From: an uncultured Phocaeicola sp. | GTDB taxonomy: Bacteria > Bacteroidota > Bacteroidia > Bacteroidales > Bacteroidaceae | Direction: 5' to 3' | DNA length: 64,000 bases | Assembly (NCBI GenBank): GCA_944319745.1 | Contig: CALUET010000019.1 | Span: forward strand, 1,064-65,063 | Part shown: positions 1 through 64,000 of the stretch, piece after piece | Numbering within the stretch: the stretch's first letter is position 1 | Layout of the letters: every line of letters begins with the position of its first letter | The notes under the pieces: model-generated | Databases searched by the model: none | Told to the model about the DNA's origin: nothing | The model's input: only the letters and a program-made list of their open reading frames with translations | Translations under genes and position numbers: made by a program

Positions 1-10048: not shown

Positions 10049-11017
10049 TTAAAAAGCAGAAGGTTTCAGTCTGAGTCCTACTGTTTCTTCAAGGTTAAAC
10101 ATTAAATTCATATTGTGTACGGCTTGTCCGCTTGCTCCTTTCAGTAAATTATCTATGCATGATACGATGAGCAGCTTGTTGCCGTGCTTCTCTAAATGCA
10201 ACAAACATTTGTTTGTATTGACAACTTGTTTCAGGTCGATGCTGTTCTCTACGATGTGTACAAAAGAGTCTTTCGCATAATAGTCCTCGTAGATTTTGAC
10301 GATTTCCGACAGCTCCACTTTCGTTTTTACCACGATTGTTGCAAAAATGCCTCGGGCGAAGTCTCCTCGGTACGGGATGAAATCGATTTCCGACTCGAAA
10401 CTGTTCTGAAGTTGTTTCAGCGATTGTTTGATTTCCGGCACATGTTGATGTGCAAAGGGCTTGTAAATGCTGATATTGTTATTCCTCCAACTGAAATGTG
10501 TGCTTGCACCTGGTTTTACTCCCGCGCCGGTACTTCCCGTAATCGCGTTGACAGTGATGTCGTCGTTTAGCATCAAATGTTTTGCCAGCGGCAGTAATCC
10601 CAGTTGGATGCACGTGGCGAAACATCCCGGATTGGCTATATGTTTGCTGTGGCAGATGGTACGTCTGTTTAATTCCGGCAGGCCGTATACGAAATCATGA
10701 TTCTCGCTTTTTATGCGGTAGTCCATGGAAAGGTCTACAATCTTCAGGTCTTCCGGTACGGAATGACTCTCTAAGAACTTTTTCGTATCGCCATGAGCCG
10801 TGCAGAAGAAAAGTACGTCTATCGTGTCAAGTGGAAGCGAGTCGGTAAAAACCAAATCGGTTTCTCCATATAACCCCTCGTGTACATCCGTAATTTTATT
10901 GCCCGCATTGCTGGTACTGTTTACGAATTTAATTTCTACTTCCGGGTGGTTTATGAGTAAACGAAGCAATTCTCCGGCCGTATATCCTGCACCTCCTATG
11001 ATTCCTGCTTTTATCAT
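10049..11017 (-). CDS. argC: N-acetyl-gamma-glutamyl-phosphate reductase
   Basis: GGAGYTAGEL, YGLPE, IANPGCFAT, IDNLLKGASGQA. Confidence 0.95.
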   Translation of the reverse strand: MIKAGIIGGAGYTAGELLRLLINHPEVEIKFVNSTSNAGNKITDVHEGLYGETDLVFTDSLPLDTIDVLFFCTAHGDTKKFLESHSVPEDLKIVDLSMDYRIKSENHDFVYGLPELNRRTICHSKHIANPGCFATCIQLGLLPLAKHLMLNDDITVNAITGSTGAGVKPGASTHFSWRNNNISIYKPFAHQHVPEIKQSLKQLQNSFESEIDFIPYRGDFARGIFATIVVKTKVELSEIVKIYEDYYAKDSFVHIVENSIDLKQVVNTNKCLLHLEKHGNKLLIVSCIDNLLKGASGQAVHNMNLMFNLEETVGLRLKPSAF

Positions 11018-12222
11018 ATATTTTCTTCGTCTTTATGGTTTGCATAATAAGCGCGCAGCGGTGTGGAGAGAACTTTTATGAAACCTTTTGCATCTTCGGC
11101 GGTCCATCCTTTCTGCATCTCGCCGTATTCGCCGAACTTATTCTTTACGAGGTCGTCTTTTGAGTCAACTCCTACGGTAGAGAACGAGTAAGGGCGAAGT
11201 TCAAGAATCGCTGTTCCGTTTACGTTGCGCTGAGATTTCTCTAACATGGCTTCGATGTCTCGCATAACCGGTTCCAGGTATTGGCTCTCGTGAAGGAACA
11301 TTCCGTACCAATTGGCGACTTGATCTTTCCAATATTGTTGCCACTTGCTTAAAGTATATTTCTCCAAAAATTTATGAGCTCCTATTATTAGCATCGGAGC
11401 GGCGGCTTCAAATCCTACACGTCCTTTGATGCCTATGATGGTATCTCCCACGTGCATGTCACGTCCGATGCCGTATGCTGATCCGATTTCCTCGACTTTT
11501 TGTATGGCTTTTATTTTGTCTTCGAAAATTTCTCCGTTTACGGCGTGCAGTTCGCCCTTTTGAAATTCCAGTTTCAATTGCTCGCTTCCTGATTTTTTTA
11601 CTTGTTTCAGGTAAGCGCTTTCGGGCAATCCTTGTGTGGAATCCAGTATCTCTCCACCACAGATTGAGGTTCCCCATATACCTACGTTGTAGGAATATTT
11701 CAATTTGGTGAAGTCGGCTTCGAAACCATGTTCTTTTAAATAGTTTATTTCATAGTCGCGGCTTAAAGCCATGTCACGCGTCAGTGTGATAATCTCCACG
11801 TTCGGCACCATGACAAGAAACGTCATGTCGAAACGAACCTGGTCATTTCCGGCTCCTGTTGAGCCGTGAGCGATAGCATGCGCGCCGATCTCATTTGCAT
11901 AACGGGCTATTGCCAGAGCCTGGAAGATGCGTTCCGAACTTACGGAAATGGGGTAAGTACCGTTACGCAAAACGTTCCCAAAGACCATATATTTCAAGCT
12001 TTTTTCATAATATTCATGCGTTACGTCTAAAGTTACGTATTTTACGGCTCCGAGTTTGTAGGCGTTTTGTTCGTTTTGTTTCAGTTGTTCCGGGCTAAAA
12101 CCTCCGGTATTGGCGCAAGCTGCATAAACTTCATAACCTTTTTCTTTGGTCAAATACATAACGGTAAACGATGTATCTAACCCGCCGCTGAAAGCAACGA
12201 CCACTTTTTTCTTTTCTTCCAT
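11014..12222 (-). CDS. argG: Argininosuccinate synthase
   Basis: VVAFSGGLDTS, AHGSTGAGNDQVRF. Confidence 0.95.
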   Translation of the reverse strand: MEEKKKVVVAFSGGLDTSFTVMYLTKEKGYEVYAACANTGGFSPEQLKQNEQNAYKLGAVKYVTLDVTHEYYEKSLKYMVFGNVLRNGTYPISVSSERIFQALAIARYANEIGAHAIAHGSTGAGNDQVRFDMTFLVMVPNVEIITLTRDMALSRDYEINYLKEHGFEADFTKLKYSYNVGIWGTSICGGEILDSTQGLPESAYLKQVKKSGSEQLKLEFQKGELHAVNGEIFEDKIKAIQKVEEIGSAYGIGRDMHVGDTIIGIKGRVGFEAAAPMLIIGAHKFLEKYTLSKWQQYWKDQVANWYGMFLHESQYLEPVMRDIEAMLEKSQRNVNGTAILELRPYSFSTVGVDSKDDLVKNKFGEYGEMQKGWTAEDAKGFIKVLSTPLRAYYANHKDEENI

Positions 12223-12249
12223 AATAAAATATCTTTAAAAGTTATGTAA

Positions 12250-12816
12250 TCAGAAGTTGGTAATTTTGTCATCCATGTGCAGGGCCGGATCATAAAGCAT
12301 GGCAGTGCAGATGCAGAATTTGCGTTTTTTCGCCATCAGAATTTCGTGATTAATGCATCCTTCACAGCCTTTCCAGAACGATTCATCGTCGGTTAGTTCA
12401 TTGAATGTGACGGGAACATATCCCAGTTCCGTATTCATTTTCATGACAGCGGCTCCTGAAGTGAGACTGAAGATCTTGGCTTTCGGCCATCGGAGACGTG
12501 CCAATGTGAAAGATGCGTGCTTGATTCTTTTGGCCAAGCCGAGGCCACGGTATTTAGGATGGACAATCAAACCGGAAGTTGCAACGTATTGTTTGTTTCC
12601 CCATGATTCGATGTATGTAAATCCTGCGAAATCGTTTCCGCACAAAGCTATAATTGCTTTTCCTTCTTTCATCTTTGTTGCCACGTATTCATGCGTACGT
12701 TCTGCAATACCCGTGCCGCGAACTTTTGCAGCTTCCCGTATGGTATCAAGAATGGTGTCTACATATACCTCGTGTGAGGCGTCGGCTACCATGACATCGA
12801 TTTGTTTATTATCCAT
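12250..12816 (-). CDS. GNAT N-acetyltransferase (Bacteroidetes-type N-acetylglutamate synthase candidate)
   Basis: GNAT motif A IVHPKYRGLGLA, FWKGCEGC; position between argR and argG. Confidence 0.75.
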   Translation of the reverse strand: MDNKQIDVMVADASHEVYVDTILDTIREAAKVRGTGIAERTHEYVATKMKEGKAIIALCGNDFAGFTYIESWGNKQYVATSGLIVHPKYRGLGLAKRIKHASFTLARLRWPKAKIFSLTSGAAVMKMNTELGYVPVTFNELTDDESFWKGCEGCINHEILMAKKRKFCICTAMLYDPALHMDDKITNF

Positions 12817-12834
12817 AGTTCTTTCGTTTCTATT

Positions 12835-13317
12835 TTATAATTGGTTTATGTTCGGTATAATATGAGACAGGGATTTTTTCAGACTTTCCCGAGAACATCC
12901 TTCCCGCATGATTAGCATGATTGTATCATCTCCTGCAATAGTTCCTATGATTTCCAGGAAGAGATTGTTGTCTATGTCGTAGGCTAAACTGCTGGCATAT
13001 CCGGGTTTTGTTTTTATAACGGCGATGTTTCCGGAGAAATCGATCGATATAAATCCGTTGTGACGTAGCATTTCTGTTGCGGAATGGGCGTCTGTTACCC
13101 GTTTATACATGGTGTTGTTTGGCAAAACATAGATGTAGTTTCCGCTCATGCCGGCGGCTTTTGCAACTTTCAGTTGTTTTAAGTCGCGGGAAAGTGTGGC
13201 TTGCGTTACTTGGAAGCCTTCCTCGGAAAGAGCTTGCAATAACTCTCCTTGGTTACTTATTTCCCGGCTCGATATGATAATCTTTATAGCATCCAGTCGA
13301 TTTTTCTTTGTACTCAT
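12835..13317 (-). CDS. argR: Arginine repressor
   Basis: VTQATLSRDL, GTIAGDDT motifs. Confidence 0.95.
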   Translation of the reverse strand: MSTKKNRLDAIKIIISSREISNQGELLQALSEEGFQVTQATLSRDLKQLKVAKAAGMSGNYIYVLPNNTMYKRVTDAHSATEMLRHNGFISIDFSGNIAVIKTKPGYASSLAYDIDNNLFLEIIGTIAGDDTIMLIMREGCSRESLKKSLSHIIPNINQL

Positions 13318-13342
13318 CTGTATAAATATTCCTTGTTGGCTG

Positions 13343-13390
13343 CAAAATTACAGAATATTTTGAAATAATATACGAATATTCTGAATATTT
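13343..13390 (-). promoter_or_regulatory. arg operon promoter (TAATTTTG on minus strand) with adjacent AT-rich inverted repeat CAGAATATT..AATATTCTG (candidate ArgR site)
   Basis: -7 element at 13343-13350; inverted repeat 13351-13383. ArgR assignment is inference from position. Confidence 0.45.
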
Positions 13391-13453
13391 TTTCGAGGAA
13401 TATTAAAAAATATAAAAGGATGAATGGGTGAAAACTTGGAGGAGTTTTATCGG

Positions 13454-14236
13454 TTACACGATATTGAAATGCTGCAAGGCTCGTAGAATTCCGTCATCAT
13501 CTACCGGTGACGTGACGTAATCGGCGGCTTCTTGTACGGCAGGGGCTGCGTTTCCCATCGCAATTCCGGTACCTACGTGTTTTAACATAGGGATATCGTT
13601 GCCTCCATCGCCGAAGGCCATTGTGTCTTTCAACGGGATGTTGTAGTGATTTAATACGCGGTCGATGCCTAAACTTTTGTTGGTTCCTTCGGCAATAATG
13701 TCGGTAAACAGCGGGAACCACCGCATGGGAGTGCAATATTTAAGTACGGGGCCAAAGATATTCTTGTCGTATTTTTCATCGAAATACCCCATGATTTGTA
13801 AAACTTCTTTGCCTCTTGCGCATTCGGCCGGAAGAATGGCCGGGGGATTGATTTCGATCATTCTTGCAACCTCTTCGACGGACGGAGTAATACTTGTAAT
13901 AAACCACGTATCATCGTGCACGAATACGAACGCATGTTCGGGGTGCTTTTCGATGTAGGCTATCAGTCGGTTTACATCTTCTTGCGGAATACATTTTTTA
14001 TATATGTCCCGGTGATCGGCGGTAAAACAATGCGAACCGTTGAGGGTGATGTATCCGTCGAACGGGATGTAGCCGACGGCATCTTCCATTAAATGCTTCG
14101 GCCTTCCGGTTGCAATGAAAACTTTTATGCCCTTTTTCCGCAAAGACTCGATTGCCGTAAGGGTAGATTGTGGGATGGTATGGGTATTAAAGGAAACGAG
14201 CGTTCCGTCGATGTCGAAAAAAACAGCTTTTATCAT
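13454..14236 (-). CDS. Cof-type HAD-IIB hydrolase
   Basis: FFDIDGTL, IATGR, AFGDGGNDIPML. Start set at MIKAVFF (14236). Confidence 0.9.
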   Translation of the reverse strand: MIKAVFFDIDGTLVSFNTHTIPQSTLTAIESLRKKGIKVFIATGRPKHLMEDAVGYIPFDGYITLNGSHCFTADHRDIYKKCIPQEDVNRLIAYIEKHPEHAFVFVHDDTWFITSITPSVEEVARMIEINPPAILPAECARGKEVLQIMGYFDEKYDKNIFGPVLKYCTPMRWFPLFTDIIAEGTNKSLGIDRVLNHYNIPLKDTMAFGDGGNDIPMLKHVGTGIAMGNAAPAVQEAADYVTSPVDDDGILRALQHFNIV

Positions 14237-14409
14237 GAATTGAGGTCTCTGATTTTGTGACAAAGTTAACCAAATCTTTTTGATAAAACATCGGGTAATT
14301 TTCAGAAAAAAGTTGCAGTGCTTTGGAAAGACTTCTTGTAGTTTTTTCAGATTTTTAGTTCTGTTTTTCAATTTTCTTCGTATTTTTGAGCGAACAAAAA
14401 AGAGAATTT

Positions 14410-14967
14410 ATGGATGAACAGATCAAACAAATAGGAGAGCGGGTGCGCGGACTGCGTGATGCTTTAGACCTTAGTCTGGAAGAAATGGCGGAAGCATGTC
14501 GTTTAAGTGTGGAAGAATACCGGATGGTGGAAGCCGGCGAGAGTGATATTTCTGTTAGTATGTTGTCTCGGATTGCCGTACGGTTTGATATACCTCTTGA
14601 CGTGCTGATGTTCGGAGAAGAGCCTAAAATGAGTGCATATTTTCTGACGCGTAAAGGAACCGGCATCTCTGTTGAAAGAACAAAAGCTTATAAATACGAA
14701 TCGTTGGCCTCGGGGTTTCGCCACCGGAAAGCCGATCCGTTTATTGTAACGGTAGAGCCTAAACCGGAAGGCACGCCGATGTATTACAATACGCACGGCG
14801 GGCAAGAGTTTAATTTGGTGATAGAAGGGCGGCTGTTGCTGAGCATAAACGGAAAGGAGTTGGAGTTGAATCCGGGCGACAGCCTTTATTTCGATTCGTC
14901 TCTGCCGCACGGGATGAAGGCACTTGACGGGAAAACTGTGAAATTTTTAGCTATTATCATGCAATAA
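14410..14967 (+). CDS. XRE-family HTH + cupin transcriptional regulator
   Basis: N-terminal IGERVRGLR HTH, C-terminal HGGQEF..LNPGDSLYFDS..PHG cupin. Confidence 0.88.
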   Translation: MDEQIKQIGERVRGLRDALDLSLEEMAEACRLSVEEYRMVEAGESDISVSMLSRIAVRFDIPLDVLMFGEEPKMSAYFLTRKGTGISVERTKAYKYESLASGFRHRKADPFIVTVEPKPEGTPMYYNTHGGQEFNLVIEGRLLLSINGKELELNPGDSLYFDSSLPHGMKALDGKTVKFLAIIMQ

Positions 14968-14989
14968 ATAAGGGTAACCATAAAAATAT

Positions 14990-16645
14990 ATGTTAGAAAG
15001 ATTTTTGGAGCAAACGAAGTTTTCCTCTCAAGAGGACTTCATAAAACATTTTAAAGTTAAAGTCCCACAGAATTTTAATTTCGGTTATGATGTAATAGAC
15101 GCGTGGGCAAACGAACGACCGAATAAGAATGCTTTGCTTTGGACAAACGATAAAAACGAGCATATACAGTTTACTTATGCCGATTTGAAGCGCGAAACTG
15201 ATCGCACAGCCGCCTATTTTCAAACATTAGGAATAGGGCATGGCGATAAAGTGATGCTGATCCTTAAACGTCGGTATGAGTTTTGGTTTTCCATAATTGC
15301 CTTGCATAAATTGGGGGCCGTTGCGATACCTGCCACACATCTCTTAACCAAAAAAGATATTGTTTACCGTTGTAATGCTGCCGGGATCAAAATGATTGTG
15401 GCAGCCGGCGAGGATGTTATTTTGAAACATATTTCCGATGCAATGCCGGAATCGCCCACAGTGGAGCAACTAATCAGCGTGGGGCCTGAATATCGAGAGG
15501 GATTTCTTGACTTTCACAAAGGACTGGATGAGGCTCCGGCCTTCGTAAAACCGGAAAAACCTAACACCAACGACGATATCTCGTTGATGTATTTTACCTC
15601 GGGAACGACGGGAGAACCTAAAATGGTGGCTCATGATTTTACTTATCCGTTGGGGCATATCGTGACCGGATGCTTTTGGCATAATCTGCACGAGGACAGC
15701 CTTCATTTCACCATTGCCGATACAGGATGGGGAAAAGCCGTATGGGGTAAGTTGTACGGGCAGATGATTGCCGGTGCGAACGTGTTCGTTTATGATCATG
15801 AAAAGTTTACTCCGGCAGATATTCTTCAGAAAATACAGGATTATCACATCACGTCTTTGTGTGCGCCTCCCACGATTTACCGTTTTCTGATTCGGGAGGA
15901 CATCTCGAAATACGATTTGTCTTCTCTGGAATATTGCACTACGGCGGGAGAAGCATTGAATCATTCTGTTTACGACACTTTCAAAAAGATTACCGGAATT
16001 CGCCTGATGGAGGGATTCGGACAGACGGAAACTGCTCTTACGCTGGCTACTTTCCCTTGGATGGAACCCAAGCCGGGAAGTATGGGAGTGCCTAATCCGC
16101 AATATGATATCGATTTGTTGAAACCGGACGGACGCCCGGCGGAAGATGGAGAACAGGGACAAATCGTGGTAAGGACGAAGAACGGCAAGCCACTCGGCCT
16201 GTTTAAGGAGTATTATCGTGATCCTGTTTTGACGCATGAGGCCTGGCACGATGATATATATTATACGGGAGATGTGGCATGGCGTGACGAAGATGGTTAT
16301 TATTGGTTTGTAGGTCGTGCGGATGACGTGATAAAGAGTTCCGGATATCGTATCGGTCCCTTCGAGGTAGAAAGCGCATTGATGACGCATCCGGCGGTGG
16401 TAGAGTGTGCCATAACCGGAGCTCCCGATGAAATACGCGGTCAGGTAGTGAAAGCAACAATTGTTTTGGCGAAAGATTATAAAGCGCGTGCCGGGGAAGA
16501 ACTTATCAAAGAATTGCAGAATCATGTGAAGCAAGTTACCGCACCTTACAAGTATCCTCGTGTAATTGAATTCGTTGATGAATTGCCAAAGACCATAAGC
16601 GGAAAGATCCGTCGTGTGGAAATTCGTGAAAAAGACAACAAATAA
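14990..16645 (+). CDS. AMP-binding acyl/acetyl-CoA synthetase
   Basis: YFTSGTTGEPK, EGFGQTET, YYTGD, GRADDVIKSSGYRIGP, PKTISGKIRR. Confidence 0.9.
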   Translation: MLERFLEQTKFSSQEDFIKHFKVKVPQNFNFGYDVIDAWANERPNKNALLWTNDKNEHIQFTYADLKRETDRTAAYFQTLGIGHGDKVMLILKRRYEFWFSIIALHKLGAVAIPATHLLTKKDIVYRCNAAGIKMIVAAGEDVILKHISDAMPESPTVEQLISVGPEYREGFLDFHKGLDEAPAFVKPEKPNTNDDISLMYFTSGTTGEPKMVAHDFTYPLGHIVTGCFWHNLHEDSLHFTIADTGWGKAVWGKLYGQMIAGANVFVYDHEKFTPADILQKIQDYHITSLCAPPTIYRFLIREDISKYDLSSLEYCTTAGEALNHSVYDTFKKITGIRLMEGFGQTETALTLATFPWMEPKPGSMGVPNPQYDIDLLKPDGRPAEDGEQGQIVVRTKNGKPLGLFKEYYRDPVLTHEAWHDDIYYTGDVAWRDEDGYYWFVGRADDVIKSSGYRIGPFEVESALMTHPAVVECAITGAPDEIRGQVVKATIVLAKDYKARAGEELIKELQNHVKQVTAPYKYPRVIEFVDELPKTISGKIRRVEIREKDNK

Positions 16646-16655
16646 TTAATCAGAA

Positions 16656-16693
16656 AGCGGAAGGGTATAAATGAAAACCCTTCCGCTTCTTTT
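16656..16693. terminator. Terminator hairpin between convergent acyl-CoA synthetase and GH109 genes
   Basis: AGCGGAAGGGT..ACCCTTCCGCT 11-bp stem followed by TCTTTT. Confidence 0.75.
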
Positions 16694-16780
16694 CCCTTTT
16701 ATCGGGCTCTTTTTACGTGAGAAACCCGGAGTTTTTTGCAGGGTAATGCTTTCCGATGATTGCAATGCCCTGTTCTTTTT

Positions 16781-18328
16781 TCAATTTTTTTCTTCAGCCC
16801 ATTCTTTTGCGCCGATTTCCTTCAATCGGGCTGTTGCTTTCTGGGCCGCTTCCATCGCTGCCTTTTCATCTGCTTCGTCGGCAAAAGCATGGCGGAAGCC
16901 CTTCACTTTGTTCCAGTTTCCTCGGGTGAAATCGGGAAATGCCACGGCAGCACAACCGTTGTCCATCGACAATGCCCCTAATTCGGTCAGCGAGCACCAT
17001 TCGGCCAGATCGTAAACATCAATGTCGAGCGGCAGCCCGTTTTGCAGGCAATAAACCAGTCGGCAGTCCATGATAAAGTCCATTCCTCCGTGTCCTCCCA
17101 CTTCTTTTGCCATTTCTCCGTATTTCTTTAAGATGGGATGACGATACTTTTCAACCAAAGCGTTGGCTTCGGCTTGCGGAAGAAAAGAATGTGTGCTGAG
17201 GTTGTCCACGGTGGGTTGTATGCCCGAAGCCTTTATTTGTTCGGAGCTGACGGCATATCCTTCCACAGGATATTTGTTGGCGAAGCCTTTTGTTCCTGTC
17301 AACTGATATAAACGATTGTAAGGTTGCGGGTTCATTACGTCGTGTTGTATTTCTATCACTTTCCCTTTTGCCGTGCGGATAAGCGTAGTGGTGTGGTCAC
17401 CGTTGCGGAAGTTTTCGCACGGTTCTCCCGTGGCTTGCTCCACAAGTTCCCGTCCGTGGACCGATTTTGTGTCCATGGCCACCAGTGTAACCATGCGGTC
17501 TCCGCGGTGAATATCGAGGGCTTGTGCCACAGGACCCAGTCCGTGTGTGGCATATAAATCGCCCCGGTTGTCTTTATTATAGCGTAATCGCCAGCCAAGC
17601 TTGTCGTCTTTTCCGTCTTTCCAATAGTATTCCCAGAAGTCATCAAGGTTATGAATATAAGCTCCCTGGGCGCGGATGATTTCACCGAATACGCCGTTTT
17701 GTGCCATGTTTAGCGTATTCATTTCAAACCAGTCGTAACAACAGTTCTCAAGCATCATGCAATGTTTGCGGGTTTGCTCGCTTAAATTAATCAGTTCCCA
17801 GCATTGTTCCAGATTCATGGCCGAAGGAACTTCTATGGCCACGTGCTTCCCATGCTCCAAAGCACATTTTGCTACAGGAAAATGATGTATCCAGTCGGTT
17901 GCAATGTACACCAGGTCTATGTCTTTTCGCTTGCATAATTTTTCGTAACCTTTCTCTCCGTAGTAAATTTCAGCCTTGGGAAGACTGGCATTTTTCAGGT
18001 ACTTCTGGCAGGCTTCCGCCCGTTCTTTCTCATGGTCGCATAGGGCGACGATCTGTACGCCGGGGATGTATGTAAAACGTTCTACGGCTCCCGGCCCGCG
18101 CATACCGAGGCCTACAAATCCTACCCTTACGACTTCCAGTTTGGGAGCTGTAAGTCCGATGGCATCTTTTTGTCCGGCGGGACGCTCGGGGGTGTCGATG
18201 ACGATTGTTCCTTTTTCCCAATGCCATTTGGTTGATTCGGATTGAGATTGTGCATGGATCGTGACAGTTCCGCATAATGCACTAAGTGTCAGCATGGTCG
18301 CGATGAACCATTTGTTGGAATTTTTCAT
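16781..18328 (-). CDS. Gfo/Idh/MocA family GH109 (alpha-N-acetylgalactosaminidase-like), secreted
   Basis: Signal peptide, GFVGLGMRG Rossmann motif, MMLENCCY, YATHGLGP, GGHGGMDF. Confidence 0.85.
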   Translation of the reverse strand: MKNSNKWFIATMLTLSALCGTVTIHAQSQSESTKWHWEKGTIVIDTPERPAGQKDAIGLTAPKLEVVRVGFVGLGMRGPGAVERFTYIPGVQIVALCDHEKERAEACQKYLKNASLPKAEIYYGEKGYEKLCKRKDIDLVYIATDWIHHFPVAKCALEHGKHVAIEVPSAMNLEQCWELINLSEQTRKHCMMLENCCYDWFEMNTLNMAQNGVFGEIIRAQGAYIHNLDDFWEYYWKDGKDDKLGWRLRYNKDNRGDLYATHGLGPVAQALDIHRGDRMVTLVAMDTKSVHGRELVEQATGEPCENFRNGDHTTTLIRTAKGKVIEIQHDVMNPQPYNRLYQLTGTKGFANKYPVEGYAVSSEQIKASGIQPTVDNLSTHSFLPQAEANALVEKYRHPILKKYGEMAKEVGGHGGMDFIMDCRLVYCLQNGLPLDIDVYDLAEWCSLTELGALSMDNGCAAVAFPDFTRGNWNKVKGFRHAFADEADEKAAMEAAQKATARLKEIGAKEWAEEKN

Positions 18329-18672
18329 GTGCAATAAATTTTATGATTAGTAAAGCGAAGATAAATATAAATTTCTATTAAAGCAAACACGCTTTGTTGT
18401 GCATGACTTGTTTCCCGCTCTGTAGAAAGATGAAGGGACGTTCCGTGTAAAAGAATGGGACATTTTCCCGGTTTTATTGAGGCTGTTGAGGTAGAACATT
18501 GAGGGAATTTTGGGAAAAGCTTCCGGGTTTGTGGCAGGGAAATTTCGCGTTTGTGGAAAAACTTAAAAATGCTTTTTTGCCCTGACCGTTTGTTTATTGA
18601 GAGATTAAATATTATTTTTGCAACCTCTTTGTGTGAGAGCGGAATAAATAATTATTTAAATATAGATAGGAA

Positions 18673-20019
18673 ATGAATATTTCATTGCAAAACATTGACA
18701 AAGTCAATGCAGTACTTACTGTTCAGATTGAAAAAACAGATTATCAGGAGAAGGTGGACAAGGCATTGAAGAATCTTCGAAAAAAGGTTAATATGCCGGG
18801 ATTCCGTAAGGGAATGGTTCCTGTAAGCCTGTTGAAGAAACAATTCGGAACTTCTGTTTTGATGGAAGAAATCGATAAATTGATGCAGGAAAAGGTCAGC
18901 GAATATATTCGCGATAACAAAGTTGATATTTTAGGTGCGCCACTGCCGAAAGAAAACACGGTGAACTTTGAAACAGACGAAAACTTCGAATTTTCATTTG
19001 ATATCGCTTTGGCACCGGAATTTAAGGTAGAATTGTCGGCTAATGATACGATAGATTATTATGATATCGACGTAACCGATGAGATGGTTGACCAGCAAGT
19101 GAAAATGTACGCGCAGCGTAATGCAAAATATGAGAAGGTAGAAGAGTATCAGGATAAGGATATGCTGAAAGGTTTGCTGGCAGAGTTGGACGAAAACGGC
19201 AATGCGAAAGAAGACGGAATCCGTGTGGAAGGTGCGGTAATGATGCCTTCTTACATGAAGAACGATGAGCAAAAAGCGATTTTCGATGCTGTAAAAGTAA
19301 ATACTGTTCTGACATTCAATCCGGCGGTTGCCTTCGATAATAATGAGGCAGAACTGGCATCTCTTTTGAAGATTAAGAAGGAAGATGTGGCAAATCATAA
19401 AGGTGATTTTACTTTCCAAGTGGAAGAAATTACACGGATGGTGCCCGGAGATTTGAATCAGGAATTATTTGATCAAGTGCTCGGAAAAGGAAAAGCAAAC
19501 AGCGAAGACGAATTCCGTGCACAGATTAAAGACGCTTTGAAAGTTCAATTTGCGGGAGACAGCGATTATAAATTCCTGATCGATGTACGCGATTATGTAA
19601 TGAATAAGATTGGAAAACTGGAATTCCCCGATGAATTGCTGAAACGAATCATGCTGGAAAACAATAAAGAGAAAGGCGAAGAATTCGTTGCGGAGAATTA
19701 CGAAAAGAGTTTGAAAGAGCTGACTTGGCATTTGATTAAGGAAAAACTGGTCGCTGCAAATAACATAAAGGTGGAGCAGGATGACATAACGAAGATGGCC
19801 AAGGATGCAACTCGTTCGCAGTTTGCACAATACGGAATGATAAATGTACCGGAAGATGTGCTGGAAAGCTATTCAAAAGAAATGTTGAAGAAGCGCGAAA
19901 CAGTAGAGTCTTTGGTAAACCGTTCGATAGAAGTAAAATTGTCGGAAGCCTTGAAAGGTCAAGTTACATTGAATCATAAAACAATCTCGGTAGAAGAATT
20001 CAACCAGATGTTTCAATAA
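18673..20019 (+). CDS. tig: Trigger factor
   Basis: PGFRKG ribosome-binding motif; precedes clpP-clpX. Confidence 0.92.
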   Translation: MNISLQNIDKVNAVLTVQIEKTDYQEKVDKALKNLRKKVNMPGFRKGMVPVSLLKKQFGTSVLMEEIDKLMQEKVSEYIRDNKVDILGAPLPKENTVNFETDENFEFSFDIALAPEFKVELSANDTIDYYDIDVTDEMVDQQVKMYAQRNAKYEKVEEYQDKDMLKGLLAELDENGNAKEDGIRVEGAVMMPSYMKNDEQKAIFDAVKVNTVLTFNPAVAFDNNEAELASLLKIKKEDVANHKGDFTFQVEEITRMVPGDLNQELFDQVLGKGKANSEDEFRAQIKDALKVQFAGDSDYKFLIDVRDYVMNKIGKLEFPDELLKRIMLENNKEKGEEFVAENYEKSLKELTWHLIKEKLVAANNIKVEQDDITKMAKDATRSQFAQYGMINVPEDVLESYSKEMLKKRETVESLVNRSIEVKLSEALKGQVTLNHKTISVEEFNQMFQ

Positions 20020-20176
20020 AGATTAGTGGGAAGATAGGGACGATTTGCTAAAACTTCCTAAAAAAAGAGGGACTTTTAACCGATAGTTTCCATATTCAAC
20101 AGAAGTGTTTGTATTTTTGTTTATGGAGAGATGGTTAAAGGTCTCTCTTACTATTCACAAAAAAAGAGAATAAAAT

Positions 20177-20851
20177 ATGATGGACGATTTTAAGAAATAT
20201 GCCACTAAACACTTGGGTATAAATAGTATGGTGCTTGATGATGTGATAAAAGTGCAGTCAAGTTATTTAAATCCTTACATTCTGGAAGAACGTCAGTTGA
20301 ATGTAACTCAGTTGGACGTTTTCTCTCGTTTGATGATGGATCGCATTATCTTTTTGGGAACTCAGATAGATGATTATACGGCCAATACGTTGCAGGCGCA
20401 ATTATTGTACTTGGATTCTGTCGACTCGGGGAAAGATATTTCTATTTATATTAATTCTCCGGGTGGATCTGTTTACGCGGGTTTGGGAATTTACGACACG
20501 ATGCAGTTTATAAATAGCGATGTCGCCACGATTTGTACCGGGATGGCTGCATCGATGGCCGCTGTTCTTTTGGTCGCAGGAAAAGAAGGAAAGCGCTCGG
20601 CTCTGACACACTCTCGTGTAATGATTCACCAGCCGATGGGTGGAGCACAGGGACAAGCTTCGGATATTGAGATTACGGCCCGTGAAATTCAGAAGTTGAA
20701 GAAAGAACTTTATACGATTATTGCAGACCATTCGCATACGGATTTTGATAAAGTGTGGGCAGATTCTGACCGTGATTATTGGATGACGGCTCAAGAAGCT
20801 AAAGATTATGGAATGATTGATGAGGTTCTTTCACGTAAAACAACGGAATAA
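20177..20851 (+). CDS. clpP: ATP-dependent Clp protease proteolytic subunit
   Basis: [27 protein letters not shown]. Confidence 0.96.
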
Positions 20852-20907
20852 TCGTTTACATCTTTTGGCGAAAATTGATGAGAACAAAATAATAAAAAAT
20901 AAGAAAA

Positions 20908-22149
20908 TTGGAAGATAAATCAGTGAAAAATAAGCAGCGTTGCAGCTTCTGTGGGCGTACTGAAGCCGAAGTGGGCTTTTTGATTACCGGATTGAATGCA
21001 TGTATTTGCGATAGTTGTGCCGAGCAAGCCCACGAAATAATAGAAGAGGCTATGCGGCAAAAGAAGAAAACCGCCGATTTGAATCTTGATGAATTGCCGA
21101 AACCAAGAGATATAAAAGCTTTTCTCGACCAGTATGTGATTGGACAGGATGACGCGAAACGATATTTATCGGTGGCAGTATATAACCATTACAAACGGTT
21201 GTTACAGCCTGCAAGTCCTGATGATGTGGAGATTGAAAAATCGAATATTATTATGGTCGGCAGCACGGGTACGGGAAAAACCTTACTTGCACGTACCATC
21301 GCAAAGCTTTTGCATGTGCCTTTTACCATCGTGGATGCAACGGTTCTGACGGAAGCCGGGTATGTGGGCGAGGATATTGAAAGTATTCTGACTCGTCTTT
21401 TGCAGGTAGCTGACTATAATGTAGCAGATGCGGAACGCGGCATTGTGTTTATAGACGAGATAGATAAAATAGCAAGAAAAGGCGATAATCCGTCGATTAC
21501 GCGTGACGTTAGCGGTGAAGGAGTACAGCAAGGCTTGCTGAAGTTGCTGGAAGGTTCGGTCGTAAACGTACCGCCTCAGGGAGGACGTAAGCATCCGGAG
21601 CAGAAAATGATTCCGGTAAATACAAAAAATATACTGTTTATTTGCGGAGGAGCTTTCGATGGTATAGAGCGAAAAATAGCTCAGAGGTTGAATGCGAATG
21701 TCGTAGGTTATGGTGCGGTAAAGGAAACGGTAAAAATAGACCGTAGTAATCTGATGCAATATATTGCACCGCAAGATCTGAAAGCATTCGGTCTGATCCC
21801 GGAAATAATAGGTCGTTTACCTATTTTGACCTACTTGAATCCTTTGGATCGTGCTGCTTTGCGGAGGATTCTTACCGAACCGAAGAATTCGATAATCAAG
21901 CAGTATGTCAAACTTTTTGAGATGGATGGGGTAAAATTAACCTTTCAGCCAGAGGTATTTGAGTATATCGTTGATAAAGCGATAGAGTACAAGTTGGGAG
22001 CTCGCGGCTTGCGTTCTATTGTAGAGGCGATAATGATTGATACCATGTTTGAGCTGCCTTCGAGTGAAACAAAATCATTTACTGTGACACTCGATTTTGC
22101 AAAAAAACAAATGGAAAAGGTCAATTTCTCTCGTTTGCAATTGGCTTGA
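20908..22149 (+). CDS. clpX: Clp protease ATP-binding subunit
   Basis: CSFCG zinc finger, [28 protein letters not shown]. Confidence 0.96.
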
Positions 22150-22283
22150 TCTAAAAATAAGAGAGTAATTATAGCAATCTTTGGTAAAATATTTTTCGAG
22201 AAATAGTGTGTAATATCGAAAGTTGTTTTTAACTTTGTTTGGAATGGGATAATTCTTAGATTAAAAAGATAAAGAGGAGCGAA

Positions 22284-24464
22284 ATGACAGAGAATATTAA
22301 TTTGACGGAACAATTGAAGAAGTATTTTGGCTTTAGTACTTTCAAAGGTAATCAAGAAGCTATCATTCGTAATTTGCTCGCCGGGAAAGATACATTTGTT
22401 CTAATGCCTACGGGCGGAGGAAAGTCTTTGTGCTATCAATTGCCTTCCTTGCTTATGGAAGGAACCGCTATTGTCATATCGCCGTTGATTGCTTTGATGA
22501 AGAATCAGGTCGATATAATGCGAAATTTCAGTGAAGAGGATGGAATTGCGCATTTCATCAATTCTTCACTTTCAAAGTCTGCTATTGATCAGGTCAAATC
22601 GGACATTCTTCAAGGCAAGACGAAACTGTTGTATGTCGCTCCCGAGTCTTTAACCAAAGAAGAGAATATTACATTCTTAAGGCAGGTGAAAATTTCTTTC
22701 TACGCTGTAGATGAAGCACATTGTATTTCGGAATGGGGACATGATTTCCGCCCGGAATATCGCAGAATTCGTCCGATTATAGAGGACATAGGAAAAGCAC
22801 CGGTTATTGCATTGACCGCGACTGCAACGCCTAAAGTCAAGATGGATATTCAGAAAAATCTGGGAATGACGGATGCAGTGGAGTTTAAATCTTCATTCAA
22901 TCGCCCCAACTTATATTATGAAGTACGCGCAAAAACAGCAAATGTAGACCGCGACATATATAAATTTATAAACCAGAATAGAGGCAAATCGGGCATAATT
23001 TATTGCTTGAGCAGAAAGAAGGTAGAAGAACTAACCGAGTTCCTTTTGGCCAATGGAATTAAGGCTCGTGCTTATCATGCCGGCATGGATTCAGCAACGC
23101 GTAATGCCAATCAAGATGCTTTCTTGAAAGAAGAGATTGATATTATAGTGGCAACCATTGCATTTGGTATGGGAATTGACAAGCCTGATGTGCGGTTTGT
23201 TATTCATTATGATGTGCCGAAAAGTTTGGAAGGATACTATCAGGAAACCGGAAGAGCGGGGCGTGATGGTGGAGAAGGACAGTGTATTACGTTTTATTCC
23301 AATAAGGATTTGCAAAAGCTGGAGAAGTTTATGCAAGGGAAACCTGTATCTGAGCAAGAAATAGGGAAGCAATTGCTGTTGGAGACGGCTGCTTATGTAG
23401 AATCATCGGTTTGTCGTAGAAAGATTTTATTGCATTATTTCGGAGAAGAATATACTGAAGATAATTGTGGAAATTGTGATAATTGTTTAAATCCGAAGAA
23501 ACAAGTGGAGGCTCAGGATTCATTGTGTGCAGTGATTGAAACGGTCATTGCTGTGAAAGAAAACTTTAAACAAGATTATATAGTAGATGTGCTTTTGGGA
23601 AAAGAAACCTCGGAGGTTCTTGCTCATGGCCATGAAAATTTAGAAGTATTTGGCTCGGGTATGGGAGAAAACGAGCGGTTTTGGAATGCCGTAATTCGTC
23701 AAGCCTTGATAGCCGGTTACTTGGGAAAAGATGTTGAAAACTATGGTTTGCTGAAAGTAACGTCGGAAGGACGTAAGTTCCTGAAGAAACCTCATTCCTT
23801 TAAAATCGTGGAAGATAACGATTTTGAGGATGAAGAAGAAGAAATCCCTTTGAGAAGTGGAGCGGCGTGTGCGGTTGATCCGGTACTTTTTGCGATGTTG
23901 AAAGACTTGCGGAAGAAGATGTCCAAGAAACTGGATGTACCGCCTTTTGTTATATTTCAAGATCCTTCTTTGGAGGCAATGGCAACGACTTATCCTATAA
24001 CACTGGAAGAATTGCAAAACATTCCGGGCGTGGGAGCCGGTAAAGCGAAACGTTACGGCGAGGAGTTCTGCAAGTTGATAAAAACACACTGCGAAGAAAA
24101 TGAAATAGAACGTCTGGAAGATTTGAGAGTCCGTACAGTGGCCAATAAGTCGAAGCTGAAAGTTTCCATCATACAAAGCATTGATAGAAAAGTTGCTTTC
24201 GAAGATATTGCAAAAGTATGGGGGCTTGAAGATGACGAGTTGCTGGATGAAATTGAGGCGATCGTGTATTCCGGAACAAAATTAAACATTGATTATTGTC
24301 TGGATGAGAGAATGGATGCAGATCATGTGCAGGACATTTATGATTATTTTATGGAATCTACCACCGATAGTATCAATGATGCGATGGAAGAGTTAGGCCC
24401 TGATTATACGGAAGAAGAAATTCGTTTGGTACGGATAAAGTTTATTTCGGAAATGGGAAATTAA
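22284..24464 (+). CDS. recQ: ATP-dependent DNA helicase RecQ
   Basis: MPTGGGKS, VDEAHC, YYQETGRAGRDG, RQC cysteines, HRDC. Confidence 0.95.
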   Translation: MTENINLTEQLKKYFGFSTFKGNQEAIIRNLLAGKDTFVLMPTGGGKSLCYQLPSLLMEGTAIVISPLIALMKNQVDIMRNFSEEDGIAHFINSSLSKSAIDQVKSDILQGKTKLLYVAPESLTKEENITFLRQVKISFYAVDEAHCISEWGHDFRPEYRRIRPIIEDIGKAPVIALTATATPKVKMDIQKNLGMTDAVEFKSSFNRPNLYYEVRAKTANVDRDIYKFINQNRGKSGIIYCLSRKKVEELTEFLLANGIKARAYHAGMDSATRNANQDAFLKEEIDIIVATIAFGMGIDKPDVRFVIHYDVPKSLEGYYQETGRAGRDGGEGQCITFYSNKDLQKLEKFMQGKPVSEQEIGKQLLLETAAYVESSVCRRKILLHYFGEEYTEDNCGNCDNCLNPKKQVEAQDSLCAVIETVIAVKENFKQDYIVDVLLGKETSEVLAHGHENLEVFGSGMGENERFWNAVIRQALIAGYLGKDVENYGLLKVTSEGRKFLKKPHSFKIVEDNDFEDEEEEIPLRSGAACAVDPVLFAMLKDLRKKMSKKLDVPPFVIFQDPSLEAMATTYPITLEELQNIPGVGAGKAKRYGEEFCKLIKTHCEENEIERLEDLRVRTVANKSKLKVSIIQSIDRKVAFEDIAKVWGLEDDELLDEIEAIVYSGTKLNIDYCLDERMDADHVQDIYDYFMESTTDSINDAMEELGPDYTEEEIRLVRIKFISEMGN

Positions 24465-24496
24465 ATCGTTACTTGGATATTATATTATGTTTTACA

Positions 24497-24530
24497 AAAA
24501 GGCCTCCCGTGCGCGGGAGGCCTTTTCTTT
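24497..24530 (+). terminator. Intrinsic terminator after recQ
   Basis: AAAAGGCCTCCCG-tgcg-CGGGAGGCCTTTT plus T-run. Confidence 0.8.
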
Positions 24531-24696
24531 ATGTTCGATTTTAAACGCCGAAGTGTTTTGTGGAAAAAAACGGTGTAAAACCAAGAAAAGATGGAGGCCA
24601 GTGAGGGAAACAAATGCGATAAAGCAGCGAATTTTCCATAAAAGATGTTTTTCATTTTCATTGTTAGATAAAAAAACGTATATTTGCATGCAATAA

Positions 24697-26193
<1,497 letters not shown>

Positions 26194-26307
26194 AGGATAA
26201 ATATCGGAATTTTTCTATTCTTTAAATAGAAACACGAATTACAGTTACGGATTCTGCTTCGGAACGTGAATGTAATTCGTGTTTTGTGTTATATAAAATA
26301 TCGTGCG

Positions 26308-27681
26308 ATGTTTAAGCGAATTTTGTTTTTGTTGTGTAGTCTGTGGCATGTCATTGGGACTTTTGCCGCCGGGGATAACCGGGTTTTGCTGTGGATTGGT
26401 GATGAAAAGATTACCGCAAACGAATTTGCATATTATTATGGCAAATATGCAGAATCGTGTGATACGCCGGTTTCTGTCGAGGCATATTGTGAGCGCTTCA
26501 TCGATTTTAAATTGAAGGCTGCCGATGCGCGTATGCACGGATGGGATACTTTGCCAGATTTCAGACGTTATGGTGAAATGCTTCAGCGGAAAGCTTTAGA
26601 ATCTTGTCTTATGCAATTATCCCAGATCGACTCGTGTTATGTCGCATGGCGCCGCAGCAGTGTGAAATATGTTCCCGCAGATGGATGGGTAAAAATGCGT
26701 TCCATTACCTTTCCGTTGTCGTCTTCTGCCACAACGAAAGAAGAAACCGATGCTTTTTGCTTCATGAAAACCGTAAGCGATTCGTTGAAGCAAGGCGCAT
26801 CGTTCGACAGCCTTGCCTTGCGTTATGGAATTGAACGGGAAAAACATCAGGTCGGGAAGGCCCTTTCGTGGAGGTCTGTGGACGAAATGTTGCAAGAATT
26901 TTCCGATAATCTTTCCCGGCTTGAAGTGGGACAAATATCCGAACCGTTTGTTTCTCCCTTGGGTATTCATGTCATTCAACTTGTCGGGCGGAAAGACAGT
27001 CTGTCGGAGACAGAGATGTATGCCCTGTTCCCTTTTTGTATGGAGCGGCAGAAAATGGCATTTTTCCGCGACGATGCCCCTGATGTAAAACAATTCATCG
27101 GCAGTTATTCGGGCAGCTTCCGGCAAAAGGAAATGGAAGAAGGTCTGTTGGTCGCACATTGGGATGCGGAAGAATCGGAGCGTTTGTCGCAACCCGTTCC
27201 GTCGGAATATTTGAAGAAGTATTTCAATGAACACAAAAAAGAGTATGTTTGGGAATTCCCTCATTTTAAGGGAGGGATAATACACTGTCTCAGCAAGAGA
27301 AACGCTTCGAAAATTAAGAAAAAGTTACGGAAACTTCCTATGGAAGAATGGCAGGATTTGTTGGAAAGCCTGGCAGAAAATGATGAAACATATCGTTGTG
27401 AGGTGGAAATCGGTTTGTTCCGTATCGGAGAGAATCCCTATGTTGATAAACTCGCATTTAAATGCGGTGAGCTTCCTGACGGCGGAAAGTTTCCTTATTC
27501 TTTCGTGCTTGGGAAGCGTTTAAACAAAGCTCCCGAAACATACACCGATGTGCTTGAGCAGGTGACGGCCGATTACCGTCTTGCACAAAGCTGGGAGCGG
27601 TTGAAACAGTTGCGCGGGAAAATAGGTGTCAAAATCGATGAGAGCGTTTTAAAAACAGTTAATTGTAGCGGAAATAAATAA
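26308..27681 (+). CDS. PpiC/parvulin-type peptidylprolyl isomerase (secreted)
   Basis: Signal peptide; FDSLALRY, VGQISEPFVSPLGIHVIQL rotamase motif; conserved guaB-downstream position. Start set at MFKRILF. Confidence 0.75.
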   Translation: MFKRILFLLCSLWHVIGTFAAGDNRVLLWIGDEKITANEFAYYYGKYAESCDTPVSVEAYCERFIDFKLKAADARMHGWDTLPDFRRYGEMLQRKALESCLMQLSQIDSCYVAWRRSSVKYVPADGWVKMRSITFPLSSSATTKEETDAFCFMKTVSDSLKQGASFDSLALRYGIEREKHQVGKALSWRSVDEMLQEFSDNLSRLEVGQISEPFVSPLGIHVIQLVGRKDSLSETEMYALFPFCMERQKMAFFRDDAPDVKQFIGSYSGSFRQKEMEEGLLVAHWDAEESERLSQPVPSEYLKKYFNEHKKEYVWEFPHFKGGIIHCLSKRNASKIKKKLRKLPMEEWQDLLESLAENDETYRCEVEIGLFRIGENPYVDKLAFKCGELPDGGKFPYSFVLGKRLNKAPETYTDVLEQVTADYRLAQSWERLKQLRGKIGVKIDESVLKTVNCSGNK

Positions 27682-27724
27682 ATTATAGTGTATCTTCGTT
27701 CGCTGATTCTATTCAAAAATACGA

Positions 27725-28570
27725 ATGGTAATACGGAATGTAATATTAGGGGGGATGTTGTTTCTTGCGGGATGCAGTCAGGGTGTCGACCATAAAGGGA
27801 AAACTCCTTTGGCAGAAATCGGGCAAAGCTTTTTGTATAAAGAGGATTTGCAAGCAGATATGCCGGCCGGTATTTCGGGGGAAGACAGCATACGTTTCGT
27901 GAATGAATACATACGGAATTGGGCCGAGGATGAACTGTTATACCGAAAGGCTGAGGGAAACATCCCCGATGATGTGTCGGTCGATGAGCTGGTTGCATCA
28001 TATCGCCGCTCTCTTATTCTGCATATTTACCAGGAAGAGCTGGTAAATCAGAAGTTGGGCAATACGGTTTCTGCCGAGGAAATAGAACAATATTACAGTC
28101 AGAATTCCGAATTGTTTCGTGCCGATCAGCCTTACATCAGGGGATTGTTTATAAAAGTGCCGGTAAACGTTCCGAAAATAGGGAATGTTCGTGTCTGGTA
28201 TAAGAAGAATTCGCAGGAGGCTATCGATATGTTGGAAAAATTCAGTATCGGGAATGCCGTCCATTATGAATATTTTTATGACCGATGGCTGCCTGTTTCC
28301 GACTTTTCGGCCAAGATACCTCTCAAGGCAATAGACAGTGATTTCGATTATTTAAACCGAAATCGTAATGTGGAGGTGAAGGACAGTGCATACTGTTATT
28401 TCCTTCATGTGGAAAATTTCCTCCCGAAAGATGAGCAATTGCCCTTGGAATATGCGGAAAAAGAAATAAAAGAAATACTAATCAATCTGAAGCGTGTGGA
28501 GTTTATCAAGCAGGTGAAGAAAGATTTATATGATGAAGCTTCAGAACATAACGATATAATTTATTATTAA
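27725..28570 (+). CDS. Conserved lipoprotein of the PPIase/SurA cluster
   Basis: Lipobox LAGC; located between two PPIase genes as in other Bacteroidales. Confidence 0.7.
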   Translation: MVIRNVILGGMLFLAGCSQGVDHKGKTPLAEIGQSFLYKEDLQADMPAGISGEDSIRFVNEYIRNWAEDELLYRKAEGNIPDDVSVDELVASYRRSLILHIYQEELVNQKLGNTVSAEEIEQYYSQNSELFRADQPYIRGLFIKVPVNVPKIGNVRVWYKKNSQEAIDMLEKFSIGNAVHYEYFYDRWLPVSDFSAKIPLKAIDSDFDYLNRNRNVEVKDSAYCYFLHVENFLPKDEQLPLEYAEKEIKEILINLKRVEFIKQVKKDLYDEASEHNDIIYY

Positions 28571-28579
28571 AACATTGCA

Positions 28580-29953
28580 ATGGATAAGTGTAAATTTCTA
28601 AAAGTTAGTGTATGCCTGTTGTTGTTCGGGATGAATATTGCTGCCCATGCCCAGGATAATGTTATCGACGAAGTTGTATGGGTTGTGGGAGATGAGGCTA
28701 TATTCAAGTCGGATGTGGAGAATGAGCGTCTGCATGCTCAATATGAAAACCGCCATTTCGATGGAGATCCTTATTGCGTGATACCGGAAGAACTGGCCGT
28801 ACAAAAACTTTTTTTGCATCAAGCCGAAATCGATAGTGTGGAGGTGTCCGATCAGGAAGTCCTGCAGCGGGTGGAAGATTATGCCGCATATCTGATTGAA
28901 CAGATCGGCTCGAAGGAGAAAATGGAGGAGTACTATGAAAAAAGTTTTACTCAAATCCGTGAGCAACTCCGCGAAAATCAGCGCAATTTGCTGACCGTAA
29001 AAGAAGTACAAAAAAACATTGTTGGCGATATACAACTGACACCTTCCGAGGTACGTAACTATTTCAGCAAACTGCCTTCCGACAGTATTCCTTTTATCCC
29101 CACGCAGGTGGAAGTGCAAATCATTACGCAAGAGCCTAAAGTCTCTCCGGAAGAGATAGAACGTGTAAAGGCTACTTTGCGTGACTATACCGAGCGAATC
29201 AATAAAGGAGAAACCTCATTTTCTACCTTGGCACGCCTTTATTCGGAAGATCCGGGCTCGGCGCGGCAGGGAGGTGAATACCCCTTTATGGAAAGAGGAA
29301 GACTCATTCCTGAGTTTGCGAATGTGGTATTTAATCTGACGGATCCGAATAAAATTTCGAAAGTATTTGAAACGGAATACGGTTTTCATATCGCACAGTT
29401 GATAGAAAAACGAGGTAACCGTGTAAGTTACCGCCATATCTTGTTGAAACCGAAAGTGGATGAAGCGGAAGTAGACAGTGCTCTAAACCGCCTTGACTCG
29501 TTGGCCAATGACATACGGAAGGGAAAGATTTCTTTCGACGAAGCCGCTATGTGGGTGTCACAAGACAAGGATACTCGTAATAATCACGGCTTGTTAGCCA
29601 ATCCTCAAACCAGTACTTCCCGTTTTGAAATGTCGGATTTGTCTTATTTGATCTCGCAAGAGGTGGCAAAAGTTGTAGAAGGTTTGCAGATAGGAGAAGT
29701 ATCTCAGCCGTTTACGATGATTAATTCCAAAGGGAAAGAAGTCTGTGCAATTGTTAAGTTGAAGAATCGTATTGACGGACATAAGGCAACGATAACAGAA
29801 GATTATCAGCGGCTGAAAGACATCGTTACTCAAAAACGTGAGCAAGAGAAGCTGCATAAGTGGATATTGGACAAGCAGAGAACAACGTATGTGCGGATAA
29901 ATCCGAAGTGGCGGAACTGCGATTTCAAGTATCCGGGATGGATTAAGAACTAA
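28580..29953 (+). CDS. SurA-like peptidylprolyl isomerase
   Basis: IDEVVWVVGDE SurA N-terminus; FSTLARLYSEDPGSARQGG, ETEYGFHI rotamase domains. Confidence 0.88.
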   Translation: MDKCKFLKVSVCLLLFGMNIAAHAQDNVIDEVVWVVGDEAIFKSDVENERLHAQYENRHFDGDPYCVIPEELAVQKLFLHQAEIDSVEVSDQEVLQRVEDYAAYLIEQIGSKEKMEEYYEKSFTQIREQLRENQRNLLTVKEVQKNIVGDIQLTPSEVRNYFSKLPSDSIPFIPTQVEVQIITQEPKVSPEEIERVKATLRDYTERINKGETSFSTLARLYSEDPGSARQGGEYPFMERGRLIPEFANVVFNLTDPNKISKVFETEYGFHIAQLIEKRGNRVSYRHILLKPKVDEAEVDSALNRLDSLANDIRKGKISFDEAAMWVSQDKDTRNNHGLLANPQTSTSRFEMSDLSYLISQEVAKVVEGLQIGEVSQPFTMINSKGKEVCAIVKLKNRIDGHKATITEDYQRLKDIVTQKREQEKLHKWILDKQRTTYVRINPKWRNCDFKYPGWIKN

Positions 29954-29968
29954 AAAGAAATTCGGGGT

Positions 29969-31627
29969 TTGAGTTTTATGTCCGCGAAAAAGAGAGGAAA
30001 ATACATCTGCAGCAGGCATAAGATATTTTTAGCAAGTATCTTATGTCTGTTCGGCTTTTGTTTATGGGCCCAAGAAACATCCCGTCAGAAACAGCCAAAA
30101 AGCCGGGTGTATCTGCTCCATTCCGATTTGTTGCGAAAGGACAATCGCATACCTGACGCGCAGGTCGTGGTGGGAAATGTCGTTTTCCGTCACGATAGTG
30201 TTTATATGTATTGCGACAGCGCATACTATTATGATAAGCTAAGTTCTTTCGAAGCTTTTAGTAATGTTCGCATGGAACAGGGAGACACATTGTTTCTTTA
30301 TGGTGATTATTTGTACTATGATAGCAACACACAAATCGCCGAAATGCGCTACAATGTGCGAATGGAGAATCGGAATACCACATTGATCACGGATAGTTTA
30401 AACTATGATCGTGTTTATAATTTGGGATATTATTTCGACGGAGGCACATTGATGGATGAACAGAATGTGCTGACATCGGAATGGGGACAGTATAATCCGG
30501 GGACGAAACAGGCCGTGTTTAACTATAATGTCGTTTTGGTCAATTCGCAGTTTACCCTGCTTTCCGATACATTATTGTATAATACTGCTACGAAGATAGC
30601 CGACATAACGGGACCTTCCGACATAGAAAGCGACAAAAATCATATTTATTCCGAAAGGGGGACTTACAATACCCAGACCGGACGTGCCCTGCTTTTTGAC
30701 CGTTCGGTGCTGACAAATGACGGAAAGCAACTGACGGGTGATACTCTTCTTTACGAAAGGGCGGATGGCATTGGGGAGGCTTTCGGGAAAATAGAGCTGA
30801 ACGATACGCTGAACAAAAACATGATGTGGGGCGATTACGGCTATTATAATGAACTGACAAAGTATGCTTTTGCCACAAAAAGGGCTGTTGCTGTTGATTA
30901 TTCGCAGGGGGACAGTTTGTTTTTGCACGGCGATACTTTGATGATCAAGACGTTCAATCTTGATACAGATTCCATGTATCGTGAGATGAGCGCCTTTCAT
31001 AAGGTGCGGTTTTACAGGACAGATTTGCAGGGAGTGGCCGACTCGTTGGTCTTTTCGTCCCTTGATAGTTGTTTAACCATGTACTATGATCCGATACTTT
31101 GGAACAAGAATCAACAACTTTTGGGCGAGAAAATATTGATATATATGAACGACAGTACCATCGATTGGGCTCATGTCATTAATCAAGCATTGTCGGTGGA
31201 GGAAGTGGATTCTGCGTTGTATAATCAGGTGACGGGCAAAGAAATGAAAGCATATTTCAAGGAAGGAGAGATGAAGAAAACGGAAGTTATCGGCTCTGTT
31301 CGGGTTGTTTATTATCCGATGGACTCGGATAGTACGTTAATCGGGATGAATGTTTCCGAAACCAGTCAGCTTGATATTTATCTGGAAAACCAGAAAGTGG
31401 AGAGGATGATCATGAGTCCCAAGTCGACAGGTACGCTTTATCCGATGGATCAAATACCAAAAGGTGCTGATAAGCTGGAAAACTTTGTGTGGTTTGATTA
31501 TATTCGTCCGATGAGTAAAAACGATATATTTGAGTGGAAGCCCAAGAGAACCGAGGACGTTTTAAAGAAAAACATTCGTGGTCCGATAGAGTTGCCTAAC
31601 CAAAACTTATTTAAAAAAGGGGGATAG
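29969..31627 (+). CDS. OstA/LptA-like beta-jellyroll protein
   Basis: GNVVFRHDSVYMYCDSA, repeated GDTL/ADSL strands. Confidence 0.8.
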   Translation: MSFMSAKKRGKYICSRHKIFLASILCLFGFCLWAQETSRQKQPKSRVYLLHSDLLRKDNRIPDAQVVVGNVVFRHDSVYMYCDSAYYYDKLSSFEAFSNVRMEQGDTLFLYGDYLYYDSNTQIAEMRYNVRMENRNTTLITDSLNYDRVYNLGYYFDGGTLMDEQNVLTSEWGQYNPGTKQAVFNYNVVLVNSQFTLLSDTLLYNTATKIADITGPSDIESDKNHIYSERGTYNTQTGRALLFDRSVLTNDGKQLTGDTLLYERADGIGEAFGKIELNDTLNKNMMWGDYGYYNELTKYAFATKRAVAVDYSQGDSLFLHGDTLMIKTFNLDTDSMYREMSAFHKVRFYRTDLQGVADSLVFSSLDSCLTMYYDPILWNKNQQLLGEKILIYMNDSTIDWAHVINQALSVEEVDSALYNQVTGKEMKAYFKEGEMKKTEVIGSVRVVYYPMDSDSTLIGMNVSETSQLDIYLENQKVERMIMSPKSTGTLYPMDQIPKGADKLENFVWFDYIRPMSKNDIFEWKPKRTEDVLKKNIRGPIELPNQNLFKKGG

Positions 31628-31630
31628 AAT

Positions 31631-31927
31631 ATGGGATTATGGTCTATGAGAAAACCGCGTTCGTATCATCATGAGTATATTTATGTGGACGAACGTAAGG
31701 AAAAACTGCAAAAGATAGAGGAAAATGCAAAGCGTGATTTAGGCATGATCCCGCCAAAAGAGTTCTCTCCTGAAGATATTCGTGGAAAATTTATAGAAGG
31801 AACTACCCATCTGAAGCGCAGAAAGGCAAGCGGACGCAAGCCACTTGCTTTTGGTACAATTTTAATTCTTCTTATCGTGTTACTTTATTTATGGCATTAT
31901 ATAGTGACTGGTGACATCACTATTTGA
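31631..31927 (+). CDS. Conserved small membrane-anchored hypothetical protein
   Basis: RKPRSYHHEYIYVDERKE N-terminus, C-terminal TM helix; tightly packed before mutL. Confidence 0.7.
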   Translation: MGLWSMRKPRSYHHEYIYVDERKEKLQKIEENAKRDLGMIPPKEFSPEDIRGKFIEGTTHLKRRKASGRKPLAFGTILILLIVLLYLWHYIVTGDITI

Positions 31928-31945
31928 TAGAAAGAGCAGGCGTTT

Positions 31946-33829
31946 ATGAGTGATATTATTCGTTTGTTGCCCGATTCAGTGGCGAATCAGATAGCTGCCG
32001 GTGAAGTGATTCAGCGTCCTGCATCGGTGGTAAAGGAATTGGTTGAGAATGCAATTGATGCCGAAGCCCGGCATATAGATGTGCTGGTTACGGATGCCGG
32101 TAAGACATGCATTCAGGTGATTGACGACGGGAAAGGCATGTCGGAAACCGATGCGCGCCTATCGTTTGAGCGTCATGCCACCTCAAAAATCCGTGAAGCA
32201 TCCGATTTGTTTGCATTGCGAACGATGGGTTTTCGCGGAGAGGCCTTGGCTTCGATAGCGGCTGTTGCTCAGGTTGAGTTGAAAACTTGTCAGGAAGACG
32301 GACAGATTGGGACGTCTATTTCCATATCCGGTTCGAAATTTGAAGGACAAGAAGCCGTGGCATGCGGTAAAGGTTGCAATTTTTGTGTGAAAAATCTGTT
32401 CTTCAATGTCCCGGCACGCCGTAAATTTTTGAAATCCAATCAAACCGAATTGAGTAACATCTTGACGGAATTTGAACGGATTGTGCTGGTAAATCCGGAT
32501 ATCGCCTTTACCTTGCGTCACAATGGAACCGAGATGTTGAACCTTCCGCCTTTGCCTCTTCGGCAGCGCATTATGGGGGTTTTCGGAAAGAAACTCAATC
32601 AAGACCTGCTTCCGTTGGAAATCAATACAACAATGGTGCGCATACATGGATTTGTGTGTAAGCCCGAAGCGGCACGAAAAAAAGGGGCGCGTCAGTTCTT
32701 TTTCGTGAACGGGCGGTACATGCGTCACCCGTATTTCCACAAAGCAATAGCCGATGCTTACGAAAACCTGATACCCGTTGGCGAACAAGTTTCCTATTTT
32801 ATTTATTTCGAAGTCGATCCGGCCAATATAGACGTGAATATTCATCCGACAAAGACCGAGATAAAATTTGAAAACGAGCAGGCTGTCTGGCAGATTCTTT
32901 CCGCTGTTGTTAAAGAAACGTTGGGACGTTTTAATGCAATTCCTTCGATCGATTTTGACACGGACGGCATGCCGGATATTCCCGTGCTGGAGACTTCTTC
33001 GTATTCTGCCGTACAACCTCCGCAGGTGACTTACGATCCTTCCTACAATCCGTTTAATGTTTCTTCTAATCAGTCGCCTTCTTCATACGATTCGTATTCG
33101 CGCAAAAAGTCAACGCGATGGGAACCTTTCTTTGACGGACTGGATAAAACGGTGAAACGGGAGGAGGACTTTTCTGAATATCCCGAGGGAGCCGGTTCTA
33201 CGGATTTCCTTCCCGGGGTAGACAAGTCGGGAACAGATGAAAAAGATCATTTTGTGTTTCATGAAATATCGGTCTCTCATTATCAGTATAAAGGCTGTTA
33301 TATATTGACGTCCGTGAAGTCGGGGTTGATGATTATAGACCAGCAGCGTGCACATACCCGCATATTATACGATCGTTACATGCGTCAGCTTGAAGACCAT
33401 CAACACGTTTCTCAACGTCTGTTGTTTCCCGATATGGTACAATTTTCGCCGTCGGAGATCCCTGTTTTAGACGAGATTTCTGACGAGCTGATGGCGCTGG
33501 GTTTCGACTTCAGTAGCTTGGGAGGAGGAGCGTATGCCATTAATGCAGTGCCTGCCGGCATAGAAGGTCTGAGGCCGGAGGCGTTGCTTACCGAGATGGT
33601 TCGTACGGCTATGGAGAAAGGGACGAAGCTGAAGGAAGAAATTCAGAGCATGCTTGCACTGTCGTTGGCTAAAGCTGCGGCAATAGTCCCGGGACAGGTC
33701 CTGACAAACGATGAAATGAATAACCTGGTGGATGAGTTGTTTGCTTTGCCTACGCCTAATTATACACCCGATGGGAAAACGGTTCTTGCCGTGTTGAAAG
33801 ACAATGAAATTGAGAAACTATTTCACTAA
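31946..33829 (+). CDS. mutL: DNA mismatch repair protein MutL
   Basis: [38 protein letters not shown]. Confidence 0.96.
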
Positions 33830-33937
33830 ATATGCAACTTTTATGCAGCCGTATCGGATGCTCTTGACATATATCATGAAAATATTCATTTTTTATAAAA
33901 AGGAATTGCAGTATATTGCACGAAAAAGAAAAGGCTG

Positions 33938-33945
33938 TATCTTTG
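33938..33945 (+). promoter_or_regulatory. -7 promoter element TATCTTTG (ATTG about 19 bp upstream) with no ORF directly downstream
   Basis: Matches the Bacteroidetes sigma70 consensus; the next CDS is 450 bp away, behind a terminator. Confidence 0.65.
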
Positions 33946-33949
33946 CATT

Positions 33950-34230
33950 GTGGTTGTGAAACTACAAGAATATTTAGATTGTATTTAAGAATTTGTTAAG
34001 GTAAGTGATTTTTAGGTATTAGAAAAAAGAGGTAAAAAGTGATTTTTTATTTAAGTTTTCTAAGGTAAAAGTTTAGGTATTAGTAATAATTTAAGGTAAA
34101 AGTTTTCAGTTTAGTTTTCAGTAAGGTTTAGAAGATTCTTTTAAAGGTAAAAAGAAAAAAGGTAAGGATAACACGTAAATTTTAAACCATTTATGAGATG
34201 AAAAGAACCCTTAAAATGGGGGGTTCTTTA
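33950..34230 (+). ncRNA. Putative sRNA, C-poor, with nine AGGT motifs
   Basis: Bounded by the promoter at 33938 and hairpin AAAGAACCC..GGGTTCTTT at 34202-34229; no plausible ORF. Ends approximate. Confidence 0.55.
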
Positions 34231-34398
34231 GGATGTAGGCGGGTGTTCTGTTCAGAGCAATCGCTTTTTTATTTATGGATATTTCATCCTTTTGCTGAAA
34301 TAAAGTGTATTTGTTCCTTTGTATTCCCGTGTTTTTTTTATACTTTAGCCTTCCATACTTTAGGAATGTATTAAAAAAACGCTTAAATTGATGCCAAT

Positions 34399-36390
34399 AT
34401 GAAAAAGTATTATGCTTGTCTTTTATCTTTTCTACTCTGCAGCACAGCCATCTCAACGGCACAGGTTAAACTGATACCGCTGTTCTCTGATAATATGGTG
34501 CTGCAGCAACAAACTCAAGCTCCCATTTGGGGAGAGACAAAACCGGGGAAAACGGTGGAGGTCACTACATCGTGGGACAAAGAAAAATACACAGTTACGG
34601 CCGATGCGAAGGGTAAATGGATGGTAAAGGTTGCCACTCCCGAAGCCGGAGGCCCTTATTCCATCGTAATATCGGACGGTAAAAAAGTGACATTAGACAA
34701 TGTGCTCATTGGGGAAGTCTGGCTTTGTTCCGGTCAGTCAAACATGGAAATGCCGGTGGAAGGCTGGGGAAAAGTAAAAAACTATGAGCAGGAGATAGCA
34801 GATGCAAATTATCCGAACATTCGTTTTTTGCAGGTAACGGATAATACAAGTCCGCAGCCTTTGGCAGAGATGCAGGCACGTAATGACGGTTGGATGGTTT
34901 GTTCTCCGGAAACAGTAAAGGAGTTTTCTGCAACAGGCTACTTTTTCGGGAGAGATTTAAATCACTATCGTAATGTGCCGGTGGGCTTGATTGATTCGTC
35001 ATGGGGCGGTACGATAATAGAAGCATGGACGAGTGAGGAGGCTTTGAGTACGATTCCTGAGATGATGGATAATATTGCTGATGTGAAAAGCATGCCGTTG
35101 ACAAATGAAGAGCGGCAGGAGAAATATCGTCGGGATATGGAAACATGGGCCGATGTTTTCGCACAGACAGACAAGGGCTTCTCGAACGGAAAAGCTGTTT
35201 GGGCTGATCTTGCTTGTAATGATGCTTCATGGGGTACAATGAACTTCCCCGGCGGAATGGATAATCAAGGCCTGGGAGCTTTCGACGGCGTGGTATGGTT
35301 TCGGAAAGTAGTGGAGATTCCGGCTTCGTGGGAAGGGAAAGAGTTGCAGTTGAATTTAGGAATGATAGACGATAACGACTTCACCTACTTTAATGGAGTA
35401 TGCGTGGGGCATACGGAAGGGCCGGGCGTTATGCGGGAATATACCGTACCGAAAGATCTGGTGAAGGGAGGAAAAGCTGTGATAGCAGTCCGTTTGTTGG
35501 ATACGGGGGGCCTGGGAGGCATAAACGGCGCTCCCGAACAATTGGTACTGCAGCGCTCGAAGAAAGATAAAATCTCTTTGACCGGCCAGTGGAAATATAA
35601 GGTTTCATTGTCTTTGGAAAAACTTCCGGCGTTACCAATAAATACGGTGAATCAACCGAATATGGCAAGCGTGTTGTTTAATGCGATGATTCATCCGTTG
35701 GTACCTTTTGCCATAAAAGGAGCCATTTGGTATCAGGGAGAATCGAATTCAGACCGGGCTTTTCAGTATCGCGACCTTATGCCTTTGATGATTGCCGACT
35801 GGCGTAAGCAGTGGGGATACGAGTTTCCTTTCTATATGGTGCAGTTGGCCAACTATATGGCTCCGCAGACACAACCGGAAGAATCGGCTTGGGCTGAGCT
35901 ACGCGATGCGCAATATAATACACTTCATCTGCGTAATACAGGTATGGCAGTGATAATCGATATAGGTGAAGCGGGCGATATTCATCCTAAAAATAAACAG
36001 GAAGTCGGACACAGGCTGGCGTTGGCTGCACGTGCACAAACCTATGGAGAAACGATTTCATACTCAGGTCCGCTTTATAAGGGGTATCGCATTGAAGGAA
36101 ACAAAATCAGGATTTTCTTCAAGCATGCCAACGGCTGTCTGAAAGCAAGAAACGGAGGTGCTCTGAAGGGCTTCACGATAGCGGGAACAGATCATAAATT
36201 TTATGCAGCAACGGCGGAGATAGACGGTAATTCGATTGTGGTATATGCTCCCGAGGTTGCTTATCCTCTTGCTGTACGTTATGCATGGGCTAATAATCCC
36301 GACTGCAATTTGGTTGGAGAAGATAATCTTCCTGCGTCTCCTTTCCGTACGGACGATTGGGCAGGGATTACCTTCGGTAAGAAATATTAA
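34399..36390 (+). CDS. Sialate O-acetylesterase (SASA family) with inserted sugar-binding domain
   Basis: FSDNMVLQQ, GEVWLCSGQSNM, WGGT, WYQGESN, DIHPKNKQEVG, VRYAW; signal peptide. Confidence 0.88.
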   Translation: MKKYYACLLSFLLCSTAISTAQVKLIPLFSDNMVLQQQTQAPIWGETKPGKTVEVTTSWDKEKYTVTADAKGKWMVKVATPEAGGPYSIVISDGKKVTLDNVLIGEVWLCSGQSNMEMPVEGWGKVKNYEQEIADANYPNIRFLQVTDNTSPQPLAEMQARNDGWMVCSPETVKEFSATGYFFGRDLNHYRNVPVGLIDSSWGGTIIEAWTSEEALSTIPEMMDNIADVKSMPLTNEERQEKYRRDMETWADVFAQTDKGFSNGKAVWADLACNDASWGTMNFPGGMDNQGLGAFDGVVWFRKVVEIPASWEGKELQLNLGMIDDNDFTYFNGVCVGHTEGPGVMREYTVPKDLVKGGKAVIAVRLLDTGGLGGINGAPEQLVLQRSKKDKISLTGQWKYKVSLSLEKLPALPINTVNQPNMASVLFNAMIHPLVPFAIKGAIWYQGESNSDRAFQYRDLMPLMIADWRKQWGYEFPFYMVQLANYMAPQTQPEESAWAELRDAQYNTLHLRNTGMAVIIDIGEAGDIHPKNKQEVGHRLALAARAQTYGETISYSGPLYKGYRIEGNKIRIFFKHANGCLKARNGGALKGFTIAGTDHKFYAATAEIDGNSIVVYAPEVAYPLAVRYAWANNPDCNLVGEDNLPASPFRTDDWAGITFGKKY

Positions 36391-36397
36391 TTAGAGA

Positions 36398-36462
36398 CAT
36401 CGGAATATATATTCCGATGCTTTTATCCCGAAGATTCGTTGTTTGTGGCGAATCTTCGGGAT
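36398..36462. terminator. Two adjacent inverted repeats between convergent genes
   Basis: Perfect 22-bp palindrome CATCGGAATATATATTCCGATG (36398-36419) and 14-bp stem ATCCCGAAGATTCG/CGAATCTTCGGGAT (36425-36462). Confidence 0.65.
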
Positions 36463-36484
36463 ATTTTTTCTGAGGAAGGAGAAC

Positions 36485-36772
36485 TTATCTGTAAAATTTC
36501 AGTTCGTTTTCCAACTTTTTTATGCGTAGTTGCATATCTTCCATTCGTTTTAGTAAGTGGCGTATGGCGTCGATGCCGGCAATATTTATGGACAGATCGT
36601 AATATAAGTGAGCGTATCGTTCTATTTCGTTCAGTTGTGATGCTGGAAAACAATTCACTTCATCTACCATTTTAATGTCGATCAATCCATCTTCGTTCAG
36701 CATCAAAATAAAATCCGGTTCGATATTGCTATGTTTGCAATAGTCGTTTATGATGATAAATTCGTTTTGCAT
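36485..36772 (-). CDS. Chaperone modulator CbpM-like (MerR-like HTH)
   Basis: LYYDLSINIAGIDAIRHLL; immediately downstream of the CbpA-like gene. Confidence 0.8.
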   Translation of the reverse strand: MQNEFIIINDYCKHSNIEPDFILMLNEDGLIDIKMVDEVNCFPASQLNEIERYAHLYYDLSINIAGIDAIRHLLKRMEDMQLRIKKLENELKFYR

Positions 36773-36792
36773 GATTCAGGATATTTAGGGGA

Positions 36793-37707
36793 TTAGCTTT
36801 GTTTTAATTGGGTGAACAAGGATTTTTGTTTCTCATTCAGGTTAGTCGGTATCGTTACATGATAACGGATAATGAGATCTCCGAAACAATTTTCTTGCTT
36901 GTACACGGGGAAACCCTTGCCTTTCAGTCTGACTTTTGTCTCGCTTTGTGTACCCGGCAATACTTTCAGTTTTACTTTTCCGTTAAGTGTTTCGGTTTGA
37001 ATTTCTCCGCCCAATACGGCAGTGTACAAATCGATGTTCACATCTTTATACAGGTCGTTGCCTTTTCTTTTGAAGACCGGATCGTCGGCAATGACGAAAG
37101 TTATGTATAAATCTCCCGCAGGTCCTCCGTTGACACCCTTTCCTCCGTGTCCTTTTAACTTGATGACCTGTCCATTTTCTATGCCGGCTGGCACGGTAAT
37201 CCGCAGAGTCTCTCCATTGATGGAGAACGTCTGTTTATGTGTGGTTGCAGCTTCCCGTAGAGAAAGCTGTAATTTGCCCTGGATATCTTGTCCGCGAAAC
37301 TTTCCATGGCCGAAGCCGTTGTTGCTGTGTCTGTGCCCGAAAAGTTCTTCAAAGAAGTCGGAAAATCCGCTTGCATTTCCGCCGAATCCTTCGGAGAAAT
37401 GCGTCCCGTCGGTAGAATAATGGTATTCCCGATAACCTCCGTTGGCGGCTTGTTGTGCTTTGGCGGCTTCAAATTCATCGGCATGCTTCCAGTTTTCTCC
37501 GTAGGCATCGTATTTTTTCCTTTTTTCCGGATCGCTTAATACCTCGTTTGCCTCGTTGATCTGTTGGAATTTATCTTTTGCCGTCGGATCATTCGGGTTT
37601 AAGTCCGGATGATATTTCCGGGCCAATTGCCTGAAAGCTTTCTTTATTTCGTCTTGTGTGGCGTTTCTTTCAACTCCTAAAATCTTATAATAATCAATAT
37701 ATGCCAT
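36793..37707 (-). CDS. CbpA-like DnaJ-class co-chaperone (no zinc finger)
   Basis: J domain [14 protein letters not shown] region, DnaJ C-terminal domain. Confidence 0.9.
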
Positions 37708-37760
37708 ATTATGCAGTGGTTAAAGTCTTGATGAATCGTATAGGGAATGGTGAATTACAT

Positions 37761-37797
37761 AAAAAATCCTCTTCCCCCACAACAGGGAAAGAGGATT
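37761..37797 (-). terminator. Terminator after hsp20
   Basis: AATCCTCTTCCC/GGGAAAGAGGATT imperfect stem with T-run on the minus strand. Confidence 0.65.
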
Positions 37798-37816
37798 CCA
37801 TTAGCGAGGGATTCTA

Positions 37817-38254
37817 TTAATGAATTTCGATCACTCGGTTAACTTTCGCTTTGTCTTCCGGTGCCCGTTTCGGCAAATCAATCGTCAAAACGCCATTGTT
37901 GACGTTGGCTGTGATTTTGTCTTTCTCGACATCATCAGGCAAAACCAAGGATTGTTCGAATTTCGCATAAGAGAATTCACGGCGTAAGTATTTCTTCTTT
38001 TTATTGTCTTCATCCTTCGTTTCGTCTTTTTTCTCCATGCTGATTACCAACTCGTTGTTGTCTCCCAAATGAATGTTGAAATCATCTTTCGACATACCTG
38101 CAGCGGCAACTTCGATTTTGTAGTTTTTTTCATCTTCAATTACATTGATAGCAGGAGCAGTTGTATTCATTTTTACTACCCAATCGTTATCAAAGAAATC
38201 ATTGAAAATACTCGGTAACCAATTCTGATTGTTGTAATTTCTCATCGGCATCAT
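37817..38254 (-). CDS. Hsp20/alpha-crystallin small heat shock protein
   Basis: PAINVIE, YLRREFSY, NGVLTIDLPK. Confidence 0.93.
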   Translation of the reverse strand: MMPMRNYNNQNWLPSIFNDFFDNDWVVKMNTTAPAINVIEDEKNYKIEVAAAGMSKDDFNIHLGDNNELVISMEKKDETKDEDNKKKKYLRREFSYAKFEQSLVLPDDVEKDKITANVNNGVLTIDLPKRAPEDKAKVNRVIEIH

Positions 38255-38342
38255 AGTTGTAATCTCCTATATTTTATTGTTTTTATTTATACGTTTTCTT
38301 GAATCTCTCAGCCTTTCGGCTTCGCGATTCGCTTAATAAATT

Positions 38343-38356
38343 GCAATATGTATGCC
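38343..38356 (-). promoter_or_regulatory. Putative sigma54 (-24/-12) promoter of hsp20
   Basis: Minus strand AGGCATACATATTGCA = GG-N10-GC. Confidence 0.55.
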
Positions 38357-39002
38357 TGAACGACACTTTGTCAGTTAGATTCCCTGGCGTTTAAACTTAA
38401 GAAAACTTCTTTAAAAATTGGCAAAAGGTATTTAAACTTTAGTAAATATTATTTACAATATTGAGGAAAATGATACCGACAATCTGTCTTTTCCGACTGT
38501 CAGTTTTACATGAACATCCGGACGTTTCTTATCGGTAAATGGCGGATATGAGACAGGCTGCGGGGAGTATTGTTTCTCGTCGCTTGGAGAAATATGACGG
38601 ATGAAAACGATAGCAGAGGGCATGCAAGGGCGTGAGATAAGAAATAGCTCCCGATGTTTGGCGTGAAGACAATGTTTCCACATGTCTTTTTTCTTCGTTA
38701 AGATGCTTTTGTGATACGGTAAAACGTGATTCCCCATAGGGCATAAGGAATGTAGAGAGCTCGTTGTTTTGAGCATCTGTTTCGGGCTTTTGGTAAATAT
38801 CCGGTGCTGTTTTAAGAAAAGGATAGGGACGTGTTGCGCTGTTTCCCGTTTTGGAACGGAACAAAGTATCGCATTATATTCCGGCCTTCTATGCGCTCTT
38901 TTCAGAATATTTGCTGTGGTATGTTGGTAAATGTCTGCATCTTTTTGTTATTTTTGTTCTTATTATCGGCAGATGTATGTGTGCAGATAGTGCAAAAGGG
39001 CT

Positions 39003-39010
39003 TATGTTTG
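39003..39010 (+). promoter_or_regulatory. -7 promoter element (TATGTTTG) for the nuclease-TGT-MTase operon
   Basis: Matches TAnnTTTG about 30 bp upstream of the first ORF; -33 element not clear. Confidence 0.45.
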
Positions 39011-39041
39011 CCTTGAAAGTTTCAAGTATGGATATTTTTTA

Positions 39042-39470
39042 GTGGGAATGATGGAGGTCGGATTTGAGCAGGCTTTTTTTGAAGCTCTTAAGCGAAAATA
39101 TAAATTAAGGATAGAAGAAGCGAATTTCGCAGGGGAGAATATCCCTAAATATCTCTTGCTTGACAGCACACGTAATATTCATTCTTATTTAATACTGTGT
39201 TGTGAGCATCAGGGAATGCTGTTGAGTAATTATTGGGATGGAATAAATGCTAAAAAACAAATCGTTAAATTGCTTCGGATACAGTATTCGCAGTTGGACC
39301 GCCCCCTGTTCTTTTTCCTGAAATTGGAGGGTGGAGAAACGAGGATAATAGAAAGCGAAGTGATGAGGTACGAATTGTTGCAGTCGCCCGACTGTGATAT
39401 TATGGAATTTATGATGGATATGTCTGAGCCGATGTCGGGTGTTTTGTCTAAAATAAAAAACGAGTTATGA
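39042..39470 (+). CDS. Hypothetical protein, first gene of the putative defence operon
   Basis: 142 aa; stop overlaps the next start (ATGA); no motif recognised. Confidence 0.7.
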   Translation: MGMMEVGFEQAFFEALKRKYKLRIEEANFAGENIPKYLLLDSTRNIHSYLILCCEHQGMLLSNYWDGINAKKQIVKLLRIQYSQLDRPLFFFLKLEGGETRIIESEVMRYELLQSPDCDIMEFMMDMSEPMSGVLSKIKNEL

Positions 39471-40258
39471 ATCAGGATGTGGCATTGTATAAAGAATTGG
39501 TGGACTTCTGTAACACGCATCAAGAGCAGATAGAAGTTAAATTTAAGAGGAATTTGGAATTTACGCCTTTGAATGAAGACTGTTACCGGGAAATGTTTTG
39601 CAACCAGAGACACACCGATGCTCCTTTATCGGTGAAAGAGTTGAAAGCAAAGATCCCGGGATTGGCGGAAGCATATAAAAGGAACGGTGCTTACTTTATG
39701 CAGAAGCGCAACGAATATATAAAAGGGTTGGACATTCAAAAAGGGCAGTGGTATGAAAAAGCACTGCAGCGATTTCTGGGGACGAAAGGCGTAACTGTGG
39801 TGAAAAAAGGGCCTCCTTATCCCGATTTTGAGGTAACAATTGATGGAAAACTCGTAGGGTATTATGAACTTAAATATATAGAATCTCCTTTTCTGACAGC
39901 CAATGTGAAGATAAAAAACACCTATCCGTATGAAACAACCAGGTATGATTACGAAGCTTCTTTGACATTGGATACAGGAAATAAGATGAAGAATCAACGA
40001 GTGAAAATCCAAGGATTATTAAAAGAAAACATTCCTGTGTATTATGTTTGGTGGTACAACTGTTTTCATATCAAGGGGATTTTTGCAATGGCGGCGGAAG
40101 ATGTTTTCGATTATTATGATCATTTGGGAGGAGATCTCCTTCAAAGGAAAACAAGGGCCGGCGACAAGGAAACCCATCAAGAGGTTGGGAAAATATATCC
40201 CCCGCTGTTAAATATGTTGACGTTCTGCGAATTGATATCGGATTATTATGGTTCATAA
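39467..40258 (+). CDS. PD-(D/E)xK restriction-endonuclease-like protein
   Basis: GQWYEK (helix E) ..PYPDFEVTIDGKLVGYYELK (PD-x13-ELK); adjacent to DNA methyltransferases. Confidence 0.72.
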   Translation: MNQDVALYKELVDFCNTHQEQIEVKFKRNLEFTPLNEDCYREMFCNQRHTDAPLSVKELKAKIPGLAEAYKRNGAYFMQKRNEYIKGLDIQKGQWYEKALQRFLGTKGVTVVKKGPPYPDFEVTIDGKLVGYYELKYIESPFLTANVKIKNTYPYETTRYDYEASLTLDTGNKMKNQRVKIQGLLKENIPVYYVWWYNCFHIKGIFAMAAEDVFDYYDHLGGDLLQRKTRAGDKETHQEVGKIYPPLLNMLTFCELISDYYGS

Positions 40259-41519
40259 ATTTTATTTTACAAACAATCTTGGCGGAGGCGGCACAAATGT
40301 TAGCCGTCTTGTCGACTATAAACAGTTGTTGGACTTGCCAAATATCGGACTATTGCTTAATTATTATTACCTGACCGGGCAGTCGGTTCCGAAGTTTGAT
40401 GCTTATGTCATAGATAAAATACGCCGATACGCTTCCATAGGCGATTTCTTGAATGGTGCAAGAAAAATGTTTGCTGCAAGAAGGAGAACTTCGGCATATT
40501 TTGTAAAGTCGGCGGGCGATTCGAAGATGTCCGGCTATATGTTGGACAACGGCTGCGGAAATATTTTGCGGGACCTGCTGAGAAGTGGGCGTTATAATGC
40601 TGATTCCATAAAGAAAATAATTAAGCCTTTTCTTGATTTTTCGGAATCGATGCAGTTTGATTACTCCATTGCTTTGGATCTGGCGATGAAATATACTTAC
40701 AAAAGTAAGGAAACGATTGATGAAAAGTTAACGGATTTGTGGACACAGTTGTCGCAGAATGAAGCTGAAAATCTGGCCTTGATTGAAGCAACTTTAGATG
40801 TTATGCGCGAGAATTCATATTCGCGAGGTATTTATGCTCCGTTGCATGGATTTAATTATGAATCCTTTTGCGATTATGTAAACATGGTCAAAAAACTTGA
40901 AGATGAAAAGGGCGTTTCTTTCACCGGATTGGCTTTGGGCGGTATAGCTGATGCCAGAAAATTGGAAAATGAACTATGGGGTGTGCCCAAAAACATTAGG
41001 CAAGATTTAAAAACGGGGTATATCGTGTCTAAATTGTGCGAGGCTGTTAAAAAGATAGACAACAGACCTTTGCATGTATTGGGCGCAGGTAATATTTTTG
41101 TCTTGCCGTTTATTGTGCATGCCGGCGCTTCATCTTCTGATTGTCATTCGGCATGGAGAAGATCTTCCGACGGCGGATATGAAAAAGCCAAGGTCTTAAT
41201 ACCATTATTAAATAGTGACTTAGATTTCATTAATTCGGAGAATTGTTTGCAGTATGTACGCATATGCGACTTGGATGAACGTTATCATTTTGAATCTGAA
41301 ATACCAATAACAGATTTGAAAAAGCTATTCCTCTCTCATAACAAGGAAGATTTTTATTTTGCAGAAATATTTACTTTTGTTTTGGCTATTAGGCAATATG
41401 ATTTATTGATTCGCTATATGGAGAACAATCCAAACGATTATTTGGAAAAACTTTGCCACACTCCCGATTGTGATTTTAACGTGAAGCATCTGACTTTGAT
41501 TTCGGCCTTAAATTTGTAA
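40248..41519 (+). CDS. tRNA-guanine transglycosylase (TGT/DpdA)-like protein without CxCxxC zinc motif
   Basis: Collinear TGT motifs: LLLNYYYL, MLDNGCGN (DSGG-like), SIALDLA, APLHG, FTGLALGGIA, RPLHVLGAG, AGASSSDCHSAWR. Confidence 0.75.
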   Translation: MVHKFYFTNNLGGGGTNVSRLVDYKQLLDLPNIGLLLNYYYLTGQSVPKFDAYVIDKIRRYASIGDFLNGARKMFAARRRTSAYFVKSAGDSKMSGYMLDNGCGNILRDLLRSGRYNADSIKKIIKPFLDFSESMQFDYSIALDLAMKYTYKSKETIDEKLTDLWTQLSQNEAENLALIEATLDVMRENSYSRGIYAPLHGFNYESFCDYVNMVKKLEDEKGVSFTGLALGGIADARKLENELWGVPKNIRQDLKTGYIVSKLCEAVKKIDNRPLHVLGAGNIFVLPFIVHAGASSSDCHSAWRRSSDGGYEKAKVLIPLLNSDLDFINSENCLQYVRICDLDERYHFESEIPITDLKKLFLSHNKEDFYFAEIFTFVLAIRQYDLLIRYMENNPNDYLEKLCHTPDCDFNVKHLTLISALNL

Positions 41520-41574
41520 ATCGCTTGTGGCATTGGGAAAATAGATGTAGTTTTACATACTATAATAGGTAAGA

Positions 41575-42339
41575 ATGGATAAAATCTATAATCATAGTAG
41601 TGAGTTTATGCCCGAATTGCCGGACAAATGTGTCTCGTTAATGGTAACTTCTCCTCCTTATAATATAGATATTCGGTATGGGAATGAATGGAAAAACGGG
41701 CGTGTTACGAAAAGTAAAGGCAAGAAATATGCCGACAGATTGGAGGAAGAAGAGTATAGGAAGATGTTGTTTAATGTTTTTAATGAGACAAAGAGAGTTC
41801 TGAAAGACGATGGACAGCTTTGGTTGAATATCAAGAATCGGTGCGTAGATGGTAATATTATTCCTCCTTTTTGGGTAATGGATTACTTTAACGATATGTT
41901 CCTGAAGAACATTATTATCTGGAATTTTGATTGGGGAGGCTCGACAAACAAGCGTTTTTCCTCGAGGTATGAATATGTTTTCTTCTTTACGAAAGATGAT
42001 AAGAAGTATACTTTTAATTTGGATGATGTAAAGATTCCGGCGCTCAACTATCGTCCTGACAGATATAAAAACCAACTGAAGAATCCTACGGACGTCTGGA
42101 AAATATCATTGGTTAGCGGAAATTCTTTGGAAAGAACAGAACATCCGGCGCAATATCCGGAAGAATTAATAGAGAGAATCGTCAAAGTTGGAACAAACAA
42201 GGGCGATTTGGTTTTAGACCCGTTCATGGGAAGTGGGACAACAGCTGTCGTTGCAAAGAGGTTGGAAAGGCAATATGTGGGATATGAGATTGAGAAGGAA
42301 TTTATAGATATATCGGAAAAAAGGTTAGCAGATGTCTAA
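41575..42339 (+). CDS. Beta-class DNA amino-methyltransferase (N4-mC or N6-mA), M1
   Basis: VTSPPYN (motif IV), HPAQYP, VLDPFMGSGTT (motif I). Confidence 0.92.
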   Translation: MDKIYNHSSEFMPELPDKCVSLMVTSPPYNIDIRYGNEWKNGRVTKSKGKKYADRLEEEEYRKMLFNVFNETKRVLKDDGQLWLNIKNRCVDGNIIPPFWVMDYFNDMFLKNIIIWNFDWGGSTNKRFSSRYEYVFFFTKDDKKYTFNLDDVKIPALNYRPDRYKNQLKNPTDVWKISLVSGNSLERTEHPAQYPEELIERIVKVGTNKGDLVLDPFMGSGTTAVVAKRLERQYVGYEIEKEFIDISEKRLADV

Positions 42340-43180
42340 ATATTTTGGTTCAAAACAAGAGAATGTATATAAAATAGGTAATTGTTTTTTTACAATATCC
42401 GATTGTATTGAAACAATGAAGAAGATGCCCAAGGCTGTTGTCAATACAATTGTAACATCTCCCCCGTATAATCTGAATAAAAAATACGGTAAGTATGATG
42501 ACAATAAAAGTTTTGCTGATTGGGAAGCATTGATGGATGAGGTAGCGAAGGCGGCGTGGAATGTATTGGCAGATGATGGAAGTTTCCTGTTAAACGTGTC
42601 TCCCGTTCCGGATAAAAAGACTAAAGAAATCATACCTTTAGACGCTCTTGCATATTTTATATTTAAAAGAAATGGTTATGCTTTGCGGAACAGTATCGTT
42701 TGGCATTTCAATAATATGCAGAATTGTACGAACAGATTAAGTGGAAGATGGGAATCGATATTATGGTTTGTCAAGGACATTGAGAATTATCAGTTTCATC
42801 TGGATGATATAAGAATTCCTTATATAACCCAAAACGATAAGCGCCTGAAAGAAGGAGGCGGCAGAAATCCGACCGATACTTGGCACTTTGATTTGCCGGA
42901 AAGCGACTTTTGGTATTTTAATCGAGTGAATAATATGACGAAAAACAAGCTCGGCTTGACGGAACATCCCTGTATTTTTCCGACACCTATGATTGAAAGA
43001 ATCATCAGAATGACGACGAAAATTGATGATGTTGTTTTAGATCCTTTTTTAGGAAGCGGTACGACTTTGGTTGCAGCGCAGAAGCTCAATAGAATCGGGC
43101 TTGGCATAGAATTGGATGATCGCTTTCGGGAGATTATAGAGAAGCGGGTGATTAATGAATCGGTCGGCTCTTTATTTTAA
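42332..43180 (+). CDS. Beta-class DNA amino-methyltransferase (N4-mC or N6-mA), M2
   Basis: VTSPPYN, HPCIFP, VLDPFLGSGTT; start overlaps the M1 stop. Confidence 0.92.
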   Translation: MSKYFGSKQENVYKIGNCFFTISDCIETMKKMPKAVVNTIVTSPPYNLNKKYGKYDDNKSFADWEALMDEVAKAAWNVLADDGSFLLNVSPVPDKKTKEIIPLDALAYFIFKRNGYALRNSIVWHFNNMQNCTNRLSGRWESILWFVKDIENYQFHLDDIRIPYITQNDKRLKEGGGRNPTDTWHFDLPESDFWYFNRVNNMTKNKLGLTEHPCIFPTPMIERIIRMTTKIDDVVLDPFLGSGTTLVAAQKLNRIGLGIELDDRFREIIEKRVINESVGSLF

Positions 43181-43337
43181 GAATACTGTTCGTATTTTTT
43201 AATGGTGTCGGTTGCCTTTAAAAGCATAACTCTTGAGGGTATCAATGGATGCAGTCGAGGTCGAATGAGCTTTCCCGGGATGATGTAATGCTTTATTTTC
43301 GGGTAAATAGAGAGTTAAAAAAGGAGTTAAGGTTGGG

Positions 43338-43685
43338 TCATTCATGGATTATCTTCTCAATATAATCGCGAATTTGTTCTAATTCAGACCTGTTTGTTGA
43401 AGCTAAAGGCCTTATTTCTCCGCTTTCTGTCCTTATTCTTAATGCATATTTCGTCCTCATAAGAATAGCAAGACCAAACAATAAAAGAGATATTATTAAG
43501 CATACGCTGGAAGAACTGATTGCAGATATTAATAAAAAAACAACGCCAAAGAAAATGGGATATCGTCTAGAGTTTGCTTGTTTTGTTATTATTATTGCAA
43601 CGATTCTGTTCTTGTTTATTCTTATTTGTTCATTTATTATGATAAAATCATGTTCAGCCCTTACATAATTGTTCTTGATATCCAT
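43338..43685 (-). CDS. Small membrane protein, DUF6232-like
   Basis: beta-rich N-terminus, two TM helices, YALRIRTESGE..LAS.NRSELEQIRDYI tail; family call from recollection. Confidence 0.55.
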   Translation of the reverse strand: MDIKNNYVRAEHDFIIINEQIRINKNRIVAIIITKQANSRRYPIFFGVVFLLISAISSSSVCLIISLLLFGLAILMRTKYALRIRTESGEIRPLASTNRSELEQIRDYIEKIIHE

Positions 43686-43774
43686 ATCTGATGTAAAGTT
43701 TAAGGATGTATCAAACCTGTTGTCTTTTTGATAATTTGATACATCCTTTTCTGTTTAAATACCTTATAAGTTTT

Positions 43775-44128
43775 TCAGATTTTCCCTTTCATAAGTTTCT
43801 TGTTATACATGCTTGTTGCAATGGCAGCCCATATTATATGGATAGGCCACGTCAGCAATAGTCCAAATCCAAGTGTGAAAATTCCAACAATAAGATCTAC
43901 AATTATCATGATGATAGCGCCAAGTATGGTAGAATAAAACATTCCTATTGGACCAAAAAGAACAGCGAGTGCGATGGAGATGCCCATACTTTTAGGCGAT
44001 TTAGTAATTACAACGTTAACGTTTTCATTAGTATTTTCCATAAGTTTCAAAATAATGTATAAATATTTTCCTACTCTATTAAAGGTTTTCGGACTATCCT
44101 GTGACAAAGGTATCTTTAAATAATGCAC
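43775..44128 (-). CDS. Small membrane protein (TM2-domain-like start KSMGISIALAVLFGPIGMFY)
   Basis: Three hydrophobic segments; likely start at MENTNEN. Confidence 0.6.
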   Translation of the reverse strand: MHYLKIPLSQDSPKTFNRVGKYLYIILKLMENTNENVNVVITKSPKSMGISIALAVLFGPIGMFYSTILGAIIMIIVDLIVGIFTLGFGLLLTWPIHIIWAAIATSMYNKKLMKGKI

Positions 44129-44183
44129 ATTACATGGAATGCTTGTTTATGATATTTTACGTTTGTGTGGAATAAAAATGACA

Positions 44184-44387
44184 TTATTCTAATTCTTTTG
44201 TGTAGTGGGAAAAGAAATTGTAGCCGAGGATTTTGGATATTCGTAGAAGTAAAGCAGTGTCAATACTTTCACGCTTGAAAATACTATATACATTCGTACG
44301 TTCACAGTACAGCTTTTTTGCAAACCATGTAACCGATCGTTCTTGTTTACGCAGCTCTTCTTCTATTAAATGTCCGATGTGTATCAT
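44184..44387 (-). CDS. Small XRE-family HTH protein
   Basis: IHIGHLIEEELRKQERSVTWFAKKL..RTNVYSIF..SIDT.LLLRISKIL..NFF, a common Bacteroidales XRE pattern. Start set at MIHIG. Confidence 0.8.
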   Translation of the reverse strand: MIHIGHLIEEELRKQERSVTWFAKKLYCERTNVYSIFKRESIDTALLLRISKILGYNFFSHYTKELE

Positions 44388-44427
44388 GATATTCAACAAA
44401 AAGGGCGAGACCATTCATTCCTTATTT

Positions 44428-44567
44428 TTAAGCTAGGTACCGCCAAGCACCTTGTACACAAATAAGCACGAATAGTTCACGCCCCATGTTGCGTGAACCT
44501 TTACTTACTTATTCTCGTGTACTTCAAATTGGCGGTTTTTAGCTTAAGAGAACAAGAGCAAAAGCTC
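44428..44567. ncRNA. Candidate structured RNA/leader: long nested hairpin plus small GAGC-AAAA-GCTC hairpin
   Basis: Five nested complementary pairs read directly from the sequence (see findings). Confidence 0.45.
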
Positions 44568-44634
44568 AAATATCTTTTCTTTGTAAGTTATGAATGGAAA
44601 CTCTTTCCCATTAATATGTCTTAATTTAAAAATA

Positions 44635-44665
44635 GAAGAATGCATTTCTAAAAAATGCATTCTTC
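44635..44665 (-). terminator. Terminator after the NifU-like/GGGtGRT gene
   Basis: GAAGAATGCATTT/AAATGCATTCTTC 13-bp stem. Confidence 0.6.
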
Positions 44666-44685
44666 ATATAATACTAAAGTATCAG

Positions 44686-46413
44686 TTATTTGCTTAAAGC
44701 TGTAGCAACGTCTACTGCACAAGCTACTGTACATCCTACCATCGGATTGTTACCGATTCCCAGGAAGCCCATCATTTCTACGTGAGCAGGAACAGAAGAA
44801 GAACCTGCGAACTGAGCGTCTGAGTGCATACGGCCCATGGTGTCGGTCATACCGTAAGACGCCGGTCCGGCTGCCATGTTATCGGGATGTAATGTACGTC
44901 CCGTACCACCTCCTGATGCAACTGAGAAATAAGGTTTGCCTGCAAGCACGCGTTCTTTCTTATATGTGCCGGCTACCGGATGTTGGAAACGAGTGGGATT
45001 TGTAGAGTTTCCCGTTATAGAAACATCTACGCCTTCTTTCCACATGATGGCTACGCCTTCGCGTACGTCATCGGCTCCATAACATTTTACTTTTGCACGC
45101 GGTCCGTCTGAGTAAGCGATTTCACGTACTACTTTTAATTCGCCGGTGTAGTAATCGAATTGTGTTTGCACATAAGTAAATCCGTTGATACGAGAAATAA
45201 TTTGTGCAGCATCTTTTCCCAAACCGTTCAGGATGCAGCGTAAAGGTTCTTTACGTACTTTGTCTGCTTTTGCTGCAATTTTGATTGCACCTTCGGCAGC
45301 TGCGAATGATTCATGTCCGGCCAAGAAAGCAAAACATTTCGTTTCTTCGCGTAAAAGCATTGCTGCCAAGTTTCCGTGTCCCAAACCAACTTTACGGTCG
45401 TCTGCGACAGAACCGGGGATACAAAACGATTGTAAACCGATACCGATGGCTTCAGCTGCTTCAGCAGCGTTCTTGCAACCTTTCTTCAATGCAATTGCAC
45501 AACCTACTACGTAAGCCCATTTTGCATTTTCGAAGCAGATCGGTTGAGTTTCTTCACACGTCTTATAAGGATCAAGACCGTATTGTTCGCAGATAGCGTT
45601 TGCTTCTTCGATGTCTTTGATGCCGTTAGCGTTCAATGCCGCAAGGATTTGTTTGATTCGGCGATCTTGGCTTTCAAATTTTACTTCTCTAATCATAATG
45701 TCTTTTCCTCCGTAATCTTTACGTGGATCAATGTATTTAACTGCACCAGCCTCTTTGGTAAAGCGTCCGTATGTTCCTGTTACTTTTTTCAAAGCTTCGT
45801 TTGCATCGGTTCCTTTTTTGATTTCGTCCATGAATTTTCCCAGGTGAACGAATTCATAACCGCAGATCTCATCGTCTTTGTCAAGTGCGATTGTCTTGAT
45901 ATAACCTTCGGCCATTTCAAGATAACGAGGCCCTTTTGCCAATGTTCCGTACAAAGTTCCCACTTGGCTGCGAAGACCTTTTCCTAAATCTTCCAGTCCG
46001 GCACCGATCATCAATCCGCCTTCAGAGAATGCAGATTGCGTACGTCCGTATACGATTTGCAGGAATAATTCACGCATTGCCGTGTTGATTGCATCACAAA
46101 CCAAGTCGGTATTTAATGCTTCGAGAATGGTTTTTCCCGGAAGGATTTCGGATGCCATTGCAGCAGAATGAGTCATTCCGGAGCAACCGATGGTTTCCAC
46201 TAACGCTTCCTGGATAATGCCTTCTTTTACATTCAGGGTTAATTTACAAGCGCCTTGCTGAGGTGCGCACCAACCAATACCGTGAGTTAAACCTGAAATA
46301 TCTTTAATTTCTTTTGATTTAACCCATTTTCCTTCTTCAGGAATTGGAGCCGGACCGTGATTTGGTCCTTTTTTTACAACACACATGTGTTCAACTTCGT
46401 GTGAATAAGTCAT
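44686..46413 (-). CDS. Fe-S scaffold (NifU/IscU-like) domain joined in frame to a GGGtGRT-family protein
   Basis: N-part GWCAPQQGACKLTL..ETIGCSGMTHS..LVCDA; C-part starts MIREVKFES and contains SGGGTGRTLHPDN. Confidence 0.8.
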   Translation of the reverse strand: MTYSHEVEHMCVVKKGPNHGPAPIPEEGKWVKSKEIKDISGLTHGIGWCAPQQGACKLTLNVKEGIIQEALVETIGCSGMTHSAAMASEILPGKTILEALNTDLVCDAINTAMRELFLQIVYGRTQSAFSEGGLMIGAGLEDLGKGLRSQVGTLYGTLAKGPRYLEMAEGYIKTIALDKDDEICGYEFVHLGKFMDEIKKGTDANEALKKVTGTYGRFTKEAGAVKYIDPRKDYGGKDIMIREVKFESQDRRIKQILAALNANGIKDIEEANAICEQYGLDPYKTCEETQPICFENAKWAYVVGCAIALKKGCKNAAEAAEAIGIGLQSFCIPGSVADDRKVGLGHGNLAAMLLREETKCFAFLAGHESFAAAEGAIKIAAKADKVRKEPLRCILNGLGKDAAQIISRINGFTYVQTQFDYYTGELKVVREIAYSDGPRAKVKCYGADDVREGVAIMWKEGVDVSITGNSTNPTRFQHPVAGTYKKERVLAGKPYFSVASGGGTGRTLHPDNMAAGPASYGMTDTMGRMHSDAQFAGSSSVPAHVEMMGFLGIGNNPMVGCTVACAVDVATALSK

Positions 46414-46713
46414 ATTCTTTACGTTTTATTAGTAATAAAAAATAAGTATTTTTTGACCACAGAACGAGGAAAAGTCTTCCTCAAAATTCGTACGCAAATT
46501 TAGTCGTTTTATTTCGTTTTGCAATCTGCTACCCAAAACTTTTTGTTCCATTTTAATGATATTTTCAGAAAAAAGGTTTTTTTATTGCTTTGCAGCGATA
46601 AAGGATTTCTTTTTTTGAAAGAAAAATGTAACTTTGTCCCGCTTTGATGAAGGCGTTTTTTTGTGCGACGAAAAGGGATAACCATTATAAATTAACAGGA
46701 TGGAGGTGCGAGT

Positions 46714-47220
46714 ATGGCGAATGTTGTGATTAAGGATGATGCTTTGCGTCAGGCGGCAGAAGTCGGAATGGACGATTTCTTGAGAGTTTTCACAGATAAA
46801 TATATGGCAGTGGTGGGCGGTGTTCCCGGTGCAGATACAATGGCTTTGCTGAACGGTTATCAGCACTCCCTGCTGGGTTATCATTTCTTTCGTGAGGAAG
46901 TTTTGGAAGGCGGATTCGTTCAGTTGATACAAAACGGTTACGGACCTTATATTTTCGACAACCCCTTTGCCAAGTCGATGCGCCTGTTTGGTGCAAAAGA
47001 ATTCTCGAAGTTGGTTTATGCTGCGAAGAAAATTTACGATGCCCATCGGGATGATTTGGAAAAAGAAACGACCGATGAAGAGTTTATGGCCATGTACGAG
47101 CAGTATGAAGAATTCGATGAATTGGAAGAAACATACCTTGATATTGAGGAATACGTCACGGCGATTATCGCAGAATATGTAGACGAACATTTGGATTTGT
47201 TTGCGGAAATAGAGAAGTGA
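46714..47220 (+). CDS. DMP19/DUF4375-family acidic protein
   Basis: EVLEGGFVQLIQNGYG motif; strongly acidic C-terminus. Confidence 0.75.
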   Translation: MANVVIKDDALRQAAEVGMDDFLRVFTDKYMAVVGGVPGADTMALLNGYQHSLLGYHFFREEVLEGGFVQLIQNGYGPYIFDNPFAKSMRLFGAKEFSKLVYAAKKIYDAHRDDLEKETTDEEFMAMYEQYEEFDELEETYLDIEEYVTAIIAEYVDEHLDLFAEIEK

Positions 47221-47336
47221 AATGTTAAAAAAGAAAGAAAACCTGCTCGTCAATGCAGTATTTCCTGAGAAGAAGATATTCTAAGAATAGATATGTGTTT
47301 TTATAAATATTTAAATCCAGTAATTGAAATAAGAAA

Positions 47337-48185
47337 ATGAAAAGAATGAAATTTTTTGGCGTTTTGTTCTCTGTACTGTCAATGTTCGGATTGTCTTCCT
47401 GCCTGGATGACGGAGAATATGATTATACAACGATGGGATCGGGCTTTTTCAGAGCATCAAACGTGTTTAATACTTGGGAATTTACCGACGAATATGGATA
47501 CACTTTATATCCAACAAATATGTCAGAAGTCGTTGAACAATTGAATACCAATGACCACTATATTTATATGATGTATTCATGGGATGCTTCAACCGGCGTG
47601 ACAGATAATAATGAACTTGAGGTGGAATGTCTGACTGTGCTTCCTGTCAGACGTGAAAGTACTGCACAAGTTGAAGCTTTGCCCGAGGAATCTGCCAATG
47701 CTCCTGTAATCAGTACAGACGCTTCGGAGGGATATTCTTTCGGATGCTTCAGGAAGAATGTACTCTTTGTTCCCATTCGTTATTGGATAAACCATCCGTC
47801 GGATATGACAGATGCGGAGTGGCAGAACGAACTGGATGCGCATTCTTTTGAGATATATTATGATGAAAATTACGATCCCGTTACTTCCGATCATGTAGGA
47901 AATAACGTTATGGTGCTGCATTTGCGTCATAATATTATCGACGGATCGGAAGATGTTGAGCGTGAGAACTCGTATATTGAATACCTGAGCGTAGATATGA
48001 CTACGGCTTTGGAGAGATATCGTGATGCACACAACGAGGAAGAACCTTATGAAATCCGTATCAAATACGATAGAAATGTGGGTGGATCAAGTATGGACGG
48101 GGCGTTTTCCTATTTGAATGAAAGCGGTTTCCGTTATTCTGAATACGTAAGATGGTATGACAACGCCATGTCGCAGGGAAATTAA
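47337..48185 (+). CDS. NigD-like lipoprotein
   Basis: Lipobox LSSC followed by acidic LDDGEYD; LHLRHN motif. Confidence 0.6.
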   Translation: MKRMKFFGVLFSVLSMFGLSSCLDDGEYDYTTMGSGFFRASNVFNTWEFTDEYGYTLYPTNMSEVVEQLNTNDHYIYMMYSWDASTGVTDNNELEVECLTVLPVRRESTAQVEALPEESANAPVISTDASEGYSFGCFRKNVLFVPIRYWINHPSDMTDAEWQNELDAHSFEIYYDENYDPVTSDHVGNNVMVLHLRHNIIDGSEDVERENSYIEYLSVDMTTALERYRDAHNEEEPYEIRIKYDRNVGGSSMDGAFSYLNESGFRYSEYVRWYDNAMSQGN

Positions 48186-48316
48186 CAAGGAAAATAATAT
48201 TTGAAAAGCAAGGGGCGGGACAAGGCATGTTCTGCCCCTTTTTTGTTTTATGAAAAGCCTCTGTTTGCATCTCGTTCTTTTTTCGTATCTTTGCTCGTCA
48301 CATTATATTGATTGAA

Positions 48317-48901
48317 ATGAAAGGAGACACATTGAATTATAAAGACTTGTTTCGTCAGATAATAGCCATATTGTCGGCGCCGGGAAAGGCTTGGGATGAA
48401 ATTGTCGGGCGGGAAAAAGAAAGAAACGTCGTATCATCTTTCGTATATCCCATGATTGCTTTGTGTAGTTTGGCGAAGTTCATAGGGGTGTTCATAGGCA
48501 GAGACATTGTGTCGGATGTCTTTCAAATGGCTCTGACGCGCTGTTGTGCGGTTGCCGTTGCCTTGTTCGGTGGCTTTTTTCTTGCGGTATATCTGCTTGA
48601 TAAAATGAGTCAGTTTTGGCTGAAGAAGAAAGAAAGCATCACGAAAATACAGGTCTTTGTCGGCTATTCCATGACGGTAACTTTTGTATTGGATGTCGTC
48701 AGCGGATTATTTTCTTTGGAAATTTTGCACTGGATACTGCAAATCTATACGATAGTAATCGTGTTTGAAGGGGCCAGACGTTTAATGAATATACCGGAAA
48801 GCAGACTGACTCTTTATACTTTGGCCGTGACAATCATCATATTGCTTTGCCCGGCTTTGATCGAATTAATCTTTAATGAACTCTCTGTAATCCTGAACTG
48901 A
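48317..48901 (+). CDS. Yip1-family membrane protein
   Basis: [13 protein letters not shown]-terminus, five TM helices; upstream of smpB. Confidence 0.75.
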
Positions 48902-49362
48902 TGAAACAGAAAACGAATAATAATATTAATATAAAGAATAAACGTGCTTCGTTCGATTACGAATTTATCGATATTTACACGGCGGGAATTGTCCTGACGG
49001 GGACGGAAATCAAATCAATTCGTCAGGGAAAAGCCGGTCTTGTCGATACTTTTTGTTTTTTTTCCCGCGGAGAGTTATGGGTAAAAAACATGTACATTGC
49101 CGAATATTTCTACGGCTCGTATAATAATCACGCGGCACGAAGAGACCGGAAGTTGCTGTTAAGTAAGAAAGAACTCCGCAAGCTGGAGCGTTCTACCCGC
49201 GAACCGGGCTTTACAATTGTGCCCACACGTTTATATATCAATGAAAGAGGATTGGCCAAACTGGTCATTGCTCTGGCTAAAGGAAAGAAACAATATGATA
49301 AGCGCGAGGCTTTGAGGGAGAAAGACGACAAGCGCATGATGGACCGTCTGTTTAAGCGATGA
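48901..49362 (+). CDS. smpB: SsrA-binding protein
   Basis: [32 protein letters not shown]. Confidence 0.97.
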
Positions 49363-52112
49363 AACGAATAGAAGAGGAAATAAAGAAACGTATTCTGTTG
49401 CTCGATGGAGCAATGGGGACGATGATTCAACAATATAATCTGGCGGAGGAAGATTTTCGCGGAGAGCGTTTTCGGGAAACAACGGGACAGATGAAGGGAA
49501 ACAACGATGTGTTGTGCCTGACACGTCCCGATGTGATAGAAGAAATACACCGTAAATATTTGGAAGCTGGAGCGGATATTATTGAAACAAACTCGTTTAA
49601 TGCCACAAGGATTTCGTTGTCCGATTATCATGTGGAGGCGTATTGCCGTGAAATAAACCTTGCTGCCGCACGAATTGCGCGTTGTGTAGCCGATGAGTAT
49701 TCGGCCAGGCATCCGGAAAAACCTCGTTTTGTGGCCGGTTCGGTGGGGCCTACGAACAAAACCTGTTCGATGAGTCCCGACGTGAACGATCCGTCTTTGC
49801 GTAATTTGACGTTTGATTCTTTGGCAGAAGCGTATTGCGAGCAGATGGAAGCCTTGTTGGAAGGGGGAGTGGATGCCCTTCTTGTGGAAACAATATTCGA
49901 TACATTGAATGCAAAGGCGGCAATATATGCGGCCGGGCAGTCCATGGAAAAAATAGGACGAAAGGTTCCTTTGATGCTTTCGGTTACGGTTTCTGATGTA
50001 GCCGGGCGTATCTTGTCGGGACAAACACTCGATGCTTTCCTTGCATCCGTGCGTCATGCCGACATTTTTTCGGTCGGCTTGAATTGTTCGTTTGGGGCAA
50101 AACAGTTAAAACCTTTCCTTGAGCGGTTGGCAAGCCGTGCACCTTATTATATCAGCGCTTACCCCAATGCCGGACTTCCCAATAGTCTTGGAAGTTATGA
50201 CCAGTCGCCCGAGGATATGGCAGCCGAGATAAAGGAATACATCGATGAAGGGCTTGTGAATATCGTAGGCGGATGTTGTGGTACAACCGATGCATACATT
50301 TCTCGTTTTCATGAGCTGTTGAAAGACGCCGCTCCGCATGTTCCGGTAGCAAAATCGAAATATTTGCAACTGTCCGGCATGGAATTATTGGAGATGACTC
50401 CCGATATTAATTTTGTAAACGTGGGAGAACGTTGTAACGTGGCCGGATCGCGAAAGTTCCTTCGTCTGATTAATGAGAAAAAATACGACGAGGCTGTTTC
50501 CATTGCCCGCAAACAAGTGGAAGACGGGGCGCAGGTCATTGATGTCAATATGGACGACGGTCTGTTGGATGCAGCTGCGGAAATGACGACATTCCTGAAT
50601 TACATTGTCTCCGAACCCGACATTGCCCGTGTCCCCATAATGATAGATTCTTCCAAATGGGACGTGATCCTTTCCGGATTGAAATGCGTTCAGGGTAAGT
50701 GTATCGTCAATTCCATTTCATTGAAAGAAGGCGAAGATGTTTTTGTTTCACACGCACGTGATATCCGGAAATACGGCGCAGCCGTGATTGTAATGGCTTT
50801 TGACGAGCGGGGACAGGCCGATACTTTTGAACGGAAGATAGAAATCTGTCAGCGGGCTTATCGCATTCTTACGGAGCAAGTCGGCTTTGAACCTTGCGAT
50901 ATTATCTTCGATCCTAACATATTGGCTGTCGCTACGGGGATAGAAACACATAATAATTATGCCGTAGATTTTATCAGGGCTGCGGAATGGATTAAGCATA
51001 ATCTGCCCGGAACACACGTAAGCGGAGGAGTAAGCAACCTTTCGTTTGCCTTCAGAGGTAATAATTATATCCGCGAAGCAATGCATGCCGTGTTCTTGTA
51101 TCATGCCATCCGTGCGGGAATGGATATGGGAATTGTAAATCCAGGGACGTCGGTTCTTTATACGGATATTCCGTCCGATGTGTTGGAATGTATAGAAGAT
51201 GTGATATTAAACCGTCGGGACGATGCTGCCGAACGCCTGATTGCTTTGGCCGAACGTCTAAAGGAAAATGGAGAAAGCGTAGGGCTGTCGGGTGACTCGT
51301 CGGCACATCTTTCGTGGAGGACAGGTACGACGGTGGAAGAACGTCTGCAATATGCTTTGATTAAAGGGATAGAAGATTATCTGGAGCCCGACTTGAAAGA
51401 GGCGTTACAACGTTATCCTCGTGCCGTTGAAATTATAGAAGGTCCGTTAATGTCGGGCATGAATCAGGTGGGAGTCTTGTTCGGTTCCGGAAAAATGTTC
51501 CTTCCGCAGGTTGTAAAGACCGCGCGTACGATGAAAAAGGCGGTGTCGATACTTCGCCCTTATATGGAAACAGAGAAGAAAGGCGGCGCAAAGTCGGCCG
51601 GAAAGGTGTTGTTGGCTACGGTAAAGGGCGATGTGCATGACATAGGGAAAAACATTGTCGGCGTGGTAATGTCTTGTAATAATTATGAAATCATCGACTT
51701 GGGTGTGATGGTTCCTGCCGAGAAAATCGTGGAAACCGCGGTTAGGGAGAATGTTGATGTGATAGGTTTGAGCGGATTGATCACGCCGTCTTTGGAAGAG
51801 ATGGTGCATGTTGTGACAGAACTTGAGCGCGCGGGACTTGATATCCCGGTATTGATTGGGGGAGCGACGACATCGAAATTGCATACTGCGCTGAAGATTG
51901 CTCCGGTTTATCACGCTCCGGTTGTTTATGTAAAAGATGCTTCGCAGAATGCTCCGGTGGTCTCTCGTCTGATGAATCCCGTTGCGCGGAAAAAATTCCT
52001 TGAAGATTTGAAGAAAGAATATCGGGATCTTCGGGAAAAGACCGGGATAAAATCGCAAAAGACGGTCTCGCTTGAGGAAGCGCGCAAGCAAAAGCCCCGT
52101 TACTGGAACTGA
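49359..52112 (+). CDS. metH: B12-dependent methionine synthase lacking the C-terminal AdoMet reactivation domain
   Basis: [43 protein letters not shown]; ends at 917 aa. Confidence 0.92.
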
Positions 52113-52149
52113 TGTTCCGGTGTTTCCCCGGGGTTGTACCCGTAGGAAC

Positions 52150-52890
52150 TTATCGGATCTCTTGCAGGAATGTCTCGGCACTCTTCAGTGTGTCGGGTTT
52201 CCCGATGTCGATGAGGCGCAGATCTTTCGACACGTATCCGCCTATATGGGCTTTGTCGCATGTGTGCAGATAGAAGTCCATAATGGGGAATTTGCCGCTC
52301 CATTTCTCGTCCATGTATCGGAAAAGTGAGGGCGATATGACATGCAGTCCGCTGAAAGCGTATGGGACGTATCGATTCTCATCGTAAACAAACGTCTCGG
52401 GTTTGGTCTCGTGCGTCGTTCTGTTGATCCATCCGTGCAGTTTGTTTTCTTTGTCGAACAGCAGGTAACGTGAGGTCTCTCTCGGGCTTACCAGCAGTGT
52501 GGCATCGTTCCGGCTTTGAATGTGGGCAAGATAGAACGCCTTTAAGTCGGCGTTTGAAAGAATATCTACGTTATGTACCAGAAAAGGCTCACGGTCTCCC
52601 AAAAGAGAGGCCGCTTTCTTTATTCCTCCTCCCGTGTCGAGTAGCTCTCCTCGTTCGTCGCTTATCCGAATGGAAATCCCGAAGTTCTGATGGTTTTGTA
52701 GAAATTCAATGATTTGTTCGCCGAAGTGGTGGATGTTGATGACGATGTTGTCGAATCCGGATGCCTTCAGCTTTAGGATGATATGTTCCAGCATGGGACG
52801 CCCTGCAACGGGGACCAATGCTTTCGGCATGCGGTCTGTCAGAGGCTTGAGCCGTGTTCCAAGTCCGGCAGCAAAGATTAATGCTTTCAT
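52150..52890 (-). CDS. Nucleotidyltransferase (MurU-like)
   Basis: FAAGLGTRLKPLT..PKAL, DTGGG, DIGKP. Confidence 0.85.
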   Translation of the reverse strand: MKALIFAAGLGTRLKPLTDRMPKALVPVAGRPMLEHIILKLKASGFDNIVINIHHFGEQIIEFLQNHQNFGISIRISDERGELLDTGGGIKKAASLLGDREPFLVHNVDILSNADLKAFYLAHIQSRNDATLLVSPRETSRYLLFDKENKLHGWINRTTHETKPETFVYDENRYVPYAFSGLHVISPSLFRYMDEKWSGKFPIMDFYLHTCDKAHIGGYVSKDLRLIDIGKPDTLKSAETFLQEIR

Positions 52891-54320
52891 AAAGGATGCG
52901 ATGGAAATGATTGTTCAATGGATTGTTCGCGGTGTATTAGTTCCACCCTCACACCGAAACGCTTGTTTATGTACTCGGCCGCATGCTGGGCTGCATAAAC
53001 AGAGCGGTGTTGTCCTCCTGTACAGCCGAAGCAGATTTGCAGATGAGAAAAGCCGCGTTCCATGTATCGCTGCACATGTTTTGCTGTTAAAGCGTCGGTA
53101 TGGTTTAAAAAGGAAAGAATTTCTCCGTCGGTTTCCAGGAAACGTTTCACAGGAATGTCAAGTCCGGTCAGCGATTTATACTGCTCGTATTTGCCCGGAT
53201 TATGCGTGGCGCGACAGTCGAAAATGTATCCTCCTCCGTTACCGCTGGGATCATCCGGAATCCCTTTTCTATATGAAAAGCTGATAACCCTTACGGTGAG
53301 CCGGCTGTTGTCGGCATGAGATGCCGTATCTTCCCGCATAACTAATTTGCGAAGCACCTGTGACAGATACGGATATTCCTCGAAGTTGTTGGTCAGCAGA
53401 TGCCTTAAATTGTTCAAAGCATAAGGGATGCTTTCTATGAAGTGTTCCTTCCTTTCAAAATATCCTCTGAATCCGTATGCTCCTAAAACCTGTAAGGTGC
53501 GGAATAAGACGAAGTGTTTTAATTGTTCGTAAAAGGTTGTCCGGTCGATGACCTGGTATGGTTGCAATGCATTTATGTACTCGTTTAGCAATGTTTCCCG
53601 CGTTGAGTCGGAAAAATTAGCCTTTGCCTGCCATAAGAACGATGCGACATCGTAGAAAAAAGGTCCTATTCTTCCGCCCTGAAAGTCGATGAAGTAAGGA
53701 CAGTTTTCCTTTATCATGACGTTACGGCTCTGGAAATCTCTGTACATGAATGCCGGCGTATTGCAGGAAAGTAGCTGTTCGGACAAGTGTTCGAAATCAT
53801 CCTCCAGCAGATTTTCCTGAAATTCTGCATCGGAAAGTTTGAGGAAACAATATTTAAAGTAGTTCAGGTCCCAGAAAATTGTCCGGCGGTTGAATTCGGC
53901 CTGAGGGTAGCAATATTGCGTGTCAAACCCCTTGATCCCCTCAAATTGCAGGCGGGGAAGCAAGTGGATGGTTTGTTTCAACAGGTCGTTTACCTCGTTG
54001 GAGAAACCGTTTCCTTGCCGTCCTTTCCCGATAAGGCTGAACAGAGATGTGTCTCCGAGGTCTTCTTCTATGTAGTACATCCCGTCGTCCGATGCGGCAT
54101 ATACTTGTGGTACGGGAAGTCCTTTACGGCGGAAGTGGTTGGACATGTAGATGAATGCGCGGTTTTCTTCTGTCGAGTTGCCGTAAACCCCGATAACGTT
54201 TTGTGTACCCCTCATGCGGAAATAGCGGCGGTTTGAGCCGGCTCCGGGCAGAACTTCGATATGTTCCGGGAAACGGCCGGTATAATCGGCATACAGTTTT
54301 TCTATCTTTTCTGTGTCCAT
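52887..54320 (-). CDS. APH-family phosphotransferase (AmgK-like) with C-terminal RapZ-like domain
   Basis: GSNRRYFR, YRDFQSRNVM, IDFQG; C-terminal SFSYRKGIP, FDCR, FGCTGGQHRSV. Confidence 0.85.
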   Translation of the reverse strand: MDTEKIEKLYADYTGRFPEHIEVLPGAGSNRRYFRMRGTQNVIGVYGNSTEENRAFIYMSNHFRRKGLPVPQVYAASDDGMYYIEEDLGDTSLFSLIGKGRQGNGFSNEVNDLLKQTIHLLPRLQFEGIKGFDTQYCYPQAEFNRRTIFWDLNYFKYCFLKLSDAEFQENLLEDDFEHLSEQLLSCNTPAFMYRDFQSRNVMIKENCPYFIDFQGGRIGPFFYDVASFLWQAKANFSDSTRETLLNEYINALQPYQVIDRTTFYEQLKHFVLFRTLQVLGAYGFRGYFERKEHFIESIPYALNNLRHLLTNNFEEYPYLSQVLRKLVMREDTASHADNSRLTVRVISFSYRKGIPDDPSGNGGGYIFDCRATHNPGKYEQYKSLTGLDIPVKRFLETDGEILSFLNHTDALTAKHVQRYMERGFSHLQICFGCTGGQHRSVYAAQHAAEYINKRFGVRVELIHREQSIEQSFPSHPL

Positions 54321-54348
54321 GGCGAAATGTTTTGTTGCAAAGGTACAT

Positions 54349-54380
54349 AAAAAAAGAGTTATCCGTGCAGATAACTCTTT
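54349..54380 (-). terminator. Terminator downstream of the tRNA-Glu pair
   Basis: AAAGAGTTATC/GATAACTCTTT stem with T7 run on the minus strand. Confidence 0.75.
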
Positions 54381-54388
54381 CCATTCGG

Positions 54389-54460
54389 TAGCCCGTGGGG
54401 GAATCGAACCCCCCTTTCAAGAATGAAAATCTTGCGTCCTAACCGATAGACGAACGGGCC
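54389..54460 (-). tRNA. tRNA-Glu (TTC)
   Basis: GGCCCGT acceptor, CAAGA-TT-TTC-AT-TCTTG anticodon arm, GGTTCGATTCC T arm; CCA not encoded. Confidence 0.95.
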
Positions 54461-54501
54461 GGCCTTGTGAAAGCATAGGGCTTTCTGTGTGTAAATTACA
54501 G

Positions 54502-54573
54502 TAGCCCGTGGGGGAATCGAACCCCCCTTTCAAGAATGAAAATCTTGCGTCCTAACCGATAGACGAACGGGCC
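54502..54573 (-). tRNA. tRNA-Glu (TTC), identical tandem copy
   Basis: Same 72-nt sequence as 54389-54460. Confidence 0.95.
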
Positions 54574-54784
54574 GAACCGAATCTGTTTCGGAGTGTTTTT
54601 CCGAATACGGCTGCAAAGGTACGCATTTCTTTCGATTTTGCAAATCCTCCTATGTGATTTTTCCTATAAAATAAGAAGAGAAGCATTCCCGTCGTCCGTT
54701 TTTCTTTTCCGGAAAGAAGGAATGCTTCTCCTTATAAGATTATGGCTTTTCTCTGAAAAGCTGGTTATGCAATGATTCTTGTAA

Positions 54785-56140
54785 TTAAATGTTTTCTATA
54801 CTTTTCTCGATGTCCTGATCAGTCAGTTCGTAATTTGTCAGATCTCCGGCCAGATATTGGTCGTAAGCTGTCATGTCGATTAGTCCGTGTCCTGACAGGT
54901 TAAACAGGATAACTTTCTCTTCTCCTGTTTCCTTGCACTTCTTGGCTTCGTTAATCGTTGCGGCTATTGCATGACAAGATTCCGGTGCAGGAATAATACC
55001 CTCGGCGCGTGCAAACAGACAGCCTGCGGCGAAAGATTCGAGTTGCTGTATATCTACCGCTTCCATATACTTGTCTTTGAGTAATTGCGATACGATGACT
55101 CCGGCTCCGTGATAGCGCAAACCTCCGGCATGAATGTTGGCCGGTGCAAAGTTATGGCCCAAAGAATACATGGGAAGTAACGGCGTATATCCGGCTTCGT
55201 CTCCGAAATCGTACATAAACTTGCCGCGTGTCAGTTTTGGACATGAGGCCGGTTCGGCTGCAATAAAGCGTGTTTTCTTTCCTTCGAGGATGGTATGTCG
55301 CATGAAAGGAAAGCTGATTCCTCCAAAATTTGAGCCTCCACCGAAGCAGGCAATGATAATGTCGGGATATTCTCCCGCCATTTCCATTTGTTTTTCCGCT
55401 TCCAAACCGATGATGGTTTGGTGAAGAGCTACGTGGCTCAATACCGAACCCAATGTATATTTACAGTTTGGTGTGGTGCGTGCAAGCTCAATGGCTTCTG
55501 AAATGGCCGTACCGAGTGAACCTTGATGATTCGGGTATTTGGTAAGGATGTCTTTTCCTGCGCGGGTAGACATGGAGGGCGATGCAGTAACTTGCGCGCC
55601 GAATGTTTGCATGATACTGCGGCGGTATGGCTTTTGTTCGTAGCTGATTTTTACCTGATATACGGCTGCTTCCAACCCGAAAACCTTTGCTGCGTAAGAA
55701 AGGGCGGCGCCCCATTGTCCGGCTCCCGTCTCTGTTGTTACATTGCATACGCCTTCTTTCTTGCAATAATAGGCTTGAGCCAAGGCAGAGTTCAGCTTGT
55801 GTGATCCTACGGGACTAACGCTTTCGTTCTTAAAATAGATATGTGCCGGAGTATCGATGGCCTTTTCCAATCCGTACGCGCGCACAAGTGGAGTACTGCG
55901 ATAGTATTTATACATCTCTCTTACTTCTTCCGGTATCTCAATCCATGTATCTTTTTGGTTTAATTCCTGGCGGCAAAGTTCTTCTGCGAAGATAGGAAAT
56001 AAATCTTCGGGCTTAAGAGGTTCTTTAGTCACTGGGTTCAATGGCGGCATAGGCTTGTTTATCATGTCGGCTTGAATGTTATACCAATGCGTGGGAATCT
56101 CATTCTCCTGTAAAAAGAATCTTTTTTGTTTGTTGCTCAT
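54785..56140 (-). CDS. TrpB-like PLP-dependent enzyme (TrpB2 type)
   Basis: GSHKLNSA, TETGAGQWG, CFGGGSN, HAGGLRYHG, FNLSGHG; no adjacent trpA. Start set at MSNKQK. Confidence 0.88.
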   Translation of the reverse strand: MSNKQKRFFLQENEIPTHWYNIQADMINKPMPPLNPVTKEPLKPEDLFPIFAEELCRQELNQKDTWIEIPEEVREMYKYYRSTPLVRAYGLEKAIDTPAHIYFKNESVSPVGSHKLNSALAQAYYCKKEGVCNVTTETGAGQWGAALSYAAKVFGLEAAVYQVKISYEQKPYRRSIMQTFGAQVTASPSMSTRAGKDILTKYPNHQGSLGTAISEAIELARTTPNCKYTLGSVLSHVALHQTIIGLEAEKQMEMAGEYPDIIIACFGGGSNFGGISFPFMRHTILEGKKTRFIAAEPASCPKLTRGKFMYDFGDEAGYTPLLPMYSLGHNFAPANIHAGGLRYHGAGVIVSQLLKDKYMEAVDIQQLESFAAGCLFARAEGIIPAPESCHAIAATINEAKKCKETGEEKVILFNLSGHGLIDMTAYDQYLAGDLTNYELTDQDIEKSIENI

Positions 56141-56314
56141 AATGGGTTGTGTTTTTAAAGTTTTGCCAAAAATAGGGGAAAAGGTGATAAAATGCAACTG
56201 ATCGGGCGATTTTATTTGTCTCGGTGCATGAAAAACTTTTTAATGGGATATGCTTATGTTTTTTGAGAAACACTTCGGCGTTATGGATGAAACGTGCCGG
56301 GAAATTTCATGAAA

Positions 56315-57340
56315 TTATCTGATTTTCCTTTTGTTTAATTCTCGCTGATAGCGGTAAGCATTGGCTTGATGCTGTGAAAGGGTGGAGGCAAAGTTATGAA
56401 ATCCGGAGAAGTCTTCTTTGGCACACATGTACAGATAATTGTGTTTGGCGTAGTTTAATACGCTTTCCATGCCGGAAACGGATGCGATTCGTATGGGGCC
56501 GGGAGGGAGTCCGGCGTGAAGATACGTGTTGTACGGGCTCTTCGTTTCAAGATGTTTATAGAGTATTCTTTTCAGGCCGAAGTCTTGCAGGGCAAACTTT
56601 ACGGTGGGATCTGCCTGAAGGGGAATGCCTCTTTTCAACCGGTTGATGTATAATCCGGCGACAATCGGTTTCTCGCTTATCTGATTCGTTTCTTCGTCGA
56701 CGATGGAAGCCAGCGTTGCTATTTCAACAAGAGTTAACGAAATGCTTCGGGCTTTTGCCATGCGTTCGCTGTTCCAAAAGCGTTGATGCTCTTTTTGCAT
56801 GCGCGCGATGAAGTTGTCTGCGCTGATGTTCCAGTAAACTTCGTAGGTGTTTGGAATGAACAGTGCGGGCAGCGTGTATCGGTCGTATCCGATTTTTGCA
56901 CAATAGCCGCTGTCGTTTAATAAGGCTGCGAGGTCCTTTTGTTCAACCATTAGTTGAGATGATACCGAAACGATGAGTTGCTCCATCGTACGTACGGAAG
57001 GGACCGTCACTTTTACAGGCGTTTGCAGCCCGTATTGCAGCCGTCGGAATATATCCCATGTCGAGTAGTTTGCATTCAATAAATAGGCTCCGCTGTGAAT
57101 ATTTTCCTCGTATTTGCTTAGAGAGACCAGCATCCGGAAGCCTCTGATACGTTTTCCTTGGGCATTTCTTTCTAATTTTACGATGACGGAGTCCGCATTG
57201 TCATTGTCGTCTATATAGAGAAAGATCGGTTCTTTTACGGAGAGCGGACGATTGAGGAACAGCATATATCCTGCGATGCTTGCTCCAATACCCAATAAGA
57301 GAATGGCGGAAATCAGATAAATGAAGATTCGCTTGTTCAT
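56315..57340 (-). CDS. mltG: Endolytic transglycosylase
   Basis: TLASIVDEET, LQADPTV, SPYNTY..GLPPGPI. Confidence 0.92.
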   Translation of the reverse strand: MNKRIFIYLISAILLLGIGASIAGYMLFLNRPLSVKEPIFLYIDDNDNADSVIVKLERNAQGKRIRGFRMLVSLSKYEENIHSGAYLLNANYSTWDIFRRLQYGLQTPVKVTVPSVRTMEQLIVSVSSQLMVEQKDLAALLNDSGYCAKIGYDRYTLPALFIPNTYEVYWNISADNFIARMQKEHQRFWNSERMAKARSISLTLVEIATLASIVDEETNQISEKPIVAGLYINRLKRGIPLQADPTVKFALQDFGLKRILYKHLETKSPYNTYLHAGLPPGPIRIASVSGMESVLNYAKHNYLYMCAKEDFSGFHNFASTLSQHQANAYRYQRELNKRKIR

Positions 57341-57423
57341 GTCTGGTCGTTTCTTTTTATTGAAAGTGCAAAGATAAGGTTATTTATTGATTTCCTGTTT
57401 CTGAGGGGCATATTTGGATGTTT

Positions 57424-57470
57424 AAAAAAAAGAAGTCCGGGTTGCCGTAAGAACCACGGCAACCCGGACT
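57424..57470 (-). terminator. Terminator after clpB
   Basis: AGTCCGGGTTGCCGT/ACGGCAACCCGGACT 15-bp stem, T-run on the minus strand. Confidence 0.8.
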
Positions 57471-57484
57471 GTAAACAAGAGGGG

Positions 57485-60073
57485 TTAATTGCGGAATTTC
57501 AGGCCGTCTTCGCTTCGTTCAACGATAATGGGATGATTACGATCGACTTCTTGTGAAAGTAATTTCTTCGATAAATCGTTCAGCAAATACCGTTGGATGG
57601 CTCTTTTTACCGGCCTTGCTCCGAACTCCGGATCGTATCCTGCAGAAGCAATGAAGTCAACGGCTTCATCGGTCATTTGCAGGGTTACGCCGTTATCGGC
57701 CAGCATTTTCTTGATTCTATCGATTTGTAAGCGTACAATCTCCTTGATTTGCTCTGCATTCAAAGGCTGGAACATGATGATTTCATCGATACGGTTCAGG
57801 AACTCCGGACGTATGGTTTTCTTTAACATGTTCATCACTTCATCTTTTGTTTCTGCAACAATCAGATCGCGATTCGTATCGTTTATCTTCTCGAATTGGC
57901 TTTGTATGTATGCACTGCCTAAATTCGAGGTCATGATGATGATGGTGTTTTTAAAGTTTACCGTTCTTCCTTTGTTATCGGTTAACCGTCCGTCATCCAA
58001 AACCTGGAGCAGAATGTTGAACACATCGGGGTGCGCTTTCTCTATTTCATCGAACAATACAACGGAATAAGGTTTGCGTCGTACCGCTTCGGTGAGTTGT
58101 CCTCCTTCATCGTAGCCTACGTATCCCGGAGGAGCTCCAATTAAACGAGACACCGTATGCTTTTCCTGATACTCACTCATGTCGATACGTGTCATAAGTG
58201 TCTCGTCGTCGAACAGATATTCCGCCAATGCTTTGGCCAATTCGGTCTTTCCCACACCGGTAGTTCCCAGGAAGATGAATGAGCCGATCGGGCGTTTCGG
58301 ATCCTGAAGTCCCGCTCTGCTTCGGCGAACGGCGTCGGCAACGGCCTTGATGGCTTCGTCTTGTCCGATAACCCGCTTGTGCAATTCGTCCTCCAGATGC
58401 AGCAGTTTGTCGCGTTCGCTCTGCAGCATTTTGCTTACCGGTATGCCCGTCCACTTCGAAACGACGTCGGCAATGTCTTCGGCCGTGACTTCCTCTTTTA
58501 TAAGAGCGTTGTCGCCCTGCTTCTTTTTCAAGTCCTCTTGAATTGATTTAATCTCGTTCTCGAGTGCTTGCAACTTGCCGTATCTTATCTCGGCTACCTT
58601 TCCGTAATCGCCTTCGCGCTCGGCTTTGTCGGCCTCGAACTTCAGCTGTTCTATTTCCTGTTTGTTCTTTTGTATTTTATTGACCAGTTCTTTTTCGCTT
58701 TGCCACTTGGCCTTATACGAAGCTTCCTGCTCTCTTAAGTCGGAAATTTCCTTGTTCAGCTGGGAAAGTTTGGCTTCGTCCTTTTCTCTTTTTATGGCCT
58801 CTCTTTCTATTTCAAGCTGTTTCAGTCGCCGTTCTATTTCGTCGAGTTCTTCAGGAAGCGAGTCGCGTTCCATACGAAGTTTGGCAGCCGCTTCATCCAT
58901 CAAGTCGATAGCCTTGTCCGGCAAAAAGCGCTCGGTGATGTACCGATTACTGAGTTCTACGGCAGCAATGATGGCCTCATCCTTGATTCGTACCTGGTGA
59001 TGGTTCTCATACCGCTCTTTTAATCCACGAAGGATGGAGATGGAACTTAAAGTATCCGGCTCGTTTACCATGACGGTTTGGAATCTTCGCTCCAAAGCCT
59101 TGTCTTTCTCGAAGTACTTTTGGTACTCGTCCAGTGTGGTTGCTCCGATACTTCTCAACTCTCCGCGGGCAAGAGCCGGTTTTAAGATGTTGGCGGCATC
59201 CATTGCGCCTTCGCTTTTTCCGGCTCCCACAAGGGTATGAATTTCATCGATGAACAGGATGATGTTTCCGTCCGATTTCGTTACTTCGTTGATAACCGAC
59301 TTTAATCTTTCCTCAAATTCTCCCTTATATTTTGCACCGGCCACCAGCGCTCCCATATCCAGCGAGTACAATTGCTTGTTCTTAAGGTTTTCCGGGACGT
59401 CGCCTCTCAGGATTCTTTGAGCCAAACCTTCCACGATGGCTGTCTTACCGGTACCAGGTTCTCCGATAAGGATCGGGTTGTTTTTGGTACGTCGGCTTAG
59501 AATCTGCAGTACACGACGTATTTCTTCGTCACGTCCGATGACGGGATCCAGCTTTCCGTTTCGTGCTGCTTCTATCAGGTTGATGGCATATTTGTTCAGT
59601 GCCTGGTAGGTGTCCTCGCTTGATTGTGAGGTCACCTTTTGCCCTTGCCGCAGTTCTGCTATGGCGGCGCGTAATTCTTTATCGGTCACCCCTGCATCTT
59701 TCAAGATGCTCGCTACGGAAGTTTTTACGTTAAGAAGCGCCAGAATCAAGGCTTCCAGTGAGACGTATTCATCACCTAATTCCTTTGAATAGTCGACAGC
59801 TTTCTGTAAAACTTCGTTCGATTCCCTGCTGAGGTACGGCTCTCCACCCGATACTTTGGGCAATGCGGCGATGTGTTTGTCTAGTGTTGCCGCGATTTGC
59901 GCTCCGTTTACTCCCAGTTTTTGGAAGAGAAAGTTGGTTACATTTTCTCCAACTTTCAGCACGCTTGCCAACAAGTGCTCCGGCTCTATGGCTTGTTGCC
60001 CCGAAGTCTGCACCAGATTGACGGCTTGCTGTATGGCTTCTTGCGATTTTATTGTAAAATTGTTGAAGTTCAT
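57485..60073 (-). CDS. clpB: Chaperone ClpB
   Basis: Two AAA+ modules ([16 protein letters not shown]), long coiled-coil middle domain. Confidence 0.96.
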
Positions 60074-60118
60074 ATATTGTTCTCCTTTCTTTCTTTTGTT
60101 TGTGTGATTGAAAACTTT

Positions 60119-60132
60119 GCTATATGTCTTCC
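60119..60132 (-). promoter_or_regulatory. Putative sigma54 (-24/-12) promoter of clpB
   Basis: Minus strand TGGAAGACATATAGCA = GG-N10-GC. Confidence 0.5.
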
Positions 60133-60358
60133 AAATTTTTTGCCAAAAAGAATTTGTTGCGTGTATATGTCTAATTGACAGTATTTTACTGTTTAATGCT
60201 GTATTTTTGTCTGAAAAACGAACAATTTGTCAGGAATGCCGGAAAAGTTTTATTGAAATGCGGAGATGTATCGGGCAAAAGCCGGCATCGTTTCTCTGTG
60301 TTTATCCCGATGTTTTTCCGGTGAAAAGCCGTATCTTTACGGCCAAAAATAAAGTGAA

Positions 60359-60943
60359 ATGGAGAAAAATATGCAGTTCGCATCCGACGTGATGCTGATA
60401 GACACATCTTACCTTGACCGCGTGGTGAGCGATATGCGCCGTCATTTTACTTCTGTCCTGGGGAGAGAGTTGCCAAAAGCCGACCTTGCCGTGTTATTGG
60501 AATGCCTGGCTCTTGATGGAGGAGTGCAGACGGAGAAAAACGAAGTTCAGGTATTGTTGATTCATGAGTCGTCGGACAGTGTGCTGCATGCCTGCATGCC
60601 GTCCGACTACGAAGCAGAGATTCACGGAAAAGCATTTGCCGGTCGTTTGGGAGAGTTTGCGTTGTATGCTTTTCAACCTGCCGAAATGGCTTCGCGTGAA
60701 ACCTTATTCATGGAGGCGCTCGGTATGGCCTTAAGTTCGAAAGAAGTGGGGCGTTTGTTGGTTGTCCCGGATGAAACCGGTTATGGCAAGCAGGCGTTGT
60801 CTGCCATAAATGCGGCGGAAGAAAAGAAAAGCATCACGCTTTTCGGTATGAATCCTCCCGCGGGGAAAAACAGATGCGGTTTCGATTTGTTGGGTTTTTC
60901 GGTGCTTCAGGCGTTAGGCATTCGCGCGGATGAGTTGAAATAA
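60359..60943 (+). CDS. Conserved hypothetical protein (DUF6621-like)
   Basis: VMLIDTSYL..LPKADLA..CLALDGG..ALGIRADEL; family call from recollection. Confidence 0.65.
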   Translation: MEKNMQFASDVMLIDTSYLDRVVSDMRRHFTSVLGRELPKADLAVLLECLALDGGVQTEKNEVQVLLIHESSDSVLHACMPSDYEAEIHGKAFAGRLGEFALYAFQPAEMASRETLFMEALGMALSSKEVGRLLVVPDETGYGKQALSAINAAEEKKSITLFGMNPPAGKNRCGFDLLGFSVLQALGIRADELK

Positions 60944-60984
60944 GGCATTCATTCAGCCTTCAGTTCCTGTTTTGTGAGCCATGA

Positions 60985-61881
60985 TTATATCGGCTTTATA
61001 TCCATTTTACCCCAGAAAGGATGTATCCAGTAGGCTTCATAATAAGCTTTTGGCACATAAACCGTACAGTTTTGATTAAATCCGTTTTCAAATTGCGGCG
61101 GTTGTGCGTTTAAACAGGTGATTTCCTTTATGTGAGAACCGAAGTGTATGTTTACCGTTTTAACGATATGTCCTATCGTGACAGAGCGCAGCGTCGACGG
61201 ATCGTGAAACTCGCAATAATCATAAAAGCCTAAGTCTCTTCCCAAATAAAACGTTTCCACCGGACAAGACGTGAAGGCGTCCCCCACCCATTGCATCGGC
61301 TTATTTCCATCTTTTAGCGTTACGGAAGTCAGATCAGGGCAATATGCAATGGCATCTTTCCCCATGAAAATGACCGATTGCGGGATAGATATTTCTTTAA
61401 GTTTCGTATTGATGAACGCCTCGGCCTCGATGTGTGTGAGTGTTTCCGGCAGTTCAACCGCCGTAAGATTCCGGCATTCTGCAAAAGCACGCTCTTCGAT
61501 GCAGGTAATGGTGTCGGGCAATACAATCTCTTTTAGGTTTGTCAGTTGTTCAAAGGCGTATTTCCCTATATGGTTTTTGCTGGTGTGGCAATATTTTTGG
61601 TAGCAGATTCCTCCCGGAACGATTCGGGCTTCTTTTAAATTTAATTGCTCCAGTCGTTTCATCTTCCTTATGCAGGCAATGTCGGTCCCGTTTAATTCTC
61701 CGTGAACAGTGAGTTTTTCTACAGATTCTACGCGTTGTATTCCTAAGGTTTTAAGCAATTTTCCCGCATGTTTTACCTTTACGCAAATTTCTTTCTGGGC
61801 AGGAAGGTAGTCTTGCCCGGAGACAAATCGATTATGACATTTACTGATAAAAGAACAAAGGCGGTTAAATAATGATTCCAT
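60985..61881 (-). CDS. BspA-type leucine-rich repeat protein
   Basis: Repeats LxxIxLPxTIxxIxxxAFxxC; C-terminal ITCLNAQPP..VYVP..Y..H..W. Confidence 0.85.
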   Translation of the reverse strand: MESLFNRLCSFISKCHNRFVSGQDYLPAQKEICVKVKHAGKLLKTLGIQRVESVEKLTVHGELNGTDIACIRKMKRLEQLNLKEARIVPGGICYQKYCHTSKNHIGKYAFEQLTNLKEIVLPDTITCIEERAFAECRNLTAVELPETLTHIEAEAFINTKLKEISIPQSVIFMGKDAIAYCPDLTSVTLKDGNKPMQWVGDAFTSCPVETFYLGRDLGFYDYCEFHDPSTLRSVTIGHIVKTVNIHFGSHIKEITCLNAQPPQFENGFNQNCTVYVPKAYYEAYWIHPFWGKMDIKPI

Positions 61882-62215
61882 CGTGAAGCAACTTGTAATA
61901 AAGGTGCCTTATAAGTTCCCGAATTCAGCGTAACGTTTTAGTAAAAACAAAAAAGAAAGGCGCGGAACTTGTCTACCTTGCTCATTAAAACTGCGGTATC
62001 GCCAATAACCTACAGTAATAAAACAAAATCAAACAAACAATAAACAAATACAATTATAATCAGCTATTTACGACAAGTTGAGCCACTTTTGAAGAATCTG
62101 TTTTTGTATTTGTTTTGATGATATTTAGTGTATTTTTGTTGCTTATTTGTTACTTATATTTGCCGGGTAACAAAAAATGCCTACCTTTGTAGTGGTAACA
62201 TTCAATAGTAGCATT

Positions 62216-63364
62216 ATGGCAAAGAAAAAGAAAGCTGTCAAGGCTAAAGAGCCGATCAGATTACGATTCAAGGAACTTGCGAACGGGAATAAAAGTTTGT
62301 ATCTGGACACTTATAGGGACGGGAAACGATCTTATGAGTTTCTGAAACTCTATCTTATCCCGGAAACAAATGAGGAAGCCAAGATGAGGAATGCTAATAC
62401 TCTACAGGCTGCAAACTCTATCAAAGCGCAAAAAATCATCGAACTTACCAATGGAGAAGCTGGAATTAGCAAAAATTCCACCAGATCAAAGATGCTTCTA
62501 ATGGACTGGATGAGGTACTACAGCGAGCACAAGCTAAAGACTGGGCAAAGTGCCGCTTTTCATATCCAGATAGATAAGGCTATAAAGCACCTCATTAAAT
62601 ATAAGGGTGAAGATATTACGATGAAAGAAGTAGATAAGGCTTATTGCATCGGCTTTATAGACTATCTGAATAATGCCAAACGGAAAGATGGAAAACCGAT
62701 GGCTAAAGTTACAACCGCAGGTTATTTTAGGTGCTTGAATTGTGCCCTAAATCTTGCTGTAAAGGAAGAGATCATTCCTTATAATCCAATTTCAAAAATA
62801 AATTCAGATGATCGAATCAAGATACCAGAAAGCACACGGGAATACCTGACTGTTGAGGAGGTAAAAAAGTTGATAGCAGAAAAATGTATCAATGAACCGA
62901 CCAAACAAGCGTATTTATTCAGTTGCTTTTGTGGGTTAAGATTGGGCGACATTCAGGCTTTGACTTGGGGAGATATTATTTTAGATGGCACACAATACAG
63001 GGCAAGAATAGTGATGAAGAAAACACAAAAAACACTCTATTTGCCTTTGTCCGATGAGGCTTTGAAGTGGATGCCTGAACGGGGAGAGGCAAAAGATACG
63101 GATAAAGTTTTTCATCTTCCTTACCCTACTTACATAAATGTAGTGCTGAAAACATGGGCGCAAAATTGTGGAATAACAAAGACGGTGACATTTCACACCG
63201 CCCGGCATACATTCGCCACAATGATGCTTACATTGGGGGCTGATCTTTACACTACGAGCAAACTATTAGGGCATACACAAGTAAAAACTACCCAAATATA
63301 TGCTAAGATAGTTGATAAGAAAAAAGATGAGGCGGTGAACCTTGTAAATGAAATCTTCAAATAA
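62216..63364 (+). CDS. Tyrosine recombinase/integrase (Bacteroidales type)
   Basis: NKSLYLDTY arm domain; CGLRLGDI (R), FHTARHTFAT (HxxR), LLGH, TQIYA (Y). Start set at MAKKK since a TACCTTTG promoter is at 62182-62189. Confidence 0.93.
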   Translation: MAKKKKAVKAKEPIRLRFKELANGNKSLYLDTYRDGKRSYEFLKLYLIPETNEEAKMRNANTLQAANSIKAQKIIELTNGEAGISKNSTRSKMLLMDWMRYYSEHKLKTGQSAAFHIQIDKAIKHLIKYKGEDITMKEVDKAYCIGFIDYLNNAKRKDGKPMAKVTTAGYFRCLNCALNLAVKEEIIPYNPISKINSDDRIKIPESTREYLTVEEVKKLIAEKCINEPTKQAYLFSCFCGLRLGDIQALTWGDIILDGTQYRARIVMKKTQKTLYLPLSDEALKWMPERGEAKDTDKVFHLPYPTYINVVLKTWAQNCGITKTVTFHTARHTFATMMLTLGADLYTTSKLLGHTQVKTTQIYAKIVDKKKDEAVNLVNEIFK

Positions 63365-63371
63365 TGGATCT

Positions 63372-63551
63372 ATGGGCAAAGCTAAGAAAATGAAATGCAA
63401 GGTGTGTGGCTATGAATGGCTACAATATGAGGGAATAGGACTGCAAGGAATAGAGATCGATCCTAAAGAAGATAACGATATTATCAAATGCCCTCAATGC
63501 AATACAATAGATGTAGAACCAGATGAAAAGGAACATATACTATGGGACTGA
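63372..63551 (+). CDS. Small zinc-ribbon protein
   Basis: CKVC..CPQC; stop overlaps the next ORF. Confidence 0.6.
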   Translation: MGKAKKMKCKVCGYEWLQYEGIGLQGIEIDPKEDNDIIKCPQCNTIDVEPDEKEHILWD

Positions 63552-63844
63552 ATAATTGCTTTTCTGGCATACCAGAAGATTATACAAATTACAGGTGGTA
63601 TAAGGGCGAACAAATGAATCCATACACAAACGACACATTCCACCCCTTAGCCGCTTCTTTTTGGGAATATGAGCGTATCTTCCACTTGGGGTATCTTGGC
63701 AAGGCTGACACAAACAAAAGCCTTACAGAAGCCTACAACAAGTGGAAAGAAGAGTTTATCAATGATTATTTACCCGGTAAATCTCCAAATCCCTATGGTG
63801 ACAACACCGACTGGGAAAAGGTTTTTGAAACGGGTTTGAAATAG
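63542..63844 (+). CDS. Hypothetical protein (element cargo)
   Basis: 100 aa, aromatic-rich, two NPY motifs. Confidence 0.6.
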   Translation: MGLNNCFSGIPEDYTNYRWYKGEQMNPYTNDTFHPLAASFWEYERIFHLGYLGKADTNKSLTEAYNKWKEEFINDYLPGKSPNPYGDNTDWEKVFETGLK

Positions 63845-63867
63845 AATGTTTAAGAAAGCGGGTAACA

Positions 63868-64000
63868 ATGAACAAGACTATAGAACGAGAATACTTTAAG
63901 GCTTTTGAACGTGGCGGCACTGCCTATAAATGTGTAGAGGTGATAAAGCGCAAATATGATTTAGGATATTTGCCACAGAACACGCCAGAAGAAGAAAACG
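63868..64000 (+). CDS. Hypothetical protein, truncated by the window end
   Basis: Open frame MNKTIEREYFKAFERGG..TPEEEN to the edge; not in ORF track. Confidence 0.45.
   Translation, partial: MNKTIEREYFKAFERGGTAYKCVEVIKRKYDLGYLPQNTPEEEN

Follow-up and report, generated by a model that had tools for sequence, protein, structure and literature searches.

CrcZ and CrcY of Pseudomonas are RNAs of ~400 nt that sequester Hfq/Crc by means of A-rich motifs (AAnAAnAA). In ToxI, the RNA component of type III toxin-antitoxin systems, units of 34–36 nt are repeated regularly in tandem, directly upstream of the toxin gene. How gut Bacteroidota regulate genes after transcription has been mapped only poorly. 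No canonical CsrA, Hfq or ProQ has been identified in Bacteroides, and the established global RNA binders there are small proteins of the RRM-1 type; one of these, RbpB, has only recently been shown to bind RNA globally. Purified RbpB binds single-stranded RNA. Its best motif in vitro, GUAGGAUA, is made up of G, U and A alone, and three copies of it are bound with a KD of 5.1 μM; a C/U-rich motif is not bound. In CLIP data, RbpB peaks lie on the 5' region of the FopS RNAs, which RbpB counteracts. The FopS RNAs are 65–70 nt long, consist of one seed and one terminator, and are encoded in 12–15 copies per genome. GibS, another RbpB-associated RNA of Bacteroides thetaiotaomicron, measures ~145 nt.

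Here we describe a locus from an uncultured Phocaeicola sp. that is very probably a real and independent gene for a non-coding RNA of ~290–325 nt. It was found in a contiguous stretch of 64 kb (hereafter the window), in the 569-nt gap between mutL (31946–33829, +) and a SASA-type sialate esterase gene (34399–36390, +). Contigs identical to the window are present in ENA assemblies and in chicken-gut metagenome runs. A preliminary description of this DNA had proposed a non-coding unit from promoter to terminator at 33938–34230, with a resemblance to sequestering RNAs of the CsrB/RsmY type. Conservation in a sister species and RNA contigs from a family member both support such a unit, with wider limits: conserved DNA begins at 33864, and the RNA, as predicted from the sequence, extends from about 33950 to about 34272, or ~320 nt (Table 1).

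Table 1. Predicted elements of the RNA gene and its upstream region in the window.
Element	Position	Strand	Remarks
Palindromic box TTGACATATATCAT (wTGAy-N4-ATCAw)	33864–33877		candidate site for a dimeric Crp/Fnr-type factor
-33 element TTG	33916–33918	+	22 nt before the -7 box in 16/16 members
-7 box TATCTTTG (perfect TAnnTTTG)	33938–33945	+	family-invariant as TAnCTTTG; TACATTTG in L215
Predicted RNA 5' end and hairpin GUGGUU-GUGA-AACUAC (GNRA tetraloop)	33950–33965	+	from RNA folding
C-poor, weakly structured body with nine AGGU	33966–34163	+	first six AGGU kept in sister species
Conserved box AAGGAUAACA	34164–34173	+	common core GGAUAACA in 16/16 members
Hairpin 1 with flanks, AGAUGAAAAG-AACCC-loop-GGGUU-CUUUAGGA	34196–34233	+	stem 34202–34212/34219–34229, 11 bp
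Hairpin 2 with U-run	34238–34272	+	hairpin 34238–34266, TTTTTT 34265–34270; intrinsic terminator

The most conspicuous feature of the unit is its composition. As the preliminary description had counted, the + strand contains exactly nine AGGT between 33999 and 34163 (at 33999, 34014, 34030, 34063, 34075, 34094, 34124, 34145, and 34160). These copies span 165 nt, and the rate across the window is about one AGGT per 370 nt per strand. Composition-preserving shuffles of 33990–34170 contain 1.1 AGGT on average. Since the count never exceeded 8 in 100,000 such shuffles, composition does not explain the presence of nine copies. The near absence of C on this strand was also reproduced. The 181-nt core (33990–34170) contains four C and is the sole stretch of the 64 kb with ≤10 C per 200 nt; C makes up 3.9% of the whole body. 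One motif variant had been listed four times, but the exact form, AAGGTAAAAG, occurs only twice, and the other two copies read AGGTAAAAAG. The extended motif shared by the repeats is AGGUA(UU/AA)AG. Tandem Repeats Finder detected only a weak signal in the unit (12 nt, 2.6 copies). The body folds no better than shuffled sequence (z = -0.95), and its AGGU motifs are predicted to be about half unpaired, with no greater exposure than the rest of the body.

A perfect TAnnTTTG octamer does occur at 33938, where a promoter had been placed. This octamer alone proves little because the window contains 68 copies against 58.6 expected; the spacing of 22 nt to the upstream TTG is that of a Bacteroides sigma-ABfr promoter. 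At the 3' end, the hairpin at 34202–34229 that had been taken for the terminator is real and forms an 11-bp stem, but the following hairpin at 34238–34266 with its TTTTTT is the better intrinsic terminator. For this reason we place the end of the unit near 34272. The second hairpin and its U-run are the probable primary 3' end; the RNA may have its end near 34236, past hairpin 1, or near 34272, at the terminator, or both ends may occur. Pairing of CCUUAAAU in hairpin 1 with the AUUUAAGG modules (8 bp, noted by eye) was considered and dismissed, as A/U-rich matches of this kind are expected by chance.

Comparison with a sister species provided a first measure of constraint. Its MutL protein is 86% identical to that of the window, and the order of mutL, gap and SASA gene is retained. 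In the alignment, positions 33999–34115 are 94% identical, positions 34187–34272 are 91% identical, and the promoter region is 82–85% identical. Identity is 57–60% at the third codon positions of mutL and the SASA gene, 50% in the first 36 nt past mutL, and 62% between terminator and SASA gene. Measured in this way, the unit is shown to be under purifying selection. The preliminary description had made conservation of the motif copies at the syntenic site a touchstone of its proposal. The sister species has kept the promoter, the hairpins and the first six of the nine AGGT and has lost the remaining three (34124, 34145, and 34160), which lie in a segment that is only 70% identical. Some copies are therefore dispensable. 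Among named MutL proteins, the nearest are at most 76% identical to that of the window, and the element is absent downstream of mutL in 80 species from this range of identity (≤76%), in which the gene order is not conserved either. A verdict of non-conservation from this 80-species synteny was overturned once closer and non-syntenic relatives were found.

These relatives came to light in chicken-gut DNA. Contigs from other organisms, at 80% likeness, match the window only at 33926–33962 and 34196–34233, and the ~240 bases between the two blocks are unrelated. Scanning a metagenome collection for the hairpin core returned sixteen loci with hairpin 1 and a second, terminator hairpin. Fourteen have enough upstream sequence to be compared and contain 8–12 AGGT and 6–8% C, while the other two end at a contig edge. 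The 5' box TAnCTTTGCAnnGTGGTTGTGAAA lies 250–290 nt upstream in 13 of the 14. About 100 further matches have 0–4 AGGT and no such box. Flanking proteins of the relatives point to P. plebeius-type genomes and to P. acetigenes. The nrdG neighborhoods of six further lineages, including Bacteroides gallinaceum, contain a member in every case. In all, we found 16 family members, which belong to P. plebeius, P. acetigenes, B. gallinaceum and further relatives. A family HMM trained on nine members, with the window and its sister left out, was searched with nhmmer; it matches the window at 33939–34270 over HMM positions 2–332 (E = 1e-32) and nowhere else in the 64 kb. The family RNA is probably encoded once per genome.

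Most members lie downstream of the anaerobic ribonucleotide reductase genes nrdD-nrdG; the member in the window follows mutL. The genes downstream of the unit differ in identity and strand from member to member, and the unit is therefore independent of its neighbors. Two P. plebeius-like loci carry a 792-aa ORF inserted between nrdG and the RNA gene (L152, 7990–10368; L172, 4371–6749). There, the sequence upstream of the promoter differs, and the palindromic box is kept at the same offset. At three nrd loci, a cobalamin riboswitch (Rfam RF00174, 86–94 bits) precedes nrdD (L101, 3185–3375; L113, 8149–8334; L201, 6659–6848).

The members share an architecture rather than a fixed array. The predicted start lies ~5 nt after the -7 box and is followed by the 5' hairpin of 5–6 bp, closed by a GUGA tetraloop. 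Five of the hairpin pairs are kept in the family alignment, with one compensatory exchange of G–C to A–U and several G–U wobbles; L214 has a 5' end that differs from those of the other members. The body that follows is ~200–250 nt long and contains 6–12 AGGU, with 3.6–7.8% C in 15 of the 16 members and 13.2% in L210, which carries an insertion. Ninety-seven motif copies yield the family consensus (U/A)AAGGUA(UU/AA)AG. The spacing is irregular (9–36 nt). The number of motifs is held at 6–12, and their positions drift through small duplications and deletions; in L101, for example, a 19-nt duplication adds one copy. After the body come the GGAUAACA box, GAUG, hairpin 1 and the terminator hairpin, in this order. 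In both the window and the P. plebeius-type member, the sequence of the box is GUAAGGAUAAC (in the family alignment A2, the GGAUAACA box of L201 is misaligned). The stem AGAACCC/GGGGGUUCUU of hairpin 1 is invariant in all 16 members, and its loop is variable. Hairpin 2 shows compensatory changes at two pairs in the family alignment. Its G–U/A–U exchanges, which also distinguish the window from its sister, preserve pairing only in an RNA made from the + strand.

The B. gallinaceum member (L210, ~3440–3545) has a GC-rich insertion of ~100 nt inside the RNA body, with the rest of the unit intact. The insertion contains long inverted repeats (gtaggggcgtattgcatacgccc ... gggcgtatgcgatacgcccctac) and looks like a small mobile or REP-like element. 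In L147 (oriented 13905–14224), the body is of the P. plebeius type as in L101, but its terminator hairpin and the flank beyond it correspond to those of another widespread member, one represented in sequencing runs alone (loose end ATCGGCGGTGTTCAAAATGTGAACAATCGC). This arrangement suggests recombination between species within the gene.

A small protein as the product could be rejected. Only one ORF recurs, starting from an ATG before hairpin 1; its frame shifts between members and it is stopped after 1–2 codons in three of them. A search for a conserved ORF among the family members found none, and the earlier judgment that the unit holds no credible ORF stands.

Transcripts of the family can be recognized in public RNA data. 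The preliminary description had asked for a discrete transcript, and metatranscriptomes do contain contigs of the predicted extent for the P. plebeius-type member, L101. One chicken-gut RNA library contains a stand-alone contig of 302 nt that corresponds to L101 6547–6867. A second contains a contig of 289 nt (L101 6543–6850) at a depth of 49, against 5.9 for the neighboring gene. A gut metatranscriptome contig starts at L101 6534, exactly 5 nt past the -7 box. The mRNA of nrdG ends at L101 6298, where an adapter is attached in two libraries, and RNA depth is zero across L101 6348–6509, between nrdG and the unit, in all four libraries. Two further members, of partly known sequence, give RNA contigs of 352 and 316 nt. 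Since the 316-nt contig ends 7 nt past hairpin 1 and continues into adapter, there may be a second, shorter form of the RNA with its end at hairpin 1. Assembled contigs such as these do not show the strand, and we assign the RNA to the + strand because of the promoter and the G–U pairs. Among the RNA runs searched, none contained the sequence of the window; against the window itself, chicken-gut metatranscriptomes matched only hairpin 1, by reads from other family members. Discrete transcription is thus shown in a P. plebeius-type relative and may extend to the RNA of the window.

The upstream region suggests that this transcription is regulated. The center of the palindromic box lies ~80 nt upstream of the predicted start. 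In 16 of 16 members, the box precedes the -7 box by exactly 74 nt, and the sequence between the two has diverged. The window has only two wTGAy-N4-ATCAw sites, the other of which lies within a coding region. FNR-type regulators recognize the consensus TTGAT-N4-ATCAA, and the half-sites of the palindrome match it. Judged by its sequence, the site is probably bound by a Crp/Fnr-type regulator. The FNR-like palindrome stands at its fixed offset in the window, L084, L101, L113, L201, L210–L212 and L214–L216, and the RNA gene mostly adjoins nrdDG. Cur/BT4338 was discarded as a candidate regulator, as its published motif TATGTTnTAnAACATA is unlike the palindromic box.

How does this RNA compare with described systems? 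Rfam 15, searched over 33000–35000 at E values up to 10, returned only two sub-threshold chance matches, PyrR and SQ2397, and the family relatives had no Rfam match. Among RNAs of the same bacterial family, FopS and GibS share with it the sigma-ABfr type of promoter and an unstructured region rich in G, U and A. Unlike these, the RNA described here is ~320 nt long, contains 6–12 motifs, and has an additional 5' hairpin, the GGAUAACA box and hairpin 1. A comparison with FopS had been suggested earlier. Most members contain a core of FopS in the same sense, and the RNA differs from FopS/GibS in size, architecture and copy number; in the copy of the window, the match to this core is marginal (see below). 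Like CsrB/CsrC and RsmX/Y/Z of Proteobacteria, the unit is a stand-alone sRNA gene with a regulated promoter, a terminator and many short G-containing motifs; as in CsrB/RsmY, the number of motifs is preserved while their positions drift, and the RNA is proposed to act by titrating a global RNA-binding protein. The resemblance to CsrB/RsmY thus holds as a functional analogy. It does not extend to the motifs, which are AGGUA(UU/AA)AG in an unstructured, C-free strand and not (A)GGA/ANGGA in hairpin loops, or to any Rfam match. Since canonical CsrA has not been identified in Bacteroides, the partner must be a protein of another class.

CrcZ is the nearest match for how the family RNA would work. 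With CrcZ/CrcY it has in common a similar length, motifs in single-stranded stretches instead of loops, and a dedicated upstream regulator site. It differs from them in its motif, in the protein (Hfq being among those not identified in Bacteroides), and in the lack of any sequence relationship. Similar to ToxI, it would be a repeat-bearing non-coding RNA that binds protein; unlike ToxI, it has irregular spacing, no regular tandem array and no conserved neighboring gene, its neighbors being mutL, SASA or nrdG. By sequence, FopS/GibS are the closest systems, and in action, CrcZ and CsrB/RsmY, the defining features of which are absent here. A phage association gave one chance match in a coding region and otherwise none. 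In limited searches, no description of this RNA was found in the searchable literature or in the B. thetaiotaomicron transcriptome supplements. The sole literal match there (AGGTATTAG) falls in BTnc229 (NC_004663, 5262962–5263295; PMC7366714 supplement), which we rejected as a homologue because this 333-nt sRNA has none of the family landmarks. BTnc229 contains two short ORFs with related-looking products (MKKLERLFRKIGNADVHVWGY... and MAKKMSSLIRKILSEVGRNEMLSWGY...) and is perhaps not a regulatory RNA but an mRNA for small proteins. Taken together, the locus represents a new, uncatalogued RNA family of Phocaeicola-type Bacteroidaceae, probably one that sequesters a partner of a new class.

We surmise the following mode of action. 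The standard Bacteroides promoter and the palindromic site at its fixed offset would drive transcription of an RNA that begins with a protective or stabilizing GNRA hairpin and continues with ~200 nt nearly free of C. Because G cannot form G–C pairs where C is missing, this body would be largely single-stranded. The open strand would display its 6–12 copies of AGGUA(UU/AA)AG as a multivalent decoy, on which many copies of a single-strand-specific RNA-binding protein could load at once, and protein loaded in this way would be withdrawn from its mRNA and sRNA ligands. With its 5' hairpin, its open strand, many motifs that are steady in number and drift in position, and a regulated promoter, the RNA looks like a platform on which a protein specific for single-stranded RNA could assemble. 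From these features we infer both the sequestering and the partner: the RNA is quite possibly a multivalent protein decoy, for which proteins of the RRM-1 type (RbpA/B/C) are the best candidates.

Several observations bear on RbpB in particular. Like the published in vitro ligand GUAGGAUA, the repeated motif consists of G, U and A alone, and the GGAUAACA box resembles this ligand; such likeness is weak evidence because the affinities of RbpB are micromolar and its specificity is loose. The core GUAUUAGAUUUAAGGU of the FopS 5' region recurs in the same sense in most members, where only 0–4 of 500 shuffles reach the score. The match is marginal in the window copy (14/500) and not significant in the sister (122/500). 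Exact 16-mers of the FopS core occur in L210 and L212 and, among 212 loci, only inside family units. The 20-mer of the FopS R1/R1' seed is not found in the window at up to three mismatches. An antisense relationship to FopS, by which the RNA would be a sponge of the sRNA itself, was rejected, since reverse-complement scores are at background. A bolder proposal, which we put forward tentatively and regard as rather doubtful in its entirety, is that the family is an RNA antagonist of Bacteroidota RRM-1 proteins: an independently evolved, CsrB/CrcZ-like sponge made of concatenated FopS/GibS-type RbpB modules and switched by a Crp/Fnr-type regulator. If true, a signal (oxygen, redox or nutrient state) would release or re-route the RbpB–FopS control of polysaccharide utilization. 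We found no RNA that titrates an RRM-1-type protein in the searchable Bacteroides literature.

The same similarity to FopS could have a different meaning. The RNA might be a base-pairing sRNA with several seeds, a concatenated relative of FopS/GibS, in which the AGGUAUUAG...UUAAGGU modules would each be a seed that pairs with translation-initiation regions, for example of susC-type mRNAs, and represses them; several targets could then be engaged by a single RNA. Between the module and the published FopS seed R1' there is a same-sense match, which fits this explanation and a protein decoy equally well; near-matches of 17–23 nt to the FopS seed occur in most members, and the unstructured body recalls the long unstructured 5' seeds of FopS/GibS. 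Within the small sample of the 64-kb window, however, the complement of AGGTAWWAG occurs nowhere else, and the best pairing with a translation-initiation region (-31.8 kcal/mol) does not surpass the mean best value of shuffled sequences (-34.1 kcal/mol). Moreover, the window and its sister have a degenerate form of the seed-like module, and yet their copies are strongly constrained. We consider this explanation unlikely, if worth keeping in view; to our knowledge, about ten seed copies in one RNA are without precedent among base-pairing sRNAs. More improbable still is that the RNA serves as decoy or substrate for a single-strand factor with a taste for A, U and G other than an RRM-1 protein, such as an RNase E/G- or RNase Y-type endonuclease, ribosomal protein S1 or the 30S subunit, or a KH-domain protein. 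The architecture would be the same as for an RRM-1 decoy, and the invariant hairpin 1, GAUG and GGAUAACA boxes suggest at least one sequence-specific partner in addition to that of the repeats. Enterobacterial RNase E prefers to cleave at RN-WUU, a preference that GU-AUU within AGGUAUUAG fits. Nothing observed is specific to these proteins, however, and the only published Bacteroides protein–RNA data with a likeness to the motif are those on RbpB.

Explanations that deny the locus a gene of its own fare worse. Read as a cis-acting element, the unit would be a long 3' UTR of mutL or a leader or attenuator of the SASA esterase gene: read-through from mutL is possible, with no obvious terminator between its stop codon (33829) and the unit, and the hairpins lie ~130 nt upstream of the SASA start codon. 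This reading is largely refuted and very improbable. A promoter and a regulator box, both conserved, belong to the unit itself; elsewhere it stands behind nrdG, with unrelated genes downstream that are often on the opposite strand; in the P. plebeius-type member no RNA is found between nrdG and the unit; and the DNA from terminator to SASA gene is unconstrained. The locus is also AT-rich intergenic DNA with short direct repeats, as a non-functional low-complexity spacer, a decayed repeat or a DNA-level array of protein sites would be. Against such a view, which we regard as refuted and with next to no probability left to it, stand the 91–94% identity to the sister compared with the neutral sites, conservation from end to end across many species, a depletion of C that is specific to one strand, helices kept through G–U pairs that work only in the + strand RNA, and the discrete RNA contigs.

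The locus is a concrete candidate for an RNA of this titrating kind. The conserved regulator site offers a handle on when the RNA is made, and cultured carriers exist in P. plebeius, P. acetigenes and B. gallinaceum. Even with another partner, the family is an abundant RNA, so far uncatalogued, of gut bacteria common in humans and poultry, and it merits an entry in RNA databases, since annotation now leaves the locus blank.

The window contains a few other features. On the - strand, positions 44068–44102 match the DUF805b RNA motif (RF02914, 38 bits against a threshold of 35.6), and two tandem tRNA genes with identical scores (58.8 bits) lie at 54389–54460 and 54502–54573. An ORF of 98 aa without a Pfam match (31631–31927, +) is located between an OstA/LptD-like gene and mutL. 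Its position is retained in the sister species as well as in relatives at a greater distance (L083, L087, and L089).

What the first reader, a model, noticed from the sequence alone, without database searches (positions are those of the whole stretch)
40248..41519. TGT-like protein keeps catalytic aspartates but lacks the zinc site and has a divergent substrate pocket
By-eye alignment to Zymomonas TGT: MLDNGCGN matches LTDSGGF (Asp102), IALDL matches MAFDE (Asp156), PLHG matches IQQG, LALGGIA matches YAVGGLA, PLHVLGAG matches PHYLMGVG, SSDCHS matches MFDCV (Asp280 nucleophile). The C-terminal CxCxxC..H zinc motif of tRNA-acting TGTs is not present, and DSGG has become DNGC. This suggests an active glycosylase/transglycosylase with a non-canonical nucleic acid substrate or base specificity.
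Basis: partly seen in the sequence, partly recalled or inferred. Interest (0 to 1): 0.75.

Follow-up and report, generated by a model that had tools for sequence, protein, structure and literature searches.

The report
TGT-like partner of a restriction nuclease
The gene encodes a rare, zinc-less relative of the base-swapping enzyme TGT that always sits beside a DNA-cutting nuclease and two DNA methyltransferases, so it is most likely part of an undescribed restriction-modification system that acts on DNA, not tRNA.

Summary
ORF 40248-41519 (423 aa) is a real TGT-superfamily TIM barrel: AF2 pLDDT 93, and the top Foldseek hits are DpdA, bacterial TGT and ArcTGT. By alignment it keeps the acid/base Asp (D100), the base-reading Asp/His (D144, H200), the GG loop, and the His-Asp nucleophile pair (H276/D298). 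It lacks the CxCxxC...H zinc site.

The zinc site is a secondary loss. Half of the family, the distant members, still has it.

In every informative locus found in bacteria and archaea (about 45), a TGT-like gene lies beside a 260-aa PD-(D/E)XK nuclease gene. The two are co-oriented wherever gene calls were read, with one divergent exception (L019), and they often overlap. Two conserved SPPY (probably N4-cytosine) methyltransferases lie next to them. Bacterial loci usually add a C-type HTH regulator and a small unknown protein.

The methyltransferases are the most conserved components and the TGT-like protein evolves fastest. No 7-deazaguanine biosynthesis genes and no DpdB/DpdC homologues were seen in the loci examined.

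My best reading (about 50%) is that it is the guanine-flipping (trans)glycosylase or reader subunit of a two-part restriction enzyme. Rivals are a DpdA-like self-modifier, a Cap10-like protein-directed enzyme, and an inert scaffold.

The family is rare (44 representatives among 1.8 billion) and unannotated, and I found no description of it. It is testable in Bacteroides cellulosilyticus DSM 14838.

The parts
40248..41519 (+). T: TGT-superfamily TIM-barrel protein (423 aa), zinc-less. Candidate catalytic residues are D100, D144, H200, G231-G232, H276 and D298.
39467..40258 (+). R: 263-aa PD-(D/E)XK nuclease (invariant P119-D120 ... E134-x-K136) with an N-terminal helical domain. Its end overlaps the start of T by 11 nt.
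   Evidence: Invariant motif in 34 homologues. AF2 pLDDT 87.8. Foldseek matches to Hjc, RecU, the SPARDA nuclease, EcoRV and PvuII are weak in E-value (1e-3 to 1e-1) but reach probability 1.0. A TGT-like gene is adjacent in 25 of 25 informative loci of the R-based scan.
39042..39470 (+). S: small conserved protein of unknown function (~140 aa). Invariants include E25, D41-x-TRNI, S83 and LDRP-x-F. Its stop overlaps the start of R (ATGA). It is present in the bacterial cassettes and was not detected in the archaeal ones.
   Evidence: No Pfam or PDB match.
41575..42339 (+). M1: beta-class amino-methyltransferase (PF01555) with motif IV SPPY, so probably N4-cytosine specific.
   Evidence: Best PDB hit is an N4-cytosine MTase, 8S9M. 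SPPY in 43 of 43 orthologues. It is 65-78% identical across the cassettes, apart from two loci (L017, L019) whose best M1 match is only 35-37%.
42332..43180 (+). M2: second PF01555 methyltransferase with motif IV SPPY. It overlaps M1 by 8 nt.
   Evidence: SPPY in 41 of 41 orthologues. It is 55-78% identical across the cassettes.
38949..39010 (+). Two Bacteroidetes-type -7 promoter motifs (TAnnTTTG) upstream of S. They are candidates for the S-R-T promoter. The window has no C (HTH) gene here, unlike most bacterial relatives.
   Evidence: The motif is not enriched in the window overall, so this is suggestive only.
41509..41516 (+). TAAATTTG motif about 60 nt upstream of M1, a candidate separate promoter for M1-M2.
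   Evidence: suggestive only. In many relatives M1-M2 is inverted relative to R-T, which shows it is a separate unit.

Best explanation
The 423-aa protein (T) is the TGT-fold subunit or co-effector of a two-part restriction activity in a Type II-like restriction-modification cassette: (C)-S-R-T plus M1-M2.

Proposed mechanism (inferred, not shown):
1. M1 and M2 place N4-methylcytosine on the two strands of a probably asymmetric site in host DNA.
2. On unmethylated foreign DNA, T binds the site and flips a guanine into its DpdA-like pocket (D144, H200, GG loop).
3. T attacks C1' with D298, held by H276, with D100 as acid/base. This excises or exchanges the base, or forms a covalent intermediate.
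4. The partner nuclease R, a minimal Hjc-like PD-(D/E)XK core with a helical adaptor domain, cuts the DNA.

What is shown: the fold, the conserved catalytic set, the loss of the zinc site, the constant R-T-M1-M2 linkage, and the relative evolutionary rates.

What is inferred: that the substrate is DNA, that T is on the restriction side, that T is a glycosylase or transglycosylase, that the methylation is m4C, and that R and T interact physically.
For: 1. Linkage. Every locus with enough flank has R next to a TGT-like gene plus M1 and M2. This covers 11 contexts found through T homologues, 11 genome loci, 4 contexts found through R homologues and 25 of 25 informative metagenome loci found through R. 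Hosts range from Bacteroidales, Flavobacteriia, Chitinophagales and Caldisericia to DPANN, Bathyarchaeia and Loki archaea.

2. Gene arrangement. R and T are adjacent, and co-oriented wherever gene calls were read. They often overlap (11 nt here), and their order can flip (T-R in L005, L013, L014, L037). M1-M2 is a separate block that is frequently inverted. That is the pattern expected of two subunits plus a separate modification unit.

3. Regulation. In bacterial loci a C-protein-like HTH (LHRTYIGMIERAEKN) heads the S-R-T block. From established knowledge of C-controlled Type II systems, that position marks the delayed, toxic genes.

4. Rates. Identity to the window proteins is M1 65-78%, M2 55-78%, R 30-70% and T from undetectable to 63%. 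REase-side genes typically evolve faster than MTases.

5. Catalytic set. G12-15, H200, G201, G231, G232, H276, L278, G279, D298, W303, R304 and R305 are invariant in 53 of 53 sequences. D100 and D144 are conserved in 52 of 53. The Asp/His/GG/Asp set is still recognisable in the hyper-divergent 375-aa 'X' form; only its central GG-to-nucleophile part aligns significantly. The 'W' form keeps the Asps but has Asn for H200. The 22-residue H-D spacing equals that of DpdA H234-D256, TGT Y258-D280 and Cap10 H226-D248.

6. No supply genes. No preQ0/7-deazaguanine biosynthesis genes and no DpdB/DpdC homologues were seen in the loci whose gene calls were read. No PADLOC model matched.

7. R looks like a cleavage module. 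Its PD-(D/E)XK core is minimal and Hjc-like, with no obvious recognition elaborations. That fits a cleavage module needing a partner for target selection.

8. Horizontal spread. The cassette is a low-GC island (36-38% against about 43%) in a housekeeping context. Its distribution is rare and patchy, as for R-M systems.
Against: - No TGT-fold enzyme is known to act as a restriction glycosylase. Every characterised relative (TGT, ArcTGT, DpdA, Cap10) handles 7-deazaguanines as a base exchanger.
- Co-transcription with R does not exclude a protective modification role.
- The window lacks the C gene.
- The T, X and W partner types are intermingled on the R tree, so R and T need not co-evolve tightly as obligate subunits usually do.
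- The N4-cytosine assignment rests on the SPPY motif and one PDB hit. The recognition site is unknown.
- No R-T complex prediction, 3D superposition or biochemical data were available.
Confidence: 0.5

Rival explanations
1. T is a DpdA-like DNA-modifying transglycosylase. It replaces guanine at specific sites in host DNA with a 7-deazaguanine or another base taken from the cell's own pool. This would add a third self-mark beside the two methylations, and R is blocked by it.
For: The best structural and profile match is DpdA. All DpdA active-site positions except F99 are matched. Like DpdA, T lacks the N-terminal beta lid. The Dpd system itself draws preQ0 from queuosine genes located elsewhere (abstract). 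Zinc-ligand loss has a precedent in phage 9g DpdA.
Against: No DpdB/DpdC, QueC/D/E or FolE genes appear in the loci read. Two dedicated MTases already supply the self-mark. T is linked to R and to the C-controlled block rather than to M1-M2. T is the least conserved component, whereas a modification enzyme that must match R's site would be expected to be constrained. Many hosts are DPANN archaea with reduced metabolism; that they lack preQ0 synthesis is my inference and was not checked.
Confidence: 0.2
2. T works like Cap10 of type IV CBASS. It is a TGT-fold enzyme that holds its partner effector (here R or S) in a complex. It may use transglycosylation to tether or activate that partner on target nucleic acid rather than simply excising a base.
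For: Cap10 is a TGT-family protein that forms a stable complex with its effector. It keeps the same His-Asp pair at a 22-residue spacing, and it is essential for defence. R-T adjacency and overlap suggest a complex. R has an N-terminal helical domain of unknown role.
Against: No QueC-like Cap9 gene is present to attach a deazaguanine to a protein. R starts MNQDVALYKEL and has no Gly-rich N-terminal tail like the CD-NTase motif. The presence of two DNA MTases points to DNA-site discrimination.
Confidence: 0.1
3. T is a catalytically inert scaffold or DNA-recognition subunit. It flips or reads a base to sense methylation state or to position R, without breaking the glycosidic bond.
For: Eukaryotic QTRT2 is a non-catalytic TGT paralogue that serves as a partner subunit (text). 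The stacking aromatic residue (Y106/F99) is replaced by Gly. The zinc site is lost in the window clade.
Against: The nucleophile Asp, its His partner and the acid/base Asp are invariant or nearly so across forms that share under 20% identity. That is hard to explain without catalysis.
Confidence: 0.12
4. T is an ordinary tRNA-modifying TGT that merely happens to lie next to an R-M system.
For: It belongs to the TGT superfamily. JGI labels some relatives 'queuine/archaeosine tRNA-ribosyltransferase'.
Against: The R-T-M1-M2 linkage is constant across two domains of life. The family is very rare, whereas housekeeping TGT is near-universal. The window protein is below the Pfam TGT threshold. It has no zinc site, no PUA or other tRNA-binding domain, and sits on a low-GC island.
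Confidence: 0.03

Closest known systems
DpdA (DNA-guanine transglycosylase / preQ0 insertase of the Dpd system; PDB 7UI4)
   Same: It is the best Foldseek and profile hit. Both are TIM barrels without the N-terminal beta lid. The matched active-site residues are D95, D130, H181-G182, G206-G207, L236 and D256 with the preceding His. Both share a Y-x-K-x-G-E stretch after the second Asp. Both sit in a DNA-defence context.
   Different: Profile E-value is only 0.018. There is no zinc site in the window clade. F99 is replaced by Gly. No DpdB, DpdC or DpdD-K genes are present. The partners are instead a PD-(D/E)XK nuclease and two amino-MTases. T lies in the nuclease block, not in a modification block.
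Bacterial tRNA-guanine transglycosylase (Z. mobilis TGT) and archaeal ArcTGT
   Same: Same fold (TM 0.5-0.58). The residues corresponding to D102, D156, D280-C281 and R286 are kept. The distant half of the family keeps CxCxxC...H.
   Different: H200 replaces Q203 and Gly replaces Y106. There is no zinc in the window protein and no PUA or C-terminal tRNA domains. The window protein falls below the Pfam threshold. The gene context is R-M, not queuosine or archaeosine genes.
Restriction glycosylases (R.PabI family)
   Same: The concept is the same: an R-M system in which a base-excising enzyme, blocked by methylation, damages foreign DNA (cited).
   Different: R.PabI has a half-pipe fold, excises adenine and works alone. 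Here the candidate is a TGT TIM barrel with a guanine-type pocket, always paired with a PD-(D/E)XK nuclease. Glycosylase activity is not shown.
Cap10 of type IV CBASS
   Same: It is a TGT-family enzyme recruited into a defence system as an obligate partner of an effector protein, with a conserved His-Asp pair.
   Different: Cap10 works with QueC-like Cap9 and a CD-NTase that carries a deazaguanylated N-terminus. None of these is present here.
Two-subunit Type II restriction enzymes with two methyltransferases (for example BbvCI, BtsI, BsrDI; from my own knowledge, and reference 57 cited for BbvCI)
   Same: Two adjacent R-side genes plus two MTases, as expected for an asymmetric site.
   Different: In those enzymes both subunits are nucleases. 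Here one subunit is a TGT-fold enzyme.

Membership tests
TGT superfamily (PF01702 fold) | (beta/alpha)8 TGT-type barrel | tested here: met
   AF2 pLDDT 93.2. The top 50 PDB hits are all TGT, DpdA or ArcTGT at probability 1.00. hhalign probability 98.9-99.6%.
TGT superfamily (PF01702 fold) | Pfam PF01702 match | tested here: inconclusive
   The window protein has no hit, even at E<=1. 31 of 53 family members hit, best E 8.4e-25.
Bacterial tRNA-guanine transglycosylase | Catalytic Asp nucleophile (D280), acid/base Asp (D102) and substrate Asp (D156) | tested here: met
   D298, D100 and D144 align to these positions and are conserved in 53, 52 and 52 of 53 sequences. This rests on alignment only, with no 3D superposition.
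Bacterial tRNA-guanine transglycosylase | Structural zinc site CxCxxC...H | tested here: not met
   Absent in the window protein and in 26 of 53 members. Present in the other 27.
Bacterial tRNA-guanine transglycosylase | preQ1/guanine pocket residues Y106 and Q203 | tested here: not met
   G104 is invariant in place of Y106, and H200 is invariant in place of Q203.
Bacterial tRNA-guanine transglycosylase | tRNA G34 base-exchange activity | not testable with these tools
   Needs a biochemical assay.
DpdA (Dpd system) | Active-site set D95, D130, H181-G182, G206-G207, L236, D256 | tested here: met
   The HMM alignment to 7UI4 maps D144, H200-G201, G231-G232, L278 and D298 (numbering). D100 is mapped by hhalign. 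F99 is not matched (Gly).
DpdA (Dpd system) | Zinc site conserved throughout the DpdA family | tested here: not met
   states the site is conserved in DpdA. It is absent here.
DpdA (Dpd system) | Genomic association with dpdB (ParB-like ATPase), dpdC and dpdD-K | tested here: not met
   None of these appears among the called genes and Pfam hits of the loci read. The partners are R, M1 and M2.
DpdA (Dpd system) | Inserts preQ0 into DNA | not testable with these tools
   Needs LC-MS of DNA or an in vitro exchange assay.
Type II restriction-modification system | DNA methyltransferase(s) with catalytic motif IV | tested here: met
   M1 and M2 hit PF01555 at E 1e-59 and 4e-51. SPPY is present in all orthologues.
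Type II restriction-modification system | Adjacent nuclease with a PD-(D/E)XK catalytic motif and fold | tested here: met
   Invariant PD...ExK. Foldseek matches Hjc, RecU, EcoRV and PvuII-type cores at weak E-values.
Type II restriction-modification system | Controller (C) protein upstream of the restriction genes | tested here: not met
   Absent from the window. Present in most bacterial relatives.
Type II restriction-modification system | Methylation-sensitive, site-specific cleavage | not testable with these tools
   Needs enzymology or a methylome.
Restriction glycosylase (R.PabI type) | Half-pipe fold | tested here: not met
   The model is a TIM barrel.
Cap10 (type IV CBASS) | Operon with a QueC-like Cap9 and a CD-NTase | tested here: not met
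   Neither appears in the loci read. The feature is defined.

The most novel reading that the evidence does not exclude
T is the first TGT-fold 'restriction (trans)glycosylase'. In this reading it is a sequence-specific enzyme that flips guanine out of unmethylated foreign DNA. It then removes or exchanges the base, or becomes covalently trapped on the DNA, while its PD-(D/E)XK partner cuts. Two N4-cytosine methyltransferases protect the host. That would be a new chemical mechanism of restriction, built from RNA-modification machinery.
Probability: 0.35. Interest if true: 0.85.

Novelty: new variant of a known kind. Interest (0 to 1): 0.72.

Why it matters
TGT-family enzymes are known as modifiers. 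They install queuosine or archaeosine in tRNA and 7-deazaguanines in DNA, and in Cap10 they handle a deazaguanylated protein. Here a TGT-fold protein with an intact catalytic set is hard-wired to a nuclease inside a methyltransferase-protected cassette, without any deazaguanine supply genes.

If it acts on the restriction side, it would define a new kind of restriction enzyme chemistry: base excision or exchange by a covalent Asp-ribosyl mechanism coupled to a nuclease. It would also add a sequence-specific guanine-flipping DNA enzyme to the available tools.

If it turns out to be a modifier, it would be a minimal DpdB-independent DNA transglycosylase that works without a zinc site.

Either way, the cassette (about 45 loci seen here) is unannotated, labelled 'hypothetical protein' or mislabelled as a tRNA enzyme. 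It is present in a culturable type strain, so the question is directly testable.

Tried and rejected
- **Direct annotation.** Pfam, NCBIfam, PADLOC and PDB phmmer gave nothing for T, R or S. Homology only appeared through family profiles.
- **Mobile-element origin.** There were no relatives in PLSDB plasmids, INPHARED phages or IMG/VR. I dropped a phage DpdA or plasmid origin.
- **Hjc-type resolvase reading of R.** I rejected this as the primary reading because of the constant MTase linkage.
- **The 375-aa 'X' neighbour.** I first took it for an unrelated replacement of T. I rejected that when motif inspection and hhalign (probability 88.9%, E 2.4e-6) showed a hyper-divergent TGT-like protein. 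Likewise L049 seemed to lack a partner until translation showed a third, 'W' type.
- **hhalign against canonical TGT.** It mis-aligned the DSGG region. I used the alignment to DSGG-type intermediates for D100 instead.
- **Literature.** Five searches and six papers read gave no description of a TGT-like protein paired with a PD-(D/E)XK nuclease and two MTases.
- **M1 homologue names.** They gave no specificity.
- **RNA-seq contigs of the B. cellulosilyticus-like organism.** They contain the whole cassette, but their flat contig depth cannot define operons.
- **Promoter and terminator scans.** They were not above shuffled expectation.
- **Recognition-site inference from motif depletion.** Not attempted, because 64 kb is too little sequence.
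Full report
**1. The observation**

The ORF at 40248-41519 (+) is real and encodes 423 aa. The window protein on its own has no significant hit in Pfam, NCBIfam, PADLOC or the PDB sequences. A by-eye TGT call therefore needed testing.

A homologue search found 86 relatives. The closer ones carry no Pfam domain, but those at 28-40% identity carry PF01702. When 53 members were scanned individually, 31 hit PF01702, best E 8.4e-25.

Further support for homology:
- The family profile aligns to canonical bacterial-type TGTs with hhalign probability 98.9% (E 2.2e-17).
- It aligns to a group of DSGG-type TGT-like proteins with probability 99.6% (E 6.8e-25).
- A canonical TGT used as a tblastn query hits only this ORF in the window (E 1.5e-6).
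- An AlphaFold2 model built on the 53-sequence alignment is confident (pLDDT 93.2, pTM 0.92).
- Its PDB Foldseek hits are exclusively TGT-family structures, led by the DNA preQ0 insertase DpdA (7UI4, E 7.7e-9). Z. mobilis TGT (TM about 0.5-0.58) and ArcTGT follow.
- In the viral structure library the hits are phage TGT/DpdA-like proteins at similar scores.

**2. The residues**

The HMM alignment to DpdA, with numbering taken from PMC10164549, gives these correspondences:
- D144 = D130
- H200-G201 = H181-G182
- G231-G232 = G206-G207
- L278 = L236
- D298 = D256

The alignment to Z. mobilis TGT gives these:
- H276 = Y258
- L278 = M260
- G279 = G261
- D298-C299 = D280-C281
- R304 = R286
- the CxCxxC...H columns

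D100 aligns with the Asp of DSGG in the hhalign to DSGG-type relatives.

Across the 53-sequence alignment, G12-G15, H200, G201, G231, G232, H276, L278, G279, D298, C299, W303, R304 and R305 are invariant. D100 and D144 are present in 52 of 53. The His-Asp pair is 22 residues apart, the same spacing as TGT Y258-D280, DpdA H234-D256 and Cap10 H226-D248.

Two pocket differences are real:
- The position four residues after the first Asp is Tyr106 in TGT and Phe99 in DpdA, a stacking or gating aromatic. Here it is an invariant Gly.
- Gln203 of TGT is His here, as in DpdA.

I could not superpose coordinates, so these correspondences are alignment-based.

**3. The zinc site**

The window protein has no CxCxxC, and it has Leu where the His ligand would be. 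This is not a family trait. 27 of 53 members, the distant and mostly archaeal ones, keep CxCxxC and His. The 26 that lack it are the window's Bacteroidales clade (44% identity or more) plus one other.

The loss is therefore secondary, and it happened while the catalytic set stayed invariant. There is a precedent: phage 9g DpdA lacks two of the four zinc ligands (PMC5699537). Salmonella-type DpdA keeps the site.

**4. The neighbourhood, which is the main new finding**

In the window the genes run in this order:
- S: 39042-39470, unknown function.
- R: 39467-40258.
- T: 40248-41519.
- M1: 41575-42339.
- M2: 42332-43180.

There are 4-nt, 11-nt and 8-nt overlaps at S/R, R/T and M1/M2.

R carries an invariant P119-D120 ... 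E134-x-K136 motif across 34 homologues. Its model (pLDDT 87.8) has an N-terminal helical domain and a C-terminal core. That core matches Hjc, RecU, the SPARDA nuclease domain, EcoRV and PvuII; E-values are weak but probabilities reach 1.0.

M1 and M2 are PF01555 beta-class amino-methyltransferases. Both have motif IV SPPY in all orthologues (43 of 43 and 41 of 41). M1's best solved relative is an N4-cytosine methyltransferase. From general knowledge of amino-MTases, SPPY favours N4-cytosine over N6-adenine. This is an inference.

**5. Conservation of the cassette**

Contexts of T homologues, all 11 loci found in 185,579 species genomes, contexts of R homologues and a metagenome scan seeded with R all show the same module. 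One of the 11 genome loci (L022) is a 1.9-kb contig that ends within T, so its methyltransferases could not be checked.

Among the 28 R-seeded metagenome loci, the 25 with enough flanking sequence all have a TGT-like gene next to R. One of these was recognised only after translating the flank.

R and T are adjacent, and co-oriented wherever gene calls were read. The exception is L019, where the R-adjacent TGT-like gene is divergent. Their order can flip. M1-M2 is a separate block, often on the opposite strand. Bacterial loci usually begin with a C-protein-like HTH followed by S. The window lacks the HTH gene. S was not detected in the archaeal loci.

Hosts include:
- Prevotellaceae and Bacteroidaceae, including Bacteroides cellulosilyticus DSM 14838.
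- Kordia, Myroides and Flavisolibacter.
- Chitinophagales and Caldisericia.
- Aenigmatarchaeota, Woesearchaeota, Iainarchaeum and Micrarchaeia.
- Bathyarchaeia and a Loki archaeon.

No relatives were found on plasmids, phages or viral contigs. In the window the cassette is a low-GC stretch (36-38% against about 43%). On one side lie hsp20, dnaJ and mutL; on the other lie a DUF6232 gene and a GGGtGRT gene.

**6. Evolutionary rates and partner types**

Identity to the window's proteins across loci is as follows:

| Protein | Identity range |
|---|---|
| M1 | 65-78% |
| M2 | 55-78% |
| R | 30-70% |
| T | undetectable to 63% |

Next to R homologues of 53-62% identity, the partner is sometimes a 375-aa protein ('X') with no Pfam hit. 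X is still TGT-like. It has the motifs SSGGGAGDW, LLDVGT, TFDIP, AHW, IGGL, HFLGSGG and SVDNTTxYNR, and hhalign gives probability 88.9%.

A third type ('W': IIGWPAGRGEYD ... LLDIGGNRIF ... DSCDVATPWRR) occurs in Micrarchaeia and other loci.

On an R tree the T and X types are intermingled. The partner gene has therefore been exchanged or has diverged in bursts, while M1 and M2, and so presumably the target site, stayed the same. The T-type family itself is small: 44 cluster representatives at E<=1e-30 among 1.84 billion, with a sharp gap before other TGT-like proteins.

**7. Interpretation**

The arrangement is that of a Type II-like restriction-modification cassette. M1-M2 form the modification unit, and (C)-S-R-T form the regulated, potentially toxic unit.

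The following points place T on the restriction side:
- its constant adjacency to R;
- its position in the block headed by the controller protein in relatives;
- its fast evolution;
- the absence of 7-deazaguanine supply genes and DpdB/DpdC partners from the loci read.

The near-invariance of the nucleophile Asp, its His partner, the acid/base Asp and the DpdA-like base-reading Asp/His argues that T is catalytically active. It also argues that T still binds a guanine-type base. This conservation largely holds even between forms that share under 20% identity.

I therefore favour, at about 50%, a two-part restriction activity. T flips and attacks a guanine in unmethylated sites, and R cleaves. 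The minimal Hjc-like core of R fits a cleavage module that relies on a partner. The chemistry (excision, exchange or covalent trapping) and the physical R-T interaction are inferred, not shown.

**8. Rivals**

- **DpdA-like self-modifier using the cell's deazaguanine pool (about 20%).** It is favoured by family precedent. It is disfavoured by the linkage pattern, by the two dedicated MTases and by T being the least conserved part.
- **Cap10-like role (about 10%).** Here the TGT-fold protein acts on or through its partner protein. The precedent is real, but there is no QueC-like gene and no Gly-rich N-terminus on R.
- **Inert reader or scaffold subunit (about 12%).** It is disfavoured by conservation of the catalytic residues.
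- **Housekeeping tRNA enzyme (about 3%).** It is excluded in practice by rarity, context and missing features.

**9. What is known**

PADLOC, NCBIfam and Pfam do not recognise T, R or S. Sources call T 'hypothetical protein' or, in JGI, 'queuine/archaeosine tRNA-ribosyltransferase'.

Literature searches found the following:
- DpdA and phage DpdA.
- TGT domains in BREX-related BRC systems, where they are proposed as modifiers.
- Cap10.
- R.PabI-type restriction glycosylases.

None describes a TGT-like protein paired with a PD-(D/E)XK nuclease and two MTases. The library is incomplete, and REBASE could not be queried, so an existing unpublished REBASE assignment cannot be excluded.

**10. Supporting observations**

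Bacteroidetes-type TAnnTTTG motifs lie just upstream of S and of M1. This is consistent with two transcription units, but the motif is not enriched overall.

RNA-seq assemblies from the organism carrying the L015 cassette contain the whole cassette. In one run a contig starts about 190 nt upstream of S and runs through M2. This is compatible with expression, but it is not proof of operon structure.

**Verdict**

This is a new, rare TGT-superfamily clade in a new variant of a restriction-modification system.

Noticed in passing
window 39042-39470 (+): A small ORF (about 140 aa, 'S') is translationally coupled to the nuclease gene. It is conserved in the bacterial cassettes (invariant E25, D41-x-TRNI, Y49, S83, LDRP-x-F) but has no Pfam or PDB match. 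It was not detected in the archaeal cassettes. It may be a third component of the restriction complex or a regulator.
   Followed up: partly
window 38255-39040: This is about 790 bp with no convincing gene. Most bacterial relatives have a C-protein-like HTH gene (LHRTYIGMIERAEKN) directly upstream of S, and tblastn finds no trace of it here. The window's cassette may therefore be regulated differently or be deregulated.
   Followed up: partly
L023:6782-7909, L024:6791-7927, L026:6604-7728; L025:6783-8045, L049:~940-1405: The nuclease's partner exists in at least three barely alignable TGT-like types: T, a 375-aa 'X' and 'W'. T and X are intermingled on the nuclease tree while M1 and M2 stay 55-78% identical. 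This suggests cassette recombination or bursts of diversifying selection on the TGT-like gene.
   Followed up: partly
L019 (Promethearchaeota Loki_b31) 3-1151(-), 1191-2111(+), 5923-7341(+): This locus carries two TGT-like genes, a W type next to the nuclease and a T type further along. It also has a longer (506 aa), only 35%-identical M1. It is an atypical, possibly composite cassette.
   Followed up: no
L008/L009 (metagenome) 3772-5235 and 10020-13129: In this relative a DUF2779 protein overlaps the start of the nuclease gene. A second MTase (MethyltransfD12) with unknown partners and a GIY-YIG gene lie downstream. The cassette therefore sits in a defence island.
   Followed up: no
window 38000-44000: GC content drops to 36-38% over the cassette, against about 42-48% in the flanks. 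The flanks are housekeeping genes: mutL, dnaJ and hsp20 upstream, and DUF6232 and a GGGtGRT protein downstream. This is consistent with horizontal acquisition.
   Followed up: partly
window 44686-46413 (-): A 575-aa protein with a very strong GGGtGRT-domain match (PF14057, E 1.7e-191) lies just downstream of the island. It is unrelated to the finding.
   Followed up: no
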